Shown here: one piece after another, positions 1 through 31,495 of the stretch
Numbering within the stretch: the first letter of the stretch is position 1
Layout of the letters: each line of letters opens with the position of its first letter
Virus genome (UHGV): UHGV-0019118
Strand: one strand, 5' to 3'
Source of the DNA: a virus
Length of the DNA: 31,495 bases
Translations under genes and position numbers: made by a program
Notes under the pieces: generated by a model
What the model was told of the DNA's origin: nothing
The model's input: only the letters and a program-made list of their open reading frames with translations
Database searches by the model: none

Positions 1-78
1 GCTGTTCGTAAAGCTAAACTGTACTACCTGCGTGAGCGTACTGGTAAGGCTGCTCGTATCAAAGAGCGTCTTAACTGA
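1..78 (+). CDS. rplS: 50S ribosomal protein L19, 3' end (partial; window starts inside the gene)
   Basis: Frame 1 translates to AVRKAKLYYLRERTGKAARIKERLN*, which matches my memory of the E. coli L19 C-terminus; stop TGA at 76-78. Confidence 0.85.
   Translation, partial: AVRKAKLYYLRERTGKAARIKERLN
64..76. repeat. attL core (direct repeat gagcgtcttaact) overlapping the last codons of rplS
   Basis: Exact 13-mer also at 31319-31331; flanks on the phage side resemble the displaced host 3' flank only imperfectly. Confidence 0.7.
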
Positions 79-117
79 TAACGCATTCACGCTACATCCA
101 AAGCGTGTTGTAAAACA

Positions 118-148
118 AGGGGTTGGCGAATCGCCGACCCCTTTTTTA
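118..148. terminator. Rho-independent terminator supplied by the prophage downstream of rplS (also 3' of ogr on the other strand)
   Basis: GC-rich hairpin ggggttggcga/tcgccgacccc followed by a TTTTTT run; an A-run precedes it, so it can act in both directions. Confidence 0.6.
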
Positions 149-183
149 TTGGCGGTGGCGGCAAATTGGCGGCAGAAGCAGGT

Positions 184-402
184 TTAAAGCCAAAGTTGCT
201 GTTGTTGGTTCCTGATGGGGTGGGGCGGAGCAGGATCAACAGTACCCGGTTTCACAATGAATCTTGATAGCGTCTCAAAAGTGATAAATGTACATCCGCA
301 ATTTATGTTCTGGCACTGGTGATAACGTTCTTTTGTTTCGGCGCTAAGGTACCGGCTAGTGCGAGCATGTGCGGCGTTTTGGCATAACGGGCAGTGCATC
401 AT
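184..402 (-). CDS. ogr: Ogr/Delta-type zinc-finger late-gene transcription activator
   Basis: 72 aa; MMHCPLCQNAAHARTSRYLSAETKERYHQCQNINC matches the P2 Ogr Cys4 zinc-finger pattern; located at the attL end as in the P2 prophage. Confidence 0.9.
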   Translation of the reverse strand: MMHCPLCQNAAHARTSRYLSAETKERYHQCQNINCGCTFITFETLSRFIVKPGTVDPAPPHPIRNQQQQLWL

Positions 403-477
403 AATTATTCCCCCTGCTGGCGTATCTGAGGGAATAATAAACCCTAAGGTTGCATTTGCAAGTTTTGATTTGCTTTT

Positions 478-1647
478 TCAGTTTTCACTTTCCTCTGAGC
501 TGTACTCCACATCGGAGAGCTTAACCTCAAGCTCTAAGCCCGTCGTGAATCCATTATTATTCAGATTGTGAGTTACCTTACTGATTAACCAAGACTGCTC
601 GTCTATGACGCGCTTAAAGCCTGACACACGCACCGGTATCTCAGGGAATAAATCAGCCCTACCAAGCGCCAGCGTAATTGAAAACTCCGCAACGCCTCGC
701 TGTAGCTTATCCCACTTAGCCTGAGCGGCGCGCATCGCCTGCGCCTTAGAAGCGTAGACAGTCGTCAGCGCCAGCACGTTATCGGCCTCACCGGCCATAT
801 ACTCACCCTCGCGCGCCTCCGGCTCTTTTTTGGCCTTTGTCTTTTTGCTAACCGGCTTTGCTTTCGGGTGCTCCAGTGCGCGCAGGTGCTTCTCTTTTGG
901 CTTACGTTTCAGTGTTACTTTCTGCTTTTGCAGCTTCGGGTCTTTAGTATGCAACCATTTTGCTGTTACGCCGGTGTAAGCCCCACGGTCAGCAATGGCA
1001 AACTGATGACGGTCGCCATCGCTGCGGGTCAGCGTCATTTGCGGGACGGGCTTGCCGCTGGCGGTCATTGCACTACCGGCTTTCAGAAACAGGAGCTTAC
1101 CTGCCTTCACTGACACCGCCGCCCCATTGCGGTCAGCCAACCGGGTCAGAAATACGGCGTCGGACTCCTGCGACTGGTCGATATGCGGTACCGGTATTTT
1201 TTTCAGTGAATCCGCGACACTGGCCGTCAGTTTATTGCGCTTTGCAATGGTGCTGACCAGCTCACCGAGGGTGGTGTCATGCCATGACTCTTCACGCCGT
1301 GAATTGAGTGTTCCCCGAAAATCTGCACTACGCGCCCGGATGGTCAGGGTATCAGGCGCGCCCCGGTGCTCAATCTCATCGACCGTGAAATCTCCCTTAT
1401 TCAGAAGCGCCGAACCCTGCCAGCCAAGCCACAGCGTCAGCACCGCCCCGCGCAGAGGTAACTCGACTTTGCCGTCGGTATCGTCGAGCTCAATGTCAAG
1501 CTGGTCAGCCTCAAAGCCCCGGTTGTCTGTCATGGTGAGAGAAATCAGTCGGTCACTAAAATTACTGGTAATGTCCTGGCTGTTCAGCGTCAGCATAAAT
1601 GCCGGTGCAAGGCTGGTACCGGCGTCAATGGTCATGCCCGTAATCAT
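478..1647 (-). CDS. D: Tail protein D (late tail gene D)
   Basis: 389 aa, size and position as P2 gpD at the end of the FI-FII-E-T-U-D operon; 4-bp overlap with U. Confidence 0.8.
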   Translation of the reverse strand: MITGMTIDAGTSLAPAFMLTLNSQDITSNFSDRLISLTMTDNRGFEADQLDIELDDTDGKVELPLRGAVLTLWLGWQGSALLNKGDFTVDEIEHRGAPDTLTIRARSADFRGTLNSRREESWHDTTLGELVSTIAKRNKLTASVADSLKKIPVPHIDQSQESDAVFLTRLADRNGAAVSVKAGKLLFLKAGSAMTASGKPVPQMTLTRSDGDRHQFAIADRGAYTGVTAKWLHTKDPKLQKQKVTLKRKPKEKHLRALEHPKAKPVSKKTKAKKEPEAREGEYMAGEADNVLALTTVYASKAQAMRAAQAKWDKLQRGVAEFSITLALGRADLFPEIPVRVSGFKRVIDEQSWLISKVTHNLNNNGFTTGLELEVKLSDVEYSSEESEN

Positions 1648-2129
1648 GCGGTCAGCCCTCCGAGCGCACCCTGCAGCTTATCAGTCAGATTACCGGCAGA
1701 GCCGAGAAGCTCGCTGGCTTGCTTATTCAGGTCGCCAAACATTGCCGTCAGTGATTCGTCGACCCGTTTCAGCGAAAGTGTAAAATCAATCTTTCTGGTC
1801 GCGCCGTCGCTGAAAAACTCGGTATGCGTGGTCGACACCTTATCGACGATATACATTCCGAAGATATTGCCGGTTCCCTCAATAAGCGGCCACGCTCTAC
1901 CCTCGTCGGCCATCAGCTCAACAGCCAGCAGGGATATACGACCGCCAGTAATAGCAGGGTAAAGCGTACCGGCAAGCTGGATCGAGTTTTCCCCCTCGCC
2001 GAGAAACTGATACGCAGGCGGTTTACCCACTCTGTCATTAGACGCCCAGCGGTAATCCTTCGAGTGCTGCATCGACTGATAAGGCAGGGTGCGGCGTTCA
2101 AACACAAACATTCCAAGCGCAAGCATCAT
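1644..2129 (-). CDS. U: Tail protein U
   Basis: 161 aa, between T and D as in P2. Confidence 0.75.
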   Translation of the reverse strand: MMLALGMFVFERRTLPYQSMQHSKDYRWASNDRVGKPPAYQFLGEGENSIQLAGTLYPAITGGRISLLAVELMADEGRAWPLIEGTGNIFGMYIVDKVSTTHTEFFSDGATRKIDFTLSLKRVDESLTAMFGDLNKQASELLGSAGNLTDKLQGALGGLTA

Positions 2130-2141
2130 CGTTTATGTCCC

Positions 2142-4583
2142 TTAGTCATGGCCCATACTGGCACGCTGACGCGCACGCTTTTCACGCTCAATCTGTTCGA
2201 GCGTATCGCGTAACTGTCTGTCAAGCTGATGCCCCGGTGCAACACCTCCCGGCAGAGTGATGTTGTATTCACTTTTACTCTGGTCAATGTAAGAGTGTCC
2301 CGCCGGTGCGGTAACTGGCTGGTAAGCCTGATAGCCTCCATATGTGCTGGTTGCCGGGATGTAGGAATTACCCTGCGTGGCGGCGTTGGTTTTGGCGGCA
2401 GTCTGGTCGAGGCTGTCCGATTCTTTGTTGATGATGCCGAGTTTTTCGAGAAGCCAGTCGACACCGCTGCGCAGCTTGTTAAAAACATTGAGCGGAGCCA
2501 TCAAGGCAGAGGCCAGTGCCTGACCAAATATGACGCCGACATTTTTGCAGCTATCGAGCGTCTCCTGCGTGGCCTTGACCGGCGCAATCAGGTCTTTAAA
2601 CCATTGCCAGACGCCGCGCAGTTTCTCACCGAGTCCGTCAAAAATGGGCGCCAATGGAGCAAACATTTCCCCGACCGGTGCAAAGGCACTCATGATGCCC
2701 TCAATCACCCCCGAGAAAAATGCGCTGATGGGCTCCCAATATTTGCGGATGAGTAGCGCCCCGGCCACAATCGCCGCACCGACGGCCACAATCGGCCAGG
2801 TAATCGCACCGAGCGCTGTCACAATGGCACTACCAGCAACAGTAAAGACCGTACCCAACACGCCAGCAGCGGCGATAATGGCGTTAATCCCCATGACAAC
2901 CGGCCACGCAACGAGACCAATGCCGCCGATGATACCAATCAGAGCAAGTGCGCCACCGGCAATAATGCCGATAGTTGTCGCCAGACCTTTGTTTTTCTGG
3001 ATCCAGCCGTCGAGCTTTAACACATATTGTGTGGCTGTTTGGGTGAGTTTACGCAGCGAGCCCTCTTGCTGGTCAAAAAGGTCGGTACCGACTGCCTCAT
3101 AAGCCGACTGGAACTCTTTAAAGTCGCCGCCGAGGTTATCCTGCATAACCTTAACCAGTTCCTCGGTTTTACCGTCCGAGGCTTTAAACGCGGCAGTGAG
3201 CCTGTCAAGTTTGCCGCTTGAGGCTGCTTCCATCAGCACCGCCGCCGCCGAGCTGGCCTCCTCGCCGAAAATGGTTTTCATGTACTCGCCGCGCTGGCTT
3301 GTCCCGAGGTTGTTTTTCTCAAAGCTGCGCTGCATTTCTTTCAGGATGGAGAATATCGGGCGCGTGTTCCCCTTGCTGTCGGACGTTTTGACGCCGAGTT
3401 CCTTAATGGCCTCAAACGCTTTTCCGGTGGGAGCCTGCAGGCGGCTGAGAATGGCGCGGCTACCGGTACCCGCCATTGACCCGGTGATTTTGGCGTCGTG
3501 CAGCGCACCGACCATTGCGGCGGTTTGCTCGATGCTCACCCCGGCATTTTTCGCCACTGGCGCGGCATAGGTCAGCGCGTCGCTCAGTCCGTCAAAATCG
3601 GCGGCGGTTTTGTTCATTGTCATCGAGAGAACGTCGCCAATGTGAGCAATCTTGTCGTTTGAAAGTTGAAACGCTGATTTCATCCCGGTCAGCAGCGCCG
3701 CGTTTTCCTCCATTGAGCGCCGGTTTGACAGCGCCATATTCAGCGTGACTGGCGTCGCCGCCTGAATGGTAGCAGCGTCACCGCCGCTTTTCGCAATGAT
3801 GATTTGCGCGCTCGCTGCGTCATCTGCAGAGGCTGCAGTATTGTCGCCGAGCTGACGAGCCTGTTTGCGTAGTGCCTGCATTTCTGGCGACTGCTTATCG
3901 ACCCCGAGCACGGCCTGCAGTTCGGAATTTTTCTGCGCAAAGTCATAACCGGGCATCAGTAATTTAACCCCGGCCATCGTTCCCGCTGTCGCGATACCGA
4001 CCCCGGCAGCACCGGCTGCGGCCATGTTACCGGCAAGCTCTTTCCCTGACTTATATCTCTCTTTCACCCGGCTTAATTTCGCCTGCTGCGCACTGACGCG
4101 TGCCAGTGCCTCGCGCTGGCGGTTAAGCTGCGCCGTCGTTTCGCTGATGGAGGTTTTTAGCCGACGCTCTTCGGCAGACAGGGTGCGGGTATTAATACCG
4201 GCCTGCATCAGCTCGGAGCGCTGGCGCTGTACTGACGTTCTCAGGCTGTTGTATTTCGTCTGCAGCTCAGAGGCGGCACGCTTTGCCGCTTCGAGTGCCT
4301 GAGCCTGTGCGCGGGTCGGACTGGTGGTGTTTTTAAACTGTACGGCCAACTCACCAGCTTCGCGTTTCGCCTTATCAAGCGCCTGACTGGTCACGGCCAG
4401 TTGCGCGCTTGCCTTACGAAAGCCGTCGATTTTCGACGCCTGACCATTCAGGTCACGCAGCCCTTTTTGTGTGTCGCGAATATCACCCGAGAGGGTTTTA
4501 CTCGCGGTCTGGATGGATTTAAGCGGTCGGGTCGCCTGGTCGACCGCTTTCAGCAATACCTCAAGCCTCAGGTTATTACTCAT
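2142..4583 (-). CDS. T: Tail tape measure protein
   Basis: 813 aa, coiled-coil N-terminus and Gly/Ala-rich hydrophobic central segment, position between E/E' and U. Confidence 0.85.
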   Translation of the reverse strand: MSNNLRLEVLLKAVDQATRPLKSIQTASKTLSGDIRDTQKGLRDLNGQASKIDGFRKASAQLAVTSQALDKAKREAGELAVQFKNTTSPTRAQAQALEAAKRAASELQTKYNSLRTSVQRQRSELMQAGINTRTLSAEERRLKTSISETTAQLNRQREALARVSAQQAKLSRVKERYKSGKELAGNMAAAGAAGVGIATAGTMAGVKLLMPGYDFAQKNSELQAVLGVDKQSPEMQALRKQARQLGDNTAASADDAASAQIIIAKSGGDAATIQAATPVTLNMALSNRRSMEENAALLTGMKSAFQLSNDKIAHIGDVLSMTMNKTAADFDGLSDALTYAAPVAKNAGVSIEQTAAMVGALHDAKITGSMAGTGSRAILSRLQAPTGKAFEAIKELGVKTSDSKGNTRPIFSILKEMQRSFEKNNLGTSQRGEYMKTIFGEEASSAAAVLMEAASSGKLDRLTAAFKASDGKTEELVKVMQDNLGGDFKEFQSAYEAVGTDLFDQQEGSLRKLTQTATQYVLKLDGWIQKNKGLATTIGIIAGGALALIGIIGGIGLVAWPVVMGINAIIAAAGVLGTVFTVAGSAIVTALGAITWPIVAVGAAIVAGALLIRKYWEPISAFFSGVIEGIMSAFAPVGEMFAPLAPIFDGLGEKLRGVWQWFKDLIAPVKATQETLDSCKNVGVIFGQALASALMAPLNVFNKLRSGVDWLLEKLGIINKESDSLDQTAAKTNAATQGNSYIPATSTYGGYQAYQPVTAPAGHSYIDQSKSEYNITLPGGVAPGHQLDRQLRDTLEQIEREKRARQRASMGHD

Positions 4584-5063
4584 TGTTGTTTCCGCTACGC
4601 TGCAGCGCCTTTTCGCGCCATGTGATGAGCTCGGTCAGGCTCAGGGAATAGAGCTCTGATGGCGGCCAGTGGAATATCACCGCGATATCCGCCATCAGGT
4701 CATCGGTCGACAGGTCGGGCGGGAAGTCTACTCCGCCGAAGCCGGTGACAAAAAACCAATCACCTTAGCGGCCAGCGACAGCATATCGGGCAGGTTCATC
4801 GCGGTTAGCTCCTGCGTGGTGAGCGCGGGGTAGGTCATGCGGGGCAGGACTTTAATCAGCGCATCGACCTCAGACTGCGCCACCGCCGCCAGACTGACAC
4901 CGCGCAGGGTACCGGCGTTCGGCTCAATCAGGGTGACTTTATCAATCGTCTGACCGGCGCGCTTAATCGGCTTGTCGAGGGTCACGACGTTCGGGTTTAC
5001 GGTGTCAATTTCATTGCCAGCCGTATCAACAAATTCAGCGGTTTTACGTGGTGCTTTTGCCAT
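4576..5063 (-). CDS. Tail assembly chaperone E+E' made by programmed -1 ribosomal frameshift
   Basis: Slippery heptamer T TTT TTG in the E frame at 4749-4755; the -1 frame is open for 57 further codons (VTGFGGVDFPPDLSTDDLMADIAV...RSGNNNE) and stops at 4576-4578, overlapping the T start codon. Confidence 0.65.
4728..5063 (-). CDS. E: Tail assembly chaperone E
   Basis: 111 aa immediately downstream of FII; ends IGFLSPASAE with a slippery heptamer near its 3' end. Confidence 0.75.
   Translation of the reverse strand: MAKAPRKTAEFVDTAGNEIDTVNPNVVTLDKPIKRAGQTIDKVTLIEPNAGTLRGVSLAAVAQSEVDALIKVLPRMTYPALTTQELTAMNLPDMLSLAAKVIGFLSPASAE
4749..4755 (-). other. -1 frameshift slippery site (TTTTTTG) for E/E+E'
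   Basis: Heptamer is in the X XXY YYZ register relative to the E reading frame. Confidence 0.65.
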
Positions 5064-5126
5064 GATGTTTTTCTCTGCTCTGAATGGAGATTAATAACCG
5101 GCCAGCAGTGCTGACCGGTCAGGGAA

Positions 5127-5645
5127 TTACAGCCCGATTGCGCGGCGGTGCTGTTCCAGACGGTCGACGCCGTTCACCTTCTCGACCATGTTGACGGTGT
5201 CGATTTCGATGACGTCGCTACCATCAATCGTCAGGCGGTAATAGGTGCAAACGGTCGACAGTTTGGTCGAGGTGTTTTCACCCTGCTTATTTTCGCCGCC
5301 GTCGATTTCTTTGTGACGGCCACGCATGACCACCTCGACCGCGATGACTTCGCCGGTGTCGTCGCGCTGGTAGGATCCAGCAAAACGCAGCGGCACGGCG
5401 TCAGCACCCGGCGCTGCATATTGCGCCCATAGCGCCACATCAGGCAGACCACCGACAGACCATTCGACGGTGAGCGCATCATCGTCGAGACCGAGGTCAA
5501 TCGGTGCCGCACCATTCATGCCGCCGCCGCGATAGTTTTCGAGCTTGCGGGTCAGCTTCGGCAGCGTCACGGATTCAACAACGCCCATGTAGCTCAGGCC
5601 GTCATTGAACATGTTCAGATATTTGAGTTTGCGGGGTAGTGCCAT
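5127..5645 (-). CDS. FII: Tail tube protein FII
   Basis: 172 aa, same length as P2 FII, downstream of the sheath gene. Confidence 0.85.
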   Translation of the reverse strand: MALPRKLKYLNMFNDGLSYMGVVESVTLPKLTRKLENYRGGGMNGAAPIDLGLDDDALTVEWSVGGLPDVALWAQYAAPGADAVPLRFAGSYQRDDTGEVIAVEVVMRGRHKEIDGGENKQGENTSTKLSTVCTYYRLTIDGSDVIEIDTVNMVEKVNGVDRLEQHRRAIGL

Positions 5646-5660
5646 GTTATTTCAGGCTCC

Positions 5661-6848
5661 TTAGCTGTTGACCGATTCGGCCAGATTCACCAGATATTTA
5701 TCGGTGATGCGCTGGCGCAGGGTCAGGCTTTCCAGTGGTGGAACCGGCGTATAGTCGTAGTCGATATACAGTTTCCCGGCCTTGAGGGTTTCCTTATCGT
5801 TCGATTCCTCGTCGAACCAGCATTCACCGTCCACGATGTAGCCGTTAGATTTCAGCTCGCGGAATTTGGCGTTGATGCCATCGACAATGTCGCGGATGAG
5901 CGATGCGGTGATGGGCTTATCGACCGCCCACATGTGCGCCTCGGCCATCGTATCGGCCAGCACCTGCGCGGTGCGGGTGTAGTTCTCAAACAGGAAAAGC
6001 GGGTCATCAGAGCAGGTGCGGTTACCCCAGAAGCGGAAACCATCCTTACGCACCAGCGTAGTGACCCCGGCCTCGTTGAGCAGGTCAGCATCGGTGCCGG
6101 ATGCCTGCAAATCCCAAAAAACTGAGGCGCTGATGCCGGTGACACCCTGCACGCCAACGTTAGACAGGGTTTTGTGCCAGCCGACAGTCTGGTCGATGTA
6201 GGCACGCAGGCCGAGTGCGCGCGCAGTGGCGTAGGCCGTCGCGGTGGCGTTCGCGGTAGTGTCCCATGCGAGGAAGTCAGGCCAGATAACCATCAGCTCG
6301 CGCTGGCTGAAATTGTCTCGGTATTTGATGGCGTCTGAAATGGTTTTACAGCCCCATGCGCTGACATAACCAAACGCGCGCAGACTGATACAGACCGACG
6401 CGAGCGCGGTTGCGACTTCCTGCGTATCGAGACCCGGCACGCCGAGAATACGCGGCTTAACACCAGTGACCGCTTCGGCAGTCAACAGCGCCTTGATACC
6501 GGTGTATTTACCGTTCTCATCCGTGCCGCCGATGATGTTAGAAATGGTCTGCGCCTGAGCTGCATCCGGGTCATCGTCGACACCTTCGGCAACGCGCACG
6601 ACAACGGTGACGGGTTTTGACTGGTCGGCGATAGCCTGCAGGGATGCGGCCAGCGTGCCTTTTTTACCGGCTTTCGCAATGGCGCTCTGCACATTGGTAA
6701 TCAGTACCGGCTCATTGAGGGGGAATGTTTCGGCATCCGCATCGCTGGCCGTGCAGACCATGCCAACGATTGCGGTTGCTACAGTGGAAATGACGCGGGT
6801 GCCGTCGTTAATCTCAAGCACCTGTACGCCGTGGTGAAAATCACTCAT
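5661..6848 (-). CDS. FI: Contractile tail sheath protein FI
   Basis: 395 aa, first gene of the FI operon, size as P2 FI. Confidence 0.85.
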   Translation of the reverse strand: MSDFHHGVQVLEINDGTRVISTVATAIVGMVCTASDADAETFPLNEPVLITNVQSAIAKAGKKGTLAASLQAIADQSKPVTVVVRVAEGVDDDPDAAQAQTISNIIGGTDENGKYTGIKALLTAEAVTGVKPRILGVPGLDTQEVATALASVCISLRAFGYVSAWGCKTISDAIKYRDNFSQRELMVIWPDFLAWDTTANATATAYATARALGLRAYIDQTVGWHKTLSNVGVQGVTGISASVFWDLQASGTDADLLNEAGVTTLVRKDGFRFWGNRTCSDDPLFLFENYTRTAQVLADTMAEAHMWAVDKPITASLIRDIVDGINAKFRELKSNGYIVDGECWFDEESNDKETLKAGKLYIDYDYTPVPPLESLTLRQRITDKYLVNLAESVNS

Positions 6849-6979
6849 CCGGTTAACTCCGTGGTTAGTGGGCGAGTGTTATTGTCCTGGCTGGTCTGGT
6901 GAGGAGCTATTTGTCGGCGATGGGTAGCGGATGACACATAAACAAATCATAAAAAAGACGGGCATCAGCCCGCCTCGCA

Positions 6980-7576
6980 TTACTCCGGTTTAACCGGCCA
7001 CTCGATATCCGGTGCCGTGGAGGTATCGACCGCGTTCAGTGCCTGAATGTATTTCATCCACGCAATCAGGCTGGCCTTGTCATCGTCGCTGATGATGCCG
7101 AGCTGCAGCTCAGTCTGCCACAGGCTGATTGCGCTTTGCGCTTCGGCCAGCATTGAGGCTTTTTTCTGCTCAGCTTCCAGTACCTGCCCCCGCTGCAACG
7201 CATTTTCATCCGTTACCCATTCGCTACCATTCCACTCGTCATAAGGTGTTGTTGGTGCAATGGTGGTCACATTATCAGGATAGTCACCCGGCCTCGTCAC
7301 CTTTACAGTTTGTCCGGTTTGCGTATCAAAAACCAGTTCGCCCCGGTGGTCTACAACATATTCCCATCCAGCCTGACCAGTCATTCGACAAATAGCAAAA
7401 CCGTCTTTTCCATCCGGTGGGGCATCCGTACAGGAGTGCGCGGGAAGCCCAACGCCTACAGCAAGAAACTCAACCGTCGCGGATAAATATTCTCCGGTAT
7501 CACCATCAAAGTTAAAAACCGTAATATCGCCAGCTTTAGTGGCAATCATGTTTTTGTTTAACGTTGCCTTTGCCAT
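6980..7576 (-). CDS. G: Tail fibre assembly protein (chaperone)
   Basis: 198 aa directly downstream of and overlapping the tail fibre gene by 1 bp. Confidence 0.65.
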   Translation of the reverse strand: MAKATLNKNMIATKAGDITVFNFDGDTGEYLSATVEFLAVGVGLPAHSCTDAPPDGKDGFAICRMTGQAGWEYVVDHRGELVFDTQTGQTVKVTRPGDYPDNVTTIAPTTPYDEWNGSEWVTDENALQRGQVLEAEQKKASMLAEAQSAISLWQTELQLGIISDDDKASLIAWMKYIQALNAVDTSTAPDIEWPVKPE

Positions 7577-8715
7577 TATGCAGCCCTTACGATGAAGTTG
7601 AACGCGATGTTACGTGAGCGGGTTTCTGCAGCAGTCTTAGGCGTGTTTAAGCCCGGATTGTGCCACCCTGTACTTGCTTTATAGGTACGCAAAAATGAAT
7701 ATTGCGCCTCTGAAGTACCAGCCAGCCCGCCATTGTTACCCACAGGTTTACCATCAGCACGAAGGTATATTTTTGATTGAGTGTAATCATCCCATTGCCC
7801 GTTGCTGGTTTCCTTCCCGATGTATCGCATCCCATCAGAGAAAGCCGCATAGATATCACGCTCAGTGCTACCCTGTTCTACACCTGCATAGCCTTGGTTG
7901 GTTGGCATTTCCAGAGCATGGTCTTCAAAAGCAAATCCCTGAGCGCTCAACAGAGCACGCCCTGCATCCACGCCACGCCCGTCATCCCAGCCACGCAGAA
8001 ACTCACCGCGCAAATCAGGCAGATTACCGGAAGGATAAGCAACGGCCAGCTTTGGATATTTCGCCTTGTCAAAAGCCGCACCGTTGCATTTTAGCCAGCC
8101 GTCGGGCGGCGTTGCCTGCGGCCACGGCAGCGGAAAGCCAACCGGAATATATTTATCAATATCCGCCGTTTTGAGGTACTGAGCGTGCGGGTCAGCAGCG
8201 GCGAGGTGTGCGGCCATCAGACTATCGGCATAGGCTTTCACCTCGATAACCTTGTCGTCGACATACTGGCGCGTTGCCAGCACGACTGCCGGGTCGATTT
8301 TCAGGGTGATTGCCGAGGTGCTCGACACAATCAGAATCATGCGAATGGTCTGCGTGCGACCGCTCCCCTCCTGCAGTTGCGGCTTGTAGGTCTCCGGGCA
8401 GTTCGCCACGGCAATCAGGATGCCGTCGTCATCGTAGAGACCAATCTCTCGGATCCAGAAACCTCCCTCATTCTCGGGAATAATCTGTTCTGCGATAATC
8501 TGGCTGGTATTGTCCGGGTCAACGGTCAGCAGGTTCAGCGGCGCGATGCGCTTCTGGTTGATGAGCTTCGTCTGCGCCGGGTCTGGGGTCGGCAACGTAC
8601 CATTCGCGTCACCGACCGCCATCTGCGTCAGGTTCAGCTTAGTACCGAGTGCCGCCGCGTTCGCCAGCCGTGCCGCGCCCTGATTGGTCAGAATGGCAAA
8701 ATATTTTGCGGTCAT
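7576..8715 (-). CDS. H: Tail fibre protein H (short form)
   Basis: N-terminal ~170 aa (KYFAILTNQGAARLANA...GGFWIREIGLYDDDGILIAVAN...YVDDK) resembles the P2 gpH N-terminus; only 379 aa in total. Confidence 0.75.
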   Translation of the reverse strand: MTAKYFAILTNQGAARLANAAALGTKLNLTQMAVGDANGTLPTPDPAQTKLINQKRIAPLNLLTVDPDNTSQIIAEQIIPENEGGFWIREIGLYDDDGILIAVANCPETYKPQLQEGSGRTQTIRMILIVSSTSAITLKIDPAVVLATRQYVDDKVIEVKAYADSLMAAHLAAADPHAQYLKTADIDKYIPVGFPLPWPQATPPDGWLKCNGAAFDKAKYPKLAVAYPSGNLPDLRGEFLRGWDDGRGVDAGRALLSAQGFAFEDHALEMPTNQGYAGVEQGSTERDIYAAFSDGMRYIGKETSNGQWDDYTQSKIYLRADGKPVGNNGGLAGTSEAQYSFLRTYKASTGWHNPGLNTPKTAAETRSRNIAFNFIVRAA

Positions 8716-9320
8716 GCGTTCACTCTCAGGTTATCAATCAAATGGATGGCCGAGGCCGGGTAATATTCACCGCCGACGACAATTTCCTCGGGGGTGTAGG
8801 GGTAAACGGTCAGCGCGTCGCCGTCGTAACATCCCGCGCCGACATACAGCTCGCCGGTTGAGCTCAGGCTGATAGCCAGCCCGGTCAGGTGACGACTTGC
8901 TGGTTTGGCATCTTCAATCAGGCGCTCAAGCTCCTGATACATTTCGTCAGTGATGCCACTGTCGAGCACGCCGACAACAAGGCGGAATGTGCCTGGCTCC
9001 TCGTCGAGCTGCCACCATTCGAGCACCTCAATCAGAAAACCTAGCGGCTCAACCACCCGACGCAATGCGCTGATGGTGCCTTTGTGCTGATGGACGAAAA
9101 ACGAGGACGCACAGACGCTGCGTTTTGTCGCTTCCGGCCACTTTTCATCCCACCTGTCGACCGACAGCGCCCACGCCAGATACGGCAGCAGGTTTACCGG
9201 GCAGGTGCGCCAATTCCACAGGGTGCGCAGCGGTATCGGCACGCGCTGAATTTCAGAGAGCGCGGCAGCGGCAGCAACCTCCAGCGGTGATGAGCCAACG
9301 GGTAACAGCCGGTCACTCAT
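8712..9320 (-). CDS. I: Baseplate assembly protein I
   Basis: 202 aa between J and H; 4-bp overlap with H. Confidence 0.7.
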   Translation of the reverse strand: MSDRLLPVGSSPLEVAAAAALSEIQRVPIPLRTLWNWRTCPVNLLPYLAWALSVDRWDEKWPEATKRSVCASSFFVHQHKGTISALRRVVEPLGFLIEVLEWWQLDEEPGTFRLVVGVLDSGITDEMYQELERLIEDAKPASRHLTGLAISLSSTGELYVGAGCYDGDALTVYPYTPEEIVVGGEYYPASAIHLIDNLRVNA

Positions 9321-10221
9321 CTGAGCCCCCGATAGTTATCTGGTACTCGGTGCAGTTCGACGCCTGCGACTTACTCAGCACAATGTCGGCCTGCGGTGAT
9401 GCCAGCTCGACACGCTGCACCCCCTCAACATGCAGAGCCGCATAAATGGCTGACAGACGGATATCACGCCCGAGGCGGTGCTGCGCGCTGATGTAGCTCT
9501 GCAGCTTCTGCTCTGATGCCTGCCTGATGGGTTCAGATTCGGGACCGGGGTAAACGTAGAGCGTCGCGTCAATCTGGTACGGCACAATCTCGGCTGACTG
9601 GACGGTAACCCAGTCGGCCACCGGGCGCACATCTTCGGCGTTCAGCGCTTTATCAACAATCGCCAGTAGTTCAGGGCTGGCAGTGCCGTCACCCTCGCGC
9701 GATAGCACGGTAATCGTCACGCAGGCTGGCGACGGACTTGCGACCGAGACGTCAGCGACCCGCCCGTCGGCGCTGCGACCGTGATACTCATATGCGCCGA
9801 CCGGACCCGCCACGCTCAATCCCTCAAACGCCTGTTGCGTGCGCAGTCGCAGGTCAGTATCAGATTCCATAACGGCAGGTGTCGGCGGGATGGTGGTGTC
9901 ATCCGCCGGGGTGATGGTCAGGCGTTCGGTATTGTTGTTCCCGGCCACGACGTCGAGGTCGTTACCGGCGGAGTAGGCCAGCGTCACCGCCTGTGCGGCT
10001 TCATTCACCCGCTGACGCCAGATAACTTCACGGTAGGCGTTTTCCTGCAGCAGCTTAACAATCGGCTCTGACTCAAGTGTGAGCGTCCGGGCAATGGCCT
10101 CCTGCTGGTCTTCGGGATAGAGCGAAATCAGCGTCGCAATGCGTTCCGCAAGGATGGTTTCATAGTCCAGTTCCTCAACCACATCGGGAACGGGTAACTG
10201 ACTCAGGTCAACGGTTGCCAT
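9313..10221 (-). CDS. J: Baseplate protein J
   Basis: 302 aa, same length as P2 gpJ, between W and I. Confidence 0.8.
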   Translation of the reverse strand: MATVDLSQLPVPDVVEELDYETILAERIATLISLYPEDQQEAIARTLTLESEPIVKLLQENAYREVIWRQRVNEAAQAVTLAYSAGNDLDVVAGNNNTERLTITPADDTTIPPTPAVMESDTDLRLRTQQAFEGLSVAGPVGAYEYHGRSADGRVADVSVASPSPACVTITVLSREGDGTASPELLAIVDKALNAEDVRPVADWVTVQSAEIVPYQIDATLYVYPGPESEPIRQASEQKLQSYISAQHRLGRDIRLSAIYAALHVEGVQRVELASPQADIVLSKSQASNCTEYQITIGGSDE

Positions 10222-10227
10222 AGTTAT

Positions 10228-10575
10228 TTAACTCAGTGAAACAGTGGTTGAAACTGACGCACCGGTATCGGTACGCATCCCGGTAATATCGACATACATC
10301 TCGCCAGCGTCGCCGGCCTCAAAGCTGATGGATGTAAGCCTGATGCGCGGCTCCCACTTCTGGATAGCCGAATAGCACGCCACCATAATTTGCAGCCTGA
10401 GCGCCGGGTTTTGCGGCATATCAATCAGCGCCGACAGAAGCGAGCCATATTCACGACGCATCACCCGCGAGCCGACCGGCGTCAGCAGAATATCGCGCAT
10501 GCTCTGGCTGATATGCTCACTGTCACGGATAGCGAGGCCGGTATTGCGGTTCATCCCCATATAACGCGCCGTCAT
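10228..10575 (-). CDS. W: Baseplate protein W (gp25-like)
   Basis: 115 aa, same length as P2 gpW, between V and J. Confidence 0.75.
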   Translation of the reverse strand: MTARYMGMNRNTGLAIRDSEHISQSMRDILLTPVGSRVMRREYGSLLSALIDMPQNPALRLQIMVACYSAIQKWEPRIRLTSISFEAGDAGEMYVDITGMRTDTGASVSTTVSLS

Positions 10576-11213
10576 TTAGTGCCCTCCGTCCAGCTCCCGC
10601 CCCGTTGCACGCCACCGTGACCGTGGTCATCAACCTGCACACCGTTTGATTTCAACGTGCCGCCAGTATGTTCGATGTTTCCCCGCATGGTGCCGCCTTT
10701 CTGCACCTCAAGCGTCGCCGTCGTCAGTTTGTTGGTGCAGACCACCTCCGGGCTGTCGAGGGTGATGCGAGTTTCTGCTTTCACAAGCACCACCGGCACA
10801 GTGGCGGTGATGGACTCCGATGCCGTCACATCAGCAGTCTTAATGCCACTGACCGTCAGCGCACCGGTTTCCGGCTCATACTCCATAACCGCGCCATCAG
10901 GGAACACCACATGCCACGCATCCGCCGAGGCAGACGGGGCGGGGTTATCGTCTGAGAAAATCCCCGGCAGCACGAAAGCGGTATCAAGCTCGCCACCAAT
11001 CGCCAGCAGCAGTACCTGCTCACCGACCGAGGGAGCCCACCATGTACGCGAACGACCGGCGCGGGTAGTAAGCCAGTTCAGCCATGTAGTCTGGATCCCG
11101 CCGCTTTGTACGCGGCACAGCCCCTGCACGGTATCGACCTCAGTCACCACACCTGAGCGGATGAGATTGCGAATTGCACGAGCTAGTTCTTGAATGCTGT
11201 TTAGTGTGTTCAT
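10572..11213 (-). CDS. V: Baseplate spike protein V
   Basis: 213 aa, first gene of the V-J-W-I-H-G block. Confidence 0.75.
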   Translation of the reverse strand: MNTLNSIQELARAIRNLIRSGVVTEVDTVQGLCRVQSGGIQTTWLNWLTTRAGRSRTWWAPSVGEQVLLLAIGGELDTAFVLPGIFSDDNPAPSASADAWHVVFPDGAVMEYEPETGALTVSGIKTADVTASESITATVPVVLVKAETRITLDSPEVVCTNKLTTATLEVQKGGTMRGNIEHTGGTLKSNGVQVDDHGHGGVQRGGSWTEGTK

Positions 11214-11401
11214 GTAGCAAGAATGACGCAGTTAAAGCTATGGGGCTACCGAGGGAAAATTGTTCAGCAATGGGACAACAAACATCGAGGTCTAGACCTT
11301 AAAAAAATAGCCTTGTTCTAGATCGCCCTTCCAATTACACTTGATTTAATCTCGACAGAGATGGAATTCTAAATGGCTAGCTTATAATTCAGGATTGAAA
11401 A

Positions 11402-12265
11402 ATGGAAGAATCTAAAAGAATACGCCAATTAAAAGAAAACCTCATAAAGGAACTACCTTTCTTTCCAAATGAAAAATCAATACGCACTGAACTAGAAAAT
11501 CAAAGTTTAAATGGGGTTTTAATCGCTTACCTCCACTGGAAAACAAGAATTGTGCCGACCCGCAGAAGGAGAGTTCATATATATCCAGAGGTAACGAGCG
11601 ATAAAAGATGGAAAGAACTAAAACTTGGTATTCATGGGTTACTGGATAAGGTCAGAAAAGGTGAAGACTTATACCCTCATCTTTCATTGCGCGCACATAA
11701 GTATGGCTACACTCCTGTTGAAAGAATTCGTAATGGAGATGCTGATTCATGGGAAGACAAAGATCAGTTATTAAATACGAAAGGTTTTCATCATTTTCAT
11801 TTGAGCATGAATATTCAAAGTACAGGCTTGGCCGAAAGGACAAATAATGTTCTTTTTGCCTTCGTTTCTCGCGACCAGTTTCATGCTGTGGGGATATTTG
11901 ATCATAGTGTATTTGATAAACCCGATAGTTTAAATGGCATGACTGAGGAACGTGAAAGAATGTGGACCCTGCATGAAAAATACATCACATTCGGAATGAA
12001 AGCTGGCACAGTGTATATAAACAATCTGATAACAGCATCCGGGCATCCTGTAAATCTTATCATGCTCGCCGATCGTTATGCTGCAATCATCCGAGAATAT
12101 GACCAGAAGGCGGAAGACAGAATTTTTGTAAATGAGCTTTATGCTCAAAGCCCACTTCCCTCTCCAGAAAGGTTTAAATTTGAGTGGCGCATAGAGGGTT
12201 TGGATCTTGTTCTTTTTGATAAAAAAAACAGAGTGGCCTTTAACGTCTACAAAGCTCACATTTAA
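11402..12265 (+). CDS. Hypothetical protein, AT-rich cargo gene (moron) between V and S
   Basis: 287-aa ORF on the strand opposite to all flanking late genes; visibly AT-rich; AGGA 7 nt upstream of ATG; TATAAT at about 11383-11388; strong hairpin directly downstream. Confidence 0.6.
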   Translation: MEESKRIRQLKENLIKELPFFPNEKSIRTELENQSLNGVLIAYLHWKTRIVPTRRRRVHIYPEVTSDKRWKELKLGIHGLLDKVRKGEDLYPHLSLRAHKYGYTPVERIRNGDADSWEDKDQLLNTKGFHHFHLSMNIQSTGLAERTNNVLFAFVSRDQFHAVGIFDHSVFDKPDSLNGMTEERERMWTLHEKYITFGMKAGTVYINNLITASGHPVNLIMLADRYAAIIREYDQKAEDRIFVNELYAQSPLPSPERFKFEWRIEGLDLVLFDKKNRVAFNVYKAHI

Positions 12266-12282
12266 GCATGTGAATATATTTT

Positions 12283-12312
12283 TCTCTGCTGCTATTAAAT
12301 TAGCAGCAGAGA
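12283..12312. terminator. Bidirectional hairpin terminator between the moron and S
   Basis: Perfect 11-bp inverted repeat tctctgctgct / agcagcagaga with an AT-rich loop, T-runs on both sides. Confidence 0.55.
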
Positions 12313-12321
12313 ATTAATCAA

Positions 12322-12774
12322 TTATCTTAGGAAAAGATACTGTAAGACCACTTCCTCCATCAATGTCACTTCATCTTGGTTAAATCCGAGCAACGGGCGC
12401 GCCTCGTACTGCACATCGCGGCTGTTGCGGTTTGGCCGGTCTTTGAGGCCATACTGATGCACCCGCGCCATGCGCTGCACCCTGCCGGTAAACTCCACCA
12501 CAGCCGAACTGTCGCTGCCTTTGGCTTTCATAAAACGACTGGTGCGCAGTCTGGTGAACATCTCGCGCTTAATGCGGCCTTTCTTGCTCCGCACAGGCTG
12601 GCGCTTTCGCGCGGCATACGGGGCGCCGTCGGGTGCCTGCTGCCGCTTAATTCGCTGTTGCTGGCTGGCGCGCAGCTTTTTCGCAATCTCAGCCGCCATT
12701 TGACGACGCGCCGCCGGTGACAGGCTGGCAATCAGACCGGCAAGGCGCTCCTGCAGCACGGTTAACTCACTCAT
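12322..12774 (-). CDS. S: Tail completion / virion morphogenesis protein S
   Basis: 150 aa, same length as P2 gpS, between R and V. Confidence 0.75.
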   Translation of the reverse strand: MSELTVLQERLAGLIASLSPAARRQMAAEIAKKLRASQQQRIKRQQAPDGAPYAARKRQPVRSKKGRIKREMFTRLRTSRFMKAKGSDSSAVVEFTGRVQRMARVHQYGLKDRPNRNSRDVQYEARPLLGFNQDEVTLMEEVVLQYLFLR

Positions 12775-13234
12775 CCCACTTACTCACCAGCTCACCGTTA
12801 ACGTACAGCTCGACCGGGCGCGTCACCGGCTCAGGCAGCGACGGTTCCGGCGCATAGCTGACGTGCAGTGCGCCGTCGACCTCTTTGACGAGCGTGCGCT
12901 CGGTGAGTCTCAGGCTGATACTGATATCGAGCGAATCGTCGTTATTGATATCAATCATCCAGGTGAATCCTTTCTCCCGCCCGTCGTCGGTGGTCATAAT
13001 GTCCGGCTGATGTTCACGCAGCCACGCCTGCACCGGCACGAATATCAAATCGAGGTCGCCGGTGAAGTCAGTCACCACCACGTTAAGCACGTACACTTTT
13101 TCAAACGACAGCGAGCTCGCCAGTCGGGAATCCGTATGCCCGTTATCAGCGAACAGGCGCAGCATATCGGGATTATTTCGGAGCTGCGGCACGGCGTTAA
13201 TCAGCGCTTTGCGCAGGCTTTTGTGCTTCTGCAT
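12767..13234 (-). CDS. R: Tail completion protein R
   Basis: Sequence (SLRKALINAV...NPDMLRLFADNG...SLSFEK...VVTDFTGD...ELYVNGELVSKWDE) resembles P2 gpR; likely start is the ATG at 13232-13234 (the track ORF extends to 13279). Confidence 0.7.
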   Translation of the reverse strand: MQKHKSLRKALINAVPQLRNNPDMLRLFADNGHTDSRLASSLSFEKVYVLNVVVTDFTGDLDLIFVPVQAWLREHQPDIMTTDDGREKGFTWMIDINNDDSLDISISLRLTERTLVKEVDGALHVSYAPEPSLPEPVTRPVELYVNGELVSKWDE

Positions 13235-13487
13235 CGAGTTCATCCTGACAGTGTTTGACGGTTTTGACCTGCAGCGCACAGGCAGTCAGCGCGCCCTCAA
13301 GACGGCGAATATCCGCGCTCAGGTCACCATTTGTTTTCGGGTCACTTCCCGGCATCGGGCAAAGGCTCACCTTCGGGCATCCGTTGACCACAATCACCGG
13401 CGCTGGCGCAGGCGGGGCGGGTGTGCAGCCGACGCACAACATCAGGCAGAGCAGCGTTATACCAGCGGCGAAAGGCTTCATTTTCAT
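13197..13487 (-). CDS. lysC: Rz1-like outer-membrane lipoprotein spanin
   Basis: Starts inside lysB in another frame and runs past its stop; signal peptide with Cys-containing lipobox-like segment LMLCVGC followed by a Pro-rich stretch TPAPPAPAP. Confidence 0.55.
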   Translation of the reverse strand: MKMKPFAAGITLLCLMLCVGCTPAPPAPAPVIVVNGCPKVSLCPMPGSDPKTNGDLSADIRRLEGALTACALQVKTVKHCQDELDAEAQKPAQSAD

Positions 13488-13755
13488 TAAGTAACCTCGT
13501 TATCGTCTGCTCACGGCGGCTGGCTTCTGCGCTTGCCTTTGCGAGCTGTTCGCGCAGTGCCACCTGCGCGGATTCATTACGTCTGGCGAGCTGACCGGCA
13601 ACACTGAGCTGATTTTTCAGCATGCCAATCGTCGTCTTTTGCTCGCTCGCGACACGGTTTGCCGTCTCAAAGGAGCGGGATAAATTGCCGTTCTCATGAC
13701 GCAACCACAGCAGCCCGAGCACGGCCAGCACAAGCAGCGTTATCAGGACTTTCAT
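13342..13755 (-). CDS. lysB: Rz-like inner-membrane spanin
   Basis: Likely start MKVLITLLVLAVLGLLWL (N-terminal transmembrane helix) at the ATG at 13753-13755, overlapping the K stop as ATGA; coiled-coil-like remainder. Confidence 0.6.
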   Translation of the reverse strand: MKVLITLLVLAVLGLLWLRHENGNLSRSFETANRVASEQKTTIGMLKNQLSVAGQLARRNESAQVALREQLAKASAEASRREQTITRLLNENEAFRRWYNAALPDVVRRLHTRPACASAGDCGQRMPEGEPLPDAGK

Positions 13756-14249
13756 GCCACCACCCCGCCAGCCGTGCGCCAGACAGTGACCAGTTTTTCG
13801 AGGCTGTGCTCGCGCTGGCCGTAACCGGCACCCGGTAATGACGCCCAGATATTGCGACAACGGGAAACAGCACGCTCAATACGCCCCGCCCGGATATCAT
13901 CAATAGCGCCACGCTCCCGGATTAACTGGAGCGCGAGCTTGTCCTGCGACAGTGGGCTGAAATCAGGCAGTGAGAGCTGTTTTTTATAGTGCGGCCAGAA
14001 CAGATAAAGCTGCTGGTAACGCCCCGATGCCGTGGATTTCTCGCCACGGCGATTAAACACTTTCGGTGGTCGGCCATGTGCGAAAGGGTGGTCGCTGTAA
14101 TCGGTGAAAATCTCTGGCTTACCATCAAGGCCGGTGACAATGACGTCATAGCCACGGTTTTTCGTCAGCGGATGGTTCGCTGTTCCTTCGGAATACGCCA
14201 GCATGTCCAGAAAGGCGGCGATATTCTGGTGAGTATTAATGACCGGCAT
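13752..14249 (-). CDS. K: Endolysin (phage lysozyme)
   Basis: 166 aa from the ATG at 14247-14249 (MPVINTHQNIAAFLDMLAYSEGTANHP...); size and sequence resemble P2 gpK; the longer track ORF is an upstream extension. Confidence 0.8.
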   Translation of the reverse strand: MPVINTHQNIAAFLDMLAYSEGTANHPLTKNRGYDVIVTGLDGKPEIFTDYSDHPFAHGRPPKVFNRRGEKSTASGRYQQLYLFWPHYKKQLSLPDFSPLSQDKLALQLIRERGAIDDIRAGRIERAVSRCRNIWASLPGAGYGQREHSLEKLVTVWRTAGGVVA

Positions 14250-14532
14250 CGTCTTCCCCTTTCTGTGACTTAAAGCGGCGCTGTATGGCGATTTCCACCA
14301 CCTGATAACCGGCAATGCCGAGCATGGATCCAATCCCGCACACGGCAGGCAGTGACATATCAGGAAACTGCACCAGAACAACACCGGCGACCATCGAAAC
14401 GAAACCGCCGAGCAGCATGCGTCCGACAAACAGGCGCGGGGTAATGGGCTCACCACCCGCCAGCACTTTTCCGACAACAATCATCACGCCAATCACAAAC
14501 AGTGACAGGACGCCTTTTTCCCCTTCTGTCAT
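14236..14532 (-). CDS. Y: Holin
   Basis: 98 aa with hydrophobic segments and a charged C-terminus; directly upstream of the endolysin gene. Confidence 0.7.
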   Translation of the reverse strand: MTEGEKGVLSLFVIGVMIVVGKVLAGGEPITPRLFVGRMLLGGFVSMVAGVVLVQFPDMSLPAVCGIGSMLGIAGYQVVEIAIQRRFKSQKGEDDAGH

Positions 14533-14535
14533 GGT

Positions 14536-14739
14536 TTACTCCCAAAGGTTGATAGTTTCTGTTACGGGTGACGATGCCACGTCGGGCAGGTCAATCGCCG
14601 TGCCATGCGGCAGAATGACGCCCAGCTCAGACAGACCGGGATTAGCCTGCAGCACCGTCTCGACCACGCCCTCAGTGCGCCCGTAATACCGGGCGCAAAG
14701 CGCGTCGAGGGTGTCGCCCTGCATCGCGTAGACTTTCAT
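14536..14739 (-). CDS. X: Tail protein X (LysM-like)
   Basis: From the ATG at 14737-14739: MKVYAMQGDTLDALCARYYGRTEGVVETVLQANPGLSELG..., 67 aa, closely resembling P2 gpX. Confidence 0.75.
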   Translation of the reverse strand: MKVYAMQGDTLDALCARYYGRTEGVVETVLQANPGLSELGVILPHGTAIDLPDVASSPVTETINLWE

Positions 14740-15248
14740 CAGAGCTGACCCACGATGCAGCGCGGCTTGTCCTGCAGACGCGAGACCGACCAGCGCATAT
14801 CCCGCCACAGGTCATCAATGGTGGTTTCGACGCTGTCGGCTTTTTTGTCACCCTTGCCCGTGGCCTCAACCCCGCGATAACGCTCATACAGGGTGGCGGT
14901 CGCCATCGCCGTCACGGCGCTGAGGTAGTGGAAAACGCGCACATTCTCGCCGTCGATTTCCTCGGCGTCAGGCACGTCGGCCAGTGTCTTAAACCCTGCG
15001 GCAATCTGGCGCAGCCGGTAGTCGTAAAGCTCCGCATTGGTTTCCGCCATGCCGGTCTTGATGGCGTTGCGCAGGCGCGCATCGGAAACCGTCTGCTCAA
15101 GGCGCATCAGTTCGCGCACCCGCTTCGGATCCACATCAGGGAAAAAGAACGTGTTTTTAATCACTGCGTCGCCCGTCTCCGGTGCGGGAATCACCACGCC
15201 CGGTACGTCCTGCGGTTCGTCGGGCTGATTCAGTATTACTGTCGTCAT
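14739..15248 (-). CDS. L: Head completion/stabilisation protein L
   Basis: 169 aa, same length as P2 gpL, downstream of M. Confidence 0.8.
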   Translation of the reverse strand: MTTVILNQPDEPQDVPGVVIPAPETGDAVIKNTFFFPDVDPKRVRELMRLEQTVSDARLRNAIKTGMAETNAELYDYRLRQIAAGFKTLADVPDAEEIDGENVRVFHYLSAVTAMATATLYERYRGVEATGKGDKKADSVETTIDDLWRDMRWSVSRLQDKPRCIVGQL

Positions 15249-15341
15249 GACAACCTCATTAGGTTGGGCGGTGGACGCCGGTCGCCGTCAGGGTCAAAAC
15301 CCGCTTTGACCGGCGTGCCGCCCGGCTCGGGGAGCGTTCAG

Positions 15342-16091
15342 TTAACCGGCGGTTTTTACCGCCTTTGGTGGACGCCCGCGCTTTGCCGCCGGTTTGTTGG
15401 CAGGTTTGCGCGTGCGCGGTTTAGTCGTTTTACGGGGCGCGGCCTCTGGCTTTGGCTTCAATGCCCGTTCCAGTCGCTCAATCTCCTTGCGCACACCGGC
15501 ATTGCGGTCGAGCTGCATCGCGCGCTGAAACTGCGCCAGCGCCTCTGCATTCATACCGGCATCACGCAGGGTCAGGCCTGTCACCTTATGCAGACGGGCG
15601 CGCACCATATCGGGAACGTCAGCGCCGTCGGTCAGGTCGATAGTGGTCTGCAGCCAGGAAAGGTCGACAGACTCACCGGCATCGCGCAGGCGCTGCGCAG
15701 CAAGCGCCACTTCCTCAACCAGCATGTAAGGTGTTGTGCGGCGGTGGTCAGAGGTGAGGCCGTATTTCAGCGCGTACGGGGCAATTTCCAGCGCGCCAGC
15801 GATATCACCGGCATCGAGACGCCACAGCATGACGGTCATGACAATGTCATCCTGCGCACCACGGCCATCAGCCAGCACACCGGCGACCCACGGCGCATAG
15901 AACGGCAGCAGCTCGCGCTTTTTCTCGGCTTTACGTTCGTTTGAACGGATGTTTTTTAACGTGCGGCGGTCATCGGCCAGCTTAACCAGCATCTGCTCAT
16001 AGGCGGTTGCATGGCGCAGCGGGGCTTGCTCCCGCTGCGCGGCTTGAGAGGCCGAGACCCGCATCATGTGACGCTGTGCGGGGCTCGTCAT
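15342..16091 (-). CDS. M: Terminase endonuclease (small) subunit M
   Basis: 249 aa, basic C-terminus, between N and L. Confidence 0.8.
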   Translation of the reverse strand: MTSPAQRHMMRVSASQAAQREQAPLRHATAYEQMLVKLADDRRTLKNIRSNERKAEKKRELLPFYAPWVAGVLADGRGAQDDIVMTVMLWRLDAGDIAGALEIAPYALKYGLTSDHRRTTPYMLVEEVALAAQRLRDAGESVDLSWLQTTIDLTDGADVPDMVRARLHKVTGLTLRDAGMNAEALAQFQRAMQLDRNAGVRKEIERLERALKPKPEAAPRKTTKPRTRKPANKPAAKRGRPPKAVKTAG

Positions 16092-16094
16092 GGT

Positions 16095-17195
16095 TTAGGC
16101 TCCGCTTTCCGGTGCTGCAGGTGCGGTGAAATCGCCCAGGGTGATGTTTTCCAGCAGGCACCCGGCGGCATACGCCTCGACCACATAGTCGATATTCATC
16201 GACTCGTAGTTTTCAACGCGGTCTTTTTTCGGGTTTTCATCAATGCTGCGGCGGTGACTCTCATCCATGAAATAGATAGAGAGGTTTTCCAGCGTGGTCA
16301 CTAACACGGCATTCGCCGGGAAGTACGGCACACGCACAGCAGGCAGGTTGCCGATTCGCTTCTGGCTGATGATGATATCTGCCGCAAGCGCCTCGCTGTT
16401 TTCCTGCGGCTTGTTCACCAGCGGGAAATATTTGTCGGCCAGCAGCTTACGGCCAACGATGGCAACGAGTTTCGGGTCATCCTGATAAACCTCGTCAATC
16501 AGGTTGTTGGTGGCGTCCATCACCAGCGCGTCGAGGTTCTCATAGTCGCCGTTTCGACCTACACGAATCACTGCTGAAACGACCTTACCGTCAGCGTCGG
16601 TGATGTTGCTCATCACGCGCGTCGGGGCTTCGTTGCGGTATTTCTGCAGCCAGCCGACGGCTACATCCTGCAGCATCGGATTTTTGGCGCGGTCAGAGGT
16701 GGCGGCGCGGGTGGTACCGTTAAAACCGGCCATGATGAAATCGAGCGCCTGACGCTTAACAATGGCGTCACGGATGCGGCGCTGAAAGTCCTGAAAACGC
16801 GCCCACAGGTCGAGGGTTTTGTATTTCAGATGGAAATCAAAGTTAATCTGGTCGCACTCGTACTTGTTGGACTCAAGCGCGGTGAAGTCTGCGGTTTTAC
16901 GCTCATCATCACCCGAGGTGTCGGTCGTGCTGGCGATAGTACCGGTCACACCGACGCCGATTTTCTCCCCCTTCATTTCTGTGACCGGCAGAATATTAAT
17001 CGTCTGCAGAAACGCGGATGACTCCTGCACTTTGTTCATCAGCGTTTGCGTGACGGACGGCTCGACGGTGAACTTTTTACTGACGTCATCAGTGTTGATG
17101 CCGTTCAGCTCAGCGACGCGGGTCAGATAGGCATTGAACTTAAAACGGGTTTCCGGGCGCATAGTATTTCCTGTTTGAATTAATCGGTTAGTCAC
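16095..17195 (-). CDS. N: Major capsid protein N
   Basis: 366 aa, between the scaffold and M. Confidence 0.85.
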   Translation of the reverse strand: MTNRLIQTGNTMRPETRFKFNAYLTRVAELNGINTDDVSKKFTVEPSVTQTLMNKVQESSAFLQTINILPVTEMKGEKIGVGVTGTIASTTDTSGDDERKTADFTALESNKYECDQINFDFHLKYKTLDLWARFQDFQRRIRDAIVKRQALDFIMAGFNGTTRAATSDRAKNPMLQDVAVGWLQKYRNEAPTRVMSNITDADGKVVSAVIRVGRNGDYENLDALVMDATNNLIDEVYQDDPKLVAIVGRKLLADKYFPLVNKPQENSEALAADIIISQKRIGNLPAVRVPYFPANAVLVTTLENLSIYFMDESHRRSIDENPKKDRVENYESMNIDYVVEAYAAGCLLENITLGDFTAPAAPESGA

Positions 17196-17237
17196 AGCAT
17201 CGGGCGGGGTTACCGCCCGGTTTCGGTCTGCGGTTTA

Positions 17238-18092
17238 TCAGCAGTCGGTCAGCAGCTCATCACCGCCACCGCCGCTGGCTTTTGTGCGTCGCGGCTGGCT
17301 GAAACTTTCGGTTTTGTCGAGGGTGGTTTTCAGTGCGGAAAATGCCTGGCTGGTTTCTTCAACCTTGCCGGTCAGTTCCTGTTTGAAAGTGGCAAACGCG
17401 GTTTCCATATCGGAAAGGCGTTTATCCTGCACGGTCAGATTGGTCTGCACATGCTCGCTGACGGTGGTCACCGCTTCATGCACATCATTCAGGCGCGCAT
17501 CGTCGCTGACCTGCTTACGGCTGAAAATGGCTTTCACCTTATCGGCCAGGCTGTTGAACACCGTGTCGGGAACGTCTTCAAACTCCAGTTCTGCCAGCGT
17601 GGCAGCGGAAAAGACGTTTTCAGGGTTGGCCTTAAAGCGCTGCAAAGGGTTGTGCTTCGCGTTGCGGCAGAATTCGAGGTATTCAGTGCCGAGGCTCGCC
17701 GGGTCATCTGTGACGGCCAGACCAACGAGGTAGCATTTGCCGGTATTGGCAAAATTCGGCTGGATTTCCATTGAGGTGTAGACCTTCTGCGCAGCTTTAT
17801 TCATCGCAATAAGGTCCTCGGTCGGGGTGATTTTAGCGAACAACGCCCATTTGCCGTTAAGCGCAGAATCGTCGTCAATCTTCTCGGCTTTCAGCTCGAC
17901 CACATCGCCTAAGCGTTTGAAATCGCCATCGGGAAAGAGGCCGCGAATATGCTCAAGGTTAATGCGGCAACCGTAGACACGAGGGTCAAACGATTCTGCC
18001 ATTTCCTGAATATCGTTACCGCTGATAATGCGGCCATCGCAGGTGTCACCCTCGACGCCGATGCGAAAGAATTTTGAGACTTTTTTTGCCAT
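17238..18092 (-). CDS. O: Capsid scaffolding protein O
   Basis: 284 aa, same length as P2 gpO, first gene of the O operon, divergent from P. Confidence 0.85.
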   Translation of the reverse strand: MAKKVSKFFRIGVEGDTCDGRIISGNDIQEMAESFDPRVYGCRINLEHIRGLFPDGDFKRLGDVVELKAEKIDDDSALNGKWALFAKITPTEDLIAMNKAAQKVYTSMEIQPNFANTGKCYLVGLAVTDDPASLGTEYLEFCRNAKHNPLQRFKANPENVFSAATLAELEFEDVPDTVFNSLADKVKAIFSRKQVSDDARLNDVHEAVTTVSEHVQTNLTVQDKRLSDMETAFATFKQELTGKVEETSQAFSALKTTLDKTESFSQPRRTKASGGGGDELLTDC

Positions 18093-18257
18093 TGTCAGGA
18101 GTCCTGAGGTTGGGGTTACTGGTCAACGCCAGTTTCCAGACTCCAGGCACACGAGACCACTAACGACGGCTGGGTAATCTCCCACACAACAGCACCTTAG
18201 CGAATCACTGACGGCCATTAAGTAGCCTTGCCCTGAATCCACTACGGCGAGGTATCA
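18093..18257. promoter_or_regulatory. Divergent late promoter region between O and P
   Basis: 165-bp intergenic spacer between divergent operons at the position of the P2 late promoters; no motif was mapped. Confidence 0.4.
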
Positions 18258-20027
18258 ATGACCATTTCCACCGATACAACCTTGTTGCATGACCCGCGAC
18301 GGCAGGCATCGCTGCTTTACTGGCAGGGTTTTTCCGTGCCACAGATTGCCGAAATGCTGCAGGTCAAGCGCCCGACCGTGCAGAGCTGGAAGCAGCGCGA
18401 CGGCTGGGACGGCATCGCGCCGATTTCCCGCGTTGAAAGCAGCCTTGAGGCCAGGCTGATTCAGCTCATCGCCAAGCCGCAAAAGACAGGGGGGGATTTC
18501 AAAGAGATTGACCTGCTCGGACGGCAGATTGAACGGTTGGCGCGAGTCAACCGCTACAGCCAGACCGGCAACGAAGCCGACCTTAACCCCAACGTCGCCA
18601 ACCGCAACAAAGGGGAGCGCAAAAAGCCGAAAAAGAATTTTTTCAGCGACGAGGCTATCGATAAACTAGAGGAATTATTTTTCGACCAGTCTTTCGAGTA
18701 CCAGTTGCAGTGGTACCGCGCAGGACTGGAGCACCGTATTCGTGACATTCTCAAATCCCGCCAGATTGGCGCGACATTCTATTTCTCCCGCGAGGCACTG
18801 CTGCGCGCACTCAAAACCGGCCATAACCAGATATTTTTATCAGCCAGTAAAACGCAGGCTTACGTGTTCCGCGAATACATCATCCAGTTTGCGCGACTGG
18901 TCGACGTTGACCTGACTGGCGACCCGATTGTCATCGGTAACAACGGCGCAAAACTGATTTTTCTCGGTACCAATTCCAACACCGCGCAGAGCCATAACGG
19001 CGATCTGTATGTCGATGAAATATTCTGGATCCCGAATTTTCAGAAACTGCGCAAAGTCGCCTCGGGCATGGCCTCGCAAAAGCACCTGCGCTCGACCTAT
19101 TTTTCGACACCTTCCACGCTGGCGCACGGCGCTTACCCCTTCTGGTCTGGCGAGCTGTTCAACAAGGGGCGCAGCCGGATTGCCGACCGCATCGAAATCG
19201 ACATCAGTCACAGCGCGCTCGCCGGTGGCCAGCTCTGCGACGATGGCCAGTGGCGGCAGATTGTCACCATTGAGGACGCCCTTGCGGGTGGCTGCACCCT
19301 GTTCGACCTCGACCAGCTCAAACGCGAAAACAGTGATGAGGACTTTAAGAACCTGTTTATGTGCGAGTTTGTCGACGATAAAGCGTCGGTATTCCCGTTC
19401 GAGGAGCTGCAGCGCTGCATGGTCGATGTGATGGAGGAATGGGAGGACTTTGCCCCGTTCGCCGACCATCCGTTCGGCTCTCGTCCTGTCTGGATTGGCT
19501 ACGACCCGTCACACACCGGCGACAGTGCCGGGTGCGTCGTGCTCGCGCCGCCGGTGGTCTCTGGTGGCAAGTTCCGCATGCTGGAGCGCCACCAGTGGAA
19601 AGGCATGGACTTTGCCGCGCAGGCCGAGGGCATACGCAAACTGACCGAGAAATACAACGTCGAATACATCGGCATAGACGCAACCGGCCTCGGTCTCGGC
19701 GTGTTCCAGTTGGTGCGCTCATTCTACCCGGCGGCACGCGGCATCCGTTACACACCTGAGATGAAAACCGCGATGGTGCTCAAGGCAAAAGACACCATTC
19801 GCCGCGGCTGTCTGGAGTACGACGCCGGGGCGACCGACGTCACGCAGTCGTTTATGTCCATCCGCAAAACCATGACCAGCAGCGGGCGCAGCGCCACCTA
19901 CGAGGCCAGCCGCACCGAGGAAGCCAGTCACGCCGATATCGCATGGGCGACCATGCACGCCCTGTTAAACGAACCGCTTTCCGCCGGTAGCGGCATGCAG
20001 CCTAAATCCATTCTGGAGTTTAATTAA
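18258..20027 (+). CDS. P: Terminase large (ATPase) subunit P
   Basis: 589 aa; N-terminus MTISTDTTLLHDPRRQASLLYWQGFSVPQIAEMLQVKRPTVQSWKQRDGWD resembles P2 gpP. Confidence 0.9.
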   Translation: MTISTDTTLLHDPRRQASLLYWQGFSVPQIAEMLQVKRPTVQSWKQRDGWDGIAPISRVESSLEARLIQLIAKPQKTGGDFKEIDLLGRQIERLARVNRYSQTGNEADLNPNVANRNKGERKKPKKNFFSDEAIDKLEELFFDQSFEYQLQWYRAGLEHRIRDILKSRQIGATFYFSREALLRALKTGHNQIFLSASKTQAYVFREYIIQFARLVDVDLTGDPIVIGNNGAKLIFLGTNSNTAQSHNGDLYVDEIFWIPNFQKLRKVASGMASQKHLRSTYFSTPSTLAHGAYPFWSGELFNKGRSRIADRIEIDISHSALAGGQLCDDGQWRQIVTIEDALAGGCTLFDLDQLKRENSDEDFKNLFMCEFVDDKASVFPFEELQRCMVDVMEEWEDFAPFADHPFGSRPVWIGYDPSHTGDSAGCVVLAPPVVSGGKFRMLERHQWKGMDFAAQAEGIRKLTEKYNVEYIGIDATGLGLGVFQLVRSFYPAARGIRYTPEMKTAMVLKAKDTIRRGCLEYDAGATDVTQSFMSIRKTMTSSGRSATYEASRTEEASHADIAWATMHALLNEPLSAGSGMQPKSILEFN

Positions 20028-20773
20028 TGAAAAATAACGTTTTCTCACAAAGCCAGATTCAGGCAATGGCCGATATTCTGCACAATGACAGCTTTGACTA
20101 TCAGTCAACATGGTTGCGTGTCGGGAAACTCAATATCGACCGCAGCATCACCAAATCGCGCCAGACTGGCGCAACGCAGCTCTTTAGCCGTGAGGCGCTG
20201 CTTGATGCGCTGACAACGGGCGATAACCAGGTCTGGTTTGCTCACACCGTTGAGCATGCGCGGGTGGCGCTGATGTACATGCATAACCTTTCGGCGCGCG
20301 TCGGTGTCAGCCTTACGAGCAACGGCCACAGCCTGCAGCTCGACGACGGTGCGGTTATCAGCTTTGTCGGTGAGGAATCCCATTGCGCCGCGCTGGCGGG
20401 TAACGTCTACCTTGATGAGTTCGGATGGTTCAGTAACCCGCTAAGAGCGGCAAAAGTCGCGGCGGCTATCGCCTGCCATAAACGCCACAATCTGACGATG
20501 TTCACCTCGCCCTCTGATAATTATGACGCATTCCGGGTGTGGAACGGCACGTTCCGCAATCACCGACCGTCACCGCTAATTAATACCGGCGACAGCGTAT
20601 TTTGCACAGATGGTGTCTGGCGTCAGTCGGTCACTCTGGATGCAGCATGCCAGCGTGGATGCAATCTTTTTGCACCTGAGGAAATTAAACGCGAATACAG
20701 CGACGATAATTATCGTCTGCTGTTTGGCTGCGACTGGTCTTTCGCTGTTGCAGCGGGTGAGGTGGCAGCATGA
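20027..20773 (+). CDS. Paralogue of the terminase large subunit covering only its central ATPase region
   Basis: 248 aa; aligns by eye to P residues about 125-372 (KSRQTGATQLFSREALLDALTTGDNQ vs KSRQIGATFYFSREALLRALKTGHNQ; VYLDEFGWFSNP vs LYVDEIFWIPNF; DGVWRQSVTLDAA..GCNLF vs DGQWRQIVTIEDA..GCTLF); start overlaps the P stop (TAATG) and stop overlaps the Q start (ATGA). Confidence 0.6.
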   Translation: MKNNVFSQSQIQAMADILHNDSFDYQSTWLRVGKLNIDRSITKSRQTGATQLFSREALLDALTTGDNQVWFAHTVEHARVALMYMHNLSARVGVSLTSNGHSLQLDDGAVISFVGEESHCAALAGNVYLDEFGWFSNPLRAAKVAAAIACHKRHNLTMFTSPSDNYDAFRVWNGTFRNHRPSPLINTGDSVFCTDGVWRQSVTLDAACQRGCNLFAPEEIKREYSDDNYRLLFGCDWSFAVAAGEVAA

Positions 20774-21792
20774 GCAAGCGCAAGCCACGCAAAACAGTCG
20801 CCACGACCGCCAGCGCCCCGCAAAAAATGGAGGCGTTCACCTTCGGCGAGCCGGTGCCGGTGCTCGACAAGCGCGACATTCTGGATTACGTCGAGTGCAT
20901 CAGTAACGGCAAATGGTACGAGCCGCCGGTCAGCTTCTCCGGGCTGGCAAAGAGCCTGCGCTCTGCTGTACATCACAGCTCACCGATTTACGTTAAGCGC
21001 AACGTGCTCGCGAGCACCTACATTCCGCACCCGCTGTTATCCCGTCAGGATTTCAGCCGCTTTGCACTCGACTATCTTGTTTTTGGTAACGCCTTTCTTG
21101 AGCAGCGCCACAGCGTTACCGGCCAGCTAATCAAGCTACTGGCCTCACCGGCCAAATACACCCGGCGCGGGGTCGACGATTCGATTTTCTGGTTTGTGGA
21201 AAACTTCACTCTACCGCATGAGTTCGCGCCTGATACCGTGTTTCACCTGCTGGAGCCCGATATTAATCAGGAAATTTACGGCCTGCCCGAATATCTCAGC
21301 GCGCTTAATTCCGCCTGGCTGAATGAATCCGCGACGCTGTTCCGCCGCAAGTATTACCAGAACGGCGCGCACGCGGGTTACATCATGTATGTGACCGACC
21401 CGGCGCAAAGTGCGACCGACGTCGAATCGCTGCGCGAGGCGATGCGCAATTCGAAAGGTCTCGGCAACTTTAAGAACCTGTTTTTCTACGCCCCCGGCGG
21501 AAAACCGGACGGCATCAAAATCGTGCCACTGAGCGAGGTCGCTACAAAGGATGACTTTTTCAACATCAAGAAAGCCAGTGCCGCCGACCTGATGGACGCA
21601 CACCGCGTACCGTTCCAGCTCATGGGCGGCAAGCCCGAGAATATCGGCTCACTCGGCGACGTTGAGAAGGTGGCAAAGGTATTCGTGCGTAACGAGCTGT
21701 CACCCCTGCAGGACAGGTTCAGGGAGGTAAACGACTGGCTCGGCATGGAGGTCATCAGGTTCAAAGAGTACACCCTCGACAACCCGGAATAA
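20770..21792 (+). CDS. Q: Portal protein Q
   Basis: 340 aa, MSKRKPRKT... N-terminus, last gene before cos as in P2. Confidence 0.85.
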   Translation: MSKRKPRKTVATTASAPQKMEAFTFGEPVPVLDKRDILDYVECISNGKWYEPPVSFSGLAKSLRSAVHHSSPIYVKRNVLASTYIPHPLLSRQDFSRFALDYLVFGNAFLEQRHSVTGQLIKLLASPAKYTRRGVDDSIFWFVENFTLPHEFAPDTVFHLLEPDINQEIYGLPEYLSALNSAWLNESATLFRRKYYQNGAHAGYIMYVTDPAQSATDVESLREAMRNSKGLGNFKNLFFYAPGGKPDGIKIVPLSEVATKDDFFNIKKASAADLMDAHRVPFQLMGGKPENIGSLGDVEKVAKVFVRNELSPLQDRFREVNDWLGMEVIRFKEYTLDNPE

Positions 21793-21799
21793 CCCCCTC

Positions 21800-21823
21800 A
21801 AGCCGCCATTATGGCGGCTTTTA
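21800..21823. terminator. Hairpin terminator downstream of Q
   Basis: Inverted repeat agccgccat t atggcggct followed by TTTT. Confidence 0.5.
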
Positions 21824-21839
21824 CATACAAAACTTAAAC

Positions 21840-23075
21840 TTAGGCTTTGCTATTTATCATTCTGATATAACTAGGCATGCGAGGATCTGAAATTTTATAT
21901 ACCCCTCTGGCAGCCTTTGTAAGGATCGCTCCTTTATCAGCCCTAGTAAAACGCCCAATATAGTTACTCATGTGATAGTTACTCAATAAAACCCCCGTAT
22001 CTTCTCGAATTTGGGCAATCCATTCTTGAATGGTAAATTTATTATCTTTGAATTTTGCTGCTGCATAAAGTATTGATGGATAAATATCAGTTCTGGATGA
22101 AGTAACTGCGTTCTCATAGTCTCTTTTAAGTTGTCCCTCGGTGTTTATTACAGCTCGCTTCAAAGCTTCAGGAAGAATGTCGGAATTTACTTCGCTTTTA
22201 CCAGATGATAAAGCTATATCTGCAGATTCCTTTCCTATAAGATGTGTAAAATATGGAAAACCATTGCTAATTTCAACTATAGAGTTTTTAACTTCACGAC
22301 TAAATGTTATACCCAAGCCATGCTCGCCAGTCTCAATTATTTCATGTAAATATTTATCTTCAATTCGAGAGAGTTGAATTTCATGGAGGCATCTGTTCAC
22401 AGAAGGATGACCTGCTATCAACGAAGCACCGTCACTGGAAATGCCAACTAACAAAATCTTCAAAGGACTATTGGAATCACTAAGTTGTTTAACAAATTCA
22501 GCGACATCATGCTTAACGTCATCACTGACAACATCAAATTCATCTATTAAAAGTATTGCATTCAATTCTTCAAGCGCAAAACAGGCTTTACTTGGAGTAA
22601 GGTCTTCTTTTTCTATCGTGATTTTCTCTTCGGCAGAAACGTCCGCTCTAAATAATTTCAAAACATTAAGCCCAATACCTGCTTTTTTGGTAGTCTCTCT
22701 TTTATTTGCGGCATATTCACTATCAATAAATATAGCTGGCCTTGCAATTATATCTTTGAATTTTGTTTTTTTATCACATCGCACTACAAAAATGTTACTA
22801 GGTAACACACCTTCATTTTTCCCTCCCTCTAAAGTAGATAAGGCGAGCGAGCTTTTCCCAATCCCTCTCTCTCCATAAATCATGCAATGCTTACCATCAG
22901 TAGTTAAGGTGTCGAGGATATGTTCCACCTCGTTATCACGCCCTTTCAAATGGGTAGGTGCCTCAATAGGTTTAGACGGTGTAAAATATAAATCAACATT
23001 TTTAATTTTATTTTTTTTGGCTTTAAAATTACTGAATATGCTGCTGGTAGTTGTCATTTCCGCATCCCATTGCAA
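21840..23075 (-). CDS. Predicted P-loop NTPase (AAA-type ATPase with uncharacterised C-terminal half); AT-rich cargo gene between Q and cos
   Basis: Walker A GERGIGKSSLA and Walker B ILLIDEFDVV; track start is TTG at 23075, more likely ATG at 23055-23057; candidate promoter TTGCAC-N17-TTTAAT just upstream. Confidence 0.65.
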   Translation of the reverse strand: MQWDAEMTTTSSIFSNFKAKKNKIKNVDLYFTPSKPIEAPTHLKGRDNEVEHILDTLTTDGKHCMIYGERGIGKSSLALSTLEGGKNEGVLPSNIFVVRCDKKTKFKDIIARPAIFIDSEYAANKRETTKKAGIGLNVLKLFRADVSAEEKITIEKEDLTPSKACFALEELNAILLIDEFDVVSDDVKHDVAEFVKQLSDSNSPLKILLVGISSDGASLIAGHPSVNRCLHEIQLSRIEDKYLHEIIETGEHGLGITFSREVKNSIVEISNGFPYFTHLIGKESADIALSSGKSEVNSDILPEALKRAVINTEGQLKRDYENAVTSSRTDIYPSILYAAAKFKDNKFTIQEWIAQIREDTGVLLSNYHMSNYIGRFTRADKGAILTKAARGVYKISDPRMPSYIRMINSKA

Positions 23076-23175
23076 AAAGTTAACTCATTAAAAGAAAAAT
23101 TTAGAGTAAGTGCAACACCTATTTTCGGAGCTTGTCACAAGATTTACTACTGAAGTGTAACCGCTTTGGCGCGCA

Positions 23176-23194
23176 ATGCTTTCCCCGCCACGCC
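23176..23194. other. cos cohesive-end site
   Basis: atgctttccccgccacgcc is the reverse complement of GGCGTGGCGGGGAAAGCAT; 17/19 identical to the P2 cohesive end and identical to the 186 cohesive end as I recall it. Confidence 0.65.
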
Positions 23195-23353
23195 TGCCCG
23201 CTTTATGGGTCGGTTTTAATGCAGTTGCATGACAACTCTGGATCCGCGCTAGCTCTGGCGCGCACGGACAGAACGGGCAAGACTGACGCATGCAAAACCA
23301 TGCACCTGATGCATGCACGACTAAAAAACGGGAAATTCGCGGAAAAATGGCAT

Positions 23354-23384
23354 AAAAAAACCGGCATTCAGGGTGCCGGTTTTA
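23354..23384 (-). terminator. Rho-independent terminator ending the SOS-controlled minus-strand operon
   Basis: Stem accggca/tgccggt; on the minus strand it is followed by seven T residues. Confidence 0.5.
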
Positions 23385-23401
23385 GTCTGGTTTTGTCGCG
23401 A

Positions 23402-23503
23402 TTAATGGCCGCGCAATGCGCCAATAACACTGTTGAGGCACATGCTGGCAACAATCATCAGAAAAATCGTCGTCCACGGATTTTCATAAACGAGAGATAA
23501 CAT
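23402..23503 (-). CDS. Possible 33-aa hydrophobic peptide
   Basis: ATG at 23501-23503, AAGAGGA about 11 nt upstream, translation MLSLVYENPWTTIFLMIVASMCLNSVIGALRGH, stop just before the terminator; not on the ORF track (under the length cut-off). Confidence 0.3.
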   Translation of the reverse strand: MLSLVYENPWTTIFLMIVASMCLNSVIGALRGH

Positions 23504-23519
23504 ATTTATATAGTTCCTC

Positions 23520-23804
23520 TTATTTGCGCATTCTGATGTGATTTAACAGGTGTTTGATAACGACTGATAGCTCATCTTTACCGGCCTGCTCGACCATTTT
23601 TGCGGTGTAGCTTTCCACCTCGCGAGAGCTCAGGTCGTTATTTAAAGCCATTAAAGTCAGATTCTTTGCCCAATCGGCAAACGGGTCATTTTTCGATGAA
23701 AGGGGATTTTGCATGTCCAAAAACCTCGAATTATTTAACCAGCAGACGGTTGAAGTATTTGCGACGCTATGACCGGCTAACGCCTCGCGTAGCTCGTTGT
23801 TCAA
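23520..23804 (-). CDS. Hypothetical small protein in the SOS operon
   Basis: ORF-track entry; a more plausible start is the ATG at 23712-23714 (GAGG upstream), giving about 63 aa. Confidence 0.35.
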   Translation of the reverse strand: MNNELREALAGHSVANTSTVCWLNNSRFLDMQNPLSSKNDPFADWAKNLTLMALNNDLSSREVESYTAKMVEQAGKDELSVVIKHLLNHIRMRK

Positions 23805-23847
23805 CCCCGCCAGACCTGAAAGCGAGTTTCAGCTCCGGCGGCGTTAT

Positions 23848-24057
23848 CTATGGTCGACGTGGTGGCGGTGAGTAATGTGTCGGCTTGCTGATGCTATCCA
23901 GCTTGCCGTAATTATCCCTGACTATTTCGGCACACCCGACCAGCTCGGCGGGTGTCAAATTCTCATTGACCATTATCTGCTGCAGACGATGAACGATGGC
24001 CATCAGTTTGATGCTTTTAGTTTTGTGCTGCGGAATTTCACCTGGTAGTCGATGCAT
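23848..24057 (-). CDS. Hypothetical small protein in the SOS operon
   Basis: 69-aa ORF with GAGGG 7 nt upstream of the ATG. Confidence 0.35.
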   Translation of the reverse strand: MHRLPGEIPQHKTKSIKLMAIVHRLQQIMVNENLTPAELVGCAEIVRDNYGKLDSISKPTHYSPPPRRP

Positions 24058-24256
24058 ATTATCACCCTCAATGAATTTTAATCAGTGCCGTCAAAACGCC
24101 ACTATAAAACCATCTCAGGTCATGCCTCATTAATCATGGGGGTGTCATCAATAGCACATTGAGAAATTTTGAAAGGCATGACTTAAGCCTCGTGGGCTCG
24201 TTACTCAACCCCGCCGACGCAAAAAGCTAGTTTTTGCGCCAGCACGGTTATTATGT

Positions 24257-24487
24257 TTAACGCCAGCTATCGTCTTCCCAAATCTCTTGTAATATGCTGC
24301 CTAATGTTTCTCTGTCCGCCTCTTTATCGAATCCGATAGCCTCTACACCAGTCATTGACCCTTTCTTAACGTTAACTTTTGTTGCAGGAAAAACGCATTG
24401 TACTCGATGTGTTATTTCATTCTGAAAAGCATCAATGATCTGTTGCCCTAATTTTTGCTCTTTATCCAACGTGATATTGATTCTCAT
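24257..24487 (-). CDS. DinI-family (DNA-damage-inducible protein I-like) protein
   Basis: 76 aa; MRINITLDKEQKL...ITHRVQCVFP...LQEIWEDDSWR follows the DinI pattern (MRIEV...RIQYAFP...LQETWE...W). Confidence 0.7.
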   Translation of the reverse strand: MRINITLDKEQKLGQQIIDAFQNEITHRVQCVFPATKVNVKKGSMTGVEAIGFDKEADRETLGSILQEIWEDDSWR

Positions 24488-24490
24488 AAT

Positions 24491-24673
24491 CTAATCAGCC
24501 TTATAAAAATTATCATCTTCGGTTTCGTTATTTTCGCTGTTTGCTAGGTCTGCAATGAGAGTGAGCGCGAGCTTTAAGTCTGATGGCTTGCAGTTTGCAA
24601 TCAGAGATACCTCGGCAATAAATTGCACACAAGCCCACTTTTGCTGCGTTCGGCTGAAATGTTCGCCAACCAT
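24491..24673 (-). CDS. Hypothetical 60-aa protein, first gene after the LexA box
   Basis: GGGAGG 6 nt upstream of the ATG; stop lies 3 nt before the DinI-like ATG. Confidence 0.45.
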   Translation of the reverse strand: MVGEHFSRTQQKWACVQFIAEVSLIANCKPSDLKLALTLIADLANSENNETEDDNFYKAD

Positions 24674-24692
24674 GAAATCCCTCCCATAGGGT

Positions 24693-24712
24693 TACTGTAT
24701 GTTTATACAGTA
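24693..24712. promoter_or_regulatory. LexA (SOS) box
   Basis: TACTGTATGTTTATACAGTA matches the consensus TACTGTATATATATACAGTA at 18/20 positions, with CTGT-N8-ACAG intact; lies about 20 bp upstream of the 60-aa ORF. Confidence 0.7.
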
Positions 24713-24785
24713 TCACGTATTGGCAAAAGATGGGAAGAAAAAAACGAATAGAGCGATTGCTGTATGTGCATGATATGGATATGAA

Positions 24786-27008
24786 TTACTCATGTATTGG
24801 TTTTGATGCTTCAGCCATCGCCGCAACACGATTAAGGATTTTCCGAGCTTTAGCCTCATGCGATGGTGCTGCGGAAAATATTTCTCCTTTGGCCGTTCCG
24901 CCTAGCCATTTACCATCAAAACAACTTTTACCACCGGCCATCAGGTGCAGGGCTTCGCCCCGGCTGATATTAATGCCGGTTGTCAGATGTATCTCGTCGA
25001 TAGTTTTAGCTATAGCTGCGTTTTGCTCATCCGTTCCGTGGATGAATTTTCGCCGTGCTGCTGGCTTTTGCTTCCTGAGTCGGTTGGTCAATTCTCGTCT
25101 TTCATGCCGACTCAGTGGTTTTGTTAAATCCAGTATCGGTGGATCGCTTTCGCTTCCCGTACAGTTATTGACAGAACTCCGAGGGACGGCTTTGCCGTCC
25201 TGAAGGTCAACGGCCAAATCAACAGCACGCTTCGGAACAATCTTCCACTGAGTGAGCCGGGTTAAAATCGGGCTTCCTGCACCTATGGAGGAATCGTAGA
25301 CCCCCTTAATACATACCGTTTCCTCACCGTACTGATTAAGCTCGGTACGCGGTTCATACAGTGTGCGCACCTGTAAATCATCGCGACGGACAAACGGCCC
25401 ACCCTGAGCATTAACATAACCAGCCCAGTCACCAGCGTCGGCGGCATCATGGACGGCGGCAAACTCAACGCTCAGACCGTGCGCGGTTTCGGTATCAGCG
25501 AGGCGACGCAACTCACGGTAAACCGTCACCGGCGCACCACCAATAAACTGAAACTGACGGATGTGCCAGCGCGCAGCCCATGCTGAAACGGCGGGGGCTG
25601 TCTCTTTCAGCAGCTCACCGCTTTCATCATCGGTTTCACCATCGAGAGCATAACCGTCGATATTTTTTGAAATGTATTTAGCAACATAGCCGGTTGCGCT
25701 GCCTTTCTCCGGGTCAATGGACTCGGCGTGGAAACGTGCTTTTTTGGATTTATCGCTTTTCAGTTCGTGGCGGTCTTCTTTCCATGCGTATTTACGGACG
25801 ATGGAGCGAACATATTCAACATCTTCCGGCAGCATGAACATCAGCATGTGCCAGTGTGGAGTGCCGTCGTGATGGGGCTCGGCGACACGAATACCGAAAA
25901 TACGGACATCTTCCCGATGTAGTTTGGCACGGATACGCGCCCAGATACCGGTTAGATAGTTTTGCGTGTCAGCCGGGCTGGCACCGCTCCATTTGCTGTT
26001 ACGGTAACCGGCTTTAGTCGTGGCGTGATATTTTGACGGCGCGGTTAGAGTGTAAAACTCACCGACATAACCGAGCTCATTACAGATGTTTTCAAACCCA
26101 CGAATGCGGGTCATGAGCTCACAGCGGCGAATCGCAGGGTTAGCAACTGAGCCATCATATTTTTCAATTAGGCTGATACGGTTGCCGTCTTCGTCTTCGA
26201 GATCCAGACCTTTGAGAAATTCACGAGTGCGGCGCTTTTGTTCACGCCAGTCAGTCACGCAGTTTTTACTCGCGTAAGTGTTTTTTTTCTTACTGACGTT
26301 GCCGACTGCAATTTGCAGGTGTTCGCGCCACGTAGCTGCAACACGGCGCAAACGACCGCGCCACCACCCATCGTTAAACATTTTGGCGATAGCCGGTGCG
26401 ATTTCATCCGCACCGACATATTTTTTTTCAACCCGCTCCCAATGTGGTGGGATAACGTTGAATTGGAGGGAAATAAAGCCAGCACGAATATACCAGGTGT
26501 ACAGCGTTTTAAGCTCGCCGAATCCGTGGTCATTAATGTTGGCAAGTTCACCACGAATGAAATTAGCAATATCAGCGGCCAACAGGTCAACATCAGCGCG
26601 CGACATGTCCGGGAGACGGTTATATCGGGCGACCATATTAACCATGCGTGACGACAGATATTGCATTTGCTGAGTATCAAAATGACTTCCAAAAACAGCG
26701 GTTGATACCTTGCTGTTGATACCAGCGCATTCGTATTTTTTTGCGACCAGTTCAAGACGCGGCAATGCCTTTTTGCAGAAGCTGATTAAAAATGCATTGG
26801 CTCGTTGACTACCCTGATTTTGCTCCAGCACCGCAGCAGTGCGATAAACATCTAACCGCACGCAGTCGGGCTGGAGAGAAAGCACCTTTTTTGCATGCAG
26901 CAAAGCCGCGAACATACGGTCGCGGCGATGCTGTTGCTCATAAGTAAGGTATGGGCTGGAGATTGCCGACCGTGGGATGTTCCACGGATAAGCGAATTGA
27001 ACAGCCAA
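24786..27008 (-). CDS. A: Rolling-circle replication initiator A
   Basis: 740 aa; HUH-type motif HDGTPHWHM and tyrosine motif YVAKYISKNIDGYALD; track start is a TTG, so the true start is uncertain. Confidence 0.85.
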   Translation of the reverse strand: MAVQFAYPWNIPRSAISSPYLTYEQQHRRDRMFAALLHAKKVLSLQPDCVRLDVYRTAAVLEQNQGSQRANAFLISFCKKALPRLELVAKKYECAGINSKVSTAVFGSHFDTQQMQYLSSRMVNMVARYNRLPDMSRADVDLLAADIANFIRGELANINDHGFGELKTLYTWYIRAGFISLQFNVIPPHWERVEKKYVGADEIAPAIAKMFNDGWWRGRLRRVAATWREHLQIAVGNVSKKKNTYASKNCVTDWREQKRRTREFLKGLDLEDEDGNRISLIEKYDGSVANPAIRRCELMTRIRGFENICNELGYVGEFYTLTAPSKYHATTKAGYRNSKWSGASPADTQNYLTGIWARIRAKLHREDVRIFGIRVAEPHHDGTPHWHMLMFMLPEDVEYVRSIVRKYAWKEDRHELKSDKSKKARFHAESIDPEKGSATGYVAKYISKNIDGYALDGETDDESGELLKETAPAVSAWAARWHIRQFQFIGGAPVTVYRELRRLADTETAHGLSVEFAAVHDAADAGDWAGYVNAQGGPFVRRDDLQVRTLYEPRTELNQYGEETVCIKGVYDSSIGAGSPILTRLTQWKIVPKRAVDLAVDLQDGKAVPRSSVNNCTGSESDPPILDLTKPLSRHERRELTNRLRKQKPAARRKFIHGTDEQNAAIAKTIDEIHLTTGINISRGEALHLMAGGKSCFDGKWLGGTAKGEIFSAAPSHEAKARKILNRVAAMAEASKPIHE

Positions 27009-27009
27009 T

Positions 27010-27231
27010 TTATACCCCCCGATAGTGTTTGTTTTTTAGCTCTGCGATTTGCTGGCAGGTTACGCAAAAAGCCACGCCCGGAATCGCAATGCGGCGAGCT
27101 TCCGGGATTGGTGCGTCACATTCCTCGCAAAGAAAACGGGAAGGTGCAGCGATACGGGTGCGTGCGTTGCTGATGTGGCGTTCGCGGTCTTCTTGCTCGC
27201 GCAGTTGTGCTAAATCCATTGCGTCGGCCAT
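27010..27231 (-). CDS. TraR/DksA-family C4 zinc-finger protein
   Basis: 73 aa with CEEC...-N17-...CVTC. Confidence 0.6.
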   Translation of the reverse strand: MADAMDLAQLREQEDRERHISNARTRIAAPSRFLCEECDAPIPEARRIAIPGVAFCVTCQQIAELKNKHYRGV

Positions 27232-27458
27232 TAGTGCAGCTCCTGTGATTCATTCTCAAAGCGGGTTGCTTCACGGCGCAGCAGTTCGGCAGCTTCGGTG
27301 CCGCTCATTCCCTCTCTGGTAATATGGATAGCCAGCGCCTCAAGGCGGATGGAAACAGCGAGCGCGCGGTCTTTACGCTCTTCTTTTTTTGCATCGGTCA
27401 GCAATACGGCCAGCGCATCGCTATCAGTGTTAAAACTACGGATTTCGGTATTACGCAT
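27231..27458 (-). CDS. Hypothetical early protein
   Basis: 75 aa; AGGAG 9 nt upstream of the ATG; 1-nt overlap with the next gene. Confidence 0.4.
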   Translation of the reverse strand: MRNTEIRSFNTDSDALAVLLTDAKKEERKDRALAVSIRLEALAIHITREGMSGTEAAELLRREATRFENESQELH

Positions 27459-27527
27459 AATTAACTCTCCTGATTTCGGGCAATAAGAAGCCCGGCGGGT
27501 TTACGCCAGATAATTAATTGTGATTAA

Positions 27528-27728
27528 TTAGCTATAGCCAAATACAATGGCAGGTTTACTTTTTAATTGGCTGATAATTTCAGCTTTCAGGCCATCCTTA
27601 AACTCTTTGCAGCACTCCCACTCAGGGTCAACGCGAAGTATTGCGCCGTCGCGGGTTTTAATTTCAAAACCGTCTTCCATATTCGGAATCATGGCTCCTA
27701 AAACAATTCTTAATTCATCGCGTGACAT
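27528..27728 (-). CDS. Hypothetical early protein
   Basis: Track ORF starts at a TTG at 27758; likely ATG at 27726-27728 (MSRDELRIVLGAMIPNMEDGFEIK...) with AAGGGA upstream. Confidence 0.35.
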   Translation of the reverse strand: MSRDELRIVLGAMIPNMEDGFEIKTRDGAILRVDPEWECCKEFKDGLKAEIISQLKSKPAIVFGYS

Positions 27729-27942
27729 GCTTAATCCCTTTAATAATAAAGTGGACAATACGAATAATTAAAAAGTCTGACGGCTTCGACTGCTTGGATT
27801 TCAGCCCTTTTAATAATTCGGACTGAGAGCGGCACGGGTGCCAGCGCTTACCATCTTTACCCGCGATCCAGCCGTGACCGTAATGAATACCTGGGCTTTG
27901 CTTAACGAGCAGAGATGCGAGTGAGGGTTCATTTTTCAGCAT
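27715..27942 (-). CDS. Hypothetical early protein
   Basis: Likely ATG at 27940-27942 (MLKNEPSLASLL...) with GAGG upstream; the track start at 27963 is a TTG. Confidence 0.35.
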   Translation of the reverse strand: MLKNEPSLASLLVKQSPGIHYGHGWIAGKDGKRWHPCRSQSELLKGLKSKQSKPSDFLIIRIVHFIIKGIKHVTR

Positions 27943-27949
27943 AAACACC

Positions 27950-28459
27950 TCATACCAAACCAAATGTTGCGCCGATGCCCGTCATGGTATCAACCACGCT
28001 CGACATTGCCGGGTTAGCCTGTAGACGCGCCTGTAACGCCAGCGCCGACAGGGACAACATGCGGATGCCTGCATTAACACTCTCAACCATGCTGTGTTTG
28101 CGGTCAGAGGTCATACGTTCATTTGATACCGCACCGCTCGCCAGTTCGCCGAGTTCACTCATTGCGCGCATCACATAGGACTGCAATTTCTCTTTAGCCA
28201 GCTCATTAACCGGCACGCATGGCAGACAATGTATCTGCGCCAGAAAGCCATCAACGAGGGTTGAGTCTTCGGTCAGGTCAGTCAGCAGCCACAATTCAGG
28301 CGGCGTGAACTGGTGAGGCTGTTCCGGGTTGAGCTTGTTACGTAACGTTTGAACGTTCATACCCGCACGCTCTGCCAGCTTCGCCATGTTGTGACGCTGC
28401 GCAAAAGCCCGGCACGCTTCGTCATAGTGAGGATGTTTGGAAATCTGAAAATCAAACAT
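27950..28459 (-). CDS. cII: 186 CII-like transcriptional regulator
   Basis: 169 aa from the ATG at 28457-28459 (MFDFQISKHPHYDEACRAFAQRHNMAKLAERAGMNVQTLRNKLNPEQ..., helix-turn-helix-like); second gene of the rightward early operon as in 186. Confidence 0.55.
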   Translation of the reverse strand: MFDFQISKHPHYDEACRAFAQRHNMAKLAERAGMNVQTLRNKLNPEQPHQFTPPELWLLTDLTEDSTLVDGFLAQIHCLPCVPVNELAKEKLQSYVMRAMSELGELASGAVSNERMTSDRKHSMVESVNAGIRMLSLSALALQARLQANPAMSSVVDTMTGIGATFGLV

Positions 28460-28491
28460 GGTTAAATTCCCTCTAACTTGCATAATCAAAT

Positions 28492-28863
28492 TCAGTTAAG
28501 AGCGGTGCGCTGGTCAATGTAGCGGCAATCAATCGCTTGCTGGGTTAGTTTGTCGCGCCATGCTTTCACGTTTACGAGGGTGCGGCTTCGTTTACCGACG
28601 TCTTCTTTGTTGGAAAAATCTTTGGTCGGAGCTTTGAGAAGAATGCCGTCATCGAGCCATTGCCAGACTAGACGCTCGCTTACACCTCGAGTGGCGGCGA
28701 AGTCTTTCACAGTCATCGTGTCTGACATAGCGGAGCGAATCATTGTCTGGAGAGCTGGCAGCATGGCGGTAACGATGGCATCAAACTGTGTTGGATCTAA
28801 CAGCACAGTTTGATTTTGTGAGTTTTGCGAGTCGTGCGTCGAGATTGATTTTGCATCTGACAT
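28492..28863 (-). CDS. apl: Apl/Cox-like excisionase and transcriptional regulator
   Basis: First gene divergent from cI; HTH-like segment TMTVKDFAATRGVSERLVWQWLDDGIL; the start may be one of several internal ATGs. Confidence 0.55.
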   Translation of the reverse strand: MSDAKSISTHDSQNSQNQTVLLDPTQFDAIVTAMLPALQTMIRSAMSDTMTVKDFAATRGVSERLVWQWLDDGILLKAPTKDFSNKEDVGKRSRTLVNVKAWRDKLTQQAIDCRYIDQRTALN

Positions 28864-28976
28864 ATCGCATTATCTCCTATTGTTTGAAATGTAGTGCAGT
28901 GGTGTGCATCTTGGTCGATGAATGCCACTTTAAATCGAAAATGAGTTTATGTAAATCGATTTTGAGTGATTGATAA
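28864..28976. promoter_or_regulatory. Lysis/lysogeny switch region (divergent promoters and operators)
   Basis: 113-bp AT-rich spacer between divergent apl and cI with repeated motifs taaatcgaaaatgag / taaatcgattttgag and tgcagtggtgtgca. Confidence 0.5.
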
Positions 28977-29816
28977 ATGAATGATGAAGATTTGAATACG
29001 CAAGATGTGATTGAGCGGATTAGTTCGGCGTATGGTGTCAGCACGCAAAAGGCTTTGGCGGAAGTGCTTGGCGTCCCGTCAAACAGCGTCAGCACTTGGG
29101 TTCAGCGAAACAGTTTTCCAGGCAAAGCCATCATTCAGTGCTCATTAGATACTGGCGCCGATTTAAACTGGCTGCTGACTGGTCAAATTTCAAATTTGAA
29201 TTTGCAAGATTCATCGCCATTGAAAGGAAAGTCACTTTATGACGAGATTTTGGCGAGTGGTGGTAAACCTGTTTTAAGACGCATCCTTGATGCGTATGGT
29301 TTTACAATGCAAAAGGAGCTTGGAGATTTGTTGGATATCTCCTCAGGCACTATCAGCACTTGGGTAAGACGAGATTTCTTCCCCGGTGATGTAGTAGTTA
29401 CTTGTGCTCTTGATACCGGTGTTTCACTGGAATGGTTAGCAACCGGTAAAGGGCAAATGCGAACAAACAGGGAAGCTGTCACATCAGGTTTTTCAATTAA
29501 AAAATCCCGCCTTGAATCTGGTGAGCTTAAGGATGCTGGCGCATGGCACACAGACCCCTCGATGATACCCTCTGATTCAGATGAATTGATTTTTGTCGAA
29601 GGTGTGGGCTCCTCTTGGCTTGTCGACTGTTCGGCTTCGAACATAAGCAATGGGCGTTGGTTAATTGATATCGACGGCGCTCTTGATGTTTTTGATGTGA
29701 TTCGTCTTCCTGGAGGAAAAGTCAGGTTGTCTAATAAAACTGCTGAGTTTGAATGCAATATTTCAGATATCAAGCCTGTCGGGTCTGTAGTTCTTACATT
29801 GGAAAAACACGTATAA
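28977..29816 (+). CDS. cI: 186 CI-like immunity repressor with a duplicated N-terminal DNA-binding domain
   Basis: 279 aa; residues about 12-70 and 100-160 are clear copies of each other (…AYGVSTQKALAEVLGVPSNSVSTWVQRNSFPGKAIIQCSLDTGADLNWLLTGQ vs …AYGFTMQKELGDLLDISSGTISTWVRRDFFPGDVVVTCALDTGVSLEWLATGKGQ); divergent from apl and upstream of int. Confidence 0.75.
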   Translation: MNDEDLNTQDVIERISSAYGVSTQKALAEVLGVPSNSVSTWVQRNSFPGKAIIQCSLDTGADLNWLLTGQISNLNLQDSSPLKGKSLYDEILASGGKPVLRRILDAYGFTMQKELGDLLDISSGTISTWVRRDFFPGDVVVTCALDTGVSLEWLATGKGQMRTNREAVTSGFSIKKSRLESGELKDAGAWHTDPSMIPSDSDELIFVEGVGSSWLVDCSASNISNGRWLIDIDGALDVFDVIRLPGGKVRLSNKTAEFECNISDIKPVGSVVLTLEKHV

Positions 29817-29825
29817 GGAGCTGTA

Positions 29826-30164
29826 ATGAAAAAGTATTTATTAATGATGGTCTGTTTCGCACTTTCTTCATCAGCCTTAGCCGCAGAGAAGTTTAAAGAG
29901 ATTGATAGTAAATCTTTTGGTGATAAATGGCCGCTGACCTTTGAGCATGCAAAAGTATCCTGTGTAAATAGTCACTACGTTTTTGTTTATGACATTGATA
30001 CGGATGAACGCTATCCCTTAAGCGGCATGGCTAAGAACGCCGTCAAGTCTGGAAAAATGGAAGGGCGAGATTTAAAAGAAGTGCTAAAAAAAGACCCTAA
30101 CGATCCATTAGAACGAGCTGATATTGCTCCTGTTTTCAGTGAAGCCATAGCGCTTTGTGAATAA
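29826..30164 (+). CDS. Small secreted protein (signal peptide), AT-rich cargo gene between cI and int
   Basis: MKKYLLMMVCFALSSSALA-AEKF: signal peptide with an Ala-x-Ala cleavage site; two Cys in the mature part; AAGGAG 6 nt upstream of the ATG. Confidence 0.6.
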   Translation: MKKYLLMMVCFALSSSALAAEKFKEIDSKSFGDKWPLTFEHAKVSCVNSHYVFVYDIDTDERYPLSGMAKNAVKSGKMEGRDLKEVLKKDPNDPLERADIAPVFSEAIALCE

Positions 30165-30187
30165 AAAAATTCGGCCTCGGTGTAGCT

Positions 30188-31237
30188 ATGACAGTTAGTA
30201 AGCAAAAAAATGGCAAATGGTTATGCGAGCTCTATCCAAATGGTCGAGAAGGGCGGCGTATACGTCGGCAATTCAATACCAAAGGTGAGGCCGAGGCATT
30301 TGAAGCATTTACCAAAAGCGAGAGTGAAGATAAGCCGTGGCTCGGCAAGAAAGAAGACCGCCGACGCTTAAGCGAGATTATTCAGCTTTGGCACAATTTG
30401 CACGGTCAAGCGTTAGTCGCCAGTAAGTCGAGGTTTGCAAAGCTTCAAATCGTATGTAATGGACTTGGTGACCCGATTGCATCTCGCCTTACCGCGAAAG
30501 ACTGGGCTCATTATCGTGACCGTCGATTACGTGGTGAAATAGACAACGGTTATCATAAAGACCCCTCGAAATGGATCGCCAAACCTATAACCGTCAATCG
30601 CGAACAGCAATACCTAGAAGCAGTGTTTAATGAGCTCCGCCGGTTAGGGGAGTGGAGCCTACCCAATCCACTTGATGGGATTCGAGTATTCAAAGAAGCT
30701 GAGAAAGAAATGTCCTGGCTAACTTTGTCTCAGCTCCCGGAGCTGTTTCGAGCCTGCGAGCAATACGGCAAAGAAGACCTCACCATGATTGTTAAGGTGT
30801 GCCTTGCAACCGGCGCTCGATGGGGGGAGGCGGAGAGATTGACCCGCCCTCAACTTTCTCCATATAAACTGACGTTCACCAAAACCAAAGGTAAGAAGAA
30901 TCGCACAGTTCCTATTCCTAAATGGCTGTACGACGAGTTGTCCGAACGTCAGGGCAGAATGTTTAAACCCTGCTATCAGGAGTTTAAAAAGATGCTCAAA
31001 CTAACGAATATTGAATTGACGGAAGGGCAGAAGACGCACGTTTTGCGTCATACTTTTGGTGCGCATTTTATGATGAACGGCGGGAATATACTGGTACTGC
31101 AGAAAATTCTCGGGCATGCCAATATTCGAGAAACAATGAAGTATGCACACTTTGCTCCTGACCACCTTGAACAAGCTGTAACCCTCAATCCGTTATCGCT
31201 GTATGTTGGCGACAATGTGGCGGCAGAGGTTGCATAA
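30188..31237 (+). CDS. int: Tyrosine integrase
   Basis: 349 aa; C-terminal catalytic region HVLRHTFGAHFMMNGG...LGHANIRETMKYAHF; adjacent to attR. Confidence 0.9.
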   Translation: MTVSKQKNGKWLCELYPNGREGRRIRRQFNTKGEAEAFEAFTKSESEDKPWLGKKEDRRRLSEIIQLWHNLHGQALVASKSRFAKLQIVCNGLGDPIASRLTAKDWAHYRDRRLRGEIDNGYHKDPSKWIAKPITVNREQQYLEAVFNELRRLGEWSLPNPLDGIRVFKEAEKEMSWLTLSQLPELFRACEQYGKEDLTMIVKVCLATGARWGEAERLTRPQLSPYKLTFTKTKGKKNRTVPIPKWLYDELSERQGRMFKPCYQEFKKMLKLTNIELTEGQKTHVLRHTFGAHFMMNGGNILVLQKILGHANIRETMKYAHFAPDHLEQAVTLNPLSLYVGDNVAAEVA

Positions 31238-31318
31238 CACTGCAATTCACTGCATTAAAAATTACTTTAACTAGTTGTTTTATATGGTAAGTGTTTGTTC
31301 GCTGTGGGGTGTTAATAG

Positions 31319-31331
31319 GAGCGTCTTAACT
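31319..31331. repeat. attR core (direct repeat gagcgtcttaact) with the displaced original rplS tail and TAA stop (31332-31334)
   Basis: Exact copy of 64-76; aag agc gtc tta act-type codons continue in frame to ...ERLN*. Confidence 0.7.
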
Positions 31332-31359
31332 AAGATTTCGCTTAAGCGACATCCTGTTA

Positions 31360-31391
31360 AGAAGGGCTGGCCAATTGGCTGGCCCTTTTTT
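31360..31391. terminator. Native bidirectional terminator between rplS and the convergent downstream gene
   Basis: Hairpin around the ggccaattggc palindrome followed by a TTTTTT run. Confidence 0.5.
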
Positions 31392-31408
31392 ATCTGTTTG
31401 CTGGTGTT

Positions 31409-31495
31409 TTAAGGGGTAGTAATCACCACTGCGACGCGGCGGTTCTCGGCGCGGCCCTGGGCGGTCTTGTTACTGGCTATGGGATATTTTTTTCC
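31409..31495 (-). CDS. C-terminus of an OmpA-family peptidoglycan-associated protein (partial; possibly yfiB-like)
   Basis: Minus-strand frame reads ...GKKYPIASNKTAQGRAENRRVAVVITTP* with stop at 31409-31411; NRRV near the C-terminus is typical of OmpA-like domains. Confidence 0.45.
   Translation of the reverse strand, partial: GKKYPIASNKTAQGRAENRRVAVVITTP

Follow-up and report, generated by a model that had tools for sequence, protein, structure and literature searches.

An orthologue of coliphage 186 gene W, a separately encoded terminase ATPase domain between the terminase and portal genes of a 186-like prophage

In phage P2 the gene for the large terminase subunit, P, lies directly next to the portal gene, Q, as the preliminary description of the DNA analyzed here had stated. 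In coliphage 186 the same position holds a third gene, W (AAC34147.1 / NP_052250.1; U32222 nt 1215-1961), a reading frame of 248 codons that GenBank U32222 labels 'W protein; similar to Orf12', where Orf12 is the P homologue. The same gene, at 90-94% identity, is found as orf2/gp2 of PSP3, where the annotation reads 'similar to 186 W', and as the second 'terminase' gene of EtG, Midge, SI22, SW9 and BIS20.

The window, i.e., the whole 31,495-nt stretch of viral DNA (UHGV-0019118), is a 186-like prophage, and its open reading frame at 20027..20773 (+ strand) is, judged by sequence, the orthologue of 186 W. Both encode 248 amino acids, with 94.6% identity over residues 1-239. The position between P and Q, the overlaps, the promoter region and the terminator are the same; the window copy has a few substitutions, including I47T within Walker A, and the window prophage bears different cargo downstream of the terminator. 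The PSP3 counterpart is 90.3% identical over residues 1-248 and shows no substantive difference. The reading frame is not a novelty of the window: the gene has been annotated, and its similarity to terminase recorded, in GenBank since the 1990s. The copy in the window adds nothing new, and the modest interest lies in what such a protein is for.

The W reading frame and its operon

W starts with ATG and fits between P and Q with an overlap at either end, as first described. On inspection of the sequence, the P stop and the W start share TAATG at 20025-20029, and the W stop (TGA) and the Q start share ATGA at 20770-20773. A putative Shine-Dalgarno sequence for W, GGAG (20015..20018, +), can be read within the final P codons, 8 nt 5' of the ATG, and an identical GGAG precedes the portal start in relatives without W. 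The candidate Shine-Dalgarno sequence for Q, GAGGTG (20759..20764, +), lies within the final W codons, which encode ...G-E-V...; this 'GEV' tail is kept in W proteins that precede Q and is missing in a family where W follows Q.

The upstream neighbour P (18258..20027, +) encodes a large terminase subunit of 589 aa, homologous to 186 Orf12 and P2 gpP, with HTH, ATPase and nuclease regions (Pfam Terminase_5, 8.6e-27; Terminase_6N, 6.3e-60; Terminase_6C, 1.6e-44), and is 98.8% identical to 186 P and 88.8% identical to P2 P. Downstream, Q (20770..21792, +) encodes a portal protein of 340 aa (Pfam Phage_portal), homologous to 186 Orf2 and P2 gpQ and 98.5% identical to the 186 portal. The divergent late promoter region in front of P (18093..18257) is 95% identical to 186 nt 3730-3895, the segment in which the 186 record places the B-activated promoters p12 ('B-dependent transcription of orf12 operon') and pV and the B protein binding site. 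Directly past the portal stop, the predicted operon terminator GCCGCCA-TTA-TGGCGGC followed by TTTT (21802..21822, +) aligns with 186 tW. Internal promoters and terminators that would split W off from P or Q were scanned for; hits were no more numerous than in shuffled sequence, and the junctions themselves had none. This layout shows W within a predicted transcription unit shared with P and the portal gene and served by the B/Ogr-dependent late promoter. The stop/start overlaps imply translational coupling of W to both neighbours, as had been proposed for this late operon, so that its synthesis would coincide in time and place with that of terminase and portal. A -1 frameshift joining P to W was considered and rejected: a TAA lies in the W frame two codons before the ATG, and a slippery site is absent.

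The GC content of the W frame (0.544) is similar to that of P (0.576) and Q (0.568), in keeping with the earlier claim of a match to the backbone, but this holds less well for GC3, which is somewhat lower in W (0.61 vs 0.73). That the frame is an artefact of annotation or sequencing, a piece of a mis-split P or Q gene, has next to no probability. No support for such an artefact was found, and this reading, a concern already raised in the preliminary description, is refuted: neither P nor Q is truncated, each aligning along its whole length with its 186 and P2 counterparts, W repeats P residues 125-371 and extends neither P nor Q, and the same three-gene layout recurs in independent isolates and assemblies.

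The ATPase domain encoded by W

In a BLASTP comparison, W residues 2-237 align with P residues 125-371 at 36% identity and 54% positives (E = 4e-43). The similarity is far beyond chance and agrees with the homology to the middle of P first noticed by eye, at a guessed 35-45% identity. Pfam finds Terminase_6N alone in W (E 3.6e-19, 69.7 bits against a cut-off of 22, profile positions 2-200 of 215), and PHROG 3746, 'terminase large subunit', matches with E 1e-120. W starts at the equivalent of P residue 125, so approximately 124 N-terminal residues including the Terminase_5 HTH region are missing, and ends at approximately the equivalent of P residue 380, without the Terminase_6C nuclease domain (∼215 aa); both absences had been correctly described. 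W fits a TerL ATPase domain, but not a complete large terminase subunit. Whereas gpP of P2 and Orf12 of 186 contain Terminase_5, Terminase_6N and Terminase_6C, W has only the middle domain, 36-42% identical to that of any P.

Within this domain, W has the same four ATPase motifs as gpP and Orf12. These are an adenine-binding Q-motif, F23-x-Y-Q26-x-x-W29; a deviant Walker A (P-loop), K43-S-R-Q-T-G-A-T50 (20153..20176, +); a Walker B with the catalytic glutamate, N126-V-Y-L-D130-E131 (20402..20419, +); and a coupling (C) motif, T160-S-P-S163 (20504..20515, +), aligned with STPS in P. Across 23 W-family sequences the key motif residues are invariant (K43, R45, Q46, G48 and A49 in Walker A, E131 and S163), while position 47 is T in the window W only and I otherwise. 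The conserved blocks pointed out in the preliminary description hold up: KSRQxGAT corresponds to the deviant Walker A, YxDE belongs to Walker B, FSREALL is the helix after Walker A, and DGxWRQxVT is likewise conserved.

An AlphaFold2 model of W based on a 70-sequence alignment is confident (pLDDT 89.9, pTM 0.90), this alignment having been used instead of a shallow W-only alignment that gave pLDDT 58. The best Foldseek match to the model is the ATPase domain of T4 gp17 (2O0H, E 3e-8, TM 0.68), with further matches to the TerL ATPase domains of D6E, P74-26, PhiV-1 and Sf6. A PDB sequence search with the W profile returned nothing at E ≤ 0.01, and NCBIfam has no named family for W. Both the modelled fold and the retained ATPase residues, proposed earlier as checks on the homology, agree with it. 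Judged from these features, W and the ATPase domain of P are true paralogues, and the predicted nucleotide-binding motifs are kept in W.

Selection, age and occurrence of W

The dN/dS ratio is approximately 0.14 for W and 0.03-0.06 for P and Q, at a dS of W that equals that of P and Q. W is under purifying selection, looser than that on P and Q, and the two values together argue that it is co-inherited and functional. Its dN/dS is 2-7 times that of P and Q and its protein divergence is twice as great. More than 25 protein clusters keep a length of 245-254 aa, and one of these clusters comprises 553 sequences. Because W is equidistant, at 36-42%, from every P compared, including those of HP1 and phiCTX, the sequences support an old duplicate; the claim that the gene is both old and maintained agrees with these values.

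However, W is not a fixed part of the phage backbone. At least 17 plaque-forming 186-like phages are without W, including Y. pestis vB_YpM_MHG/MDG, SEN1, FSLSP004, PHB48 and RCIP0057, and in many W-less 186-like phages the 3' end of P and the 5' end of Q are 92-96% identical in DNA. In one W-less E. coli prophage P is 99.2% identical to 186 P, differing at 5 of 589 residues. Among 5426 complete E. coli genomes, 1302 match the P/Q flanks, whereas the 186-type W occurs in 8 and a second type in 21. These comparisons show that the packaging module can do without W, which is an optional addition and no core component. The earlier view of a maintained duplicate that belongs to the backbone and is not cargo thus survives as far as maintenance goes, but not in full, as W is optional and evolves faster than P and Q.

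Outside the 186-like phages, the order P-w-Q with overlaps of 1 or 4 nt is found in approximately 70 of the 80 IMG/VR loci from a W-type profile search, a set that was itself selected on the Walker A/B motifs in question. The same placement occurs in prophages of Hafnia, Pectobacterium, Yersinia, Aeromonas and Vibrio. One W relative lies in an early operon, after replication gene A, and one W-like family lies after Q, adjoining a defence hotspot; both placements are unexpected for a pure motor subunit. W was not found in any of the 80 IMG/VR loci of another P2-like clade (matches to P0047), which served as a W-free control sample. When single short relatives were used to scan IMG/VR, P0044 and P0047 gave ordinary full-length P only, and P0056 gave nothing.

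The active site is not kept everywhere. D130 is replaced by G in a Yersinia clade and by S, A or P in other relatives, always paired with T50 to D, a swap seen in 18 cases that may all descend from one event and for which we do not claim independent covariation. Approximately 15 short relatives are without the Walker A lysine or without the catalytic glutamate, which implies that hydrolysis is not universally required in the wider group.

Possible roles and related genes

The most economical reading of the sequence data would be that W modulates packaging. Our preferred account, which we hold tentatively, is that this ATPase-only orthologue of 186 W would most likely act in trans on the packaging machinery as an accessory or regulatory subunit. 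From its retained motifs W should probably bind ATP-Mg, while with both flanking domains gone it would be unable to recognise cos or the small subunit M in the manner of P, and unable to cut DNA. It would most likely dock through the ATPase-domain surfaces by which P subunits contact one another or the portal, and in this way a nuclease-less subunit would most likely tune the assembly or activity of the P motor/maturation complex. The constant coupling of W to P and Q argues for a packaging-linked role. The W and P trees are incongruent for one locus (L010), which argues against tight co-evolution with P, though the trees are neighbour-joining trees from simple distances with 70-73% support at key nodes. 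The natural dispensability and rarity of W count against the packaging-accessory reading. In the literature covered by full-text searching, which includes neither Hocking and Egan (1982) nor Portelli et al. (1998), no function is described for 186 W or for 'truncated terminase' genes in P2-like phages.

The name of the gene suggests a stronger role, namely that W is essential for head formation or packaging in 186-type phages. The lettered genes of 186 were reportedly defined by Hocking and Egan in 1982 through conditional-lethal mutants, and we take it that W was classically defined by conditional-lethal, head-defective ones. The 186 record does name the frame 'W protein', W sits within the terminase and portal operon, and it is under purifying selection. 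Nevertheless we consider an essential role improbable, since natural 186-like phages without W form plaques and the W-less E. coli prophage carries a P that is 99.2% identical to 186 P. A nonsense mutation in W would also be expected to cut translation of the portal through the ATGA coupling and through operon polarity, so lethal W amber alleles need not reflect the loss of W itself. At the opposite extreme, W could be a functionless, decaying leftover from a tandem duplication of part of P. Its truncation at both ends, its rarity, its frequent loss and its faster evolution relative to P are what decay would produce, but this reading is already disfavoured and we give it very little credence: dN/dS is 0.14, stops and frameshifts are absent, the domain is cleanly delimited and its fold confidently predicted, active-site residues are invariant within the W family, and a length of 245-254 aa is kept in Escherichia, Salmonella, Edwardsiella, Enterobacter, Hafnia, Pectobacterium, Yersinia and Erwinia at identities down to 43%.

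More weight, although we still regard it as rather unlikely, belongs to the possibility that W mimics the terminase ATPase domain in a conflict between phage and host, phage and phage, or phage and satellite. It could titrate or misdirect a factor aimed at the ATPase of P, such as an Avs/Upx-type sensor, a satellite protein or a prophage inhibitor, or it could disturb the terminase of a competitor. Such a role is consistent with the patchy presence of W among phages with near-identical P and Q, with its raised dN/dS and doubled protein divergence, with several unrelated 'alleles' at one junction across P2-like genera, with the location of relatives within or beside the cos-proximal hotspot and in an early operon, and with catalytic residues that are re-wired or lost in many relatives. 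The cos-proximal hotspot is a reservoir of anti-phage systems, and 186cIts was affected by no defence system in the tested panel (Rousset et al., 2022); moreover, Avs2, Avs3 and Upx directly target terminase ATPase domains. However, an isolated terminase ATPase domain suffices to activate EcAvs2 and Upx, and the stand-alone ATPase-like vs.8 of T4, whose function is not known, is toxic with EcAvs2 (bioRxiv 10.64898/2026.04.30.721860), so that an additional trigger would be a simpler role for W than a decoy. The specific proposal of a decoy for terminase-sensing immunity has found no direct support, a free ATPase domain being as likely a trigger as a decoy. The PADLOC-DB 2.0 profiles contain no family matching W at E ≤ 0.01. 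Expression together with P in approximately 70 of the 80 loci would also be late for an anti-defence protein, and since W is as far from its own P as from others, a poison of this kind would hit the phage's own terminase too.

As an optional gene under selection, whose architecture recurs in distant P2-like phages and whose active site is sometimes re-wired, W offers a convenient system, since the phage is tractable, the ATPase domain has a gene to itself and relatives that naturally go without W can serve as controls. Given that Avs2, Avs3 and Upx, all bacterial immune sensors, recognise the ATPase domain of terminase directly, this system could show whether such paralogues tune the packaging motor or join in immune recognition.

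The W-like proteins of Group B (225-256 aa) are found in Yersinia vB_YenM_56.17 and vB_YpM_MLG42, in Escherichia phage 500465-1 and in many P2-like IMG/VR contigs. They have in common with the 186-type W the P-w-Q placement and a clade (70% support, neighbour-joining), but differ in that the Walker A threonine is replaced by aspartate, the Walker B aspartate by glycine, serine, alanine or proline, and the DGxWRQ segment is lost in most. An ATPase-only protein (253-259 aa) encoded between P and the portal gene with overlapping stop and start codons is likewise seen in Aeromonas phage phiO18P, where it is annotated 'truncated terminase ATPase subunit', and has relatives in prophages of Aeromonas and Vibrio cholerae, but these proteins belong to a lineage separate from the 186-type W, with a drifting Walker A, e.g., KAHQVGMS. 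The protein from Aeromonas is closest to its own P (61%), as is the one from V. cholerae (63%), compared with 31-37% to the 186-type W, and they nest within the HP1-type P clade with 73% support in the neighbour-joining tree. These relationships suggest that the ATPase-only architecture at the P/Q junction arose, or was re-templated, more than once, and repeated origin or re-templating would imply a selective benefit at this junction. A parallel outside the P2-like phages is T4 vs.8, a separately encoded protein that resembles the ATPase domain of its own TerL and has Walker A and B motifs (bioRxiv 10.64898/2026.04.30.721860). Unlike W, it comes from another phage family and its gene has neither terminase nor portal as a neighbour, and the two are likened here by description, not by sequence. 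It is conceivable, although we would not presume it, that stand-alone ATPase copies are a recurrent invention of P2-like phages, with at least three births or re-templatings at the terminase/portal junction (the Enterobacterales W clade, Aeromonas and Vibrio). Such copies would be optional and fast-evolving, with a Mg site that is often re-wired or catalytic residues lost, and would form a class of terminase pseudo-subunits or mimics whose role is not DNA movement but regulation or conflict, shaping what Avs2, Avs3 and Upx see or what satellites hijack.

The reading frame between P and Q and its counterpart in phage 186

Three consecutive ORFs lie on the + strand of the window: P, the large terminase subunit (18258-20027, 589 aa), a middle ORF of 248 aa (20027-20773), and Q (20770-21792, 340 aa), which Pfam identifies as a portal protein. 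The middle ORF is placed just as the preliminary description had it, joined to P by TAATG and to Q by ATGA; GGAG lies 8 nt 5' of its own ATG and GAGGTG 5 nt 5' of that of Q. The proposed homology to the middle of P also stands, since BLASTP aligns residues 2-237 with residues 125-371 of P at 36% identity (E = 4e-43), a similarity that by this measure is far beyond chance. Pfam finds Terminase_6N only, where P has Terminase_5 (HTH), Terminase_6N and Terminase_6C (nuclease), which bears out the claim that the N-terminal and nuclease parts are missing. In phage P2, as was stated, P directly abuts Q with nothing between. We rejected the possibility of a mis-split P or Q, because the ORF repeats the middle of P and extends neither neighbour; as a continuation of P it also fails, its frame being closed by a TAA two codons 5' of the ATG.

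In a translated search of phage genomes this protein turns up in Escherichia phage 186 (94.6% identity) and, at 90-94%, in PSP3, EtG, Midge, SI22, SW9 and BIS20. The original 186 record (U32222) labels the ORF 'W protein; similar to Orf12' (Orf12 corresponds to P and Orf2 to the portal). It also shows p12, a promoter dependent on B, ahead of Orf12, and places the terminator tW downstream of the portal; the PSP3 copy is annotated 'similar to 186 W'. The window is approximately 92% identical to 186 DNA across most of its length, its promoter region is 95% identical to the 186 counterpart, and the tW hairpin is conserved. By this comparison the window is a 186-like (Eganvirus) prophage.

Directly after the operon terminator, in a cos-proximal hotspot, a cargo gene of low GC (0.38; 21840-23075, - strand) occupies a site with different sequence in 186. 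It encodes a 411-aa STAND/AAA ATPase (Pfam nSTAND1 1.5e-8, AAA_22 5.8e-8) with a weak PADLOC match to the candidate system PDC-S59 (9e-8). A second low-GC island (0.375 at 11251-12000) contains a 287-aa ORF in the tail/lysis block (11402-12265, + strand, opposite to its neighbours), probably a moron or defence gene; its product is matched by no Pfam family and only weakly by a PADLOC profile, PD-T4-7 (2e-9). The CI repressor ORF (28977-29816, + strand, 279 aa as listed) matches Phage_CI_repr in two stretches and has an extra N-terminal Xre/YdaS-like HTH, so that either its true start is internal or the HTH is duplicated.

Fold and active site

An AlphaFold2 model of W, built from a 70-sequence alignment, has a pLDDT of 89.9 and a pTM of 0.90. 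Its best PDB match is the ATPase domain of T4 gp17 (2O0H, E 3e-8, TM 0.68), followed by the large terminases of D6E, P74-26, PhiV-1 and Sf6. Across 23 aligned W-family proteins the Q-motif residues F23, Q26 and W29, K43, R45, Q46 and G48 of the deviant Walker A KSRQxGAT, E131 of Walker B and S163 of the C-motif are all invariant; W of the window keeps the canonical active-site residues, with one unusual change, I47T, within the P-loop. From the fold and these residues, W looks like a competent nucleotide-binding domain. As far as its domains can be recognized it could not cut DNA, and it has no counterpart of the HTH region of P.

Other short homologues are more variable. Of the 87 sampled homologues of long or middle length, all keep the Walker A Thr/Ser, the Walker B Asp and the catalytic Glu, with the exception of one mid-length protein without the Asp-Glu pair. 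Eighteen short proteins have exchanged the Walker A Thr for Asp (GAD), a swap found in no long terminase, and all 18 lack the Walker B Asp (replaced by Ser, Gly, Ala or Pro), so that none carries both Asp residues together. The swap is seen in alignments A1 and A2 (proteins P0028-P0031, P0032, P0035, P0038, P0046, P0051, P0053, P0057, P0058, P0063, P0098, P0099 and P0118). This suggests a re-wired rather than a dead Mg site, in which the Mg-coordinating carboxylate may have been relocated, and the swap may be a single inherited event. About 15 further short proteins are without the Walker A Lys or the catalytic Glu altogether, which shows that not every member of the group needs hydrolysis.

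Distribution, age and optional status of W

The W family proper (245-254 aa) extends to Escherichia, Salmonella, Edwardsiella, Enterobacter, Hafnia, Pectobacterium and Yersinia at identities down to 43%, with the order P-W-Q in the last two and in Hafnia. A profile search of 1.84 billion representative proteins gives 505 matches; among the best 150, short proteins of 222-285 aa that match over their entire length number approximately 40 and are scattered among the full-length P. About 70 of the 80 IMG/VR loci recovered by a W-type profile have P-w-Q with 1- or 4-nt overlaps, and none of 80 control loci from another P2-like clade has a short W-like gene. A second W type (241 aa) occurs in 21 E. 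coli genomes and in phages vB_YpM_MLG42 and 500465-1. E. coli ARL09/232 (NZ_CP049967.1, ∼4.27 Mb and ∼1.30 Mb) has two P2-like prophages with different W types, one of the 186 type (94.7% nucleotide identity) and one related to the 241-aa type (76.6%).

Placement also varies. One W family, at two comparison loci (L010 4001-4738 and L011 2889-3626; 245 aa, 55% identical to W of the window), has the order P-Q-W: the gene lies 22 nt downstream of the portal with its own GGAG and is followed by a terminator and AAA_15/AAA_21 hotspot genes. Its product does not end in the 'GEV' whose codons, in other W genes, supply the Shine-Dalgarno sequence of the portal. In a P2-like phage (L016 4986-5708, IMG/VR UViG_2929042913_000009) a 240-aa W-like gene sits in the early operon, unlike the usual late P-w-Q placement, overlapping a small ORF after replication gene A and convergent to Ogr, portal and terminase. 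In Hafnia paralvei GCA_004309975.1 (L006 2229-4000) P is split into ORFs of 426 and 159 aa, probably a frameshift or pseudogene; the W beside it is undamaged and does not differ from the W of a relative whose P is whole (L007).

W is 36-42% identical to every P tested, HP1 and phiCTX included, and in a neighbour-joining tree the W proteins group as a single clade (100% support) apart from every P (93%), arguing that W is not a recent copy of its neighbour. In pairwise comparisons of the window, 186 and PSP3, dS is comparable among the three genes, but dN/dS is 0.14 in W and lower in P (0.03-0.06) and Q (0.03-0.05); on these values W is co-inherited with P and Q under looser purifying selection than theirs. 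The description of W as an old, maintained duplicate thus holds. Between more distant relatives W has changed at roughly twice the pace: a Hafnia prophage is 70.5% identical to the window in the P ATPase domain and 73% in Q, against 51% in W.

The P-w-Q order also occurs in Aeromonas, including phage phiO18P (short gene annotated 'truncated terminase ATPase subunit'), and in Vibrio cholerae prophages. Here the ATPase-only genes at the P/portal junction (Aeromonas sp. CA23, L152 4184-7784; V. cholerae, L154 and L155 4199-7831) encode proteins closest to their own neighbouring P (61% and 63%, respectively), 46% identical to each other and 31-37% identical to 186-type W, and nested inside the HP1-type P clade (73% support). 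Such closeness suggests that the duplication happened more than once, or that the adjacent P has converted the short gene. Walker A is drifting in these three loci (KAHQVGMS and similar).

Many isolated 186-like phages lack W despite P 3' and Q 5' ends 92-96% identical in DNA to the window. They include twelve or so phages of Y. pestis (vB_YpM_MHG and MDG series), which are reported to have been isolated as lytic agents, together with SEN1, FSLSP004, PHB48 and RCIP0057. One E. coli prophage without W has a TAATG in which the stop codon of P runs straight into the portal start; its P departs from that of 186 at 5 of 589 residues, and its portal differs only in the first ∼25 codons. Among 5426 complete E. 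coli genomes, the P/Q flanks are matched in 1302 and 186-type W is present in 8. W plus those first ∼25 portal codons is the segment that differs between W-plus and W-less phages (window 20770-20850 against 3028-3130 of locus L005), the portal N-termini being homologous but diverged and near identity resuming after 'AFTFGEP'. This suggests that W and the portal 5' end are exchanged as a cassette via flanking homology rather than lost by simple deletion.

Possible roles of W

No description of W function was found in the papers searched. W is co-expressed with the terminase and portal; together with its intact nucleotide-binding fold, the missing nuclease and HTH and its optional status, this leads us to propose, tentatively, that W is an ATPase-domain subunit, accessory or regulatory, that works on the packaging machinery in trans. 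The main rival, a conflict role, we consider rather unlikely, even though W is patchily distributed and evolves faster, some relatives adjoin the hotspot or lie in an early operon, and Avs2, Avs3 and Upx sense terminase ATPase domains. The decoy suggested in the preliminary description fares poorly in its simple form: isolated terminase ATPase domains activate EcAvs2 and Upx, and T4 vs.8, a stand-alone ATPase-like protein, is toxic with EcAvs2 (preprint, bioRxiv 10.64898/2026.04.30.721860), which makes such a role for W unlikely.

A decaying duplicate would not be expected to show the purifying selection seen in W, and we regard decay as very improbable; an artefact, given the repeated P middle and the closed frame, has next to no likelihood. 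The lettered genes of 186 are defined by lethal mutants, as would suit an essential head gene. That W is optional, with near-identical P and Q flanks in phages without it, sits uneasily with this and makes it improbable; a W amber allele should have polar effects on the portal gene coupled to it, and the phenotype described classically may for that reason not arise from W itself. The earlier observation is confirmed and its interpretation partly supported. The survey, in showing that the architecture recurs, is optional and has an active site that varies, offers a modest lead rather than a discovery; W and its terminase similarity were already on record, the 186 entry naming both the gene and its likeness to Orf12, so that the finding is a rediscovery.

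Follow-up and report, generated by a model that had tools for sequence, protein, structure and literature searches.

A NOD-only ATPase gene as swappable cargo beside cos in a 186-like prophage, a candidate single-gene anti-phage factor

Tin of phage P2 provides a precedent for exclusion through direct binding, without an enzymatic effector. STAND NTPases, as reportedly defined by Leipe and colleagues in 2004, are said to be marked by an hhGRExE motif before the P-loop, a GxP motif, a sensor-1 arginine after strand 4 and a winged-helix histidine (MHD). In P2-like phages the interval between gpA and gpQ is a published anti-phage hotspot (PMC9122126), as the preliminary description of the DNA studied here had stated, and it also bears non-defence cargo, for example partition systems and toxins (PMC9122126). 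An E. coli protein, WP_130553851, 99% identical to the protein described below, appears as 'hypothetical' in Table S5A of that work and is not among the systems cloned and tested there (PMC9122126). Hotspot and domain class are both known, and the gene already has a domain-name annotation and an entry in a published supplementary table; the novelty lies in recognising that a large family of NOD-only, effector-less proteins recurs as phage cargo, and in a concrete hypothesis that can be tested.

The window, by which we mean the whole 31,495-nucleotide stretch of UHGV-0019118, is an almost complete phage-186-like (Peduoviridae) prophage with tail and head genes. On the plus strand of its backbone, the terminase gene P (18258-20027) is followed by the extra 'W' ORF of the 186 type (20027-20773) and by the gene for a 340-aa portal protein, the homologue of 186 Orf2 and P2 Q (ORF 20770-21792; Pfam Phage_portal, 1.6e-12), which is 95% identical to phage 186 at the DNA level and forms the left backbone flank of the slot. 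The terminator of the portal operon, tW, is retained on the same strand at 21800-21826 as a perfect 10-bp inverted repeat (arms 21800-21809 and 21811-21820) followed by a T run, equivalent to the annotated tW of phage 186. The right backbone flank is the cos 19-mer at 23176-23194, which is GGCGTGGCGGGGAAAGCAT on the minus strand, the window itself reading as the reverse complement of GGCGTGGCGGGGAAAGCAT, and which agrees at every base with the cos annotated in phage 186. Beyond cos lie the SOS-controlled DinI operon (23520-24673) and replication gene A (24786-27008), both on the minus strand, followed on the plus strand by the genes for the CI repressor (28977-29816) and the integrase (30188-31237). 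The positions given earlier for the portal end (21792) and for cos were confirmed, and the accompanying figure of about 130 bp between Q and the cohesive end in P2 was an underestimate: cos takes up bases 1-19 of both genomes, while the Q coding sequence of P2 ends at base 187 and the portal gene of 186 ends at base 196, so that the usual portal-cos gap is 167-176 bp.

The limits of the insert were set by blastn of the region against the circularised phage 186 junction. Homology to 186 stops at 21828, directly after the tW hairpin (21800-21820), and restarts at 23164, 12 bp ahead of cos; a foreign AT-rich segment of 1335 bp (21829-23163) therefore stands in place of 127 bp of the 186 portal-cos spacer. 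The displaced spacer is GC-rich. The GC content of the insert is 0.35-0.38, compared with about 0.55 around it, and that of the gene it carries is 36.3%, compared with 53.4% in the remaining window, a drop of 17 points that marks the gene as foreign cargo and bears out its description as AT-rich on a GC-rich backbone. No direct or inverted repeats were found flanking 21829-23163, and no target-site duplication, terminal inverted repeats or transposase were found at the locus.

The insert consists of one gene, on the minus strand and convergent with the portal gene, just as had been proposed. Its stop codon lies at 21840-21842, and translation could start either at TTG 23075, giving 411 aa, or at ATG 23057, giving 405 aa (coding sequence 21840-23057); the 405-aa version is favoured, since it fits both where homologous proteins begin and how RefSeq annotates the near-identical copies from E. 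coli. Differences from close alleles are mainly synonymous (dN/dS 0.07-0.27), and the gene is under purifying selection. These ratios, together with homologues at 35-99% identity, indicate that the ORF is real. The start codon is 118 bp from cos, and most of this distance is a cargo-borne 5′ region upstream of the coding sequence (23058-23163, minus strand) that is kept in the E. coli alleles and not in an allele of 52% identity. A promoter-like element of its own, which had been ascribed to the gene, did not emerge from a sigma-70 consensus scan of the stretch that separates the start codon from cos (118 bp, 23058-23175), which found no site; a weak TTGCAC-17-TTTAAT upstream of the gene was seen by eye only. 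SOS-driven read-through was also considered and is unlikely, since the sole good LexA box (24695-24710) lies ahead of the DinI operon, to which it belongs, and a bidirectional terminator (23357-23383) and cos intervene between that operon and the ATPase gene.

Had essentially all P2/186-like phages shared the gene at its present site, this would have told against the earlier defence reading; the distribution is the opposite. Of 5426 complete E. coli genomes, 4 have the gene (96-99% identity), each time between the portal gene and cos of a 186-like prophage. It was not found at the DNA level in any of the 105 phage records matched by the flanks, being absent from 186 and P2 as well. A tblastn search of phage records brought up relatives in Mycobacterium phage Kevin1 and Gordonia phage Cashline alone (26-27% identity). 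Turnover of cargo in the Q-cos interval, which had been suggested for comparison, was found: among the E. coli 186-like prophages listed, this sub-slot has at least five states, at least four of them other than the one in the window. It may be empty (about 129 bp), or hold a DUF2188 gene matching the PADLOC candidate PDC-S16 (about 420-440 bp), a pair of ORFs of 148 and 154 aa (about 1254 bp), a cassette of 241 and 272 aa (about 1631 bp) or the ATPase gene (1335 bp); the three non-ATPase cargos in these prophages are unknown genes. The ATPase gene thus lies where hotspot cargo lies, between gpA and gpQ, adjoining cos, at a place that varies among related prophages. It is foreign, rare and swappable at the portal-cos slot, and the view that it was horizontally acquired as cargo, and is not a core P2/186 gene, is supported.

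The family to which the protein belongs is large. An exhaustive profile search retrieved 6061 representatives of 50%-identity clusters at E ≤ 1e-3, of which 1405 remain at E ≤ 1e-30; nearly all of the best 150 representatives are about 400 aa long and match from end to end. A single fusion was seen among these 150, a relative located behind an NB-ARC-TPR protein, which is too little for naming a partner. Relatives are present on 101 viral contigs of IMG/VR, and at 74 of 78 viral loci the gene is poorer in GC than its flanks (median difference -9.4 points). In P2-like phages the gene was found at the portal in at least 10 loci, with alleles of 28-99% identity; the P2/186-like portal-cos alleles show 99, 97, 95, 74, 73, 53, 52 and 28% identity, and the one at 52% begins about 120 bp away from a variant cos, matching the layout of the window. 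Lambdoid prophages provide at least 14 further loci; there the gene has the antiterminator Q/DUF968 on one side and the holin on the other, the classic lambdoid moron slot, and alleles of 58-60% identity occur beside a distinct subfamily of 28% identity. Among actinophages, Kevin1, a cluster N mycobacteriophage, carries its relative, gp30, in the variable region to which all characterised cluster N prophage defences map (PMC7542560), and in Cashline the relative separates the tail genes from the integrase. One member in a metagenomic island has an AAA_15/21 ATPase, GmrSD and Mrr as its neighbours, and one in a Pectobacterium islet adjoins an orphan CdiI gene and a transposase fragment; chromosomal sites in Aeromonas, Flavobacterium and a Desulfobacterota genome were uninformative and are not defence islands. 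No conserved neighbour or partner gene was found across 8 protein contexts and 6 viral loci. The family is accordingly a mobile, selected, stand-alone accessory gene that recurs in accessory slots of unrelated temperate-phage lineages.

The Walker A (YGERGIGKSSLA; 22848-22874) and Walker B (ILLIDEFDVV; 22533-22556) motifs read earlier from the protein are both present, encoded, like all other parts of the gene, on the minus strand. An AlphaFold2 model built with an alignment of 36 homologues as input was confident (pLDDT 86.6, pTM 0.80), with the exception of a hairpin at residues 121-148. A nucleotide-binding domain (aa 45-232; 22362-22925) was delimited from the family alignment, the secondary structure of the model and the Pfam nSTAND1/AAA_22 matches. 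It is interrupted by a variable beta-hairpin insert (aa 119-150; 22608-22703), in which the pLDDT falls below 50 for residues 121-148 and the column entropy is the highest in the family; in the model this hairpin takes the place that the initiator-specific motif has in AAA+ proteins of the Orc/DnaA type, and it is a candidate specificity element. An AAA+ lid or helical domain (aa 233-285; 22203-22361) with a conserved GFPYFTHL (GxP) follows, and then a predicted helical linker (aa 286-338) and winged helix (aa 339-405; together 21843-22202) with fold matches to Orc1/Cdc6, PABY2304 and RuvB. The C-terminal half, first described as unrecognised, is therefore resolved in the model into AAA+ lid, linker and winged helix, and with the nucleotide-binding domain these parts account for all 405 aa, with no effector domain and no repeat sensor in the modelled protein.

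Several motifs are invariant in the family, namely a STAND-like GRxxE (G39, R40, E43) ahead of the P-loop, the two Walker motifs, a GHPSVxRC in which R222 occupies an AAA+ Box VII-like position, the GxP residues G266 and P268 within GFPYFTHL, and a C-terminal G-Y-DPRMPS. The winged helix has a net charge of +6 and conserved K/R positions, and ends in the invariant DPRMPS tail. Neither an arginine at the end of strand 4, which reads VGIS, nor an invariant histidine in the winged helix is present in the family alignment. The protein has the hallmarks of a P-loop AAA+/STAND NTPase, with a Walker A of the form GxxxxGK[ST], a Walker B of the form hhhhDE and an ASCE-type core with a helical lid, as well as those of the Orc1/Cdc6 fold, with an AAA+ base, a lid and a C-terminal winged helix of the DNA-binding type, and it lacks the tripartite STAND/NLR arrangement of effector, NOD and repeat or other sensor. 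As modelled, it is a NOD module alone, a hybrid of Orc1/Cdc6-type AAA+ and STAND NTPases.

In library searches the protein scores 35.1 bits against Pfam nSTAND1 (PF20703; gathering score 27.1, E 1.5e-8), a match that covers only positions 18-217 of the 379 in the model, and 33.6 bits against Pfam AAA_22 (cut-off 27). RefSeq labels the E. coli copies 'nSTAND1 domain-containing NTPase', and in PHROGs the protein matches phrog_6841, 'unknown function', at E 1e-176. In the search of defence libraries proposed in the preliminary description, the only PADLOC match is to the candidate PDC-S59 (9e-8, 29.5 bits, NTPase part), a distant profile that 35 of the 36 aligned family members match (best E 2e-13); no significant full-length match to a validated anti-phage system was found in PADLOC-DB 2.0 or among the NCBIfam anti-phage equivalogs. 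Other defence-library matches are partial (mad8, 1e-3; IetA, 0.035; DS8_antiphage, 15 bits against a cut-off of 790). In NCBIfam, sub-threshold matches to RuvB, Orc1/Cdc6, Lon and RFC were the only ones seen, and the Orc1/Cdc6 model TIGR02928 scores 12.2 bits against a cut-off of 181, which places the protein outside that family; 18 of the 36 members give matches to it, sub-threshold only. A profile search of PDB sequences gave P-loop-level matches only, with E above 0.003. By fold, the closest matches are the archaeal Walker ATPase PABY2304 (18.2), Orc1/Cdc6 on origin DNA (2qby_A, 17.4), Orc1/Cdc6 (1fnn_B, 17.3) and the archaeal Walker ATPase SSO1545 (17.0), ahead of TnsC and MuB (14-15) and of plant NLRs and CED-4 (13-14); Foldseek was in agreement, and a BFVD fold search gave generic clamp-loader or AAA+ viral proteins only. 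No functional study or phage-resistance experiment on any family member was found in the searchable literature; a paper on TerI and one on domain-centric discovery proved to have no connection with the family.

Recurrent placement in lysogenic-conversion and defence slots is a signature of prophage-borne anti-phage genes, and defence is therefore taken as the most likely role. We put the probability at about 0.55 that the gene is accessory ('moron') anti-phage or superinfection-exclusion cargo in the cos-proximal hotspot, most likely acting as a single protein. The slots of three unrelated phage lineages, the type IV restriction island and the distant homology to PDC-S59 suggest defence through guilt by association. 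The earlier rating of the gene as a strong single-gene defence or exclusion candidate stands as far as foreign, swappable cargo at a hotspot is concerned, but the defence role itself is no more than plausible, and no match to a validated system was found.

How such a protein might act can be outlined from its predicted architecture. It would act as an ATP/ADP switch and, in the lysogen, rest as an ADP-bound monomer. The basic winged helix and the variable hairpin could then recognise DNA, a nucleoprotein feature or a protein of the incoming phage, and ATP binding would lead to oligomerisation on the phage target. No enzymatic effector would be activated; the assembly itself might block phage replication or packaging, in the manner of ORC, MuB or TnsC loading on DNA. 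Since the protein has no effector domain, we purely infer the output step, and this specific sequence of switch, target recognition, oligomerisation and block is, taken by itself, rather unlikely to be correct in full. We are equally tentative about the broader idea that a NOD-only protein of about 400 aa may be a whole immune system, an NLR/ORC-like switch whose assembly on invader DNA, on cos/terminase or on replication proteins would constitute the block.

Other roles were weighed against defence. The top fold matches (Orc1/Cdc6, RFC, RuvB) would suit an accessory for replication, maintenance or packaging of the prophage, whether Orc1/Cdc6-, DnaA- or clamp-loader-like at ori or cos or of a plasmid maintenance type, as would the location 118 bp from cos and the partition genes carried in the gpA-gpQ hotspot by about a quarter of P2-like phages (PMC9122126). 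This is nonetheless improbable, given that 186, P2 and nearly all of their relatives replicate and package without the gene, that solo copies occur in chromosomes and the lambdoid and actinophage slots are unrelated to replication modules, that the Orc1/Cdc6 family score is 12 bits against 181, and that the low GC content points to foreign cargo. An ATP-dependent transcription regulator for lysogenic conversion, that is, a MalT/AfsR-type STAND switch with the winged helix as its output, is no more probable: the winged helix is predicted to be part of the NOD/AAA+ module itself, as its third domain, with no added HTH effector, a conserved adjacent target operon was seen in none of the contexts examined, and the family moves among very different hosts and phages.

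The proximity to cos could also be read as a sign of competition between elements, as P2/P4 hotspots mediate inter-viral competition and P4-like satellites share the P2-type cos; the protein would then act against such satellites or, as counter-defence, against host immunity. Members also occur in lambdoid phages, in actinophages and at non-phage chromosomal sites, settings to which P4-type satellites have no relevance; this reading is more improbable still, and similarity to known anti-defence proteins was not seen. A relic of transposition, in which a target-selection ATPase of the TniB/TnsC/IstB/MuB type was left after insertion, is close to excluded. Transposition is rejected as the origin because no repeats bracket 21829-23163; a transposase partner, terminal inverted repeats and a target-site duplication are absent at the boundaries, the gene encodes a full-length protein and evolves under purifying selection, TnsC and MuB have no C-terminal winged helix, and members of the family almost always stand alone. 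Each of these alternatives fits fewer observations than defence does, and the transposon relic alone comes near to exclusion.

The question is directly testable with a 1.3 kb construct and obvious controls (K68A, D172A/E173Q, R222A). Should lysogens be protected, the gene would be a very compact, single-gene, effector-less addition to the STAND/NLR-like immune repertoire, a function would be assigned to the large orphan family phrog_6841, and the portal side of cos would be an active cargo site besides the gpA side with old and tin. Should they not be, it would be another uncharacterised moron in a known hotspot. If a NOD-only protein does constitute an immune system, more than 1400 clusters from Proteobacteria, Bacteroidota, Desulfobacterota and actinophages would form an unrecognised, widespread class of phage-borne immunity, and the family could plausibly represent an evolutionary stage between AAA+ proteins of the Orc1/Cdc6 type and tripartite STAND receptors.

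Among known systems, Avs/AVAST, bNACHT and the TIR-NLR of P4 hotspots resemble the window protein in the P-loop switch NTPase, with its GRxE-type motif, Walker A and B, GxP lid and winged helix, and in being carried in phage or satellite hotspots, and the protein passes the nSTAND1 gathering score. Unlike them, it is only about 405 aa long and has neither a TIR, SIR2 or nuclease effector nor a C-terminal TPR or repeat sensor; the family alignment also shows neither an arginine at the end of strand 4, where STAND proteins have sensor 1, nor an invariant MHD-type histidine in the winged helix, and the PADLOC Avs and NLR models do not match the protein. Its identity to Orc1/Cdc6, PABY2304 (2qen) and SSO1545 (2fna) is 13-17%, and it scores 20 bits against Pfam ATPase_2, the family of the latter two, where the cut-off is 33. 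In contrast to Orc1/Cdc6, it has no sensor-2 arginine, carries a beta-hairpin in place of the helical initiator-specific motif, and is encoded without linkage to an origin or to replication genes. PDC-S59 is likewise a single-gene system of similar size (profile length 428), but the match is limited to profile positions 29-249, the NTPase, with the C-terminal halves unaligned, and no published validation of PDC-S59, itself a candidate, was found. The old and tin genes of P2 and Orf97 of 186 (Rousset et al. 2022) have no sequence relationship to the ATPase gene and lie on the gpA side of cos, whereas it lies on the portal side; what they share with it is the same cos-proximal variable interval and the form of single-gene cargo.

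The interval between the portal gene and cos, which in the window holds the ATPase gene, is filled by different cargo in further 186-like prophages of E. coli as well as in phage vB_EcoM-613R3, at loci L024 (871-1874), L025 (824-2364), L026 (832-1143) and L003 (2566-3570). These cargos comprise a pair of ORFs of 148 and 154 aa, replaced in the vB_EcoM-613R3 record by a single 334-aa ORF, a cassette of 241-aa and 272-aa ORFs, and a DUF2188 gene matching the PADLOC candidate PDC-S16. No Pfam or validated defence annotation was obtained for any of the alternative cargos at these four loci.

Relatives of the ATPase were also found in other settings. A divergent subfamily (L086-L099, for example L086 at 6001-6942), with ~28% identity, is placed between antiterminator Q and holin in many lambdoid viral contigs. 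Since the alignment of these proteins is restricted to residues 27-338, their C-terminus probably differs. In the metagenomic protein P0124 (1191 aa), residues 785-1188 form a complete member of the ATPase family, located behind an NLR-like protein with NB-ARC and TPR domains; this arrangement is due either to gene fusion or to two genes being called as one.

The cos site itself is bracketed by a 13-nt direct repeat, GCTYTGGCGCGCA, with copies at 23163-23175 and 23252-23264, 89 bp apart. The left copy is the exact point at which backbone homology restarts past the ATPase cargo, and the repeat may be part of an extended cos or terminase recognition region. Near cos lies a strongly hydrophobic 33-aa ORF, MLSLVYENPWTTIFLMIVASMCLNSVIGALRGH (23402-23503, minus strand), with a bidirectional terminator (23357-23383) immediately downstream; this ORF may be a toxin-like gene or encode a small membrane peptide.

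A second AT-rich islet of the window (GC 0.375 over 11401-12000), in the late/tail region, contains a 287-aa ORF (11402-12265, plus strand) that is antisense to the late/tail genes around it. A Pfam search with this ORF gave no match, and it is therefore probably a further cargo gene of the prophage.

Two other regions of the window can be set beside phage 186. Between terminase P and the portal gene lies a 248-aa ORF (20027-20773, plus strand) whose product matches Terminase_6N (3.6e-19) and appears to be a second copy of the N-terminal ATPase domain of the terminase. Phage 186 has a counterpart, named 'W protein'; the E. coli prophages with the same ATPase cargo lack this ORF. The gpA side of cos is filled by a four-ORF operon (23520-24673, minus strand) consisting of a 60-aa ORF, DinI, a 69-aa ORF and a 94-aa ORF, preceded by a perfect LexA box, CTGTATGTTTATACAG (24695-24710), whereas 186 has tum/orf97 there instead.

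Follow-up and report, generated by a model that had tools for sequence, protein, structure and literature searches.

A probable SOS-induction operon of the 186/PSP3 type, with a split tum gene and a repeated hairpin element, in a P2-family prophage

A near-consensus LexA box in the virus genome UHGV-0019118 heads a string of small minus-strand genes, which raises the question of whether the locus ties prophage induction to host DNA damage and which of its products would act on the CI repressor. The locus was analysed within the window, the whole 31,495-nt stretch of DNA under study. We assign a probability of about 0.85 to the reading that it is the SOS-induction operon of a P2-family prophage of the 186/PSP3 type (Eganvirus-like), in which LexA would govern TumA, TumA would act on CI, and the distal genes would be passengers. 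From the features and homologies observed, we infer LexA control, binding of CI by TumA, a role for TumB and read-through into the distal genes.

The control region comprised the following features:

24693 to 24712, no strand assigned: LexA operator TACTGTATGTTTATACAGTA, 18/20 to consensus, heterology index (HI) 1.84, identical to that of 186
24731 to 24736, minus strand: -35 hexamer TTCCCA of a p95-type promoter, by alignment to the annotated 186 p95 -35 (TTCACA)
24707 to 24712, on the transcribed strand: -10 hexamer TACTGT, preceded by TGa, the first 6 nt of the LexA operator

When the window was scanned with the 20-nt consensus, the LexA box was the sole site at 18/20 (0 expected by chance), and it is also the one occurrence of CTGT-N8-ACAG in the window. 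With a heterology index matrix built from 30 E. coli LexA sites, the box scored better (lower) than all 30 training sites (2.1 to 11.8), and the runner-up in the window scored 13.2. The preliminary description had proposed a near-consensus box (18/20) about 20 bp upstream of the first small minus-strand gene, together with its scoring by matrix. The box was recovered as a unique site in the window, its end lies 19 nt from the tumA ATG, and its index is ahead of every training site. The 20-mer is the annotated LexA site of 186 (U32222, 29044-29063) in opposite orientation relative to transcription, with the asymmetric core inverted (ATAAACAT on the transcribed strand of the window versus ATGTTTAT in 186).

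The stretch that begins at the end of gene A and includes the LexA box can be aligned with the p95 promoter and operator annotated in 186. The putative promoter hexamers, assigned by homology only, are separated by an 18-nt spacer, as in 186 p95. A consensus promoter scan missed this promoter, both hexamers of which are weak, and returned one site within tumB, no more than chance expects. In 64 of the 96 relatives with enough upstream sequence to be counted, a strong LexA box precedes, by a fixed distance, the hairpin element that we call element E. A vestigial box, in a prophage that is non-inducible or induced otherwise, for example by CI autocleavage, would fit the weak hexamers and the fact that some P2-family phages, P2 itself among them, are not SOS-inducible. 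We consider this very improbable, since the operator outscores all 30 E. coli training sites and has kept its position across dozens of relatives, the five ORFs are all intact, and CI lacks an S24 autocleavage domain.

Immediately below the operator lie the two genes that bear on the choice of antirepressor:

24679 to 24685: SD sequence GGGAGGG of tumA
24491 to 24673, minus strand: tumA, encoding a 60-aa antirepressor-type protein, 98% identical to PSP3 TumA
24257 to 24487, minus strand: tumB, encoding a 76-aa DinI-family protein (Pfam PF06183)

The tumA product is 100% identical to a CDS annotated 'UV induction of prophage' in phage vB_EcoM-613R3, and TumA database clusters number 208, some of them named TumA. 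BLASTP of TumA against 186 Tum returned no similarity, so profiles were needed to recognise a relationship. Both the 60-aa protein (1e-31) and residues 1-70 of 186 Tum (1.5e-23) gave full-length matches to phrog_1993, and profile-profile comparison (hhalign) of TumA with the N-terminus of 186 Tum gave 84% probability (E 7e-6) over 33 columns. These profiles and the 33-column alignment show that TumA and the N-terminal half of 186 Tum are homologous. AF2 models TumA as a hairpin of two helices (pLDDT 71), for which Foldseek against the PDB returned no match better than E 4.8; a PDB sequence search with TumA found nothing, and no significant family was found in Pfam, NCBIfam or PADLOC.

The tumB product matched the Pfam DinI family at 1.7e-17 (63.9 bits, cut-off 24.2), and is 70% identical to residues 71-146 of 186 Tum and 47% identical to PSP3 TumB. 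Because it scores under the cut-off of NCBIfam NF007893, the equivalog for chromosomal DinI (51.4 against 111 bits), TumB is a DinI-family paralogue and not an orthologue of host DinI. Between the tumA stop codon, TAG at 24491-24493, and the ATG of tumB lie 3 nt. The earlier proposal that the 60-aa and DinI-like proteins represent a Tum-type antirepressor split into two genes is therefore upheld by phrog_1993, hhalign, the Pfam DinI match and the 70% identity. Alignment of both products to 186 Tum, which had been suggested as a check, succeeded for the DinI-like protein, while the 60-aa protein aligned by profiles and not by BLASTP. The split layout is already known: the PSP3 record (AY135486) names tumA and tumB, and a stop codon splits tum in PSP3 and Fels-2 (Lemire et al. 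2011, PMC3121763). Among the relatives sampled, tum is more commonly split (~40 loci) than fused (~25), and tumA and tumB are adjacent in every case. TumA at at least 98% identity is paired with two TumB lineages that are only 47% identical.

By homology, the CI antirepressor would be TumA. In the 186 record, Tum carries the annotation 'expression repressed by LexA; inhibits CI DNA binding', and the entry for Tum95.5 reads 'modulates SOS induction'. In the split tum of PSP3, antirepressor activity was assigned to the upstream gene (Lemire et al. 2011, PMC3121763); the source given is Bunny et al. 2002, citing a personal communication, and the activity of PSP3 TumA thus stands on a personal communication cited second-hand. 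Alternatively, TumB could be the antirepressor, or TumA and TumB could form a two-chain Tum, with TumA alone insufficient. This would accord with the union of both parts in one 146-aa polypeptide in 186 and with the constant proximity of tumA and tumB, always neighbours and here 3 nt apart. However, the PSP3 activity lies in the upstream gene, the pairing of the same TumA with two diverged TumB lineages argues against a tight complex, the DinI-only truncated forms of 186 Tum are annotated solely as modulators, and deletion of the Gifsy dinI homologue left induction unaffected (PMC3121763). We therefore regard an antirepressor role for TumB as quite unlikely and continue with TumA as the predicted antirepressor.

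The presumed target of TumA is encoded on the opposite strand:

28977 to 29816, plus strand: CI repressor, 279 aa, with two CI-type HTH domains and a CI C-terminal domain

A Pfam search of CI identified two Phage_CI_repr domains and Phage_CI_C but no S24 peptidase domain. Residues 99-272 are colinear with the entire 186 CI; the additional HTH copy spans residues 10-94, which gives two HTH domains where 186 CI has one. TumA at at least 98% identity occurs in exactly the 10 phage records with the long CI. Between immunity types, CI identity is 43-51% in the first HTH, 88-90% in the second and 77-90% in the C-terminal domain. On this pattern, TumA likely docks on the part of the tandem-HTH CI that is conserved and 186-like, and not on the variable first HTH. 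Because near-identical TumA is shared by phages in which CI varies solely in its additional first HTH, TumA of one phage could cross-induce heteroimmune relatives, and relatives that share TumA may be induced together.

The remainder of the locus, in the order in which it would be transcribed, contains two copies of element E (E1 and E2), three small genes and a terminator next to cos:

24180 to 24251, minus strand: E1, hairpin at 24207-24249 plus a conserved 3' segment (nhmmer 51 bits)
23848 to 24057, minus strand: 69-aa gene, homologue of PSP3 gp37, full-length match to phrog_11386 at 1.7e-47
23775 to 23848, minus strand: E2, hairpin at 23802-23846 plus the conserved 3' segment (nhmmer 78 bits)
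23520 to 23714, minus strand: 64-aa gene, phrog_2454 at 4.6e-40 over positions 1-64 of 64
23402 to 23503, minus strand: 33-aa hydrophobic ORF, intact and 33 aa long in 11/11 homologous loci
23354 to 23383, minus strand: intrinsic terminator, homologue of 186 t95b, stem ACCGGCA/UGCCGGU, 7-nt loop, U7
23176 to 23194, minus strand: 19-nt cos cohesive-end sequence GGCGTGGCGGGGAAAGCAT, the same as the cos annotated at nucleotides 1-19 of U32222

The string of five small minus-strand genes described below the LexA box was thus recovered, with coordinates for each ORF. The 69-aa gene is carried as an annotated CDS in PSP3, SI22 and RefSeq E. coli. A 63-94-aa ORF had been reported at the next position; the real gene encodes 64 aa from an ATG at 23714, as indicated by the full-length phrog_2454 match, and the 94-aa form is an artefactual TTG extension that starts within a non-coding element. 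Among 11 homologues of the 64-aa gene, variable sites fall 8/9/23 by codon position. The 33-aa ORF has no annotation in RefSeq E. coli and its product has no PHROG match. It was recovered at full length by tblastn in 15 phage records (73-91% identity), and differs from a Klebsiella phage copy by 14 nt, distributed 8/0/6 over the codon positions. These data are evidence for a real gene, which probably encodes a small membrane protein. Searches of Pfam, NCBIfam and PADLOC gave no significant family for the 69-, 64- and 33-aa proteins, and weak Pfam matches to the 69-aa, 94-aa (the extended 64-aa ORF) and 33-aa proteins fell under the gathering cut-offs. PDB sequence searches with the 69-aa and 64-aa proteins returned chance-level matches only. 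The PHROGs label of every matched small protein is 'unknown function'.

A GC-rich hairpin followed by a U-run, the combination that marks an intrinsic terminator, was found at 23354-23383: the 7-bp stem spans 23360-23380, the U7 run extends to 23354, and the predicted energy is -14.2 kcal/mol (z -4.3). The terminator scan called this palindrome on the plus strand. Together with its downstream flank it aligns with annotated 186 t95b, and cos lies 160 bp beyond it. A candidate defence NTPase of the phage adjoins cos. The description of an operon that ends at a strong terminator beside cos holds, as does its comparison with the LexA-repressed tum operon of 186, which occupies the same slot between replication gene A and cos and has an alignable p95. 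The same description makes the operon longer than its 186 counterpart, which is not borne out in base pairs: the distance from box to terminator is ~1.36 kb, against ~1.42 kb from p95 to t95b in 186, and what differs is that the genes are more numerous and smaller.

Within the operon we found no excess of promoter-like sites, inter-module leaders included, and the sole canonical terminator is the one at its end. It is possible, though rather doubtful, that the LexA-controlled unit consists of tumA and tumB alone, that E1 ends, processes or strongly attenuates the transcript, and that the 69-, 64- and 33-aa genes are independent cargo. The gp37-like gene, with E after it, is also present in ~29 P2-like loci that have neither a LexA box nor tum, and the 64-aa/33-aa pair adjoins the terminator in phages where different genes lie upstream of the pair, one of them an opposite-strand gene. 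In 186 the partial terminator t95a directly follows tum, and the E hairpins are very stable (-33 to -38 kcal/mol). Against such a short unit, the E hairpin lacks a U-tract, the annotated 186 p95 transcript ends at t95b, past its own copy of E, the inter-module leaders contain no promoter-like site, and all of the genes lie on the same strand with short gaps. A single unit running to the t95b-type terminator remains our preferred arrangement. Because the distal modules are also found in P2-like phages without a LexA box or tum, SOS control of these genes could be incidental in this phage, or promoters of their own may serve them.

In the model that we favor, host LexA in the lysogen would keep the operon off by occupying the one high-affinity operator of a p95-type promoter directly downstream of replication gene A, where the operator overlaps the -10 and the start site. 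Upon DNA damage, RecA-stimulated LexA cleavage would free the promoter. TumA, a 60-aa acidic helical hairpin, would bind CI reversibly and stop CI from binding DNA, as for 186 Tum, with the second CI HTH and/or the C-terminal domain as the likely contact surface. CI is predicted to be non-cleavable as it has no S24 domain, and loss of its binding would derepress the lytic promoter. TumB would be translationally coupled to tumA as the counterpart of the 186 Tum C-terminal half and of the internally initiated Tum95.5, and may tune the SOS signal through RecA filament activity instead of acting on CI. With no intrinsic terminator ahead of the t95b-type one, transcription from the promoter could reach the gp37-like gene and the 64-aa/33-aa pair. 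These modules, separated by the two E copies, would be passengers of the variable region between gene A and cos that stand outside the induction mechanism, and the E hairpins might attenuate read-through.

The locus is a well-known type of DNA-damage switch, and its mechanism adds nothing to what is described for 186, PSP3, Fels-2 and Gifsy. With 186 (U32222) it shares the gene A-cos position, a homologous promoter with the identical 20-nt LexA operator over the -10, an antirepressor domain of the Tum N-terminal type with a DinI-like domain after it, element E (one copy in 186), a homologous t95b and an identical cos 19-mer. However, 186 Tum is one 146-aa polypeptide whose internal starts yield DinI-only forms, whereas in the window a stop codon makes two genes. 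In 186, tum is followed by the intrinsic partial terminator t95a and orf97 (243 aa), in place of which the window has E1, the gp37-like gene, E2 and the 64-aa and 33-aa genes. PSP3 (AY135486) shares the split tumA-tumB, with TumA 98% identical, as well as a gp37 homologue between two E copies ~405 bp apart and a long tandem-HTH CI that is 78% identical; the tum of Fels-2 is also split. PSP3 differs in carrying gp38 (139 aa) where the window has the 64-aa/33-aa pair, and in its TumB, only 47% identical to that of the window, which more resembles the C-terminus of 186 Tum (70%); tumB is therefore a mosaic gene. Because the first CI HTH is only 47% identical between them, the window phage and PSP3 are probably heteroimmune. 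The same logic of a LexA-repressed operon whose small antirepressor binds to a repressor that is non-cleavable, with a dinI homologue in the operon, is found in Gifsy GfoA/GftA and N15 AntC (PMC3121763). The likeness is one of logic; these phages are of another family (lambdoid) and have a repressor of another family, and Gifsy carries its genes in reversed order, dinI first. An operon of this kind decides whether the prophage awakens upon host DNA damage, and in this way affects the spread of phage cargo.

Element E is possibly the only new item in the operon. It is a conserved sequence of ~75 nt with two copies in the operon, found at the junctions between modules of >120 P2-like contigs, always starting a few nt past a stop codon and never in more than 2 copies per locus. 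Its 3' segment, GGGGTTGAACAACGAGC-N2-4-GCGAGGCGTTAG, is near-invariant, and sequence changes abruptly after GCGTTAG. E1 was also called as direct-repeat family D1 and inverted repeat I1; E2 is near-identical to the single 186 copy, which follows orf97. The predicted energy of the sense RNA is -32.7 kcal/mol for E1, with z -3.4 against z -0.2 for the antisense strand, and -37.8 kcal/mol (z -3.9) for E2; the long hairpin folds in the operon-sense strand alone. A perfect hairpin with 8-bp arms had been placed at 24228-24248. Such a hairpin is present ~10 nt to the left, with arms at 24218-24225 and 24231-24238, and forms the tip of a larger imperfect hairpin of ~18 bp (19 positions) at 24207-24249. 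Neither E1 nor E2 has the U-run after the hairpin that an intrinsic terminator carries.

Rfam covariance models run over 22500-25500 with E up to 1 gave no match at element E and two chance-level matches outside it. An integron attC site was considered and rejected. In such sites the paired R''/R' cores (RYYYAAC...GTTRRRY) close an imperfect hairpin at its base, in cassette arrays beside an integrase; of these features only AAC/GTT at the hairpin base fits, as the outer RYYY/RRRY are non-complementary and there are at most 2 copies per locus. A Chi site was rejected, as GCTGGCGG has one mismatch and the mismatched stem position varies freely. An Ogr/Delta activator site (TGT-N12-ACA) was likewise set aside; the element has TGC-N12-ACA but no conserved downstream promoter. 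The antisense strand bears only a weak resemblance to boxA, a short ORF from a TTG is broken by the 2-4-nt variation in spacer length, and an outer closing stem AACGCC/GGCGTT shows variants without compensatory changes.

The sequence of element E was not found in the literature searched, although Nilsson 2004, Odegrip 2006 and Bunny 2002 could describe such repeats. We tentatively suggest that E1 and E2 represent an undescribed structured element peculiar to the variable stretch between gene A and cos in enterobacterial P2-family phages, which may act at the RNA level between modules, whether by insulating, by stabilising or as a site of processing, and also serve as a homology patch for the shuffling of modules (tum, orf97, gp37 and defence cargo). 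The element marks module junctions of the P2 defence hotspot and might explain cargo exchange there. A second small hairpin within it, CGAGC-NNN-GCGAG, is weakly supported: it contains tandem G.A pairs, which are Watson-Crick in 4-5 variant sequences. A genome-wide scan with a 20-mer of E produced many chance matches in GC-rich genomes, and the full element was recovered in only 10 Enterobacterales loci.

A complete P2-family prophage of 186/PSP3 type (Eganvirus-like) makes up the window, in reverse orientation to the standard 186 map. The SOS locus lies directly downstream of replication gene A and is itself followed by cos, the gene for a 411-aa NTPase and then the portal gene. The phage records nearest to 23100-24800 were vB_EcoM-613R3 (96% over 69% of the query) and SI22/SW9 (85% over 95%), with Midge, PSP3 and SEN1 also among them; 199 of 5426 E. 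coli complete genomes gave a match, 18 of them covering at least 80% of the region. The SOS locus is genuine, well beyond chance expectation, and an ordinary member of its kind: the p95/tum SOS operon of phage 186 in the split form found in PSP3/Fels-2, essentially as the preliminary description had interpreted it. Split tum was already known, tumA and tumB being named in the PSP3 GenBank record. What may be new is element E at module junctions of the P2 hotspot, a putative invariant TumA-facing core of CI as against its variable extra HTH, and a 33-aa gene that RefSeq leaves unannotated.

Features of the SOS locus and its surroundings
21840-23075, minus strand, P-loop/STAND-like NTPase gene (411 aa), between cos and the portal gene
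23354-23383, minus strand, terminator (7-bp GC stem, U7, -14.2 kcal/mol)
23402-23503, minus strand, 33-aa hydrophobic ORF, directly before the terminator
ATG at 23714, minus strand, 64-aa gene, full-length phrog_2454 match
23775-23848, minus strand, E2 (second copy of element E), directly after the 69-aa gene
23848-24057, minus strand, 69-aa gene, PSP3 gp37 homologue (phrog_11386)
24180-24251, minus strand, E1 (first copy of element E), directly after tumB
24257-24487, minus strand, tumB, 76 aa, DinI family (Pfam DinI, 1.7e-17)
24491-24673, minus strand, tumA, 60 aa
24693-24712, LexA box TACTGTATGTTTATACAGTA, 18/20 to the 20-nt consensus
24707-24712, -10 in TGaTACTGT, 18-nt spacer from the -35, placed by alignment
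24731-24736, -35 TTCCCA, placed by alignment to 186, PSP3, SI22 and 613R3
24786-27008, minus strand, replication gene A
28977-29816, plus strand, CI, 279 aa, two CI-type HTH and a CI C-terminal domain

The proposed LexA box stood up to scoring. It is the one 18/20 site in the window, where 100 shuffles gave none, and the single occurrence of CTGT-N8-ACAG. On a matrix built from 30 E. coli LexA sites, which gives approximate absolute values, its heterology index of 1.84 beat all the training sites (2.1-11.8); the second-best 20-mer in the window reached 13.2. The same 20-mer is annotated as a LexA site in phage 186 (U32222 29044-29063; 2545-2564 of the 186 comparison stretch, L004), where it overlaps the -10 of p95, the promoter annotated for "SOS-dependent transcription of SOS operon". 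An alignment with 186, PSP3, SI22 and 613R3 extends from the gene A end across the box. Since the p95-type hexamers are weak and were not called by a consensus promoter scan, the promoter assignment rests on homology to the annotated 186 promoter. On the transcribed strand, the box here has the asymmetric 8-nt core ATAAACAT, the exact inversion of the 186 core, ATGTTTAT. Relatives carry either orientation (ATAAACAT at 3 loci, ATGTTTAT at 18) or one of a further pair (ATAAATAT at 29 loci, ATATTTAT at 2). This points to repeated flipping of the palindrome-flanked core, or to a lack of constraint on its orientation.

The two genes behind the box correspond to a Tum protein split in two. The TumA product is 98% identical to PSP3 TumA and 100% identical to a vB_EcoM-613R3 CDS labelled "UV induction of prophage". 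BLASTP of TumA against 186 Tum found nothing, but profiles connected the two: both match essentially the whole of phrog_1993 (TumA, 1.1e-31; 186 Tum residues 1-70, 1.5e-23), and a profile-profile comparison of the TumA and 186 Tum groups gave 84% probability (E 7e-6, 33 columns) around a centre common to both groups, C-x3-D-x3-AL-x-LIA-[DE]-[IL]-A. The TumB product, whose ATG lies 3 nt beyond the tumA stop, has 70% identity to 186 Tum residues 71-146 and only 47% to PSP3 TumB. Because tumA is PSP3-type and tumB closer to 186, the pair reads as a mosaic of a PSP3-type tumA and a 186-type DinI part. In related contigs, the same TumA precedes either TumB lineage. Both lineages begin with the same 12 residues, MRINITLDKEQK, a likely recombination point.

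Existing records describe the same division. The PSP3 record annotates tumA as "similar to 5' end 186 tum; UV induction of prophage" and tumB as "similar to dinI and 3' end of 186 tum", and the 186 record holds a DinI-only product from an internal start, Tum95.5, that "modulates SOS induction". Lemire et al. (PMC3121763) describe tum as divided by a stop codon in PSP3 and Fels-2 and assign the antirepressor activity to the upstream PSP3 gene; they cite Bunny et al. 2002, whose source is a personal communication. Among 124 related loci, a sample ascertained through element E, tum was split at about 40 and fused (146 aa) at about 25. TumA itself forms 208 protein-database clusters across Enterobacteriaceae, some of them called TumA by UniRef.

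Which product inactivates CI had been described as unknown; homology already provides an answer, with TumA the predicted antirepressor. A domain search of CI detected no S24 autocleavage domain. Residues 99-272 are colinear with the whole 192-aa 186 CI (34% identity), and residues 10-94 form an additional HTH copy, 37% identical to the 186 N-terminal domain; by these alignments, CI has the make-up of a 186-type repressor with an extra N-terminal HTH. Within the phage collection, the records with TumA at 98% identity or above are exactly the 10 (from 7 phages) that have the long CI. Across these phages TumA is near-invariant, HTH2 is 88-90% and the C-terminal domain 77-90% identical, while identity between immunity types is only 43-51% in the extra HTH1. 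This pattern leads us to infer contact between TumA and the conserved 186-like core of CI, in which case a single TumA could act on heteroimmune relatives, in parallel with the Gifsy antirepressors, which act in trans (PMC3121763). The AF2 model of TumA (pLDDT 71) is a hairpin of two helices, at residues 8-25 and 30-51, plus an acidic tail; sequence and fold searches returned no solved relatives.

The five-ORF operon initially described is better read as a composite of three modules, because its distal parts occur elsewhere without the SOS unit. Here the modules lie on one strand, with no canonical terminator before 23354-23383. The gp37-like gene with E is found at about 29 loci with a P2-type gene A and neither tum nor a LexA box, and the pair of 64-aa and 33-aa genes can adjoin the terminator with different neighbours upstream. 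Transcription from the LexA-controlled promoter could plausibly continue into the distal genes, with a parallel in 186, whose transcript is annotated from p95 to t95b, the homologue of the terminator here. The 94-aa version of the fourth ORF was rejected as an artefact extended from a TTG within a non-coding element; the full-length phrog_2454 match gives a gene of 64 aa, with variable sites distributed 8/9/23 by codon position in 11 homologues. The 33-aa ORF, always found with the 64-aa gene, is intact and of equal length in 11/11 homologous loci, and tblastn recovered it full-length in 15 phage records (73-91% identity). A few phage records annotate it, among them that of Klebsiella phage ST147-VIM1phi7.1, but RefSeq E. 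coli genomes do not; the Klebsiella phage copy differs at 14 nt (8/0/6 by codon position), with all replacements conservative. The ORF probably encodes a genuine small membrane protein.

The perfect 8-bp hairpin reported in the spacer exists, but lies at 24218-24238 as the tip of a larger hairpin (24207-24249, 19 positions) contained in element E, a sequence of about 75 nt comprising a sense-strand hairpin of about 18 bp and a near-invariant 3' segment. E1 and E2 share 71% identity and are separated by about 405 bp. PSP3 likewise has two copies, whereas 186 has one, behind orf97 (L004 3843-3916), and P2 has none. An exact E 20-mer occurs in at least 120 P2-like IMG/VR contigs; in bacteria sampled at one genome per species, the full element was found only in 10 Enterobacterales. 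Among the matches listed, E is confined to the interval from gene A to the portal gene, where modules (fused Tum, TumA+TumB or none; orf97; gp37; the 64-aa gene) surround it in varying order. At least six different genes precede E, which starts 2-12 nt past their stop codons, and downstream sequences diverge immediately after GCGTTAG. E marks the point where neighbouring modules change.

Base pairing provides evidence that the E hairpin is under selection: 94-97% of cells are paired, with double changes at 7 pairs, and only about 40% pair when partners are slid as a control. The cells in 39 sequences comprised 572 Watson-Crick, 91 G.U and only 7 A.C, indicating strand specificity. The sense strand folds at -37.8 kcal/mol in E2 (z -3.9; antisense z -2.7) and at -32.7 kcal/mol in E1 (z -3.4; antisense z -0.2). 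A selected, strand-specific hairpin points to a function in the operon transcript. A canonical terminator is ruled out, as E has no U-run. The 3' segment, GGGGTTGAACAACGAGC-N2-4-GCGAGGCGTTAG, is nearly invariant, a conservation overstated by a sample drawn via part of that segment. E matched no Rfam family and was absent from the literature searched, a set outside which the older P2 variable-region papers fall. Our guess is that E acts as an RNA-level insulator, stabiliser or processing element and as a homology patch for module exchange. The 122-nt leader from E1 to the 69-aa gene also contains a 14-nt inverted repeat (24114-24127/24174-24187, 86% complementary, 46 nt apart), and its arms might pair as a long-range stem once transcribed.

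The 411-aa NTPase (Pfam nSTAND1, 1.5e-8; phrog_6841, 1e-176; PADLOC candidate PDC-S59, 9e-8) is encoded in a known P2 defence hotspot. It shares its strand with the tum operon, so prophage read-through past the terminator and cos would reach it. Between terminator and cos, at 23283-23317, lie direct repeats (CTGACGCATGCA, CTGATGCATGCA) and several GCATGC palindromes; 186 has them too, upstream of its right cohesive end, and they may be part of the packaging signal.

Follow-up and report, generated by a model that had tools for sequence, protein, structure and literature searches.

Why should an immunity repressor of the 186 type carry two DNA-binding heads on one polypeptide? The CI protein of phage 186 is the textbook alternative to the lambda switch: it forms a 14-mer wheel, wraps DNA and loops to the sites FL and FR. 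The window analysed here (the whole stretch of viral DNA, UHGV-0019118, 31,495 nucleotides) encodes a 186-type immunity repressor of a PSP3-like P2-family prophage, with two paralogous HTH heads (NTD1 and NTD2) and one C-terminal domain (CTD). A first, sequence-only reading had proposed two copies of a domain of about 60 residues, about 88 residues apart, and these are borne out: BLASTP of residues 1–97 against 98–279 aligned residues 11–70 with 98–157 without gaps (48% identity, 70% positives, E 7e-22; offset 87–88), two stretches of the protein matched the Pfam family PF07022 (Phage_CI_repr; E 2.8e-54), and the core quoted for the repeat (STWV-R-FPG, C-LDTG, WL-TG) was found in both heads. 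The bounds of the heads in Table 1 come from a purpose-built HMM. The single C-terminal domain that was expected to follow them is PF16452 (Phage_CI_C), at residues 173–272 (E 2e-22). 186 CI (PDB 2fjr, a 189-aa chain) aligns to residues 97–272 only, which bears out the single N-terminal domain ascribed to it.

In the AF2 monomer model (mean pLDDT 79.5), five helices are seen in each head, at residues 8–19, 24–31, 37–44, 49–59 and 63–68 in NTD1 and at 96–107, 112–119, 123–131, 137–147 and 151–156 in NTD2, with a low-confidence linker between the heads and a beta-rich CTD last; at a pTM of 0.40, the relative placement of the domains in this model is unreliable. The linker is predicted to be disordered at residues 72–80 and has a conserved helix at 85–94 (LKGK-LYDE-GGK), with invariant alignment columns around it at L82, K83, G84, K85, L87, Y88, G95 and G96. 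The CTD matches that of 186 CI (PDB 2fkd, E 3.6e-11; Foldseek 2fkd_A, TM 0.88, rmsd 1.9), a homology that makes wheel assembly of the window CI plausible, and it has a distant fold similarity to the C-domains of LexA, UmuD and lambda CI (Foldseek). No Pfam match to Peptidase_S24 was found in the window CI at E <= 1.

The Pfam domain and the AF2 helices, which give the second copy a full HTH fold, rule out the view of this copy as a mere linker. An assembly artefact, or a recent, functionless and degenerating duplication, is practically inconceivable, with nothing found in its favour, since the copies are only 53% identical in DNA, dN/dS is at most 0.10 in both, the same architecture is conserved across many genera (in the isolated phages Midge, PSP3, SEN1 and SW9 and in 53 species-representative genomes) and the window cI allele occurs at at least 99% identity in five complete E. 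coli chromosomes. The dN/dS values (0.0–0.10 in both heads) point to purifying selection, and on these values both heads are taken to be functional.

Nor is the repeat peculiar to this repressor. It is the standard CI architecture in the PSP3 subgroup of Eganvirus-like prophages: two-head CIs, annotated plainly as "CI", are common to PSP3, SEN1, SW9, Midge and prophages of more than 50 Enterobacterales species, and a survey of repressor length in relatives yielded more than 100 protein clusters of 278–287 aa. The window CI has the NTD1-linker-NTD2-CTD order and, at 279 aa, falls within this range; it is 94% identical to the CI of phage Midge and 78% identical to that of PSP3 over 97% of the query. 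A literature search found no description of the duplication beyond one remark on the length of PSP3 CI, the extra residues of which were ascribed to "a longer C-terminal domain" (PMC3448106). Representatives of the single-domain CIs (about 190 aa) align to residues 92–278 of the window CI. Single-domain CIs, that of 186 included, are therefore collinear with NTD2 and the CTD, and by this alignment an ordinary single-domain CI has been extended at its N-terminus by NTD1 and about 15 residues of linker. As to whether the addition arose by duplication in situ or by fusion of a foreign head, no single-domain head was found to be nearer to NTD1 (maximum 54%) than the NTD2-type heads are (about 49%). 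Mean pairwise identity in an unbiased HMMER sample (n = 10 sequences) was 44% for NTD1, 64% for NTD2 and 30% for the CTD, which makes NTD2 the most conserved part of CI by this measure; in the set of 53 two-domain genome loci, gathered using NTD2 peptides, NTD2 conservation is inflated by that mode of retrieval.

Table 1. Features of the cI switch region and of the SOS-related genes in the window (coordinates are positions in the window)
Feature	Position	Strand	Basis or remark
cI immunity repressor CDS	28977..29816	+	ATG ORF, 279 aa; NTD1-linker-NTD2-CTD
NTD1 (residues 8-70), five-helix HTH, variable copy	28998..29186	+	Recognition helix region VPSNSVSTWVQR
Inter-domain linker (residues 71-95)	29187..29261	+	AF2 and alignment columns
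NTD2 (residues 96-158), five-helix HTH, conserved copy	29262..29450	+	Recognition helix region ISSGTISTWVRR
C-terminal beta domain (residues 173-276)	29493..29804	+	Homologue of 186 CI oligomerisation domain
Variable "immunity cassette": pR operators, cI start, NTD1, first part of linker	28918..29217		DNA identity profile
O1, candidate operator TAAATCGATTTTGAGT	28952..28967		Overlaps/upstream of pR -35; direct repeat family
O2, candidate operator TAAATCGAAAATGAGT	28931..28946		Within 17-bp pR spacer, 21 bp from O1
Possible weak third site GTCGATGAATGCC	28914..28926		Over pR start, 20-21 bp from O2; by eye
pR-like early lytic promoter	28927..28955	-	-35 TTTACA (28950-55), -10 TAAAGT (28927-32); promoter scan
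Putative pL, lysogenic, convergent with pR	28845..28873	+	-35 TTGATT (28845-50), -10 CATTAT (28868-73)
FL-like intragenic palindrome TTGAATTTGCAA	29196..29207		1 mismatch to TTGCA-WW-TGCAA; 18-mer 29193-29210
FR-like palindrome TTGCATAATCAA	28478..28489		2 mismatches; 18-mer 28475-28492; between apl-analogue stop and cII start
Three direct repeats 10 bp apart (GTGCA, GTGCA, GTCGA)	28894..28918		Between pR and apl-analogue start
Apl/Cox analogue, 123 aa, first gene of early lytic operon	28492..28863	-	PHROG 3554, E 6e-74
cII (186-type CP76)	27950..28459	-	PF06892, E 9e-48; likely ATG at 28459
Perfect LexA box CTGTATGTTTATACAG	24695..24710		Just upstream of tumA; sole zero-mismatch match in window
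tumA-like gene, 60 aa, presumed SOS-induced antirepressor	24491..24673	-	PSP3 homologue named TumA
dinI-like gene (tumB)	24257..24487	-	PF06183, E 1.7e-17; PSP3 annotation

What, then, does each head read? Compared with PSP3, SW9 and Enterobacter MGH24, the DNA is 83–98% identical at 28858–28917, 45–68% over the cassette and 75–95% from 29278 onwards, a profile by which NTD1 and the pR operators move together as a mosaic block of about 300 bp. The suspected link to immunity specificity is thereby retained in a sharper form, with NTD1 and the pR operators as a variable, swappable cassette. The repeated motifs noticed in the switch region are also real, and consist of a 16-nt direct repeat, TAAATCGAWWWTGAGT, present as O1 and O2; the new operator geometry that had been read into them is not seen, the candidate operators being laid out as in 186, at a spacing of two helical turns across pR and right up to the start of cI. 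O2 takes the position of the central 186 pR operator, and O1 is kept in Midge, L005 and L008, all of which have the NTD1 helix of the window. Only the left half of the weak third site matches O1/O2, and this site is conserved as GGTCGATG in relatives. The -35 and -10 hexamers of pR are both conserved in relatives, as is the sequence of the putative pL, which scores 8/12 to consensus, under the threshold of the promoter scan, and is assigned by position, by analogy with the annotated pL of 186. A search of the window for further copies of the 16-mer at up to three mismatches gave O1 and O2 only, and looser scans of the window gave nothing above chance; NTD1-type 16-mers were thus rejected as FL and FR equivalents in the window.

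NTD1 helix type pairs one-to-one with pR operator type, even across differing apl/constant-region backgrounds. VPSNSVSTWVQR is the NTD1 helix, and TAAATCGAWWWTGAGT the operator sequence, in the window, Midge and the E. coli EC6622-type prophages, whereas helix and operators alike are different in PSP3 and SEN1 and in SW9. Operator identity follows helix identity with a rho of 0.74 for NTD1 and 0.47 for NTD2; it averages 0.69 for pairs with like NTD1 helices and different constant regions, versus 0.52 for pairs with different NTD1 helices and like constant regions. The NTD1 coding DNA adjoins the pR operators, so this co-variation could come from linkage alone.

The feature that correlates with the extra head lies beyond the stretch to which the sequence-only reading had pointed. 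By the counts that follow, the DNA sequence of a palindrome of 12–18 bp, (AAC)TTGCA-WW-TGCAA(GTT), is itself conserved at two places, in the linker DNA within cI and at the apl/cII junction. In the linker DNA, it is present with at most one mismatch in 49 of the 53 two-domain loci versus 0 of 477 control windows, the Ala codons that it covers are GCA in 71 of 78 cases (91%, versus 25% overall), and it is retained in two different reading frames. At the apl/cII junction, A-A-y-TTGCA-NN-TkCAA-r-TT is kept across immunity types (the PSP3 copy is AACTTGCAAAATCAAGTT), with 16 loci having at most one mismatch. Both positions match those of 186 sites, with FL inside cI and FR at the apl/cII junction. 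Over the window as a whole, the 12-mer is not enriched at up to two mismatches (nine found, eight expected). Variants of the NTD2 helix co-occur with variant palindromes, and perfect palindromes are found in 25 of the 44 loci with the SSGT NTD2 helix versus none of the nine with variant helices. The single-domain Rahnella CIs, which have the NTD2-type helix LSSGTISTWVRR, carry TTGCATTTGCAA or AACTTGCATATGCGAGTT exactly in the 17-bp pR spacer. An identical helix is no guarantee of an identical operator, given that the single-domain loci L054, L070 and L071 combine the Rahnella recognition helix with a pR-spacer palindrome AACCTy-N8-rAGGTT.

The linker palindrome was also considered as a "fossil promoter", an ancestral pR operator taken along when a tandem duplication copied everything between it and the end of the NTD, and this idea was left as unsupported speculation. 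The palindrome is placed 66–77 nt ahead of NTD2; in Rahnella, the operator precedes the NTD by 77 nt. Similarity of the intervening DNA was not above that of shuffles, and the independent duplication in L081 has no operator copy in its linker and no upstream/linker homology.

The order of genes around the switch, cI then int, convergent with apl-cII, is the same in the window, Midge, PSP3 and 186. The Apl/Cox analogue has a weak Cox-like match (phrog_575, E 8e-5) and a Midge homologue annotated as Cox; the CII homologue of Midge has 169 aa. The three direct repeats upstream of the apl analogue are invariant in five phages and stand at the place equivalent to that of the seven Apl sites of 186; by this analogy, they are read as candidate binding sites of the Apl/Cox analogue. 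Their motif type goes with the constant region and the type of apl rather than with NTD2, and the GTGCA-N5-GTGCA repeats were rejected as NTD2 sites because the same NTD2 helix with another apl type goes with GTTCTA-N4-GTTACA instead.

These comparisons suggest, with a probability of roughly 45%, a division of labour in which NTD1 reads the immunity-specific pR operators and NTD2 reads shared flanking operators. The CTD would assemble a 186-like multimer; NTD1 would bind the immunity-specific operators two turns apart over pR and switch off the lytic operon, and NTD2 would bind TTGCA-type sites, common to the whole family, where 186 has FL and FR, conferring the long-range cooperativity and the control of pL and pE that in 186 fall to a single HTH with two kinds of site. 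Exchange of a small cassette could then replace the immunity, leaving looping and induction undisturbed. This model is backed by the conserved linker palindrome, the co-variation of NTD1 and operator, and the precedent of two kinds of site in 186. As for induction, the record of the PSP3 TumA homologue reads "UV induction of prophage", and 186 has a LexA site at p95 ahead of tum. TumA is at least 98% identical in five phages spanning three NTD1 types; an invariant, putatively LexA-controlled TumA must act on CIs with differing NTD1s, and its target is therefore probably the conserved NTD2/CTD part. No match to window TumA was found in the PDB and BLAST gave no alignment between it and 186 Tum; by eye, only the short motif AL-LIA-A is common to both. 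The fuller proposal of a subfunctionalised, dual-specificity 186 head, with an exchangeable NTD1 used at pR only and an NTD2 serving both the universal flanking operators (one of them in cI) and the TumA interface, is put forward tentatively.

The asymmetry of O1 and O2 (ATCGA...TGAGT) is not explained by a simple symmetric NTD1 dimer.

An unlikely alternative is that each monomer acts as a single-chain pseudo-dimer, NTD1 and NTD2 reading opposite halves of each 14–16-bp pR operator, with the flanking palindromes being secondary or bound by another factor. O1 and O2 are indeed non-palindromic direct repeats with the same asymmetry (ATCGA-WWW-TGAGT), and a conserved (A/G)ATCG element is found beside the pR -10 in most immunity types, the sites of which otherwise differ. 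However, other immunity types have good palindromes in the pR spacer (Kosakonia, ATCGCAAATGCGAT; Dickeya, ACACGTAACGTGT; Buttiauxella, TAAACAACAATTGTTTA), as would suit a symmetric dimer in which a single type of domain is used, the conserved ATCG is unlike the operator of single-domain CIs with NTD2-like heads, and the pseudo-dimer gives no reason why TTGCA palindromes outside pR should be conserved as DNA. NTD2 could also not read DNA at all, but serve as a docking surface for TumA or as a spacer projecting NTD1, which would bind all operators, the flanking ones included. The near-identity of TumA across differing NTD1s would suit a docking surface, as would the conservation of NTD2 relative to the CTD (64% versus 30%), which is unusual for the DNA-reading head of a phage repressor. 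This reading is nonetheless rather improbable: single-domain CIs, the DNA binding of which must depend on their recognition helix, have essentially the same one as NTD2, palindromes of the single-domain pR type are kept under synonymous-site constraint in two-domain phages, and variant NTD2 helices coincide with variant palindromes. More doubtful still is the proposal that NTD2 is the general DNA-binding head everywhere, and NTD1 an accessory for specificity tuning, exclusion of related phages or partner sensing. NTD2 and the CTD by themselves do equal a complete 186-type repressor, but pR operators differ radically despite near-identical NTD2 helices and track the NTD1 helix, and NTD1 keeps a full HTH fold under strong purifying selection.

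If the division of labour holds, two recognition tasks would be placed on separate heads in a widespread natural variant of CI; the heads could be mutated one by one, and the immunity cassette could be swapped, giving a handle on dual-site recognition and on the origin of new immunities. On the fuller proposal, a block of 300 bp would be a route to new immunities, heteroimmune PSP3-like phages would have looping sites and an induction signal in common, and cross-talk of co-resident prophages would be predicted, in the form of shared induction and of mixed multimers bridging flanking sites. Such cross-talk would matter in Klebsiella, Enterobacter, Salmonella and E. coli, in which PSP3-like prophages are common, with identical TumA, apparently identical flanking sites and differing immunity. 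If the model is wrong, what is left is a repressor whose annotation is correct and whose extra domain had passed without comment.

Repressors of the lambda CI/LexA type resemble the window CI in having an HTH head and a beta-rich C-terminal domain. The window CI, unlike these, is without a Peptidase_S24 match, and it is expected to be induced by an antirepressor, with no self-cleavage, and to oligomerise as 186 CI does. It is closer to 186 CI (192 aa; PDB 2fjr, 2fkd), with which it has both the N- and C-terminal Pfam families in common. In 186, cI has the same position, and the pR operators, three in number, have the two-turn spacing of the candidates in the window and also adjoin the start of cI, with the distal FL and FR about 300 bp to either side (PMC3675496). 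In the window, the tumA homologue with its perfect LexA box would be the counterpart of the LexA-controlled Tum antirepressor of 186, in place of RecA-dependent self-cleavage. 186 CI, of about 190 aa, has one HTH per monomer, whereas the window CI, of 279 aa, has two paralogous heads evolving differently; according to the statement in PMC1904263 that cites Shearwin 2002, the single HTH of 186 binds two distinct kinds of site. FL and FR of 186 are TTCAC-N5-GTGAA, in contrast to the TTGCA-WW-TGCAA type of the flanking candidates in the window. Where 186 has one tum gene, in the window it is divided into tumA and a dinI-like gene, and the window analogue of Apl is not the same protein as in 186 and is longer.

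Tandem PF07022 domains before one CTD are also found in P0137/L081, P0186 and P0210, and three copies in P0242 and P0270. These are separate duplications, with a within-protein identity of 63–68%, at least as high as their identity to the window heads, and the 186-like ANRY helix is retained in each of the two heads of P0137/L081; a search of viral contigs for P0186 found no loci. The CIs of PSP3 (286 aa), SEN1, SW9, SI22, Midge, RCIP0057 and vB_EcoM-613R3 have two NTDs and are 66–94% identical to the window CI. The PSP3-group phages have the same constant switch DNA, the same TumA and a DUF2511 gene between cI and int, and differ from the window in immunity type, although Midge has that of the window. 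The head of the single-domain CIs of Rahnella and Ewingella (L052-L069) has the recognition helix of NTD2 and 78% identity to NTD2 as a whole. AACTTGCAWWTGCrAGTT, the operator of these CIs, is a match to the flanking palindromes conserved in two-domain phages; in these one-headed repressors, the palindrome stands in the pR spacer as the primary operator rather than in a flanking position.

The window amounts to a complete prophage, PSP3/186-like (Eganvirus-type), whose immunity repressor, CI, has two HTH heads. A DUF2511 gene and then int lie downstream of cI; the early operon facing it runs from a 123-aa Apl/Cox analogue through a 186-type cII to the replication gene A, past which are a 60-aa tumA homologue and a dinI-like gene. 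The DUF2511 gene, of periplasmic type, shares 45–73% DNA identity with all relatives, versus 75–98% for the sequences on either side (the C-terminal region of cI, and int), and looks like an exchanged accessory allele inside the lysogenic operon. The variable region that separates tum/dinI from the late genes contains a gene for a 411-aa P-loop NTPase (nSTAND1, E 1.5e-8, Pfam; PDC-S59, E 9e-8, PADLOC), which is a candidate for anti-phage defence borne by the prophage. Among the tail genes, and on the opposite strand to them, is a 287-aa ORF with no Pfam match and a weak PADLOC match (PD-T4-7, E 2e-9), which may be another cargo gene for defence.

The protein matches the Pfam model of the 186-type CI head (PF07022) twice, in distinct stretches (E 2.8e-54), and that of the 186-type C-terminal domain (CTD; PF16452) at residues 173–272 (E 2e-22). 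When the first 97 residues were compared with the rest by BLASTP, residues 11–70 aligned with 98–157, ungapped, at 48% identity (E 7e-22), and an HMM made from both copies set the head borders at 8–70 (NTD1) and 96–158 (NTD2). An AlphaFold2 model (51-sequence alignment; mean pLDDT 79.5) agrees, with five helices per head, a low-confidence linker (72–80) and a short conserved helix (85–94) between the heads, and a beta-rich CTD after NTD2; at a pTM of 0.40, the model does not predict how the domains are placed relative to one another. The best Foldseek matches were the 186 CI structure 2fjr and the 186 C-terminal domain 2fkd (TM 0.88). The sequence-only reading, which had recognized an immunity repressor with a tandemly duplicated head, was thus right in essentials, as was its description of 186 CI as single-headed: 2fjr aligns to residues 97–272 alone. 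The assembly artefact that it named as a possibility is excluded by the 53% identity between the coding DNAs of NTD1 and NTD2, by dN/dS values of 0.0–0.10 for both heads (compared within immunity types) and by the five complete E. coli chromosomes that carry the allele at ≥99% identity.

The survey of CI length in relatives that the same reading had proposed revealed the long form to be common to the PSP3 subgroup. Protein searches yielded more than 100 clusters of 278–287 aa from Enterobacteriaceae, every one annotated ‘phage repressor protein CI’. Among phage records, CI is long in Midge (94%), RCIP0057, vB_EcoM-613R3, PSP3 (78%), SEN1, SI22 and SW9 (66%), and short in 186, the Fels-2 and SopE-phi types and Yersinia phages. 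When each species was represented by a single genome, scanning gave 53 two-head loci, in genera ranging from Escherichia to Pectobacterium, Dickeya, Rahnella and Buttiauxella. Among 1.8 billion representatives searched index-free with HMMER, 23 of the 150 best matches have two or three heads. Judging from their sequences, some of these proteins are independent duplications, namely P0137/L081 (two heads, 63% identical, each with a 186-like ANRY helix), P0186 (two heads, 68% identical), P0242 and P0270 (three heads each), so head repetition is recurrent in the CI family. At L081 (1719–2654), a linker of about 45 residues separates the heads, and a 661-aa ATPase-like ORF replaces int downstream of cI. 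All relatives of about 190 aa align to residues 92–278 of the window CI; NTD2 and the CTD therefore constitute the ordinary repressor, and NTD1 and the linker the addition. No head nearer to NTD1 than NTD2-type heads was found among the single-domain heads compared. The simplest reading of the sequences is that NTD1 arose by in-situ duplication, although it could also derive from fusion of a related foreign head. A literature search found no paper describing this architecture; a comparative study noting the length of PSP3 CI attributed it to ‘a longer C-terminal domain’ (PMC3448106), and the discussion in a 2024 Eganvirus study does not include it. Far from being an oddity, the window CI is the repressor normally found in a phage subgroup that is common and has already been sequenced and annotated; the novelty lies in its two heads, which had gone unremarked, and in a testable hypothesis that this architecture supports.

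Positions and sequences of features of the cI region, other window genes and related loci
Feature	Position	Strand	Sequence or description
cI	28977–29816	+	ATG ORF, 279 aa
pR-like promoter, −35	28950–28955	−	TTTACA
pR-like promoter, −10	28927–28932	−	TAAAGT
Candidate pR operator O1	28952–28967		
Candidate pR operator O2	28931–28946		
Intragenic palindrome, window	29196–29207		TTGAATTTGCAA; in cI after NTD1
apl/cII-junction palindrome, window	28478–28489		TTGCATAATCAA
apl/cII-junction palindrome, PSP3			AACTTGCAAAATCAAGTT
apl/cII-junction palindrome, Kosakonia			TTGCAAAAGCAA or TTGCAAATGCAA
NTD1 helix VPSNSVSTWVQR			pR operator pattern ATCGAWWWTGAGT
NTD1 helix VPANNISSWIQR			pR operator pattern ATCGCAAATGCGAT
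NTD1 helix IHANNVSSWLAR			pR operator pattern TTTTGTTGTAAACAAAA
Perfect LexA box	24695–24710		ahead of tumA homologue
Apl/Cox analogue	28492–28863	−	123 aa, PHROG 3554
tumA and dinI-like genes	24257–24710	−	
DUF2511 gene	29826–30164	+	between cI and int
P-loop NTPase gene	21840–23075	−	
287-aa ORF	11402–12265	+	

The heads have evolved unequally. Mean pairwise identity in 10 unbiased representatives is 44% for NTD1, 64% for NTD2 and 30% for the CTD, a pattern repeated in the 53-locus set, although the use of NTD2 peptides to collect that set biases it as to NTD2 conservation. The NTD2 helix region is almost invariant (ISSGTISTWVRR); the NTD1 helix is of at least eight types. In one Enterobacter locus (L031, strain EA-1), ISVICWISRPGPSAPHW replaces the conserved residues of the NTD2 helix region, suggestive of a local pair of frameshifts or of a sequencing error. 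In a sliding-window comparison with PSP3, SW9 and Enterobacter MGH24, DNA identity is 83–98% at 28858–28917, 45–68% at 28918–29217 and 75–95% from 29278 onward. The diverged block comprises the pR operators, the cI start, NTD1 and the initial part of the linker, and ends at about residue 80, immediately ahead of LYDEILASGGK, which matches the N-terminus (MQLDELEGGK) of single-domain relatives.

Two 16-nt repeats (TAAATCGAWWWTGAGT), 21 bp apart, overlap the pR-like promoter, one inside the spacer and the other over and beyond the −35 element; a third, half-matching site lies 20–21 bp beyond the pair. In the 186 record, three CI sites fall within the 57 bp adjoining the cI start, the interval from pR to pL holds seven Apl sites, and pL immediately precedes apl; the 186 CI sites are spaced two turns apart (PMC3675496). 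By sequence, the switch of the window has the layout of 186: the repeated motifs noticed in the sequence-only reading are present, but the novel operator geometry that it expected is not. Between pR and the apl analogue, GTGCA, GTGCA and GTCGA occur exactly 10 bp apart in a stretch unchanged across five phages. These were dropped as candidate NTD2 sites and assigned to the Apl analogue, because other apl types accompanied by the same NTD2 helix have different repeats. The analogue itself has only a weak Cox-like match. In other genomes, the first early gene beside a two-head cI is of at least four unrelated-looking types, and the 10-bp-phased direct repeats between pR and its start are particular to each type.

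Every type of NTD1 helix is paired with a pR operator pattern of its own, and the pairing persists where the adjoining constant DNA and apl gene differ in type (loci L003/L024 versus L043; L025/L042 versus L029/L040/L046; Kosakonia versus L012/L017/L049). Operator identity correlates with NTD1 helix identity at rho 0.74, versus 0.47 for the NTD2 helix and 0.35 for the constant DNA, with the caveat that the operators and NTD1 coding DNA are physically linked. Operator identity is 0.69 in pairs with the same NTD1 helix and different constant DNA, and 0.52 in pairs with different NTD1 helices and >90% identical constant DNA. NTD1 would thus recognize immunity-specific pR operators. The asymmetry of O1 and O2 suggests another arrangement, a single-chain pseudo-dimer at pR, which we nevertheless consider unlikely.

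NTD2 may have other targets. The palindrome TTGCA-WW-TGCAA, with at most one mismatch, directly follows the NTD1 coding DNA in 49 of the 53 two-head loci and is found in 0 of 477 control windows of the same genes. Its two Ala codons are GCA in 71 of 78 cases, versus 25% GCA overall, and its register, counted from the NTD1 start, is either +190 or +198, with different peptides encoded (F-A-N-A, or S-H-L-Q / N-L-Q), so the constraint acts on DNA. A second conserved copy follows the stop codon of the apl analogue and precedes the start of cII. These positions match those of the distal CI sites of 186, FL (within cI) and FR (apl/cII junction, over pE), which differ in sequence (palindrome TTCAC-N5-GTGAA). 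In Rahnella and Ewingella prophages with single-head CIs (head 78% identical to NTD2, identical helix), AACTTGCATATGCGAGTT or CTTGCATTTGCAAG occupies the 17-bp spacer of a TTGACA/TAGATT pR, the primary operator position. Palindromes are perfect in 25 of the 44 two-head loci with the SSGT NTD2 helix and variant in 9/9 with variant helices, counts that ignore kinship. The link is weakened by three loci (L054, L070 and L071) that share the Rahnella-type helix yet have AACCTy-N8-rAGGTT in the pR spacer. These single-head loci, from Franconibacter and Citrobacter, have a 20-bp spacer palindrome and, upstream of cI, GTGCATTGGCGTGCAT repeats resembling those in the constant region of the window. NTD2 would, we infer, recognize family-wide flanking operators, counterparts of FL and FR.

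TumA, whose promoter region in the window contains the LexA box, is at least 98% identical among the window, Midge, PSP3, SEN1 and SW9, despite three NTD1 types. Tum is annotated in the 186 record as inhibiting CI DNA binding; if TumA is Tum-like, its target must be a conserved part of CI. The near-invariance of TumA predicts that the SOS signal of one phage could induce heteroimmune relatives. The 186 tum function would be divided in the window between tumA and the separate dinI-like gene. That NTD2 serves only for Tum docking or as a spacer seems improbable, and NTD1 as an accessory module more so.

Our preferred reading, to which we assign a probability of about 0.45, is a division of labour: NTD1 would act at pR and NTD2 at the flanking sites, the CTD would form a 186-like multimer bridging the two, and TumA would act on the conserved part of CI. 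The sequences themselves show the architecture, the unequal conservation of the domains, the mosaic block, the pairing of operators with NTD1 and the conservation of the palindromes as DNA; all assignments of a head to a site are inferences. The single head of 186 CI recognizes two different sequences (Shearwin et al., 2002, as relayed in PMC1904263 and PMC3675496); in the window CI, these two tasks may have been split between paralogous heads.

Follow-up and report, generated by a model that had tools for sequence, protein, structure and literature searches.

A DUF2511/YebY-family gene between cI and int of a 186/PSP3-type Escherichia coli prophage encodes a predicted periplasmic protein, a candidate superinfection-exclusion factor

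The DNA analysed here, called the window, is the whole 31,495-nt stretch of UHGV virus genome UHGV-0019118, and it comprises an entire E. coli prophage of the P2 family (186/PSP3-type, Peduoviridae). The gene under study lies between the immunity repressor gene and the integrase gene of this prophage. The features on which the argument depends are given below by their position in the window.

64-76 and 31319..31331, no strand: left and right copies of the 13-bp att core GAGCGTCTTAACT, a direct repeat and the longest repeat common to both window ends; the left copy is in the 3' end of rplS
27950-28489, minus strand: CP76-type cII
28492-28863, minus strand: cox/apl-like gene, in the Cox/Apl position
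28864..28976, no strand: intergenic, divergent switch region between the cox/apl-like gene and cI, presumed to hold face-to-face lytic and lysogenic promoters
28977..29816, plus strand: immunity repressor gene cI (279 aa), whose product has its N-terminal HTH in duplicate (PF07022 twice, E=2.8e-54; PF16452, E=2e-22)
29815..29820, plus strand: Shine-Dalgarno sequence AAGGAG of the DUF2511 gene, read from the sequence, 5 nt to the ATG
29826..30164, plus strand: DUF2511/YebY-family gene, ATG start, 112-aa precursor, stop included; RefSeq WP_032249468.1, 'DUF2511 domain-containing protein'
29826..29882, plus strand: predicted Sec-type signal peptide, residues 1-19 MKKYLLMMVCFALSSSALA, from hand analysis, with a predicted SPase I cleavage site ALA↓AEK
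29883..30161, plus strand: predicted mature periplasmic domain, about 93 aa, about 10.4 kDa, pI about 5.2
30188..31237, plus strand: int, encoding a tyrosine integrase of 349 aa and ending the operon (PF24624 and PF00589)
31359..31390, plus strand: intrinsic terminator with a 14-bp stem and a T run, the strongest in the scan

It was originally predicted that an AT-rich gene with a strong Shine-Dalgarno sequence is wedged between the repressor and integrase genes, and this description was borne out. The reading frame occupies exactly 29826..30164 on the plus strand and encodes 112 aa, its neighbours were identified by their Pfam domains as cI (upstream) and int (downstream), and AAGGAG stands 5 nt before the ATG. 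With a GC content of 39.2%, the gene is poorer in GC than cI (44.4%), int (47.4%) and the window as a whole (52.6%). The cI product is of the 186 type and is labelled 'phage repressor protein CI' in RefSeq.

The three genes are tightly packed, with 9 nt between cI and the DUF2511 gene and 23 nt between the DUF2511 gene and int. As the Shine-Dalgarno sequence of the DUF2511 gene overlaps the cI stop codon TAA (29814-29816), coupled translation of the two genes is suggested. A consensus scan found no promoter-like or terminator-like sites on the plus strand between cI, the DUF2511 gene and int, and one terminator-like hairpin inside cI (29279-29295). In the switch region, the same kind of scan found a sigma-70-like site on the minus strand (28955->28927) and no match for the lysogenic promoter, which would be expected there from the organisation of phages 186 and K139. 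The Rfam scan of 27000-31495 gave no matches, and the tRNA scan of the area was empty. It is strongly supported that the DUF2511 gene is the middle gene of a cI-gene-int lysogenic operon in a 186/PSP3-type prophage. Its co-transcription with cI would be expected from this operon structure, from the use of an int-lacZ fusion as a reporter of leftward (lysogenic) transcription in phage 186, and from the PL operon of phage K139.

Downstream of int, the intrinsic terminator at 31359-31390 is probably the native rplS terminator, displaced by the integration, because of its position relative to the att core. A transcript that runs on past int would come to this terminator before any other, and it could be the one that ends the lysogenic transcript. 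The site of integration can be seen in ESBLEC_MG48, where the prophage is located between rplS and yfiB. A 601-bp stretch of the window (29700-30300), which includes the end of cI, the whole DUF2511 gene and the start of int, is 100% identical to this genome, in which the gene is annotated as 'DUF2511 domain-containing protein'.

A homology search and a structure prediction, both suggested along with the guess that the product belongs to a YebY-like periplasmic family, were carried out and agreed with it. The protein matched Pfam DUF2511 (PF10709) with 57.2 bits (E=2.3e-15; the gathering cut-off is 21) from position 6 to position 87 of the 87-position profile, and PHROG 2950 ('unknown function') over its full length (E=4e-47), and its sole sequence relative in the PDB by phmmer was E. 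coli YebY (7N0J, E=1.6e-8). Because of these Pfam, PHROG and PDB matches, and a dN/dS of 0.13-0.20 among homologues, the reading frame is far beyond chance. There was no match to the gene product in NCBIfam, in the PADLOC-DB 2.0 defence HMMs (E<=0.01) or in the BFVD viral fold search (E<=0.001).

An AlphaFold2 (AF2) model built on an alignment of 66 diverse family members reached a pLDDT of 90.1 overall, with at least 96 over most of the domain and 60-66 in the N-terminal 20 residues. With a shallow alignment of 14 sequences, the pLDDT was 62.7. In the model, the mature domain is predicted to be a four-stranded antiparallel sheet with flanking helices, a YebY-type fold as in 7N0J and in MlbQ. 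The family hallmarks are W35, C46 (29961-29963) and C111 (30156-30158), which align with W37, C48 and C113 of YebY, and the residues W35, C46, Y63 and C111 are invariant in 66/66 diverse family members. A disulfide between C46 and C111 probably locks the mature protein, judging from this alignment. The original prediction of two cysteines is therefore right for the mature part and not for the precursor, which has three, the additional one (C10) being in the signal peptide.

The predicted signal peptide could be divided by hand into an n-region (MKK), an h-region (YLLMMVCFAL, hydropathy peak 2.9) and a c-region (SSSALA↓AE), with Ala at positions -3 and -1 of the predicted cleavage site. All five allele types described below keep this n-h-c layout and an xLA↓(A/T)EK motif, with variation in the sequence of the signal peptide itself. 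On hand inspection, the prediction of a Sec signal peptide is well supported by the three regions and the AXA site and by their retention across alleles. A lipoprotein of the Cor/Llp type was considered and rejected, as the sequence has no [LVI][ASTVI][GAS]C lipobox; C10 is preceded by M-M-V and is missing in allele types C and E and in the type B sequences like that of locus L004. There is thus strong support for a small, soluble product with the DUF2511/YebY fold, predicted to be exported to the periplasm through its Sec signal peptide.

The gene and its layout are already known, from RefSeq, from gp28 of phage PSP3 and from a remark in print. The PSP3 gene (orf28/gp28), which occupies the equivalent place, is a GenBank entry of many years' standing, and the presence of a YebY homologue between a phage CI repressor and a recombinase was remarked upon in 2021. 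Orthologues in PHROG 2950 were found in SEN1, SW9, SI22, Midge, RCIP0057 and vB_EcoM-613R3, with the annotation 'DUF2511 domain-containing protein' or, as in Midge, 'putative periplasmic protein'. In the literature searched, there was no expression result or phenotype for any phage DUF2511 copy. One 'DUF2511 domain-containing protein' in a proteomics paper (QGA31985) was judged to be chromosomal yebY, and so no evidence that a prophage gene is expressed; this is our own reading of where its accession number falls with respect to those of lpp, sodC and fadL.

To describe the variation of the locus, 51 loci were taken from IMG/VR and, with phage and genome loci, made a set of 56; IMG/VR was used because a scan of GTDB species representatives had yielded 2 loci only. 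The order cI-gene-int was present in all 51 IMG/VR loci, some of which have an extra gene in the slot. Across the 56 loci, the DUF2511 gene was always 339 nt long, the gap from cI was 8-9 nt in 54, and the gap to int was 22-24 nt in nearly all, the exceptions being the loci with an extra gene. Two kinds of extra gene were seen: a second secreted ORF of 134 aa between cI and the DUF2511 gene (L004/L029), and a bPH_3-SHOCT protein between the DUF2511 gene and int (L030-32/L035).

The DUF2511 genes fall into five deep allele types (A-E); from one type to another, identity in the mature part is 51-75%. Type A, to which the window copy belongs, is the most divergent. In its C-terminal third it has VLKKDPNDPLERA at a place where a conserved Trp and a PG-x-K motif are seen in most family members. 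Type A was found in 6/5426 complete E. coli genomes and in none of the sequenced phages of the phage collection; at least part of the DNA of the cI-gene-int junction was matched in 66/5426 of the same genomes. Copying of the C-terminal third from chromosomal yebY was rejected as its source, since in neither half is YebY closer to one of the five types than to another (10-13/32 identities in the C-terminal third for all five).

The neighbouring genes vary to different degrees. Compared with the window, int is 91-99.7% identical in 47/51 IMG/VR loci (82-83% in the other four), cI is 56-100% identical and the DUF2511 gene 47-100%, and Cox and cII each form two similarity groups. DUF2511 alleles combine freely with cI alleles; type A, for example, was found with cI of 66, 70, 74, 81 and 100% identity. 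Recombination also takes place inside the gene, as locus L021 has a type-A-like signal peptide joined to a type-B mature part.

Within each of the five types, dN/dS was 0.13-0.20, indicating purifying selection on the gene, and dS between types was saturated. Positive or diversifying selection was therefore not demonstrable. The allele types are old, selectively maintained lineages, and fast evolution is not demonstrable for them.

These results bear on the alternative that the gene has no role at the level of the host and is either a passenger linked to cI and int or a protein of the phage cycle, acting for example in lysis timing or virion release. The gene is apparently dispensable for this phage type, because phage 186 matched the query over its cII/fil region only and its record holds no DUF2511 homologue. 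The lack of a phenotype in the literature searched would also fit, as would the allele of L053/L054, in which C111W removes the C-terminal cysteine of the disulfide. Against this alternative are the purifying selection in all five types, the invariant length of 339 nt, the fixed spacing in 56 loci, the synteny that is kept down to about 26% identity, and the intact state of the gene in a prophage remnant that has lost its lytic genes (see below). We consider this alternative improbable.

The link with the lysogeny module extends well beyond these loci. When 1.84 billion cluster representatives were searched with a profile, 540 family members came up, and genomic context was examined for 12 of the nearest 50%-identity cluster representatives (49% to about 26% identity). 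In 11/12, the context was that of a P2-family phage or a lysogeny module. Five of the genes directly follow a 186-type CI (P0016, P0017, P0018, P0019 and P0026). Three come after a short HTH repressor, two of them with gpD/gpU/tape-measure genes nearby (P0020 and P0053) and one on a short contig (P0024), and another comes after a WYL/BRCT protein (P0022). Two were placed by nearby phage genes only, P0023 beside gpD/gpU/tape-measure genes and P0028 near an Ogr gene. P0030 alone among the 12 is chromosomal, adjoining frr and uppS. What is modestly new here is that a large part of DUF2511 diversity appears to be a repressor-linked lysogeny-module protein of P2-family prophages, with exchangeable alleles.

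The P0017 locus is a heavily degraded prophage remnant that recurs in many samples. In the stretch examined, an intact int and all structural genes are gone; cI, the DUF2511 gene and the bPH/SHOCT gene are intact, and the remnant directly adjoins a chromosomal copC-copD-yebY operon. In a rough neighbour-joining tree, which can be taken as a hint only, the PSP3-like clade is sister to the YebY clade linked to yobA-yebZ-yebY (AZY) operons, with other phage-linked lineages around them. An SGK-containing loop (V-x-SGK) is common to the PSP3-like and AZY clades and absent from most of the family.

One possible explanation is that DUF2511 is at root a P2-family prophage protein, an ancient, repressor-linked exclusion or envelope-defence factor made by the lysogen, of which YebY is a domesticated copy, or else the source. 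Such a factor would bind the periplasmic face of an inner-membrane partner. If this were true, the 'negative regulator' role of YebY would be connected with a protein of phage origin that blocks a membrane conduit. We consider this origin unlikely.

For the prophage gene itself, we tentatively favour the hypothesis that its product is a lysogen-expressed periplasmic factor for superinfection exclusion or envelope defence, acting after adsorption; this seems quite possible, though short of probable. The gene would share its transcripts with cI, started at the lysogenic promoter and also at a CII-activated establishment promoter, and because of this shared transcription the protein could be present in the periplasm of every lysogen. 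There, it would most probably block a step of the superinfecting phage that follows adsorption and precedes entry into the cytoplasm. The mode of action could be the binding or sequestration of a partner at the outer side of the inner membrane, without catalysis, as may be the case for YebY and MlbQ. The reasons for this hypothesis are the linkage to the repressor, the shuffled alleles, the use of the position as a cargo slot and the retention of the gene in the remnant. Several points speak against it. No PADLOC defence model was matched, and the diversity of the alleles is that of old lineages with saturated dS. The only functional data for an enterobacterial homologue concern copper import, and the grouping of the phage clade with the AZY YebY clade, with their common SGK loop, favours a partner shared with YebY.

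There is little gain here in terms of discovery, and the value of the locus is that it offers a cheap experimental handle on a family without a settled function. It encodes a predicted 10-kDa periplasmic protein from a fixed slot beside the immunity repressor in P2-family prophages of many Enterobacterales. If exclusion is its function, it would join the very few exclusion factors known to be soluble and periplasmic, and it would be a widespread one.

The closest known relatives of the gene are PSP3 gp28 and its orthologues, which share its position between cI and int, its length, its spacing and its family. When compared with the copies in sequenced phages, the window allele reaches only 48-58% identity, as opposed to about 80-92% (DNA) for the flanks and 91-99% (protein) for int.

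The one enterobacterial homologue studied by experiment is E. coli YebY, which is periplasmic and has a Cys48-Cys113 disulfide (PMC8689200). It acts in copper import, a role that the original prediction did not raise. YebY is the third gene product of the yobA-yebZ-yebY (AZY) copper-uptake operon, and its co-expression with YebZ leads to less copper accumulation, for which a 'safety valve' was proposed (PMC11923076). By analogy, the phage protein could be a modulator of copper import, restraining the entry of copper by way of YebZ, the CopD-type importer of the host, which works with YobA. A further, constitutive copy would lower cytoplasmic copper and, via MarR, could alter the copper-dependent mar response. 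This would be a lysogenic-conversion trait and not an anti-phage one.

Several observations are in agreement with a copper role: the true homology and shared fold with YebY, the reduced copper accumulation on co-expression with YebZ, the presence of the AZY operon in E. coli hosts, the sister position of the PSP3-like and AZY clades in the rough tree together with their common V-x-SGK loop, and the cI-DUF2511 remnant directly beside copC-copD-yebY. On the other hand, the window protein is only 29-31% identical to YebY, the range over all allele types being 29-35%, and the phage has the Y component alone. The neighbours of the gene are cI and int, with neither an adjacent copD/yebZ nor a copC/yobA two genes away, and the prophage annotation contains no CopC or CopD ORF. 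YebY itself purifies without metal and binds copper weakly, which its authors regard as probably non-physiological (PMC8689200). The YebY promoter is regulated by copper and FnrS, whereas the phage gene would use the lysogenic promoter of the prophage and, unlike YebY, exists as several shuffled alleles. This shuffling, and the strict and ancient linkage to P2-family lysogeny, would be unexpected for a housekeeping metal function. Furthermore, a copper role does not follow from the fold, because about half of the representative family sequences lie outside AZY contexts and MlbQ is a proposed lantibiotic binder. A copper role is possible, though rather on the unlikely side. If it were correct, the prophage would carry a gene that modulates copper uptake by its host and mar-linked antibiotic tolerance. 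Whether the outcome were exclusion or copper, it would also help to explain what chromosomal YebY does.

MlbQ is a putative self-resistance lipoprotein of Microbispora against the lantibiotic NAI-107 (PDB 2MVO/6QFP). It belongs to the same Pfam family and has the same fold, with a disulfide in the same place, and is an extracytoplasmic binder and not an enzyme. It differs in coming from an actinomycete, in being lipid-anchored through a long linker and in having about 20% identity to the phage protein. It is also encoded with ABC transporters in a lantibiotic cluster, unlike the phage gene. A comparable immunity or decoy function could be imagined for the prophage, in which the protein would bind and neutralise an antibacterial that acts in the periplasm (a bacteriocin, a microcin, a contact-dependent or T6SS effector, or a tail-associated or endolysin-type muralytic enzyme), giving the lysogen a competitive edge. 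The fold would fit such a function, but no cognate toxin is visible, and we give this explanation little chance of being right.

The exclusion hypothesis has its closest parallel in Glo of the Vibrio cholerae P2-family phage K139 (Nesper et al. 1999, J Bacteriol 181:2902). In the K139 record, the lysogenic PL operon is cI-orf2-glo-int, where orf2 encodes a BRCT domain and glo is annotated as 'periplasmic protein; involved in phage exclusion' (GenBank record). In later literature, Glo is cited as a rare soluble periplasmic superinfection-exclusion (Sie) protein. The exclusion phenotype reported for Glo is experimental, whereas exclusion by the DUF2511 protein is our inference.

Homology between Glo and DUF2511 was rejected, with an hhalign probability of 3.4% and no Pfam DUF2511 match for Glo. 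As Glo is not a homologue, what carries the exclusion hypothesis is position and physical type. K139 also differs in having the extra gene orf2 between cI and glo. One DUF2511 relative follows a WYL/BRCT protein, just as glo follows orf2 (BRCT); the two BRCT proteins have a common domain only (E=0.11), and a closer relationship between them was rejected. Like the DUF2511 protein, Glo is Sec-exported and small (137 aa), has a mature chain with a single cysteine towards each end, and is encoded between cI and int in the lysogenic operon of a P2-family phage. By gene order and spacing, the DUF2511 gene occupies this same position in its own P2-family phage. The original prediction of a lysogenic-conversion or exclusion factor is therefore plausible as an inference from analogy, and in Glo it has a good positional precedent.

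The prophage lies entirely within the window, and its att core is marked by the 13-bp direct repeat GAGCGTCTTAACT, which has one copy at the rplS 3' end and the other after int. The terminator 3' of int looks like the native rplS terminator, displaced, while the hairpin and T-run directly past the rebuilt rplS end appear to be of phage origin. The features at the two ends are as follows:

64-76: att core, first copy of GAGCGTCTTAACT, at the rplS 3' end
about 117-150: second hairpin followed by a T-run, directly past the rebuilt rplS end
31319-31331: att core, second copy of the repeat, after int
31359-31390: strong terminator, 3' of int

A 777-bp insertion (20028-20804) was found with the terminase gene (18258-20027) on one side and the portal gene (20770-21792) on the other, and it has replaced the initial ~60 nt of the latter. 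It is missing from the prophage of E. coli ESBLEC_MG48, which is otherwise collinear with the window. The insertion carries one ORF:

20027-20773, + strand: 248-aa protein with a Terminase_6N match (E=3.6e-19)

Adjoining the portal gene is a cargo gene (21840-23075, - strand), in a region unlike the ESBLEC_MG48 prophage, whose product is a 411-aa STAND-type NTPase with an nSTAND1 match (E=1.5e-8). This product also weakly matches PDC-S59, a candidate defence family in PADLOC (E=9e-8). Another ORF, of 287 aa (11402-12265, + strand), is oriented opposite to the tail and baseplate genes around it. The Pfam search returned no match for this ORF; its PADLOC matches, to PD-T4-7, are weak (E=2e-9) and suggest that it may be a defence cargo gene.

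Among the DUF2511 genes of related loci, two unusual alleles were observed. In one type-C allele (L053 1874-2212 and L054 3962-4300) the C-terminus reads ...ALWE, not ...ALCE, and this C111W change removes the C-terminal disulfide cysteine, which is required for the accumulation of YebY (PMC8689200). The other (L021-L028, 4001-4339) is an intragenic mosaic with a type A-like signal peptide and first mature residues and a type B-like remainder; in E. coli genomes, its alignment with the window is limited to nt 1-240 of the DUF2511 gene.

In loci L056 and L057 (1-6000), a degraded prophage remnant directly adjoins the chromosomal copC-copD-yebY operon. Its integrase and CP76/lysis genes are fragments, while cI, DUF2511 (P0017, a representative of a 50%-identity cluster of the family) and bPH/SHOCT are intact; the two DUF2511 copies of this genome share only about 33% identity.

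Further cargo was found in the cI-int slot of related prophages:

L004 5570-5974, also in L029: second signal-peptide protein, 134 aa, without a Pfam match, between cI and DUF2511
L030 4355-4861 (also in L031, L032 and L035) and L056 5475-5975: bPH_3 and SHOCT protein, 166-168 aa, past DUF2511

In a distant relative, L065, a WYL and BRCT protein is encoded upstream of DUF2511 (195-791). This arrangement resembles that of the Vibrio phage K139, in which orf2 (BRCT) precedes glo, although the likeness between the L065 protein and the orf2 product is at the domain level only (E=0.11).
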